From Nanobdellota archaeon (GTDB lineage: Archaea; Nanobdellota; Nanobdellia; Woesearchaeales; GW2011-AR9), in assembly GCA_038046465.1 (NCBI GenBank), contig JBBSWB010000050.1:1-27116 (forward strand): a stretch of DNA of 27,116 nucleotides, written 5' to 3'. Positions 1-27,116 of the stretch are shown in pieces (position 1 is the first letter of the stretch; each line of letters starts with the position of its first letter). Both the position numbers and the translations under genes were made by a program. The notes under the pieces were generated by a model. The model was not told the DNA's origin. It worked only from the letters and a program-made list of their open reading frames with translations, and ran no database searches.

Positions 1-162
1 ATAAACTCTTTCTTTGTTGGAACATATGTGCTCTAAGTTATGCAGTTATCTATATTAAAGAAATAAATCCTTTTAAAGTTTGTGATAGATTAAATCATTA
101 AGGACAGTTTAATCGGATAAAAAAAATGAAAAACAATTTTAGCAGAAAATTATTCTTAAACG

Positions 163-1461
163 TTATTTTACAAAAGTAATTTTCTTGACTTTTTCCTGTA
201 CGTAATCGCTCTTTAACAAATGGTTAACAAAATCATTTAGCTTAGCGTGTTCTATTTTTACTTTAGCCATAATCCGGCCTTTCTCTTCGAAAGTAGTTTT
301 ATTTTTCTTTTTGAAATCAGCTACGTATTCTTTCATCGTTAATGGCGGACCGGAACGGATTTCGAATTGGGGCAGTTCTTTGCTAGCAAGAATAAAATAC
401 ATTACTGCTTTTTTATTGGTATCCCATTCCCAGCCAGATTTCTTAATTACAAAAGGCTTTAATTCCGTTTCCAAATAGTTGAACACTTTAAGCAGCTTCA
501 TTCCGACTACATCTATTTTTCCGGCAACTGGAATTGCTTGTAAAAAAACAAGGTTGCTTGCATCTTTGGGGTTGCTTGCATCTTTAGTTTTGTTTTTATC
601 CGCTTCTTTCTTTAAATCGGTGAGAGTAACTGTTTTTTTTTCAAAGAATTTAAGTTCTGGTTTTTTTAGGTATTCTTTAGCTAATTTTTTGAATTGATTA
701 AATTTATCTATCGATAAAGCCGCAGCAGCATTTCTGCTTTGGTCTACTGGATCAACAATAATTAAAGGTGACTGTAATTTAGATTTATTAATGTTAAACA
801 ACGCTTCTTTTCCAGAATAAAATTTGGAAGGATCAATAATCTCTTTCAAATTCCATTTTGGGGCTGCTGCTAATAGCGCTTTAAATGAGCCGTAGTAGAT
901 AGTCAAAATTTCTAATATATAACCGCTAAAACCACCGATATAAGACTCTGCTCCGTATAAACCATTAGCTTTACAGAATTGTTTGGCTAATCTAATGTCA
1001 TCTTTTACCGTTTTGCCTTGCTTATTGACCCATTGTGAGTGCAAATGTGAAACATCAGTAATGTTTACAGCTTGCTTAGATTTAGTTATAGCTAAGATAG
1101 GAACCACTTCAAAACTTAATTGTTGAAAAATTAATTGAAAATAATCCCTGCTGCCATGTAACCGCTCTAATTTTAGATTAGGAAAAGCTTTTTTGAGTGA
1201 AGGTTCTAACAGATTAGCTAATTGCTCGGATTGGTCGATAAATTTTTTATAATCAAATAAAACAAAAACATCTACATCATAATTTCCGGAAAGCCAGGTA
1301 TCTTTAGCCCCGCTTCCCCCCAAAATAGCTTGAGCATTTTTAAGCTGGGAGTTTAATTTTAGTAAAAAAGAAGTAACTATAGCTTTAAATTGGCTTTGTT
1401 CCTCTTTATTTGGCTTAATTTTGGAAAATACTTCTGTTATGATTAGATCGTCCGTTACCAT
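163..1461 (-). CDS. cca: CCA-adding enzyme (tRNA nucleotidyltransferase, archaeal class I)
   Basis: 432-aa ORF. GGSGAKDTWLSGNYDVDVFVLF (pol-beta nucleotidyltransferase G-S plus DxD), RLAKQFCKANGLYGAESYIGGFSGYILEIL and IVDPVDQSRNAAAALS match the archaeal CCA-adding enzyme pattern (compare the A. fulgidus enzyme). A TATA-like box lies about 28 nt upstream of the ATG. Confidence 0.9.
   Translation of the reverse strand: MVTDDLIITEVFSKIKPNKEEQSQFKAIVTSFLLKLNSQLKNAQAILGGSGAKDTWLSGNYDVDVFVLFDYKKFIDQSEQLANLLEPSLKKAFPNLKLERLHGSRDYFQLIFQQLSFEVVPILAITKSKQAVNITDVSHLHSQWVNKQGKTVKDDIRLAKQFCKANGLYGAESYIGGFSGYILEILTIYYGSFKALLAAAPKWNLKEIIDPSKFYSGKEALFNINKSKLQSPLIIVDPVDQSRNAAAALSIDKFNQFKKLAKEYLKKPELKFFEKKTVTLTDLKKEADKNKTKDASNPKDASNLVFLQAIPVAGKIDVVGMKLLKVFNYLETELKPFVIKKSGWEWDTNKKAVMYFILASKELPQFEIRSGPPLTMKEYVADFKKKNKTTFEEKGRIMAKVKIEHAKLNDFVNHLLKSDYVQEKVKKITFVK
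552..585 (-). repeat. In-frame 18-bp tandem duplication inside cca (encodes KDASNP/KDASNL)
   Basis: ggttgcttgcatcttt occurs at 552-567 and again at 570-585, a period of 18 nt or 6 codons. The protein reads KDASNPKDASNL. Confidence 0.8.
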
Positions 1462-1483
1462 TCTTATTTCTAAAAAGAAGCGG

Positions 1484-1531
1484 ATTATATAAATTTATTT
1501 ACAATGGGGGGTAACACAATTTTTTAAATAT
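1484..1531. promoter_or_regulatory. Divergent promoter region with two TATA-like boxes (cca and the zinc-ribbon gene)
   Basis: tatataaa at 1486-1493 is centred about 28 nt from the cca ATG (1461, minus strand). tttaaata at 1523-1530 is centred about 25 nt from the ATG at 1552. This spacing is typical of archaeal leaderless transcripts. Assignment is by sequence pattern only. Confidence 0.35.
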
Positions 1532-1551
1532 GCTTGCATCTCTTACTAGAA

Positions 1552-1842
1552 ATGGCTGTTTTAATTGTAAAAGTAAAATGTTTTCATTGTAATAAAGAAG
1601 TAGCTAAAGCACAATCCTTGCCGATTAAATCCATAAATAATGGAGAAAGATACAGCTGTTTTGATTGTTTTAAAAAAAACAAAACTCCGGCCTGGGGATT
1701 TGGAGATAAAGTTCCTCTTAAAAGAGAATTATATTGCGAACGGTGTAATTATTATTTTGCTTCTAAAATAAAATCCTGCCCTTACTGTAATAAAGCGGAT
1801 TTAGTCTCAGAAGCAAATGTTTCTATTAATGATCTGTTGTAA
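1552..1842 (+). CDS. Small double zinc-ribbon protein, function unknown
   Basis: Four CxxC pairs: CFHC...CFDC and CERC...CPYC. The track ORF starts at TTG 1534, but ATG 1552 is preferred because of the TATA-like box about 25 nt upstream. Confidence 0.6.
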   Translation: MAVLIVKVKCFHCNKEVAKAQSLPIKSINNGERYSCFDCFKKNKTPAWGFGDKVPLKRELYCERCNYYFASKIKSCPYCNKADLVSEANVSINDLL

Positions 1843-1952
1843 AGAATAAAACAGTTTAATTTTGTTGCATCCCTTAAGGTGATTTTAGTAACTTGCGTTC
1901 TATCAAAACGTTTTAGAAACATTTATTTACTAGCATCATTATATTGTATACT

Positions 1953-2348
1953 ATGATTAGGTGGATTAATCTTAAATTATCTGAATTTAAATATACTAGT
2001 AAATTTTATGTAGGGGTGGTGTTAATCATCAGCAGTTTTCTCCTGGCCAAATTAGTCCTTGCCACCTTTGTCATTTATTTTAATTATCCTTTGATTAGAT
2101 GGCTGTCAATTATTATTTATGTTCTGACCTGGCCCATGCTGTTTATTGGCGTATGGTGGGTGGGAAAAGAATATGCTAATGCTTTACATCGCTACTTTTC
2201 TTATCATTTTTATCACCAGTCATTAAAAGAAGGAACCAGGACCGCTTATAATAAAACTAAAGAGAAAACTAAAGAAATCCATTCTAATGTTAAAAGAAAA
2301 TTTGCTGAAAAATCCGCTAAATGGCCTAGAAAAAAGCAAAGTATATAA
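1953..2348 (+). CDS. Small membrane protein (two hydrophobic helices, basic C-terminal tail), function unknown
   Basis: Hydrophobic segments VGVVLIISSFLLAKLVLATFVIYF and LSIIIYVLTWPMLFIGVWWV are followed by a Lys-rich tail. The start is uncertain (TTG 1944 or ATG 1953). Confidence 0.55.
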   Translation: MIRWINLKLSEFKYTSKFYVGVVLIISSFLLAKLVLATFVIYFNYPLIRWLSIIIYVLTWPMLFIGVWWVGKEYANALHRYFSYHFYHQSLKEGTRTAYNKTKEKTKEIHSNVKRKFAEKSAKWPRKKQSI

Positions 2349-2394
2349 GCAAGTTAACCTCTCAACTTAAAAAACATTGGGGGTGGCCAATAAA

Positions 2395-2850
2395 ATGAGA
2401 AAATATTTGTGTGTGTCTTTACTAATTCTGGTGCTAGCATTAGCAGTTGGCTGTACAGAAAAAGTTAACTCAGATGCTGCTTTGCCGGTAGTTGGTGAAG
2501 CAAGTGAACCTGCAGCAGAAGCGGAAAGCGAACCAGAAACAGTTGTAGAAGAAGCAGTTGTTGAAGAACCTGTAAAAGAAGGAATACAGATAATTGGTTC
2601 TGATGGATTTAGTCCAGAAAAACTTACTGTTAAAGTTGGAGATACGGTGGTCTTTACTAACAAAGCTCTTCCTGCTGACAAAGTTAAGGATGCCGTTTTG
2701 GTAATTCAAAATACCCAAACTAAACAGACTAAAACTCCGGGCAAGATTTTCTACGGAGCGAGTTACGAACACACGTTTGACAAAGCAGGAACTTATTCCG
2801 TTTGGACTGTTGCTTATGCAGCAGTCAAAGGAACTGTGATTGTAGAATAA
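2395..2850 (+). CDS. Secreted lipoprotein with a cupredoxin-like C-terminal domain lacking copper ligands
   Basis: A GGGGGTGG SD lies 8 nt upstream of ATG 2395. The signal peptide plus lipobox is MRKYLCVSLLILVLALAVGC. An acidic E/A/P/V linker follows. The C-terminal beta-rich domain (KLTVKVGDTVVFTN...GTYSVWTVAYAAVKGTVIVE) resembles the plastocyanin/amicyanin-like fold, but I saw no C..H..M ligand set. Confidence 0.6.
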   Translation: MRKYLCVSLLILVLALAVGCTEKVNSDAALPVVGEASEPAAEAESEPETVVEEAVVEEPVKEGIQIIGSDGFSPEKLTVKVGDTVVFTNKALPADKVKDAVLVIQNTQTKQTKTPGKIFYGASYEHTFDKAGTYSVWTVAYAAVKGTVIVE

Positions 2851-2984
2851 AAAATTTAATTCGTTCTTTTTTTTATTTTTATCTTTATTTAAATGGTTAT
2901 TTTCTTTATTATTGGCAGCATATTTCTTATTTACTTTTATAATGTAATTAAACAATGTACTGGCCTAGAAAAATATAATCTACT

Positions 2985-5900
2985 CTAAACTACCTTAAAA
3001 GTAAATTTGTTTACCAGACCTATAGATAGTTCTTTTACAGTTAAGGTCCAAGAACCTTTAGGTGCATTTTCTCCTAATAAGATTGGTAATGTATATTGCC
3101 CATCCCCTGCTGTGGCGGCATAGCGGGAGTAAGCGTGTTTCTTTCCAAAGGGATCAACAATTTCGATTTGGATTGGGAATATAGCCTTAATATTATAACC
3201 ATAAACACTATTAACACTGATCTTAATTGGAGTTAATTGGTTGCCATTAATAATTGCTTTAATTGCTGCCGATCGGATAGCGGTAACTGAAGGTATGTCA
3301 ATATTGACAAAATTTGGTTCAGCTCGATAAAATGCAATTAATTTTCCTTTTAATCTAGGGATAGAAATATCAAAGGTTACTTTTTGCCCGTCATACGTTG
3401 ACGGTAATTTCTTCCCACTGATTACATCGACCACAATCACTTCTGAGGGCACAGCTACACTTACGGTAGCAGTATTCTGCCCGGAATAAATATTTTGGCT
3501 AGTTAAATAACCAATTTGTTTTTGATTAATATCTTGGTTAACTGTTCCATCGCTATTGATTAAATCCTTACCCAACTTCTTGCCAATAACTGTATTAGCT
3601 ACCTCTACATATTCCTGTTTGGTATGTACATCCACTAACCACAGATATTTTGCGTCTCCGCCTTTATATTTTTTGTAAATAATCGTGTCGGAACTAATTT
3701 TAACTTCTGGAGTTACAAATTGATCCATAGCAGTACGAATCTCTTGCAGGTGCGCAGGATCAGCGTAATCTTGTGAATAATCGGGGTAAGCACACCCGCC
3801 CCATTTCACAAATTCCACTCCGGCATTCTTAACATTATTCCCAGTTAATCCTAGGTTAGAAGCAGCAGCTCCGCCTTCCAAAGTACCTGCATCAACAATG
3901 ACTGGAATATTTGAAGCTTGTAAGATATCAAATACATCTTGGCGTAGCCAGTTAACTCTGGATAAGACCACTGCATCATACTCTTTTAAACGTCCAGCTA
4001 AGATTTCTTCTTCGGCCACTGGTTCAACGTCAACGCCAGCTAATAATAGATTATCATAGGAGCACTGAGCAGCGGTTTGAGAGTAATCCCGATCATAACT
4101 TGCCTGAGTAAAAGGCACCAACAATCCTACTTTTCTTGTTTCTGGCTGAATTGCAGTAAACAAAGAACCAAATTTCTGAGCTACTGGACCAGTAACGTCT
4201 TTGGTCACTTTCCAGAATTCTGGACTAACTGCATTACCCCATGGTTGAGGAGTATCCATCCAATATTCAATTCCATCCACACCAGCTGCCATCAACAAGT
4301 AAAAAGTATTCCAAATATATGATTCTTCAGGCCAGTAGGCTTCGGGCATTACATACATCGGTAAATCCCGATTACCCATCCGACCAATTTCCGTCCAATA
4401 TAAATAACCCAGCATCGGGCGTGAATAAGACAAATACATATAATAAGAAAGCATATTAAACCCATTTTTACCAAAGTTGTAAGGGGGATAATGCCCACCA
4501 TCTGTATAAAATAAAGGCAACCCCATCCCGCCGGGAATTGGACCAATTTTTGCATTCGAATTGGCTTCTACTACTCCTTGCGTAACTGCTTTGTTGTATT
4601 CACCCAATACATCTTTGCTTAAGAAACGATTCCAAGCTAACCAAGTATTATTTACGGGAACAGCTCCAGCTTTACTTTGAGAGGGAAAAGGCGTAGGGTA
4701 AAGATCATAGCGGTATACTTTTAGTTCATTTCCTTCCTCTCTAATTTCAAAAGTAAAGTGGGTGCTTTTGATTCTCCATTTATTATTTTCAAATTTTTCT
4801 ATTGGTAAATCAGGTAACTCCATTTCCATTTCTTTGGATTTATCAATAATTATTTTAGCAAGAGCTCCCGGTTTATTTAATTCTGTAGGCAAATAAGGTT
4901 TAAATTCTAAACCCATATTAAACTTATAAACGGGATTGAATTCAGTTGGGCGGGGAGCAGTTAAACCAGTTAACTGTTTAAACCGTTCTTTATTTCTCGT
5001 TGCCCAATCCCAGCCACCATGAATACTAAAATCGTCGCTGGTAACAATTCGCGGGAAAAAGGATGGAAATTGGCTTACTCTTTTTACGATAGAAGACATT
5101 TCTATACCTGCTTTAACCCAAACCGTTTCATCTGAAAGACCTTCGCCAAGGTATCCTGCCCATTGCAATCCATTAGCATCTATCTTGGGAGTTAATAAGG
5201 CTAAAGCACCGTGCGGAATCAATCGCATCATAAAAGGCGCCCCTTCATCTAAAGTAGCATCAGCAACAGCAGCGGGTGGTTCTGTAGCCCGATAAAATAA
5301 AGGGCTAAGATAAGAAGATTCTAATTTTTTTAATCGCTCATAAGCCGCTGTACGAGTAGTATCTGCAGTGGTTCCAATTCCATAAAAGAAATCAGGTTCT
5401 GGTTTTAATCTTAATCCGATAACATGTTCTACTGAATCGATAACTTGAAAGCCAAACTGAGTATTTTTTTCCAGAGTAACTTTTAATAAATAATCCCCTA
5501 TAGCATAAGTTCCCGGATTAATGTTCATCAAAACAACTTCTGCTCGGCTGTTTGCGGAAGCAGTAACTTTCTTTTCGACTTGCTGTAGCAGTTGATTGCA
5601 ATAATATAAAGAAGCTTTAACTGTATATTCCTGATCTACATCTTTTTGATTTCTAAGAATTGCTTTAGCTTGAATCATATTTTCCCGAGTAAAATAATGT
5701 AATGCGGGTGCACCTGATTTTTCATTTACATCTTTAACTCCAGGAACTACTCCACCAGGACCAGATAAACTTTGAACTTTGGAAGCTTGTACAGCCACTT
5801 TAGTTTCTACTTCTAAAGACGTTTCCGGCAAAGCTTCGTAATCACTCTTTTTCATTACAATAATATCATCGAGCCAAACTGTTCCGGAACCGCTCTGAAA

Positions 5901-6674
5901 TAAGATACTCGGAGAAAGCACATTTCTATCAGCTGGAATCGGAATACTTGCTAATCGGTGTTCCCACTCAGGTATATTAATCGAGTTTGGATTGGTTGTA
6001 GTAAAAGGAGCCCAAAAGTAAGGTTCACTTAAAGGCGCATTAGTGCCTTCAATTTTACCAGATATCTGTAAAATAGTAAGATATGCATTTTTATTGATGA
6101 TATTTTCTCCTTTAACCCAATAAGAGATAACATATTCTGTATTTGGTTCAACGCCAACAACACCGCCGCCATAAGCTCCAGCAGTCATGCCTAGAACGCC
6201 ATGACATTTTGTTGGATCTTTAGCAGAAATCTTTAAAGAATATTTTCCACTATGTTTAACGTTACTGTCAAGTTCAAATTTAGATAACTCTTCAAAGTTA
6301 GAATACTTATAAGGTTTACCCCACCCTTGTATCCAACCTTCTGCGTCTAAGTCTTCAAAGTCTAATTTCCAAAGATATTTCTCTTTAATTTTATAAGATA
6401 AGTCTATAACGCACTGTGTATCTGCGGGTGCGTTTTCAGAAGCTACGGTTTTAGAAGCTTCAGAAGTAGCTATTTTAGAAGCAGCAACATAATTGCGTAT
6501 GGCTGTTTTAGAAGCTTTAATTGCATCTCCAACAAACGATTCTTGAGAACTTAATAAAAATACACCAAATAATAAAACAATTACCACTAAACCAATTATA
6601 CCTATTATGGCTATTTTTTTATTTTCAGCAGTAAACTTACTTTTCTGTTTAACTTTAGCTTTTTTTCGGTGCAT
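2985..6674 (-). CDS. Large membrane-anchored extracellular protein with a CBM4/9-like domain and glycoside-hydrolase-like/GH42-trimerisation-like regions
   Basis: 1229-aa ORF. A basic N-terminus is followed by one TM helix (IAIIGIIGLVVIVLLFGVFLL). A galactose-binding-like CBM pattern is present (FEDLDAEGW...SGKYSLKISA...YVISYWVKG...GTVWLDDIIV). A central segment (VGLLVPF...LLLAGVDVEPV...LKEYDAVVLSRVNWL...IPVIVDAG) resembles the GATase1-like domain of GH42 enzymes. The C-terminus is beta-rich and Ig-like. The enzymatic assignment is weak. Confidence 0.5.
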   Translation of the reverse strand: MHRKKAKVKQKSKFTAENKKIAIIGIIGLVVIVLLFGVFLLSSQESFVGDAIKASKTAIRNYVAASKIATSEASKTVASENAPADTQCVIDLSYKIKEKYLWKLDFEDLDAEGWIQGWGKPYKYSNFEELSKFELDSNVKHSGKYSLKISAKDPTKCHGVLGMTAGAYGGGVVGVEPNTEYVISYWVKGENIINKNAYLTILQISGKIEGTNAPLSEPYFWAPFTTTNPNSINIPEWEHRLASIPIPADRNVLSPSILFQSGSGTVWLDDIIVMKKSDYEALPETSLEVETKVAVQASKVQSLSGPGGVVPGVKDVNEKSGAPALHYFTRENMIQAKAILRNQKDVDQEYTVKASLYYCNQLLQQVEKKVTASANSRAEVVLMNINPGTYAIGDYLLKVTLEKNTQFGFQVIDSVEHVIGLRLKPEPDFFYGIGTTADTTRTAAYERLKKLESSYLSPLFYRATEPPAAVADATLDEGAPFMMRLIPHGALALLTPKIDANGLQWAGYLGEGLSDETVWVKAGIEMSSIVKRVSQFPSFFPRIVTSDDFSIHGGWDWATRNKERFKQLTGLTAPRPTEFNPVYKFNMGLEFKPYLPTELNKPGALAKIIIDKSKEMEMELPDLPIEKFENNKWRIKSTHFTFEIREEGNELKVYRYDLYPTPFPSQSKAGAVPVNNTWLAWNRFLSKDVLGEYNKAVTQGVVEANSNAKIGPIPGGMGLPLFYTDGGHYPPYNFGKNGFNMLSYYMYLSYSRPMLGYLYWTEIGRMGNRDLPMYVMPEAYWPEESYIWNTFYLLMAAGVDGIEYWMDTPQPWGNAVSPEFWKVTKDVTGPVAQKFGSLFTAIQPETRKVGLLVPFTQASYDRDYSQTAAQCSYDNLLLAGVDVEPVAEEEILAGRLKEYDAVVLSRVNWLRQDVFDILQASNIPVIVDAGTLEGGAAASNLGLTGNNVKNAGVEFVKWGGCAYPDYSQDYADPAHLQEIRTAMDQFVTPEVKISSDTIIYKKYKGGDAKYLWLVDVHTKQEYVEVANTVIGKKLGKDLINSDGTVNQDINQKQIGYLTSQNIYSGQNTATVSVAVPSEVIVVDVISGKKLPSTYDGQKVTFDISIPRLKGKLIAFYRAEPNFVNIDIPSVTAIRSAAIKAIINGNQLTPIKISVNSVYGYNIKAIFPIQIEIVDPFGKKHAYSRYAATAGDGQYTLPILLGENAPKGSWTLTVKELSIGLVNKFTFKVV

Positions 6675-6807
6675 CTATCTACCTTTTTTTTAGATAATAA
6701 TAATAATGTAATTAGTAATAACAGTTTAGTATTTATTTGTTTCGGATAGGTTTAATCCATATTCCCAAGTAAACATTTAAAAAAGCGCTTCTTAACTAAT
6801 TAAATCA

Positions 6808-7830
6808 GTGGTTAATAAAATAACTGTAGAAGCAGCATTTGAACTTAAAAGCACACTGTTTATAGATGCAAGAACGCCCAAAGAATACGCAGAAGACCAT
6901 CTTTTGGGAGCAGTAAATGTTCCTTTGCTATCAAATGAAGAAAGGCACGAGATTGGTTTAATTTACAAACAACAATCACGGGAAAAAGCGATTGAAAAGG
7001 GGTTAGAATTATTTCCGACCAAAATCCCTTCTATCTATAATGCAGTAAAAGATCATAAAAATAAAACTATTGTTGTTTATTGTGCTAGAGGAGGGATGCG
7101 TTCTAATATTATTGCTTCATTGTTAGAATCAGTTGGATTTAAAGTCCTGCAACTAGAAGGCGGATACAAATCTTTTCGCAATTATCTTCTTCAGCAATTA
7201 AAAGATTTCAAGATTAAACCAAAGATAATTTGTTTGTATGGGTTAACTTGTTCAGGAAAAACAGAACTGCTAAAAAAACTTCCCAATGCTTTAGATTTAG
7301 AAGGCTTAGCTCAGCATCGGGGCAGTTTATATGGAGCAATTGGCTTAACTCCCCATTCCCAGAAAAAATTTGAAAATCTGCTACTGGATCGATTAAAACA
7401 GCTTAATGAAGAAAAATATATTTTTACTGAAGGGGAAAGTAGAAAAATAGGTAATGTAGAAATTCCTGCTGTTCTCTTTACAGCTATGAAAAAAGGAATA
7501 AATGTATTAGTTACCCGCAGCATCGACCGAAGAGCTGAGGAAGCAGTGAAAGAATATTTTTCTTCTCCGGAGAATATTAAAAAGATTATTGAGATCACTC
7601 CTCAATTAAAAGAAAATATTAGCCGGGAAAATAAAGAAGAAATAGTTAAATTAATTAACGAAAAAAAATATCAAGCAGCAGTTAAAATCCTGTTAGAGAA
7701 ATATTATGATCCTTTGTACGCCCATACTTTAAAGCAGCAGAAGTATACTTTTACAATTAATAACGATGATGTCGAGAAAGCAGTGGAAGAGATAAAAAGT
7801 AGATTACCAGAATTAAAATTAAAAAAGTAA
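6808..7830 (+). CDS. selU: tRNA 2-selenouridine synthase (SelU/MnmH/YbbB), fused rhodanese + P-loop form
   Basis: GTG start. The rhodanese domain carries the active-site motif VVYCARGGMRS followed by LEGGYKSFRNY. The P-loop is GLTCSGKTELL, followed by LDLEGLAQHRGSLYG. Together these are the characteristic SelU motif set. Confidence 0.85.
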   Translation: MVNKITVEAAFELKSTLFIDARTPKEYAEDHLLGAVNVPLLSNEERHEIGLIYKQQSREKAIEKGLELFPTKIPSIYNAVKDHKNKTIVVYCARGGMRSNIIASLLESVGFKVLQLEGGYKSFRNYLLQQLKDFKIKPKIICLYGLTCSGKTELLKKLPNALDLEGLAQHRGSLYGAIGLTPHSQKKFENLLLDRLKQLNEEKYIFTEGESRKIGNVEIPAVLFTAMKKGINVLVTRSIDRRAEEAVKEYFSSPENIKKIIEITPQLKENISRENKEEIVKLINEKKYQAAVKILLEKYYDPLYAHTLKQQKYTFTINNDDVEKAVEEIKSRLPELKLKK

Positions 7831-7897
7831 ATATTCAAAAAATAGAATATTAAAAAATAAATAATTAAACCCAAATTAAATTAAAAAATAATTAAAG

Positions 7898-9385
7898 TTA
7901 ACTATTCTTGCACCTTTTCTTTCCGGCAGCTTCTGCTTCATACAAATCCTTGATTTGTTTCTCGGAAAGGGCAAAGTTATAGATCCCTACTTCATCAATC
8001 TGCCCCTTGAACGATTTTGAATCTTGCCCTTTACCGGGACCAATGTACAAACCACCGTCATTTGCGGTAACAAGGCAAGCCGAAATAGGCGCTACAGCTT
8101 TACTAGTTTCTCTAACCCCATCAACATAAATAATAATCCCTGGATTATTATAAGTAGGATTTGGGCAATAAACTCCGTCGGGGGTTACCGGATGGTATAC
8201 TACAATGACGTGGTGCCACTTATCAAAAAACTTATCTTCTTGAGAAATGAGTGTTCCAGCTTTAGTGCCCGCAGTTAATTTTACAGAGCTTTGCATCAAG
8301 GTAAATTGAAATTGGCCGCTGCCTTCTTCTAAGATTAATTCATAACCTGCCATTAAATTTGGGTTTCCTGGAGTTCCCCCCATCTTACTTAAGATTTTTC
8401 CAGGAGTAGAAGCTTTGACCCAAAGTTCAATACTGGAATCTGCATGAGTTCCAAATTCCAAGCTGTCTGCATCTGGAACATACACATACCCATTCTTAAC
8501 CGCATTAAAATTAAAGGCCTTGCCTAATTTACCAGAAGAGAAAGTAGTTCCGCTCCCAGCATTGCCATTTACACCGCCTTTAAGATCTTTAGCATCCCCA
8601 TCTGCCGGCCACCAGTGAGTTAATCCTTTTAAAGAAATGGCGCACAACTTGCAAACTTCTTTCTCGCATTCCCAGCCGCCCTCTATTTTACAATTAACAC
8701 AGCCATCTCCTTTGTTATTATTTCCGTCGTCACAGACTTCGCCACTTTCTACGACTTTATTACCGCAGACCGGGGCAGTAATTCCGCTGCACTCTTTATT
8801 ACACTTATTGGGTTTTCCATTACTCATACCCTCATCGCAGAATTCGCCCGCATGGGCAGGAATGGTTACTTTTCCTTGTTTAAAGCTTGCCCAAGAATTG
8901 GTTTGAATAATCCCATCGCCGCAAATTTCAAATTTACAGGTTTGAGAACAACCATCATTATTACTTTGTCCACCATCATCGCAATCTTCACTGGGGTTTA
9001 TATATTTGTTACCGCAAGGATTAGCTAGGGCAGGAATACAATTACCACTAATGCATTCTTTTCCTGCTCCGCAGGAAATGCTGTATCCAGTGTTTTTACA
9101 TATTTTTTTCTGTCCCATTTCATCGCAAACCCATTCCACGCAGTTATCTTTTGCCTGCTGCATGCTTTTGGCGATGCTTAAGACGTTTTTTTGAGCATAC
9201 TTATTATATAGAGCCATTCCGGCCACAGCTTCATTTTCTATTCCGCTTTCTTCAACGACCGCATTTAATTCTTCTCCTGATAATCCATCTAATTCCGTTT
9301 TTATATTTTCTTCAGAAGAAACACAACCGGTTAAGAACAGCAAAACTGTTAACAAAATTAATAATCCCAAAATCCTATTATTCAT
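7898..9385 (-). CDS. Secreted lipoprotein with cysteine-rich CDDGN repeats and a LamG/concanavalin-A-like lectin domain
   Basis: A GAGGTG SD lies 6 nt before ATG 9385 (the track start at 9406 is an upstream extension). The signal peptide plus lipobox is MNNRILGLLILLTVLLFLTGC. Cys-rich repeats are present: CGNKYINPSEDCDDGGQSNNDGCSQTC and CGNKVVESGEVCDDGNNNKGDGCVNC. A Laminin_G_3-like pattern is also present (LTHWWPADGDAKD...SIELWVK...WHHVIVVY...IYVDGV...FKGQIDEVGIYNFALS). Confidence 0.8.
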   Translation of the reverse strand: MNNRILGLLILLTVLLFLTGCVSSEENIKTELDGLSGEELNAVVEESGIENEAVAGMALYNKYAQKNVLSIAKSMQQAKDNCVEWVCDEMGQKKICKNTGYSISCGAGKECISGNCIPALANPCGNKYINPSEDCDDGGQSNNDGCSQTCKFEICGDGIIQTNSWASFKQGKVTIPAHAGEFCDEGMSNGKPNKCNKECSGITAPVCGNKVVESGEVCDDGNNNKGDGCVNCKIEGGWECEKEVCKLCAISLKGLTHWWPADGDAKDLKGGVNGNAGSGTTFSSGKLGKAFNFNAVKNGYVYVPDADSLEFGTHADSSIELWVKASTPGKILSKMGGTPGNPNLMAGYELILEEGSGQFQFTLMQSSVKLTAGTKAGTLISQEDKFFDKWHHVIVVYHPVTPDGVYCPNPTYNNPGIIIYVDGVRETSKAVAPISACLVTANDGGLYIGPGKGQDSKSFKGQIDEVGIYNFALSEKQIKDLYEAEAAGKKRCKNS

Positions 9386-9514
9386 CTTAAACACCTCATT
9401 TGACACAACTTAAACAATTACTTAATGTAGCTTAAATCTTTCTTGAATATAAATATTTCTTAAATTATTTGAGGATAATAATGATGATGATCTACTTTAA
9501 AAAATTTAAACAAA

Positions 9515-9913
9515 TCAATTTTTATTTAAATTAGTTACAGAATAAGCAGGAAAAACTGCTGCTTCACAATCAATAACAATATTAATCTTTGTTCTTTGTC
9601 CGCAGCCATAACTATAAACACATTCTTCAATAAGCTGTTTTAACATAGATTCATTTTCGACCGTGCGAGTTTGCTCTGCAACTTTAGCTTGATCTTTATA
9701 TAAATTAATTTGAAAAGTAGTATAACCGGGCCGATCATCTTCATGTTCAGGTGAATCTAAACAAGGCGCAGATACTTTTAGCTCAATAGTATCAACTGCC
9801 CCCGGTTTTAATCTATGAATAAGACTTCGCAAAGAAGAATCTTCTCCTGGAAAATGTTCTTTAATTACTCGTAACGGATCTTTTTTACCCCGTTTAATTG
9901 ATTCTTTTTTCAT
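9515..9913 (-). CDS. Hypothetical protein (132 aa), no recognisable family
   Basis: A clean ORF on the same strand as its neighbours and directly downstream of the methyltransferase gene. I recognised no motif. Confidence 0.5.
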   Translation of the reverse strand: MKKESIKRGKKDPLRVIKEHFPGEDSSLRSLIHRLKPGAVDTIELKVSAPCLDSPEHEDDRPGYTTFQINLYKDQAKVAEQTRTVENESMLKQLIEECVYSYGCGQRTKINIVIDCEAAVFPAYSVTNLNKN

Positions 9914-9970
9914 TTTTGGTTTTATTTTAGTTGAGCTCCTGTTGATTTGTTATCTTGTTTGTCTTGCTGC

Positions 9971-10002
9971 TTTTTTACAGATTTATTTTTTTTACAGATT
10001 TA
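9971..10002. repeat. Tandem 15-bp direct repeat ttttttacagattta x2 in the spacer between the methyltransferase gene and the 132-aa ORF
   Basis: The two copies (9971-9985 and 9988-10002) are identical, with a period of 17 nt. They start 7 nt downstream of the methyltransferase stop codon and lie about 60-90 nt upstream of ATG 9913 (minus strand). Confidence 0.8.
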
Positions 10003-10008
10003 ATTTTC

Positions 10009-10836
10009 TTAGGTGGATTTAATCTTTTTAAAGATCAGGCAGTAATGGTGATGCACGTTAGGAACAAAACTATACCTGTACCCATAGGGATATAATGTTT
10101 TATTGTCCTGGCACCAAATTTTTTCTCCCCTGAACTGAAAATGCTTACTCATTTCCCGGGCAAAATCCCAGGCCAGCATTTTATATTCGCCTTTATGCAT
10201 ATAATTCTGTAAAATTACCACTATATGCCCCCCTTCTTTCACTTTGGGTTTGAGGTTTAAAAAGATATTTGTTAATTTTTGCAAAAAAATATCATAAGTT
10301 AACGCATTTCCTAAATCTTCCGGATCATCACTATAATTGACATCTAAACCTTTCTCAGTTCTATCTCTGGAAATCAATCCGGTTTTGTTCAACATCGGTC
10401 CGTAAGGAGGGGAAGTAATTACTAAACCAATTTCCGGCAGGTGGTGTTTTTTCCATAAGGAATTTATTTTTTGGGAATCTCCTTGGATAATTAATCCTGA
10501 GGTAATAGGTTCAGATTTAAGATGTTCTGATTTAAGGCGTTCTTTGGTGATGTCAACATATTTTTTCTGCAGCTCGATGCCGATCCCTTTCCGACCAACT
10601 CGTTCAGCAGCAATTACCGTGCTTCCTGTACCTAGAAAAGGATCAAACACTACCTCGCCTGTTTTGGTAAAAAAGCAGATAAATTTTTCCACCAAATCTT
10701 CTGGATATTTTGCCGGATGCAGAACTTCTTTACTGCTTCGTTTAGCCGGATTATGGATAAACCAGGTTTTGGTAAAAGGCAGCCATTCCTGTGGAGAAAG
10801 CTCATTCAACCGGTTTTCTTTAGAAGAATTACCCAT
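10009..10836 (-). CDS. N4/N6 DNA methyltransferase-like protein (SPPY type) with permuted motif order
   Basis: HPAKYPEDLVEKFI...VVFDPFLGTGSTVIAAERVGRKGIGIE (HPxxKP plus the FxGxG AdoMet motif) comes first. It is followed by LVITSPPYG (catalytic motif IV), LKPKVKEGGHIVV and IWCQDN. The start is probably ATG 10836 (MGNSSKEN). The track start at 10914 adds 26 low-complexity residues. Confidence 0.75.
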   Translation of the reverse strand: MGNSSKENRLNELSPQEWLPFTKTWFIHNPAKRSSKEVLHPAKYPEDLVEKFICFFTKTGEVVFDPFLGTGSTVIAAERVGRKGIGIELQKKYVDITKERLKSEHLKSEPITSGLIIQGDSQKINSLWKKHHLPEIGLVITSPPYGPMLNKTGLISRDRTEKGLDVNYSDDPEDLGNALTYDIFLQKLTNIFLNLKPKVKEGGHIVVILQNYMHKGEYKMLAWDFAREMSKHFQFRGEKIWCQDNKTLYPYGYRYSFVPNVHHHYCLIFKKIKST

Positions 10837-11013
10837 AAAATCAAAAAATAAGATTGAATTTATAAAATATTGGATAAAAATACAAAAAATAGAAGAACAA
10901 AAAATATTGAACACGATTAAAAAACGTTAAAAATATATTAAAGAAATAAAAGAAGAAAAATAAACCCCAGATATAGGTTTAAAAAATATTAAAAAAAGAA
11001 AAAAAGAAAAAAC

Positions 11014-11358
11014 TTATCTTCTTCTCTTCTTAGCAGCTTTTCGTTTAGCTGGTTTGCGTTTAGCAGCTTTTCTTTTAGCGGATTTTTTCTTAACTGCTTT
11101 TTTCTTTGCAGCTTTTCTTGAACCTGCTTTTCTGCCACGAGCCATTTTAGCTCTAGCTACATTTCCTTGTTTATCAACAAAGTAAAGGTATCCATTTTCT
11201 TTCTTAACGCCAGCTTTGGCTACTACTTCTGTTCTAGTTTTGCCTTTCTTTCGGCCTGCTCGACTCATTACTGCTCGAGCTACATTTCCGTGTTTATCAA
11301 CAAAGTAAAGGTAACCTTTTACTTTTTTAACACCGGTTCTTGCTACAACTTGTGCCAT
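11014..11358 (-). CDS. Small basic protein with two 41-aa repeats plus a Lys/Ala/Arg-rich tail; candidate nucleic-acid-binding or chromatin protein
   Basis: A GAGGTGG SD lies upstream of the ATG. VVARTGVKKVKGYLYFVDKHGNVARAVMSR is repeated as VVAKAGVKKENGYLYFVDKQGNVARAKMAR. The tail is SRKAAKKKAVKKKSAKRKAAKRKPAKRKAAKKRRR. Function is inferred from composition only. Confidence 0.6.
   Translation of the reverse strand: MAQVVARTGVKKVKGYLYFVDKHGNVARAVMSRAGRKKGKTRTEVVAKAGVKKENGYLYFVDKQGNVARAKMARGRKAGSRKAAKKKAVKKKSAKRKAAKRKPAKRKAAKKRRR
11104..11349 (-). repeat. Intragenic 123-nt (41-codon) tandem duplication
   Basis: The 35-nt core gctacatttccNtgtttatcaacaaagtaaaggta at 11156-11190 recurs at 11279-11313 with one mismatch. 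Confidence 0.85.
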
Positions 11359-11393
11359 TATTTAACCCACCTCTTGTGTTTTTCGGCAATTCT

Positions 11394-11412
11394 GAAAACT
11401 GTTACAGTTTTC
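11394..11412. promoter_or_regulatory. Perfect 8-bp stem / 3-nt loop palindrome upstream of the basic-protein gene
   Basis: The sequence is gaaaactg-tta-cagttttc, 36 nt upstream of ATG 11358 on the minus strand. It could be an operator or a 5'-leader hairpin. Confidence 0.3.
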
Positions 11413-11491
11413 ATAAAATTAAGGAAATTTTTTTAGTATTTAAAACTTTCCCTTTTTTCCGTCGATTATCCGTCGGAAAAGTGAGAATTAG

Positions 11492-12277
11492 TCAACGGTA
11501 ACCGGTTATGTGCCCTGCTTTTTCTATTTTTTCTAGCTCTGCTTCTAAAGAAGGTATATCTCTATTAACCATGGCAATCAACCGCTGAAAAGTAGGTTTC
11601 ACGTCTGCTTTGGAGTAATTTCTGCCCATCTCTTCTGACAGATTATCAATAACCATAATCATAGACTCAACCTTTTTACGATTTTTTGAATTCTTTATGG
11701 CTTCCAAACTAATCTTTGCGTGGAATAAGGCTCGATAACTAGCGGCCCTAAATAAATAAAATTTTTTCTTGGTCAAGAAACCAAACCATCCCGGACGTAC
11801 CACCCAAATCCCCGCCAGATCCTCTTTAATATGTTGGATATTTTCTTCAAAGCTGATGCTTTTTGCTTCTTCTTCTGAGCGAGCTCGCTCATGTCCTAAG
11901 AGAGTTTTTTCTGCTTTTATTTTTCGTTCGGAGTTGATTTCAGTTACAGTAAGTACGTCCGATAAATATGAATTTACTTCAACTAGTACCGATTCTAAAC
12001 CTTCCACAGCCATTCTTATTTTCTTCCAATCTAGGCCTTCGGGATTACTTTTAGTCACTAAAGAACTATCTCGTAATTTCCAGGTTTTGCGCAAGAGAGG
12101 AGAAATCTTTTGGTGGAATTGACGGATATTTTTATCTGTTGATCTGGACATATATTTTTGAAGGTCCAACAGAACTTTCCTACCTTCCAGGTTACCAGAT
12201 TGATACATCTTAATAATAGAGGTTAACTTTTCTTCAATCTCTTCTAATTGGTAAACATTACTTTTCAAATTCACCAT
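11492..12277 (-). CDS. Hypothetical helical protein (261 aa), no recognisable family
   Basis: A clean ORF with its own TATA-like box (ctatttaaac) about 30 nt upstream of the ATG. The sequence is rich in charged and heptad-like stretches. I recognised no catalytic motif. Confidence 0.5.
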   Translation of the reverse strand: MVNLKSNVYQLEEIEEKLTSIIKMYQSGNLEGRKVLLDLQKYMSRSTDKNIRQFHQKISPLLRKTWKLRDSSLVTKSNPEGLDWKKIRMAVEGLESVLVEVNSYLSDVLTVTEINSERKIKAEKTLLGHERARSEEEAKSISFEENIQHIKEDLAGIWVVRPGWFGFLTKKKFYLFRAASYRALFHAKISLEAIKNSKNRKKVESMIMVIDNLSEEMGRNYSKADVKPTFQRLIAMVNRDIPSLEAELEKIEKAGHITGYR

Positions 12278-12349
12278 AGCTAAGAAATATTTACCTAGTT
12301 TAAATAGATTACTTTAATTGAAATCAGTTTATGTATTTCAAATATAAAC

Positions 12350-13258
12350 TTAAAGGCGCACTCCACGAGAACAACCGAGGTCGTTCTTGAAGTTGCTGCC
12401 AACAACACGGAATTGATTACCGTAGATCTCAAACCCAGCCGCCCGTTGTGGATGACTGGCGCGAGTATATTGTGTATCCTTGGTAGTTGTATTAGCCGTC
12501 CAGCTAACTAAGCTATCTCCGCGTTTTCCGCTCACAAATTCCAGCGTTTGCAGGATGGTTTTTGCATCATCCTCGGTGTCAAATAAGGCTTGCAGATAAG
12601 CTAATCCTTGCTGCTCATTAACGATTGTTTTAAGCGGCGTTCCCCGGTATACTGGCACTTCCACAATGGTTTCTTTTACCAATTCCGGCCGGGGACAGCG
12701 GTAATGTTGGATAATCCGGGCATCCAGACTCGTTCCGGAATAAAACAGCCTAGTGCTGGAGATTAACCAATTCTGCTTTCCCGTCCAGTCGCAATCGTCC
12801 CGCAGGCTGAATAATAACGATTTGGCTTTTGCGTGCTCTTGCTCAGTTCCCTGCTCATGCATTTTCTTAATGATTTTGAAAGAGTGGTATAAATCGCCCA
12901 TAGAAGCCATCACTCGGCCATCAGTAATGTTGCTCCAGTAATCAAACCATTCATTTGGCGTCTTTTTCTTTCCATCATCTGCCGCTTGTTCATCGAGAGT
13001 CAATTCCCACCCTAAAATTGATTCCGGCTGGCAAACTTCTTCCAAAACCTCGATTAAACTTTTTCCACTGCTTCTAAACACTCCAAAAAGGCCTCTTTCC
13101 TTTTTACGCTGCTGCAAAGCAACTTCCATTTCTGCTTTTTTACCATACATCTCTGCTGCTGCCAAAGCCCTTTCTTCTTCCGTTCCGCGAGGATAATAGT
13201 CTAGCAAAGTCTCTGCAAAAGCGCGATTAAATGCGGGCACTAGTTTATTCGTTTTCAT
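12350..13258 (-). CDS. Hypothetical protein (302 aa), compositional outlier, immediately downstream of dph2
   Basis: ATG 13258 lies 3 nt after the TAA (13262-13264) of the upstream dph2 fragment. Sampled 60-nt lines give about 45-53% GC by hand count, against about 37-42% in the adjacent dph2. I recognised no family. Confidence 0.6.
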   Translation of the reverse strand: MKTNKLVPAFNRAFAETLLDYYPRGTEEERALAAAEMYGKKAEMEVALQQRKKERGLFGVFRSSGKSLIEVLEEVCQPESILGWELTLDEQAADDGKKKTPNEWFDYWSNITDGRVMASMGDLYHSFKIIKKMHEQGTEQEHAKAKSLLFSLRDDCDWTGKQNWLISSTRLFYSGTSLDARIIQHYRCPRPELVKETIVEVPVYRGTPLKTIVNEQQGLAYLQALFDTEDDAKTILQTLEFVSGKRGDSLVSWTANTTTKDTQYTRASHPQRAAGFEIYGNQFRVVGSNFKNDLGCSRGVRL

Positions 13259-13261
13259 TTT

Positions 13262-14005
13262 TTACACTCTACTCAACACACTTTCCCGGCTCAGAATTTC
13301 TGCTGCGTTTACCGCATCAGTTAAATTAATAACTCCTTTTCTAAACTTTTCCTGCTCGTCAAAACCCAGGCGGGGACAGGCGGTATTGACCCAGACATCA
13401 ATGAAAGGAAAATTTTCTAACTGGTCAAAAGAAACAGCATTGTCGACAAAATAATAAAATTGTTTATCTGGAAACTTTCCAGCTAATTTTAAACTGGGCT
13501 TGGACTGCTCCTGCCCGGGTTTAATAGTAATAATAACTCCGACTGTTTTTGAACTTAAAAATTTAATCAGGGAGCCTTTATACTTTTTAAGAAGGCTTTT
13601 CACGTCGTTAATAGTTAATACAGACAGCTTCTTTGCAACCGGATCATTGCAGATTACTTCTTTAAAATTAAGGTTATTTTTTTGTCCATAAACTAAAGCT
13701 AGGGGATGAAAATACCCATCACCAATGTACAAATAACTGTCCACTTCTTGATTAAGATTTAAAGAATTCTGAAAACTATTACAGCCCAGCAATTGCCCCG
13801 GTACATGGGCCCGATCTGGGGTAGGCATAATAACTTTTATTTGATTTTCTTCTAACTGCTTTTTTACCGTATCCAAATTATTGACAAACTGGACTGAAGC
13901 AAATAAAGCCAGAGTTTGATATTTTTTCTGTTTCAGATACTTTACCGTTTCTGAACCCAATTCTACTTTTCCTGCAAAAGGAGCTTCTAAAAATAAAATA
14001 TCCAT
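13262..14005 (-). CDS. dph2: Dph2 (2-(3-amino-3-carboxypropyl)histidine synthase), C-terminal two-thirds of a split gene
   Basis: Colinear with archaeal Dph2 (P. horikoshii type): VPGQLLGCN (second cluster Cys), YIGDGYFHPLAL, GVIITIKPGQ, FPFIDVWVNTACPR (third cluster Cys). Confidence 0.8.
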   Translation of the reverse strand: MDILFLEAPFAGKVELGSETVKYLKQKKYQTLALFASVQFVNNLDTVKKQLEENQIKVIMPTPDRAHVPGQLLGCNSFQNSLNLNQEVDSYLYIGDGYFHPLALVYGQKNNLNFKEVICNDPVAKKLSVLTINDVKSLLKKYKGSLIKFLSSKTVGVIITIKPGQEQSKPSLKLAGKFPDKQFYYFVDNAVSFDQLENFPFIDVWVNTACPRLGFDEQEKFRKGVINLTDAVNAAEILSRESVLSRV

Positions 14006-14006
14006 T

Positions 14007-14279
14007 CTACCATCCCCTCTCTTGTTTATGAAAAGGGTTATGTCCCCAGGAAATCAGCAAATCTACGCCCATTCGACTTAATCCTAATGGAAGATCACAA
14101 GCACCATAATTGCTACCTAACCAGATTAGCACTTTAGCCTTGGTTTCTGCCTGGATCTGATCCACAATTTTATTAGCCTGTGGTTTCAAACCTTCCGGTA
14201 GCTGAATGCAGACCGTCTTAGCCTTAACTTTCTTGATTTTAGCAATGGCTTTCTCGACTTCTAGTTTATATAGGCCCAT
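14007..14279 (-). CDS. dph2: Dph2, N-terminal domain fragment of a split gene
   Basis: VCIQLPEGLKPQA and GSNYGACD (first cluster Cys) match the Dph2 N-terminal domain. The ORF ends at TAG 14007-14009, one base before the ATG (14005) of the next fragment, which is in another frame. Confidence 0.8.
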   Translation of the reverse strand: MGLYKLEVEKAIAKIKKVKAKTVCIQLPEGLKPQANKIVDQIQAETKAKVLIWLGSNYGACDLPLGLSRMGVDLLISWGHNPFHKQERGW

Positions 14280-14356
14280 AGTAACTTTTTTATAGTGTTA
14301 CTTTATATATATTACGGAAGAAATTGTTTATAAAAAAGTAGTCGCTCTAACAAAAA

Positions 14357-14920
14357 ATGAAATCGATCCTTAAACTTAGAGAATACCGCAGCAAGAAACT
14401 GCATAAAGTAGGTAAGCTACTATTGAAGGCACATATTTCTGCCAACCAATTGACTTCCTATTCATTAATTGCTGGCCTACTGGCAGCTTATTTCTTATTT
14501 GATAATTACTGGCTGTTCGTTCTGTTTGCTTTACTGCACCTCCTCTTTGATGGTGTAGACGGAGTGGTAGCCAGAATCAGTGGACCAACTAAATGGGGAG
14601 CATATTTTGATTTTTGTACTGACCGAATTGTAGAATTCCTAGTTTTGATTAAATTAATATTATTTCTAAACGGTTATTATGCGTATTTTGTCCTCGGGCT
14701 GTTTTGTTTAACTACTGTGGTTCATTTAATCTATAAAACCGCTGCCCCGCTGATAATTATTAGAACGATCACTTTGATTTTATTAATGATCTTTACCTAT
14801 CCTGCGCTGCCTTACTCTCTTTTATTGGTGAATCTAATTTGTTTAACTGCTGGAATTACTTATGTTTATTCTTTAGTAAAACAGGGGCAGTGGATAATAA
14901 AAAAATTAAAGAAAAATTAA
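14357..14920 (+). CDS. CDP-alcohol phosphatidyltransferase family protein (polar head-group transferase)
   Basis: The signature DG(x2)AR(x7)G(x3)D(x3)D is present as DGVVARISGPTKWGAYFDFCTD. The protein is multi-pass hydrophobic. A TATA-like box lies about 28 nt upstream. Confidence 0.8.
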   Translation: MKSILKLREYRSKKLHKVGKLLLKAHISANQLTSYSLIAGLLAAYFLFDNYWLFVLFALLHLLFDGVDGVVARISGPTKWGAYFDFCTDRIVEFLVLIKLILFLNGYYAYFVLGLFCLTTVVHLIYKTAAPLIIIRTITLILLMIFTYPALPYSLLLVNLICLTAGITYVYSLVKQGQWIIKKLKKN

Positions 14921-14943
14921 AAAGTTAAATAGCTCATTTATTT

Positions 14944-15456
14944 CTACCACTTAACATTCTGAATCTTCAGCCAATAACTGATATGATTGGCAGCTATATG
15001 TAAAAGAGGGCTGGCTATTAACAGAACCACAACAACTTCTACGCGAGGAATGTACACGAAAAAACTTAACAGCAATCCGCCAAAAACAAAGTCTAATTGA
15101 TCCCAGACCGGCCAAGGTTGCCCGGGCTTAAGGTTGTTCTTTCGCTTATAATAACTTTTAATGATGTCGCCTAAAATAACACCTGCGCCCATCAAAAAAC
15201 CCAGCAATATTGAAAATCCACCATAATCAATAAGGGCCAGGCGTTCAAAACCTCTCAGATAAAAATATTTTTGCAGCCAAAAAACTAATGCTCCGGTAAG
15301 CACCGCTACAACTAAACCCCGCCAGGTTTTGTTTTTTCCGAATAACCTCTGATAAATAGGTTGATTACCTAAAGGAATCCACTTAAACAAAACCGGAGCC
15401 ATATTGGCAAAATAAGCCGGCAGGAAAAAATACAGGCATTTAAGTATAAATAGCAT
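14944..15456 (-). CDS. carS: CDP-archaeol synthase (CarS, DUF46 family)
   Basis: 170-aa polytopic protein. LPAYFANMAPV and GKNKTWRGLV match the conserved N-terminal motifs of archaeal CarS. Confidence 0.8.
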   Translation of the reverse strand: MLFILKCLYFFLPAYFANMAPVLFKWIPLGNQPIYQRLFGKNKTWRGLVVAVLTGALVFWLQKYFYLRGFERLALIDYGGFSILLGFLMGAGVILGDIIKSYYKRKNNLKPGQPWPVWDQLDFVFGGLLLSFFVYIPRVEVVVVLLIASPLLHIAANHISYWLKIQNVKW

Positions 15457-15717
15457 AACTAATAGGAATTATCTAGATTATTTAAAGGTAATTATTTTAC
15501 AAAAAAATAAAATCAGCGATAGATCAGTGATTAGTTCTTCAACAGTAATAATTGGTTCTCATCAAATCAATTAACTGAAATAGGTATTTTCCAGTAATAA
15601 AAAACATTTAAATAAACTAAGAAACTATCATTAAAATCAGTAAAGGGGGTGGACTATTTATTTTATTAGTTAGCTAAACTAAACCAATTTGAATTAAATA
15701 TCTCCTCTTGATTAAAA

Positions 15718-18700
15718 ATGGAGCAAACACAAGACATTATTACTGAAAAAAGAGGACTGGAAATATCCCGATATTTTACTAAAGAAGGCACTAACCCTTT
15801 TGATTTATGTATTTATGAAGAAAGATCCTCCGTTATTAAAAATCCTGACGGCTCAATTATTTTTCAGATGGACAACGTGGAAGTTCCACGTACGTGGAGT
15901 CAAGTGGCTACGGATATTCTTGCCCAAAAATATTTCCGAAAAACGGGCGTTCCTTTAAAAAATCGCAGCGGCGAACCTTTGCTTGATGAAAATGGAAAAA
16001 TAATTCTGGGAAGTGAGACCAGCATAAAACAAGTCGCCCATAGGATTGCCGGCTGTTGGCGATACTGGGGTGAAAAACATAATTATTTTGCTTCCAAACG
16101 GGACGCAGATATTTTTTATGATGAAATGGTCTTTATGATCATCAACCAATATGCTGCTCCCAATAGCCCCCAATGGTTTACTACCGGACTGAATTGGGCT
16201 TATGGGCATACCGGATTAGCACAAGGACATAGTTACATAAATCCGGTAACTAAGCAATTAGAATATTCTCAAGATGCTTATACGCGCTCCCAGCCCCATG
16301 CTTGTTTTATTCAACATATTGACGACGATTTAGTAAAAGAAGGGGGAATATTTAGTTTATTAGTAAGAGAAGCACGCGTGTTTAAATATGGTGGTGGAAC
16401 GGGAAGTAATTTCTCGCAATTACGGGGAAAAGGAGAAAATCTTTCTGGCGGAGGAGCCAGTTCCGGATTAATGAGCTTTCTTAAAATATTTGATGCTGCT
16501 GCCGGAAGCGTTAAGTCGGGAGGAACAACCAGAAGAGCGGCTAAGATGGTCTGCTTAGATCTTGATCACCCCGAAATTGAAGAATTTATTTGGTGGAAAG
16601 TAAAAGAAGAAGAAAAAGTTGCCGGCTTAGTTGCTGGAAGTAAAATTCTTAAGGAAAAAATTACTAACTTAATTGAAGCAGCTAAGAATAAAGAAAATCC
16701 TCTGGAAGATAAAGAAGTGCAAAGGACTTTGCGCGAAGCAGCTGCAGGAAAAATACCGCTTAATTATCTGGTTCGAGCTTTAGATTTAACCAAACAAGGA
16801 CGCACCTTGCCTTTACGCGAATTTGATACTCATTACGAATCAGAAGCCTATGTAACTGTATCTGGACAGAATAGCAATAATTCGGTTCGCATTCCTAATG
16901 CTTTTTTTGAATGTTTAAACGAAAAAAAGGATTGGAAATTAAAAGCTAGAAGAACTGGAGAAACCCTCAAAGTGATTCCGGCAGAAAAATTATGGAATGA
17001 TATTGGTTATTGTGCTTGGGCTTCTGCTGATCCAGGAGTGCAGTATGATACGACCATCAATGAATGGCATACCTGCCCAGCTGGAGGAAGAATCAACAGC
17101 AGTAATCCTTGCAGCGAATATATGTTTCTCGACGATACCGCTTGTAATTTAGCCTCTCTTAACTTAATTAAGTTTTATGATGAAAATAAAGAAAGATTTG
17201 ATGTGCAGGGATACCGGCAGGCACTCCGGTTGTGGACCATTGCTTTAGAGATTTCCGTGCTGATGGCTCATTTCCCGTCTGAAGAAATTGCCCGAAAGAG
17301 TTACGAGTACCGAACTTTAGGATTAGGATTTGCCAATATCGGAGCTTTGCTGATGATCCAAGGCGTGCCTTATGATAGTGATAAAGGGAGAACAATTTCG
17401 GCAGCCTTAGCCGCAATAATGACTGGTGAGAGTTATGCTACTTCCGCAGAGATGGCTGGTATTCTGGGTACGTTTGAACGATTTGAAGAAAATAAAGAAG
17501 CTATGCTGCGAGTAATCAGAAATCATCGCCGCGCCGCATATGGTGAAAAAAATTATGAAACCCTGCAAGTAAAACCTATCGCTCTTGACCAATATGTTTG
17601 TCCAGTAGAATTATTAGAAGCTGCGCGCAATGCGTGGGATAGAGCTTTGCGATTAGGTGAACAGAAAGGGTTTAGAAATGCTCAGGTAACTGTTATTGCT
17701 CCAACTGGAACCATCGGTTTAGTAATGGATTGCGACACTACTGGCATTGAACCTGATTATGCTTTAGTAAAACACAAAAAGCTGGCCGGCGGTGGATTTT
17801 TTAAAATTGTAAACCAATCTGTACCCAAATCCTTGAAACGATTGGGTTATGATAAAGAACAAATAAAAGAAATCATTATTTATTGTTTAGGGCATGGTTC
17901 TTTGGAAAAATGCCCAACCATCAATCCGGAATCACTGTTAAATAAAGGCCTGCGTTTAGAAGAAATAAAAAGAATTGATGCCGAACTAAAAAATGCCGTC
18001 GATATTCGCTATCCTTTTAACCGCTGGACTTTAGGTGAAGAAACTTACTGTCGGATCATGCAGGGAAAATCAGTAGATCTGCTTACCGCTTTAGGATATT
18101 CTTCCGCAGAGATAGACTTAGCCAATGAATATGTCTGCGGCACTAATACGATAGAAGGTGCTCCTCATTTAAAAGACGAACATTATCCGGTATTTGACTG
18201 TGCCAATAATTGCGGTAAAAAAGGAAAAAGATTTATCCATCCTTATGGACACTTAAAGATGGTCGCCGCAGTGCAGCCTTTTATTTCTGGCGCTATTTCT
18301 AAAACCGTTAACATGCCTCGGGAATGGAACATTGAACAAATTAAAAAAGTTTATTACGATGCCTGGACGATGATGATCAAAGGAGTTGCTTTATACCGGG
18401 ACGGATGTAAATTATCACAACCCTTGACTTCAAATTTCCAGGAACATTCTTGCTTAACCAAAATATTGCAGGAAAAAGAAGAAAAAAAGGAAACGGAAAA
18501 AACTGTTAAAGAAATTATTAGGAAAAAAGTAAAAGTAGGAGCAAAAACCTTAACTCTTTCTGCAAATCTAAATTCGGGAAAAGTTACGGACATCTCCTAT
18601 AACATTAATGACCTATCTTTAACTCAGCAATTGATGATGAATGCGTTAGTAAACACGATTAGTTTAGGTTTAGGACAAGGTCTTAAACCCGGAGTGATTG

Positions 18701-18966
18701 CTAACAACCTGAAGCTAGATTTAAATTTAGAAGGGCATCCGCTGATCAGCGAATTGCAATCCTTTTTACAGGAGTTTGAAGAAGAGAGCTCTTATGATTC
18801 TTCGAATTTGCCTAAATCTGTTGTAATCAGAGATGCCGAAATTAAAAATCCTGAAACCAAAACCCTTCTGCAAAAAAAATGTTCTTCTTGCGGTGCTGCC
18901 CAACTAAGGCAAAACGGCACCTGCATGCTCTGTGAAGTGTGCGGAGAAACTACCGGGTGCAGTTAA
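15718..18966 (+). CDS. nrdJ: Class II (adenosylcobalamin-dependent) ribonucleotide reductase, long form with Cys-rich C-terminal tail, no ATP-cone
   Basis: 1082 aa. The N-terminus GLEISRYFTKEG...VPRTWSQVATDILAQKYF is typical of long NrdJ. The active-site loop is SNPCSEYMFLDDTACNLASLNL. The C-terminus is CSSCGAAQLRQNGTCMLCEVCGETTGCS. Confidence 0.9.
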   Translation: MEQTQDIITEKRGLEISRYFTKEGTNPFDLCIYEERSSVIKNPDGSIIFQMDNVEVPRTWSQVATDILAQKYFRKTGVPLKNRSGEPLLDENGKIILGSETSIKQVAHRIAGCWRYWGEKHNYFASKRDADIFYDEMVFMIINQYAAPNSPQWFTTGLNWAYGHTGLAQGHSYINPVTKQLEYSQDAYTRSQPHACFIQHIDDDLVKEGGIFSLLVREARVFKYGGGTGSNFSQLRGKGENLSGGGASSGLMSFLKIFDAAAGSVKSGGTTRRAAKMVCLDLDHPEIEEFIWWKVKEEEKVAGLVAGSKILKEKITNLIEAAKNKENPLEDKEVQRTLREAAAGKIPLNYLVRALDLTKQGRTLPLREFDTHYESEAYVTVSGQNSNNSVRIPNAFFECLNEKKDWKLKARRTGETLKVIPAEKLWNDIGYCAWASADPGVQYDTTINEWHTCPAGGRINSSNPCSEYMFLDDTACNLASLNLIKFYDENKERFDVQGYRQALRLWTIALEISVLMAHFPSEEIARKSYEYRTLGLGFANIGALLMIQGVPYDSDKGRTISAALAAIMTGESYATSAEMAGILGTFERFEENKEAMLRVIRNHRRAAYGEKNYETLQVKPIALDQYVCPVELLEAARNAWDRALRLGEQKGFRNAQVTVIAPTGTIGLVMDCDTTGIEPDYALVKHKKLAGGGFFKIVNQSVPKSLKRLGYDKEQIKEIIIYCLGHGSLEKCPTINPESLLNKGLRLEEIKRIDAELKNAVDIRYPFNRWTLGEETYCRIMQGKSVDLLTALGYSSAEIDLANEYVCGTNTIEGAPHLKDEHYPVFDCANNCGKKGKRFIHPYGHLKMVAAVQPFISGAISKTVNMPREWNIEQIKKVYYDAWTMMIKGVALYRDGCKLSQPLTSNFQEHSCLTKILQEKEEKKETEKTVKEIIRKKVKVGAKTLTLSANLNSGKVTDISYNINDLSLTQQLMMNALVNTISLGLGQGLKPGVIANNLKLDLNLEGHPLISELQSFLQEFEEESSYDSSNLPKSVVIRDAEIKNPETKTLLQKKCSSCGAAQLRQNGTCMLCEVCGETTGCS

Positions 18967-19089
18967 GAGTTTTAGCATAAATTCAACTAAAAAACCTAAA
19001 TTTTTTATATCAGACTAGTTTTAAACATATTTATAAGGCCCTTGGTAAGCTTATTTAGGAGCTTTTTATGGGCCTATTTGATATCAAAA

Positions 19090-21189
19090 ATGACTGAAGA
19101 AAAAGAAAAAACACCCGTATCTGAACCGACTGAAATTAAAAAAATAATCAAACGAGATGAAAAAATAGTCGACTTTGATGTAGAAAAAATTAAAGAAGCA
19201 ATTTCTCAGGCAATAGAATCAGTTGATGAACCAAACCCCAATCTTGCTCATTCGTTAACCCAAGAAGTGGTTAAGCTGTTAAACAAAAATTTTAGCAAGG
19301 CTTCTCCTCCAACCGTTGATGACGTACAAGATTTAGTTGAAAAAGTGTTAATAGAAGAAGGGCAGGCGCAAACTGCTAAAGCATACATCCTTTACCGCCA
19401 CAAAAAAGATGAAGAAAGAGAAAGGAGAGCTTTGATTCTAGGCAAGGAAGAAGCAGGAGAAAATTTAATTTTTTCTAATGAAGCGTTACGAATCCTAAAA
19501 GAGCGTTACTTACTTAAAAATTCGGAAGGGGAAATCATAGAAACACCTAAAGGGATGTTACAACGAGTTGCTAAGAATATTGCTAAAGCAGATGCTATTT
19601 ATGGGGCAGCTAAAGAAGACGTAAAAAAAACTGAAGAAACCTTTTTTAATTTGATGACAGAATTAAAATTCCTGCCTAACTCACCAACATTGATGAATGC
19701 AGGAACAAATAACCAGCAATTGGGTTCCTGTTTTGTTCTGCCGGTAGAAGACGATATGGAAGGTATTTTTAATTCATTGAAACATGCTGCTTTAATCCAT
19801 CAACGGGGCAGTGGAACGGGTTTTTCATTTTCACGATTAAGACCAAAAGGAGATTTTGTCGGTAAAAACGCTGGCGTGGCTGCCGGCCCGGTAGCTTTCT
19901 TGAAAGTTTATGATAAAGCATTGGAAACGATTAAACAAGGAGGGGTTCGTCCCGGTGCAAATATGGCCGTATTGCGGGTGGACCATCCCGACATCATTAG
20001 ATTCATCGAGGCTAAACGTAACCAGCCTTCACTTAAAAATTTTAATCTTTCGGTTGCTGTGACGGATCGATTTATGAAAGCAGTTGAAGCAGATCGGGAA
20101 TATTTTGTAGTAAATCCAAAATCAGACAAATTTGTCGGTAAATTAAGAGCAAAAGATGTCTTTGCTATGATTACTCAAAATGCCTGGAAAACTGGGGATC
20201 CCGGATTGATTTTTATCGACGAGATTAATCGAAAACATCCGGTTAAAAACTTAGGGGAAATTGAAACAACTAACCAATGCGGCGAAGCACCCCTTCTTCC
20301 TTATGAAGGAATCATCTTGGGATCGCTTAACTTAAATAAATTTATCAAATATGATTTGGAGTCTAAACCGGAAGATATTGCTTGGGAAGATTTGCGGGAA
20401 GGAGTACGGGTTGCGGTTCATTTTTTGGATAATGTTATTGATATGAATTCTTATCCTTCTAAAAAAATTGAGGAACAGACTAAAAACACCCGAAAATTTG
20501 GATTGGGAATAATGGGCTTTGCAGACCTGTTAATTAAACTAAAAATAAAATATGATTCTGAAGAAGGTTTAGTTATCGCCGAAAAATTAGTTTCATTTAT
20601 CAAAGAATCAGCATACCAAAAATCATTTGAACTTGCTGAAAAAAGAGGGGTATTTCCGGCCTGGAAAGAATCAGAGCATGAGAAAGCAGGTAAAAAAATG
20701 CGTAATGCTACTTGCCTGTCCATTTCCCCCACTGGAACTATCAGCATTTTAGCGGGAGCTTCTTCTGGCTGTGAACCTCTGTTTGCTATCTCTTATCAAA
20801 GATCGTTGTTGGGGGATAAAGAATTAGTTTACCTTAATGCTGAATTTGAAAAAGTAGCTAAAGAAAAAGGATTTTATTCTTCAGAATTAATTAGGAATAT
20901 TGCTCATGTAGGCAGCGTCCAAGAATTTAAAGATATCCCTAAATCGATTAGAGACGTATTTGTTACCGCTCAAGAAATTAGCCCAGAATGGCACGTAAAA
21001 ATGCAATCTACTTTGCAGAAGCACGTTGATAATTCCATTTCTAAAACCATTAATTTTCCGCATACTGCAGCTATCAAAGATGTTGAAGACGCTTACTTGT
21101 ACGCTTGGAAAGCTAAATGTAAAGGCATCACTATTTACCGTGATGGAAGCTATGAAGACCAAGTAATCAATATTGGCGAGAATAATTAA
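19090..21189 (+). CDS. nrdJ: Class II ribonucleotide reductase, short form with N-terminal ATP-cone, no C-terminal Cys tail
   Basis: ATP-cone pattern IIKRDEKIVDFDVEKIKEAI. Also LPNSPTLMNAG, SCFVLPVEDDM, the active-site TNQCGE and PTGTISILAGASSGCEP. The protein ends ...ITIYRDGSYEDQVINIGENN with no cysteines. ATG 19090 is preferred over the track start at TTG 19042. Confidence 0.9.
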   Translation: MTEEKEKTPVSEPTEIKKIIKRDEKIVDFDVEKIKEAISQAIESVDEPNPNLAHSLTQEVVKLLNKNFSKASPPTVDDVQDLVEKVLIEEGQAQTAKAYILYRHKKDEERERRALILGKEEAGENLIFSNEALRILKERYLLKNSEGEIIETPKGMLQRVAKNIAKADAIYGAAKEDVKKTEETFFNLMTELKFLPNSPTLMNAGTNNQQLGSCFVLPVEDDMEGIFNSLKHAALIHQRGSGTGFSFSRLRPKGDFVGKNAGVAAGPVAFLKVYDKALETIKQGGVRPGANMAVLRVDHPDIIRFIEAKRNQPSLKNFNLSVAVTDRFMKAVEADREYFVVNPKSDKFVGKLRAKDVFAMITQNAWKTGDPGLIFIDEINRKHPVKNLGEIETTNQCGEAPLLPYEGIILGSLNLNKFIKYDLESKPEDIAWEDLREGVRVAVHFLDNVIDMNSYPSKKIEEQTKNTRKFGLGIMGFADLLIKLKIKYDSEEGLVIAEKLVSFIKESAYQKSFELAEKRGVFPAWKESEHEKAGKKMRNATCLSISPTGTISILAGASSGCEPLFAISYQRSLLGDKELVYLNAEFEKVAKEKGFYSSELIRNIAHVGSVQEFKDIPKSIRDVFVTAQEISPEWHVKMQSTLQKHVDNSISKTINFPHTAAIKDVEDAYLYAWKAKCKGITIYRDGSYEDQVINIGENN

Positions 21190-21330
21190 TGCTGAAGAAA
21201 TTAATATTGGATAATAATAAAAAACCTTAAACAAACATACAGATATTAAAGATTATAATTGTTCGTTAATTAGTCGTTACAAAAAATTTAACAAAAAATA
21301 TTTTTAGAAAAACAAATTAAATTTTTAGAG

Positions 21331-21954
21331 ATGAAAGCTGGACAAGTTCATGTTTATACTGGGGATGGTAAAGGAAAAACTACTGCTGCTTTAGGCTTGG
21401 CCTTAAGAGCAGTCGGGCAGGGCTTGAAAGTAGTGATGATCCAGTTTATGAAAGGGGGCAAATATACTGGAGAATATGTTGCTGCTAACAATTATCTTCC
21501 TAATTTTAAAATCTTACAGTTTGGCCGCCCTTGCATCAAGCAGCCAAAACAGCTTAAATTAAGCGGATTTAATCCGGGGCTAACTCAACCAGAACAATTT
21601 AATTCTGTGCACGAAGATATCGATTGCGGCGATTGTAAATATTGTTTTCTTAATGACGACATTCAAAGAGATTATGTTGAAGAAGGTTTTAATAAAGCCT
21701 CAGAATTAATCTTGTCGGGCAAATATGATTTGGTGATATTAGATGAAATTAATTTAAGTATGCACCTCGGATTTATTAATCCCAAATTAGTGCTTAACTT
21801 GATTACCAACAAGCCGGAACTGGTTGAAATTATTCTTACTGGAAGAAATGCGCCTGCAGAAATACTTGCTGCTGCCGATTTGATTACTGAAATGAAAATG
21901 AGTCGGCATTATTATAATACGGGCACTAGCGCCAGAAGAGGAGTTGAGTATTAA
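21331..21954 (+). CDS. cobO: ATP:cob(I)alamin adenosyltransferase (CobA/CobO/BtuR family) with a Cys-containing insertion
   Basis: VHVYTGDGKGKTTAALGLALRAVGQGLKVVMIQFMKG, VILDEINL and IILTGRNAP match the BtuR/CobO pattern. An insertion of about 35 aa relative to E. coli BtuR carries C68, C99, C102 and C105. Confidence 0.85.
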   Translation: MKAGQVHVYTGDGKGKTTAALGLALRAVGQGLKVVMIQFMKGGKYTGEYVAANNYLPNFKILQFGRPCIKQPKQLKLSGFNPGLTQPEQFNSVHEDIDCGDCKYCFLNDDIQRDYVEEGFNKASELILSGKYDLVILDEINLSMHLGFINPKLVLNLITNKPELVEIILTGRNAPAEILAAADLITEMKMSRHYYNTGTSARRGVEY

Positions 21955-22197
21955 AAGGTTTAAGTGAGAGTTAGGATTTTCTAAAACCAAACATTTATTA
22001 ATTAATAAAATTACCTTCTAACCATCTGATTCCTTACTGAGGAAAAAGAGGTGTGTTTTTGAGCAATCTGGGGTTTTGGCTCCAGTAGCTCTTATAAATT
22101 CTTAATTAATTAGTTTTGATTGTTAAGTTTAATGTTACTCTGGATTTTTAGTCTTAATAATAATAATAGAAAAAATTATTAGATTTATTTTTATAAT

Positions 22198-22380
22198 TTA
22201 CGGGTTTATCTTTTTAATTAATTTCTTCAGATGGTCTAATTGCACATGTATCATATAAAGCTTTGTATCAGCTTCCTTAATCTTTCCTTTTTTCATTAAG
22301 CTAATACACTCTGCAATCTCCTGTTGCATCAAATCTATATCGCCTTCTAATTCTTCTTTCTTTCTAAACCATATTGCCAT
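22198..22380 (-). CDS. Small helical hypothetical protein (60 aa)
   Basis: A GGGTGAT SD lies 6 nt before the ATG. The sequence is charged and heptad-like. No family recognised. Confidence 0.4.
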   Translation of the reverse strand: MAIWFRKKEELEGDIDLMQQEIAECISLMKKGKIKEADTKLYMIHVQLDHLKKLIKKINP

Positions 22381-22561
22381 TAATTATCACCCGAGTATAA
22401 AAAATGCGAGAACTTTATAATCCTTTCTTTTTTTATATACACTCAAAAACCCTTGCATCCTATCTCAATAAGCCACAAGAGTAAAACTCTCGCAACTGTT
22501 CAGGTTTTCCTTGCAGCTCTTCGAATTTTTCCCTTATTGTCGAAAAATTGTATAATCCTCA

Positions 22562-23575
22562 TTAATGGGGAGAATAGCCTCCCAGCTGATTTTTGTGGTA
22601 ATTTATGGGCGTGAAAACATTTTCCTTTTTCTCAACCCAGTTTTCTTCTACCAGAAAATTTAAAATTCTGTCCCGAACCAATAGATCAACTTTTGCTTGA
22701 GTAGGATCTTCTTTGTTTATTATTGCCCCATAAACAGTAAAAGTTTCTTCTTTAAAAGGGATTTTAGCACAACCCCAGCAAGTGGGTAAATAAGCAATGC
22801 GGTGCTTTCCATCTTCTCTCTTTTGTTCAATTCTGACCGTTTTATCAAAAAAAGGCGCAGGAACATAACCGGAAATTAAATTACCTTCTTTAGATGCAAA
22901 ATCGTAATCTCCTAACTGGTCGATTAAATCAGCACATCCGATTTCAGAAGCAAAATCTTTTAACCATACTCGTTGAGTATGATTAGCGGGCATCCCGCAT
23001 TGTTTTCCATTTTTCATTGCTTTGCAGACCGGTTTTTTATCGATCTTAACGTTTAATTTCCTTATGACTGCGTCGATATTTCCAAAATTCATATCTCGAA
23101 AATCGTATTCTAATCCAGAAACATATAAAACCAAATCTTTTTCACGAATCCAGGGCAAAAATTCAACAAAATCTTGGGCTGCTCTTTCAGATAAGGTAAA
23201 TAAATTGGCTTCGTCAATTCCCACTGCCAACAAAGGCAAACCTTTACTATGTTCTACTCCGTTATAATTGATTTTAGAGCTGCCCGGACTATTTTTATTT
23301 TGTTCTAAAACATTTAATCTATTTTCTAAATCTTCTTTTAGTTCTTTTATTGAAGATAAAGAAACTGCAGGAAATTTTATTCGTTCATCAATTTGTAAGC
23401 AACCAGAATCGCGGGTATTCAAAGTACTCCCATAAGCGACAACATTAAACCCAGAATGCTTGGCCCGCTCTAATTCGCTAACCAAAGCTTCAGTTTTTCC
23501 TCCGTTCATAGGAGTAAAAAAACCGATAACATAACCTCTTAAACGATCAACCGGAATTTCTTTAATGTCCATCAT
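22562..23575 (-). CDS. tdk: Thymidine kinase (TK1 family)-like protein with insertions and a C-terminal extension
   Basis: An AAGGTGGTGA SD lies before ATGATG. The P-loop TPMNGGKT corresponds to GPMFSGKS in TK1. AVGIDEANLF corresponds to VIGIDEAQFF, and SGLEYDFRDMNF to GLDGDFQRKPF. The zinc cysteines are VCKAMKNGKQCG...TCWGC. The protein is 337 aa, against about 190-230 aa for typical TK1 proteins. Confidence 0.65.
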   Translation of the reverse strand: MMDIKEIPVDRLRGYVIGFFTPMNGGKTEALVSELERAKHSGFNVVAYGSTLNTRDSGCLQIDERIKFPAVSLSSIKELKEDLENRLNVLEQNKNSPGSSKINYNGVEHSKGLPLLAVGIDEANLFTLSERAAQDFVEFLPWIREKDLVLYVSGLEYDFRDMNFGNIDAVIRKLNVKIDKKPVCKAMKNGKQCGMPANHTQRVWLKDFASEIGCADLIDQLGDYDFASKEGNLISGYVPAPFFDKTVRIEQKREDGKHRIAYLPTCWGCAKIPFKEETFTVYGAIINKEDPTQAKVDLLVRDRILNFLVEENWVEKKENVFTPINYHKNQLGGYSPH

Positions 23576-23702
23576 TCACCACCTTTTTTATTAAAAAATA
23601 ATAAATTTATTAGTTAACTTATTAATAAACATTACTAAGCTTTAATTATATTATTGCAAAACCTAAAAAGCTATAAAGCCAAAATTTATACTAATTTGCC
23701 TA

Positions 23703-26120
23703 ATGCTTCTTAAACAATTAAAGCTGGAAAATATCCGTTCCTACCTCAAGGAAGAGATCAATTTTACGGAAGGATCAACTTTACTTTCTGGCGACATCGG
23801 TTCAGGAAAATCCACCATCTTGCTGGCAATAGAATTTGCGTTCTTTGGAACCTCCCGGCCAGATCTTCCCGCAGAAGCTTTATTACGCAAAGGAGCAAGA
23901 GAAGGCTCGGTAGAATTATCTTTACAAATACAGAATCAAGAAATAGTCATTAAAAGGAAACTCAAAAAAGAAAAAGATGTGATTAAGCAGATGCCTGGTG
24001 TGATCATAATTAATCAGGTTCAAAAAGAGCTTATGCCTGTAGAACTTAAAGCAGAAATTATTTCTTTACTTAAATACCCAGAAGAACTGGCAAATAAAAA
24101 TAAAAATTATATTTATCGATACACAGTTTACACTCCGCAGGAAGAGATGAAGCAGATCTTACAGGAGGATGCTGAAGAAAGATTAGACGTGCTTAGAAAA
24201 ATATTCAATATTGATAAATATAAAATTATCCGTGAAAATTTACAGATTTATCTTAAAAAAACTCGCACCGATATTGCTATTCTTAAAACCAAAACCGAAC
24301 CCTTGGAAGATCAAAAAAGGCAGCGCCAGGAATTGATTGCCGAGAAAGAAACGTTAAAGAAAGCTGCTGAAGAATTAATTCCCCGACAAAACATACTGCT
24401 AGAGCAATTACAGCAGCAAAATAAAGAACTGGGAGAACTAGAATTACAGCAGAAAGAATTTTTAGATTTAAAACAAGAATATAAAACCGATCAAGCTTTA
24501 TTTTATGAAAAAAAAGAACAATACTTGCAGCTTAACCAAAAAAAAGAAAGATTAAAGTTAGAGATTACCCAACTATCCTTGCCCGAAAACCAGATAAATA
24601 AAACGTTAGAGCAGACTAAAGCAGAATTAAAAGAAAAAGAACTGCAAAAAAATTATCTGTTAACTAAAAAAACTATTTTTCAAGAAAAATTAAGCCAACT
24701 TAAAGAAAATCTTAAAAAAACCCAATTCGAGCTTAACGAAATAATTAGGCAAACTGATAAAATTAAAGAAAAAGAAAGGTTACAGGAAGAATTAAGTTTA
24801 GCAATCGCCAATAAAAAAAATTTACAGCAGAACCTAAAAGATACTGAAGAGCAGATTCAGGAAATTCTAAAAATAATAACTACTACTGAAACGGTTCTCT
24901 TTCAATCTAAAGAACTACAGGAAAAAATTGGTTCTTTAAACACCTGCCCAACTTGCCTGCAGGAAGTTTCTTCTGATCATAAACATAAAATTACCAGCCA
25001 AGAACAGGATAAAATTGTGCAAGCAGAACAAAGCTTGCTGCTGGTACAGGAAAGAAAAAAAGCAAAGCTGCAGCAGAAAGAATTGCTTCAAAAAGAACTT
25101 GAACAGATTGTATCTAAAGAGAATCAGTTGATTAAGATTAATTTTGAACTTTATCAACTGCAAGAAAAAAAAGAGCTCGGCCGGCAGAAAGAGGAGCAAC
25201 TTAATTTAGGGTTAATAGAGATAGAAAGTTTAAAACAAAAAATTGAAGAAATTGATCGAGAAAACAATCTGGAACGTTTAGATAAAGAAATCAGCCAAAT
25301 CCAGGAATATTTACATTTACTTTCCAAAAAACAAATTTTAGAAAGAAATGTCTTAGAATTAAATCAGCAAATAAATCAAAATGAAGAACAGAAAGTTAAA
25401 TTCATTCAAAAAATTATGGCTTTGGAAGAAAAATTAGCCAATAAAAAAGATTTAAGCTTATTGATGGCAGAAAAAAAGAGGTACTTGGCTAGAACTACTA
25501 TGGAAGAGAAAGAGCTTGCTCTCAGCATAGCCAGACTGCAAACTCAAATCAATAGTATCAATAAATATCAGGAACTGATTGAAAAAAGCCTTGATCAACT
25601 TAATCTGGAAAAGAATAAACTAATCTTATTAAAAGAAACTTACCATTGGCTGGAAGAATACCTTCTTAAGCTAACTTATACTATAGAAAAACAAGTTATG
25701 GCCAATATTCACAGCCATTTCAATCAAATTTTTCAGGATTGGTTTTCAGTGCTCATCGATGATGAAAATGTTTCTTCCCGGATTGATGAATCTTTTACCC
25801 CAATAATTGAACAGAACGGGTATGATATCTCTTTCCCGAACCTGAGCGGAGGGGAAAAAACCTCGGCCGCACTAGCTTACCGCTTAGCCTTAAACCGGGC
25901 CATAAACGATGTAGTTAATGAGATAAATACGAAAGATTTATTAATTTTGGACGAACCTACCGATGGATTTAGCACAGAACAACTAGATAAAGTAAGAGAT
26001 ATATTAGAAAAGCTTAAATTGAAACAGACAATTATAGTTTCACATGAGTCAAAAATTGAAAGTTTTGTGGAAAAGGTGATTCGGATAAACAAAATCGGCC
26101 ATGTTAGCAGTGTTATATAA
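23703..26120 (+). CDS. rad50: Rad50 DNA double-strand-break repair ATPase
   Basis: Walker A is GDIGSGKSTILLAIEFAFFG. A long coiled coil carries a central CPTC zinc hook (LNTCPTCLQEV). The signature motif is LSGGEKTSAALAYRLAL, Walker B is LLILDEPTDGF, and the H-loop is IIVSHES. Confidence 0.9.
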   Translation: MLLKQLKLENIRSYLKEEINFTEGSTLLSGDIGSGKSTILLAIEFAFFGTSRPDLPAEALLRKGAREGSVELSLQIQNQEIVIKRKLKKEKDVIKQMPGVIIINQVQKELMPVELKAEIISLLKYPEELANKNKNYIYRYTVYTPQEEMKQILQEDAEERLDVLRKIFNIDKYKIIRENLQIYLKKTRTDIAILKTKTEPLEDQKRQRQELIAEKETLKKAAEELIPRQNILLEQLQQQNKELGELELQQKEFLDLKQEYKTDQALFYEKKEQYLQLNQKKERLKLEITQLSLPENQINKTLEQTKAELKEKELQKNYLLTKKTIFQEKLSQLKENLKKTQFELNEIIRQTDKIKEKERLQEELSLAIANKKNLQQNLKDTEEQIQEILKIITTTETVLFQSKELQEKIGSLNTCPTCLQEVSSDHKHKITSQEQDKIVQAEQSLLLVQERKKAKLQQKELLQKELEQIVSKENQLIKINFELYQLQEKKELGRQKEEQLNLGLIEIESLKQKIEEIDRENNLERLDKEISQIQEYLHLLSKKQILERNVLELNQQINQNEEQKVKFIQKIMALEEKLANKKDLSLLMAEKKRYLARTTMEEKELALSIARLQTQINSINKYQELIEKSLDQLNLEKNKLILLKETYHWLEEYLLKLTYTIEKQVMANIHSHFNQIFQDWFSVLIDDENVSSRIDESFTPIIEQNGYDISFPNLSGGEKTSAALAYRLALNRAINDVVNEINTKDLLILDEPTDGFSTEQLDKVRDILEKLKLKQTIIVSHESKIESFVEKVIRINKIGHVSSVI

Positions 26121-26157
26121 AAAAAATAACAAAACCATAAAACCCAATTATGTCATA

Positions 26158-26303
26158 AAAGTGCGGGAAAGCGCCTGACCACGGACTGAAGTCCATGGCT
26201 TGAACAGCGCTTTCTAATCCCCACACTTTGTGACGCCGGAGAAGCAGGAGTTGAAAAGAGCATTCATAACCGGACTAAAGTTCGGCTCTTTCTGCTTCTC
26301 CGT
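26158..26303. ncRNA. Candidate structured RNA (or palindromic DNA element): two tandem ~70-nt extended hairpins, class unknown
   Basis: This is a GC-rich island in an AT-rich spacer. Unit 1: 26158-26167 pairs with 26220-26229, 26168-26174 with 26207-26213, and the apical hairpin is 26179-26198. Unit 2: 26237-26247 pairs with 26292-26302 (11/11), 26255-26261 with 26285-26291, and the apical hairpin is 26270-26285. The units share the apical core GGACTnAAGTyC. Differences between the helices are compensated. The strand is not resolved. Confidence 0.5.
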
Positions 26304-26339
26304 GCGTAACACCCAAGAAAGCTAAAGGCTTTACCTAAA

Positions 26340-27116
26340 GTGAAAGAAAAGACTTTACCAGAAACAAACGAAAAATCTGTTAAACCATTAGAAGAAATAA
26401 TTGACAACAAAAGACCTTTTTCTTGTTTAAGCTTGCGGGACAGTCCTCTTTTTCAAAGAATAGTGCAAGAAGATTTAGAAAAAATGAAATCTAAAATCGC
26501 TCTTGACCTTCATGATCCAGTGTGGAATATTCTTCTCGTCCAATCAATACAAGGGCATGCACAGAATGGACACGGTCTTTTTAATACCTACAACTGCAAA
26601 TATCCACAAGCGACTATCCCTGATGTGATTGCTGCTGCGGGCATGGATATTAACACAATCAAAGCAGCGCGCCAGGAATTGATTGATGAAGTATATGCCT
26701 GGGTTAATCTTGCTCTAGATAATCATCACACCCATAATAACAAAGAGAATAATAATGCTCCTTTAACCCAAGACAGATTACAATTAAACCATAAACCCCT
26801 GCTCAGAATAAAATTCATTGAAGAGTACCTTGTTGATCCAGTATTTATTCTTAAAGGGATTGTTTTGGCTGGGCACATGGATAATTACCAATCCCGAATG
26901 GAAACTATAAATCATTATAAGACCACTATTAAAGGCAACCCTTTAGAAATTGGGGGTGGCGAAACTTATTTAGTGGATTTAGAAATGCTGGCTAAAGCAG
27001 GGTTAGACCAAGTTAGTTTAGCTAATATTGAACACGATGATCAAAAAATCGATTATTTGCGAAGATTGGGAGTAATTGTCGACGGTACTTGCAGTAGCAA
27101 TAGTAATATCGAAAGT
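26340..27116 (+). CDS. Hypothetical protein, 5' part only (ORF runs off the window end)
   Basis: This ORF is not in the supplied track because it has no stop. The frame is open from 26310 to 27116. The first plausible start is GTG 26340 and the next is ATG 26484. The translation begins VKEKTLPETNEKSVKPLEEIIDNKRPFSCL... and continues ...GHAQNGHGLFNTYNCKYPQATIPDVIAAAGMD... No family recognised. Confidence 0.55.
   Translation, partial: MKEKTLPETNEKSVKPLEEIIDNKRPFSCLSLRDSPLFQRIVQEDLEKMKSKIALDLHDPVWNILLVQSIQGHAQNGHGLFNTYNCKYPQATIPDVIAAAGMDINTIKAARQELIDEVYAWVNLALDNHHTHNNKENNNAPLTQDRLQLNHKPLLRIKFIEEYLVDPVFILKGIVLAGHMDNYQSRMETINHYKTTIKGNPLEIGGGETYLVDLEMLAKAGLDQVSLANIEHDDQKIDYLRRLGVIVDGTCSSNSNIES

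Follow-up and report, generated by a model that had tools for sequence, protein, structure and literature searches.

A GC-rich pair of hairpins downstream of a rad50-like gene belongs to a dispersed repeat family of DPANN-type archaea and is best read as a PATE-type transposable element

In AT-rich archaeal genomes, a GC-rich and very stable hairpin island is usually taken as a structural RNA. One such island lies between two same-strand genes of a DPANN-type archaeon from Hainich groundwater, which carries the label Nanoarchaeota in its database record. An initial annotation, made from the DNA letters, favored a novel structured RNA or cis-regulator and held a small MITE-like insertion in reserve. 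The question raised by this locus is therefore whether the hairpins belong to the host or to a mobile element. We analyzed the window, that is, the whole stretch of 27,116 nt from contig JBBSWB010000050.1 (positions 1-27,116, forward strand), and compared it with homologous loci and with further copies of the hairpins. The element is almost certainly a mobile, non-autonomous repeat, and the two hairpins together are best read as one 154-nt non-autonomous transposable element of the PATE type. The repeat family of DPANN-type archaea to which it belongs seems undescribed; a full-text literature search for DPANN archaea with MITEs or TnpB returned no such element among its top matches.

Position, stability, and architecture of the hairpin island

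The upstream host gene encodes a Rad50/SMC-like ATPase (23703-26120, plus strand), and its stop codon at 26120 lies 38 nt before the hairpin island. Downstream, an ORF with a GTG start (26340-27116, plus strand) runs off the window; it encodes 419 amino acids in full and could be assigned to no known family. Both genes lie outside the element and are given as context. The G+C content of the island is 0.47 to 0.53, compared with 0.29 to 0.35 in the flanks and 0.358 for the entire window, and together with the coordinates this bears out the GC-rich island that had been annotated. The minimum free energy of positions 26150-26315 is -65.8 kcal/mol on the plus strand and -73.3 kcal/mol on the minus strand, whereas shuffled sequences average about -43 and -47 kcal/mol, respectively. 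Both strands give z = -5.89, no shuffle out of 200 was as stable as the real sequence, and the fold withstands the shuffled-sequence control to which the initial annotation had tied it.

All of the helices proposed initially were found at their coordinates. Unit 1 (26152-26234) is a three-tier hairpin between GTCAT and GTGAC. Its outer helix P1 (26158-26229) brings together AAAGTGCGGG (26158-26167) and CCCACACTTT (26220-26229), with 9 of 10 positions paired and a mismatch at C26164/A26223. The inner helix P2 (26168-26213), first noted as 26168-26174/26207-26213, is formed by AAAGCGCC (26168-26175) and AGCGCTTT (26206-26213). The apical hairpin P3 (26179-26198) reads CCACGGAC-TGAA-GTCCATGG and is followed by the conserved bulge CTTGAAC; a further bulge, CTAATC, occupies positions 26214-26219 on the 3' side. 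At the foot of unit 1, GTCA (26152-26155) pairs with the TGAC (26231-26234) of the GTGAC linker, and the linker GTGACGC (26230-26236) joins the two modules. Unit 2 (26237-26302) has an outer helix that is paired at 11 of 11 positions (26237-26247/26292-26302), an inner helix (26255-26261/26285-26291), and an apical hairpin (26270-26285); these coordinates stand, except that base 26285 had been counted in both the apical and the inner helix. The unit 1 hairpin begins 6 nt from one terminus of the element, and the unit 2 hairpin stops 3 nt from the other.

The two units had been described as sharing a tandem architecture, a description that the bulges contradict. Both bulges of unit 1 (CTTGAACA and CTAATC) lie on the 3' side, whereas both bulges of unit 2 (GAGTTGA and ATTCATAA) lie on the 5' side, which makes unit 2 the mirror image of unit 1. 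We built a covariance model of unit 1, termed R1, which scores 82.3 bits on unit 1 (E = 3.6e-21) as its sole match within the window. Against unit 2 of other copies, the model matches on the opposite strand only, at 24 to 30 bits. Read on the minus strand, the window copy runs from TTAC, which lies just outside the element, through the unit 2 hairpin at the left end, GTCAC, and the unit 1 hairpin at the right end, to the terminal ATGAC.

Insertion site and the dispersed repeat family

Homologs of the downstream ORF were found at 87%, 78%, and 71% identity, and their contigs were compared with the window. Gene order is kept in all of them (L003, L004/L005, and L006): a TK-like gene (minus strand), the rad50-like gene (plus), the 419-aa ORF (plus), and a DUF1385 gene (minus). 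The spacer between the rad50-like gene and the ORF is 62 nt in L003 and 65 nt in L004/L005, and in L006 the two genes overlap by 14 nt; in the window it is 219 nt. Homologous loci had been named by the initial annotation as a check on its RNA reading, and the hairpins are absent from the same spacer in the three relatives. Alignment with the empty sites of L003, L004, and L006 leaves in the window a single clean extra block of 154 nt (26152-26305), which is the complete inserted element.

The empty site of L003 reads ccaaattat followed directly by gtaacaccaaag, and the filled site of the window reads cccaattat, then the inserted block from GTCATAAAAGTGCGGG to CTGCTTCTCCGTGC, then gtaacacccaag. 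The register of the insertion is uncertain by at most 2 nt (26152-26305, 26153-26306, or 26154-26307) because a G and a T are common to element and flank. The GTAA at the unit 2 end is already present in the L003 empty site (attat/gtaacacc) and is host DNA. In a second filled/empty pair, L138 versus L145, whose flanks are 77% identical, the TAG past the element end is likewise flank DNA. No target duplication was seen in the two comparisons (window versus L003/L004, and L138 versus L145), in which at most 1 to 2 nt of shared G/T can be assigned neither to element nor to flank. The GTGCG present at both borders of the hairpin pair, which had been offered in favor of an insertion, is not a target duplication.

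The element sits 32 nt past the rad50-like gene and 34 nt ahead of the next same-strand ORF. Its insertion widened the gap between the rad50-like stop codon and the GTG start of the ORF from about 62 nt to 219 nt, and 34 nt of native sequence upstream of the 419-aa ORF was retained. The window copy was inserted after the split from the relative with the 87%-identical downstream ORF.

A degenerate pattern common to both units was used to scan a genome collection with one genome per species, from which the window's own MAG was absent; in DPANN MAGs it hit contigs in clusters, and its bacterial matches were scattered and resemble chance. Local BLAST recovered full-length copies that are 80 to 86% identical to the window copy and have unrelated flanks (at L058, L035, L037, L039, L029, L055, where there are two, L091, and L056). 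One MAG holds at least seven copies, 93 to 99% identical among themselves. Young copies occur, for example, in MAG binchicken_co38_1369 (accession prefix CAZNUS01) and in Nanoarchaeia SMAG_U8168 (prefix DATDYP01). Metagenome contigs scanned with the left-end motif yielded at least 120 loci. Taken together, the genome and metagenome scans contain at least about 64 real copies, which come from DPANN-type archaeal MAGs and metagenomes, and 52 distinct copies with both ends defined were found among the matches listed. The 31-kb contig of the window has one copy. The repeat is multi-copy and dispersed and not a single syntenic copy, the outcome that the initial annotation had said would favor a MITE. 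Most full-length copies score 80 to 112 bits with R1, and a few degraded ones score 49 to 73 bits. No R1 match was obtained in the three empty-site relatives or on the viral contigs scanned, and two viral-contig scans gave either nothing or chance matches lacking an R1 match.

Family members are about 76 to 480 nt long and are organized, on the plus strand, as GTCAT(G/A), unit 1, GTGAC A, zero to two optional extra hairpins, unit 2, and a terminus that reads ATG, GTG, or GCG. Unit 1 is 83 to 87 nt in length, with P1 AAAGTGCGGG/CCCGCACTTT, P2 AAAGCGYCTC/GAGRCGCTTT, an 8-bp apical stem P3 capped by a TAAA loop, and the 3'-side bulges CTTGAAA and CTAATC. Unit 2 is 55 to 130 nt; its foot stem is variable, ATTCAT forms a bulge on the 5' side, and a TAAA-type loop closes the apical stem. 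Most of 46 copies have GTGAC as the linker, and the variants GAGAC, GCGAC, GTAAC, and AGGAC also occur. At least four kinds of unit 2 partner with unit 1, and the window's unit 2 is homologous to unit 2 of other subfamilies, with ATTCAT and CTTTCTG conserved.

Deletion derivatives that retain both termini occur at different loci (L099/L202, L129, L110, and L040). In L055, a foreign element of about 190 nt is nested in the unit 1 apical loop. In L085, a tandem copy has used the same target motif and is lodged exactly between the end of an older copy and that copy's GTAA. All 52 copies with both ends defined are intergenic, none being within a long ORF, and the neighboring ORFs checked with Pfam (20 in all) are ordinary host genes. 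For seven copies, the upstream ORF runs into the element and stops at the element's own TGA or TAA (GTCATGA or GTCATAA), an outcome that would follow if that gene had formerly ended at the TAA of a GTAA target.

Ends, target motif, and selection on pairing

The right end of the element, in the plus-strand orientation, is followed in the 52 copies by GTA and then by A (33 copies), T (15), G (3), or C (1), the GTA itself being a requirement of the pattern used to find the ends. Read on the minus strand, the target motif is accordingly TTAC in 33/52, ATAC in 15/52, CTAC in 3/52, and GTAC in 1/52, and it adjoins one end only. Nearly all of the 15 GTAT-type targets belong to one subfamily. Past the target motif the flanks are random, and they are unrelated between copies; in 40 of 50 copies, position -2 of the left flank is an A. 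The left end, GTCA (TGAC on the minus strand), is invariant in 46/46 aligned copies, a figure to be read with the fact that the search pattern itself required GTCA. The minus-strand TGAC end resembles the TTAC target. Pairs 1-91, 2-90, 3-89, and 4-88 of the terminal helix are kept in 39, 46, 45, and 35 of 46 copies, respectively; on the minus strand, this means that the GTCA just 5' of the unit 1 hairpin pairs with the TGAC end in 35 to 46 of 46 copies. No comparable guide position was found at the opposite end (the left end in the minus-strand reading), and nothing there covaried with the choice of TTAC versus ATAC.

The left end (GTCATAAAAGTGCGG) shows no match to the reverse-complemented right end (GCACGGAGAAGCAG), and the element has no terminal inverted repeats, although some subfamilies show a weak CAT-K-AAA resemblance between their ends. 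A MITE of the terminal inverted repeat type was rejected, since terminal inverted repeats and target site duplication were both tested and are absent. The fallback reading as a MITE-like insertion was thus right about an insertion with many dispersed copies and mistaken about its borders and the GTGCG duplication. Classical MITEs such as the SM elements of Sulfolobus are likewise about 150 nt long, high in copy number, intergenic, and non-coding, but they have terminal inverted repeats, and their DDE transposases duplicate the target.

Pairing within the hairpins is conserved across the family. In 46 family sequences, 96% of the unit 1 cells are paired, compared with 33 to 52% when partners are slid. 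Ten pairs of unit 1 changed on both sides, in 116 double-change cells, and none of 500 shuffles reaches this. The P2 pairs 20-66 and 23-63 covary, six of the eight P3 pairs show compensatory changes across the family, and in the unit 2 apical stem all eight pairs are compensated. When the terminal helix is left aside, the cells comprise 1228 Watson-Crick, 13 G-T, and 24 A-C pairs; wobble pairs are rare, and their counts give no signal as to strand.

The window copy departs from the family consensus at four positions, each a pair-breaking transition: A26195 in P3, A26206 in P2, and A26223 in P1, where the family has G and a C-G pair is broken, and T26282 in unit 2, where the family has C. Its R1 score of 82 bits is among the lowest of the intact copies, the best of which reach 105 to 112 bits. 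The window copy is a decaying passenger, and nothing suggestive of a host function was seen for it. These four substitutions also account for the C/A and G-U pairs that had made the strand seem ambiguous, and they represent decay, not covariation. The compensated inner-helix change that had been noted between units 1 and 2 compares different modules and not orthologous positions. Selection on structure, which the initial annotation had deduced from the two units, is real in the compensated alignments of the family; it operates across the repeat family, while the copy in the window decays. The pairing is best understood as selected across the family for transposition and not for a host function.

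Route of movement and alternative readings

PATEs of haloarchaea and Geobacillus are non-coding derivatives of IS200/IS605 elements (PMC3119063, PMC10055086). As defined in haloarchaea, they lack inverted terminal repeats, carry near-terminal palindromes, make no target duplication, are too short to encode a transposase, and have a targeting sequence of 4 to 6 bp; their cores may be deleted, and their palindromes may harbor other repeats (PMC3119063). Every one of these descriptive features is found in the element or its family, and at 154 nt the insertion is too short to encode a transposase. Like the PATEs of haloarchaea and Geobacillus (PMC3119063, PMC10055086), it is non-coding, without terminal inverted repeats or target duplication, and has a palindrome close to each terminus and, at one end, a targeting oligonucleotide that is short and fixed. 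The family further resembles PATEs in its heterogeneous subfamilies, its dispersed core-deletion derivatives, the small repeats nested in its palindromes, and the extent to which it outnumbers any autonomous partner. It differs from them in its DPANN hosts, in its three-tier palindromes of 65 to 85 nt with conserved bulges and mirrored end modules, and in that no IS605-type transposon with matching ends was found in the fetched loci.

IS200/IS605 elements, the most widespread IS family of archaea (PMC13343696), transpose by "peel-and-paste", in which a single strand is excised and inserted downstream of a transposon-adjacent motif (TAM). The TAM adjoins the left end, a similar transposon-encoded motif (TEM) lies at the right end, stem-loops at both ends are needed, no target duplication is made, the donor joint is scarless, and PATEs are mobilized in trans (PMC10055086). 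The agreement with these features, together with the PATE features, leads us to read the element as PATE-like and non-autonomous, with the window's minus strand as the top strand. The host GTAA at 26306-26309 (TTAC on the minus strand), which adjoins the unit 2 end, would then be the TAM, and GTCA at 26152-26155 (terminal TGAC on the minus strand) would be the TEM, with unit 2 as the putative left-end module and unit 1 as the putative right-end module. It appears probable that the element moves by a route of the IS200/IS605 type. It is from this agreement that we infer the enzyme, the movement as single-stranded DNA, and which strand is the top one. During replication, the strand would fold into both hairpins; a Y1 HUH transposase supplied in trans could recognize them and cut after TTAC and after TGAC, and the resulting single-stranded circle would be pasted 3' of another TTAC.

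A source for such an enzyme was sought in several ways. Motif regexes for TnpB and HUH found no TnpA or TnpB gene adjoining any copy. A phmmer search with IS608 TnpA and ISDra2 TnpB of six-frame translations of the 1.4 Mb of fetched loci gave no match, with a positive control that worked, and those 1.4 Mb contain no IS605-type transposon with matching ends. All-against-all BLAST for long shared repeats, Pfam on the 20 neighboring ORFs, and inspection of interrupted copies revealed no autonomous partner, and a database search with IS608 TnpA returned bacterial relatives only. The gene for the transposase (TnpA, PF01797) may lie at another place in these genomes.

IS608 of Helicobacter pylori, whose target is TTAC, inserts 3' of it with no duplication. 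The present element resembles IS608 in having a hairpin at each end, an end-encoded tetranucleotide similar to the target (here TGAC versus TTAC), and four bases 5' of the right-end hairpin (here GTCA) that can pair with the end motif. Several features count against an IS608-type route. Hairpins of that type are about 20 to 30 nt long (22 nt in IS608 itself) and in direct orientation, whereas here the palindromes are 65 to 85 nt, three-tiered, and furnished with conserved bulges, and, their loops aside, the two modules mirror each other. In IS608, a spacer of about 19 nt holds the left guide; here the left-end hairpin starts only 2 to 3 nt after the cut site and therefore leaves no room for an IS608-style guide 5' of the hairpin. 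The guide pairing of IS608 is non-canonical, and IS608 carries tnpA and tnpB, whereas the present element has no protein gene. The GT common to both junctions also fits a 2-bp crossover model, a small point against the IS200/IS605 route.

The complexity of the hairpins far exceeds what a transposase binding site requires, which suggests another role for them, and the element could be a PATE that also carries a guide-RNA scaffold, like an omega-RNA, for a TnpB- or IscB-type nuclease encoded elsewhere; the RNA would read out of the unit 1 end into the flank. The conserved single-stranded bulges (CTTGAA, ATTCAT, and CTAATC) and the lineage-specific helix insertions, as in structured RNAs, are in keeping with this, and PATEs "often encode omega-RNAs" that act in trans (PMC10055086). 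By eye, a TATA-like box, ATTAAATA, lies immediately within the TTAC end of many subfamilies in the minus-strand reading, but the window's own subfamily is without it. IS200/IS605 elements and PATEs encode the omega-RNAs of TnpB and IscB at their end, as a multi-hairpin scaffold abutting a flank that serves as guide, and the likeness here is one of architecture only. Given that a nuclease gene was found near no copy, that Rfam, including its IscB-associated RNA, had no match in the window or across the 113 kb of related loci, and that wobble pairs are rare and without strand bias, which is unlike most RNAs, we consider a guide-RNA function unlikely. Inverted modules also characterize REP/BIME- or REPIN-like repeats, which are kept by a single-copy domesticated Y1 transposase (RAYT) and not by an IS. 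Such repeats are similarly intergenic, GC-rich palindromes with a tetranucleotide at the foot, and a Y1 HUH enzyme presumably acts on them in trans, as presumed here. Unit 2 resembles unit 1 on the opposite strand only, the copies are strictly intergenic, GC-richer than the genome, and often at gene 3' ends, each hairpin foot has a conserved tetranucleotide (GTCA, GTGA, or GTAA), and an IS-type partner was not found. On the other hand, REPs are 20 to 40 nt long and the halves of a REPIN pair together, whereas the present modules are hairpins of 65 to 85 nt that fold on themselves and have stems unrelated in sequence; the insertion is a clean presence/absence difference with defined ends; and no fetched flank contains a RAYT-like or Y1 gene. 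RAYT/REP systems have been described mainly from bacteria, and we regard this origin as quite unlikely.

Movement as double-stranded DNA, by an IS607-like serine recombinase or an IS110-like enzyme with a crossover at a GT core, would account for the GT that occurs once in the empty site (attat-GT-aacacc) and twice in the filled site (attat-GT-CAT...GC-GT-aacacc), and also for the absence of terminal inverted repeats. The bases after GT (A, then A or T) are also fixed and flank-derived, and this makes the motif a one-sided tetranucleotide instead of a 2-nt core. That the long helices have evolved by compensatory change points to a folded single strand as the form that is recognized, and the flanks of copies that are 95 to 99% identical lack the long specific target expected from a bridge RNA, for which reason an IS110 bridge RNA was rejected; a double-stranded route is very unlikely. 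Least of all does the locus look like a resident structured ncRNA or cis-regulator of the rad50-like gene or the downstream ORF. Both strands do fold very stably and the element lies between same-strand genes, 32 nt after one and 34 nt before the other, but it is missing from the same spacer in three relatives, the same sequence stands beside dozens of unrelated genes, and the local copy has four pair-breaking substitutions and a low model score. Rfam at gathering scores had no match in the window or in 16 related loci, and ARAGORN found no tRNA, so that the original statement that the element fits no known RNA class holds; in the permissive E-value mode (26050-26450), Rfam returned noise of the Vault and BTnc060 type, far below the cut-offs. 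The RNA reading favored by the initial annotation is almost certainly wrong, in view of the empty relatives, the dispersed copies, and the decay. Candidate motifs fared no better. A K-turn, CUGA with CUU-GA around the unit 1 apical hairpin, was abandoned because other copies have CTCA with a compensating TGAG, which gives a plain helix and a one-sided bulge. An archaeal H/ACA guide, suggested by an ACA after the minus-strand stems, was dropped once family members were compared, and an integron attC site was rejected for lack of a cassette array and of an RYYYAAC/GTTRRRY core.

Reading the hairpin island as a PATE-like mobile repeat averts a false call of a novel RNA. The family raises the question of where the mobilizing enzyme is encoded in DPANN archaea. 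One speculative answer, to which we give a low probability, is that the elaborate covarying hairpins are a trans-acting guide-RNA scaffold or the substrate of an unrecognized HUH-type or other DPANN enzyme. If so, the absence of TnpA and TnpB from the vicinity of the at least about 64 copies would be explained, and the mirror-image modules that share one central GTCA guide would constitute a new end architecture for the single-strand transposons of genome-reduced symbionts. The natural variants of the hairpins provide material on how single-strand transposases read structure, a covariance model of the R1 type is ready for masking these repeats in DPANN genomes, and the family offers a marker of recent insertion activity in very small genomes.

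Coding neighbours and structural variants of the family

The neighbours of 52 family copies were examined. At seven of the 52, the upstream reading frame enters the element and stops at the element's own TGA or TAA, within GTCATGA or GTCATAA; examples of the copies examined are those on loci L017, L032, L076, L093, L110, L187, and L190. Because such a frame ends at a stop codon supplied by the element, insertion at a GTAA that held the gene's stop codon would cost one extra codon only. On the unit 2 side, the side of the GTAA target, a convergent neighbour was the commoner arrangement (30 versus 15).

In a few copies (L085:6299-6385, L189:1781-1859, and L125:2466-2544) the apical loop reads TTTA or TTTTAA instead of TAAA while the stem is unchanged, which is a flip-flop-like loop inversion. 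At L055:5534-5872, a non-coding element of ~190 nt (TCTCATTTTCCACCAGTGG...TTTTCTTTGAT), different from the family, sits exactly in the unit 1 apical loop, similar to the small repeats of Haloquadratum that target PATE palindromes.

Possibly related repeats, and copies beside bacterial-type genes

Hairpin repeats with the design of the family, AAAGAGC...GTGGACTAAAGTCCAC...GCTCTTT, are present in an Aenigmatarchaeota MAG at L074:6883-6929 and L078:3287-3333. They occur in both orientations, the TAAA loop staying on the same strand, and gave no match to R1, the covariance model of unit 1. They may represent a sister family of the element.

Good copies of the element were found on L011 and L069, two contigs of the MAG 'archaeon nzgw59' that have in common a 319-nt repeat around the element. 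These contigs encode a sigma-70 factor and a prolipoprotein diacylglyceryl transferase, both of bacterial type, beside an archaeal-type Endo_dU. The juxtaposition of bacterial-type genes and element copies could reflect mis-binned contigs, transferred genes, or an element family not confined to one domain.

Other genes of the window and the ORF following rad50

A small minus-strand ORF (window 11014-11358) contains a 15-nt periodic repeat (11030-11149), of whose seven listed units six are in tandem, together with an internal duplication of 94 nt at 81% identity (11138-11354). The ORF probably encodes a lysine/alanine-rich repeat protein. Two adjacent ribonucleotide reductase large-subunit-like genes (15718-18966 and 19042-21189) are followed by a CobA/CobO/BtuR-type gene (21331-21954).

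Directly after the rad50-like gene lies a 419-aa ORF (window 26340-27116; complete at L001:12638-13894). This position is conserved across all relatives, and in the empty-site relative L006 the ORF overlaps the rad50 stop. No mre11 gene adjoins rad50 at the window locus. Homologs of the ORF occur in both DPANN archaea and bacteria, and sequence searches of Pfam, NCBIfam, and PDB returned no match to it. A homolog at 87% identity has a confident AlphaFold model (pLDDT 88.8, pTM 0.88), for which Foldseek found no match in the PDB (best E = 0.97). The 419-aa protein may be a partner of Rad50 that has so far gone unrecognised and adopts a new fold.
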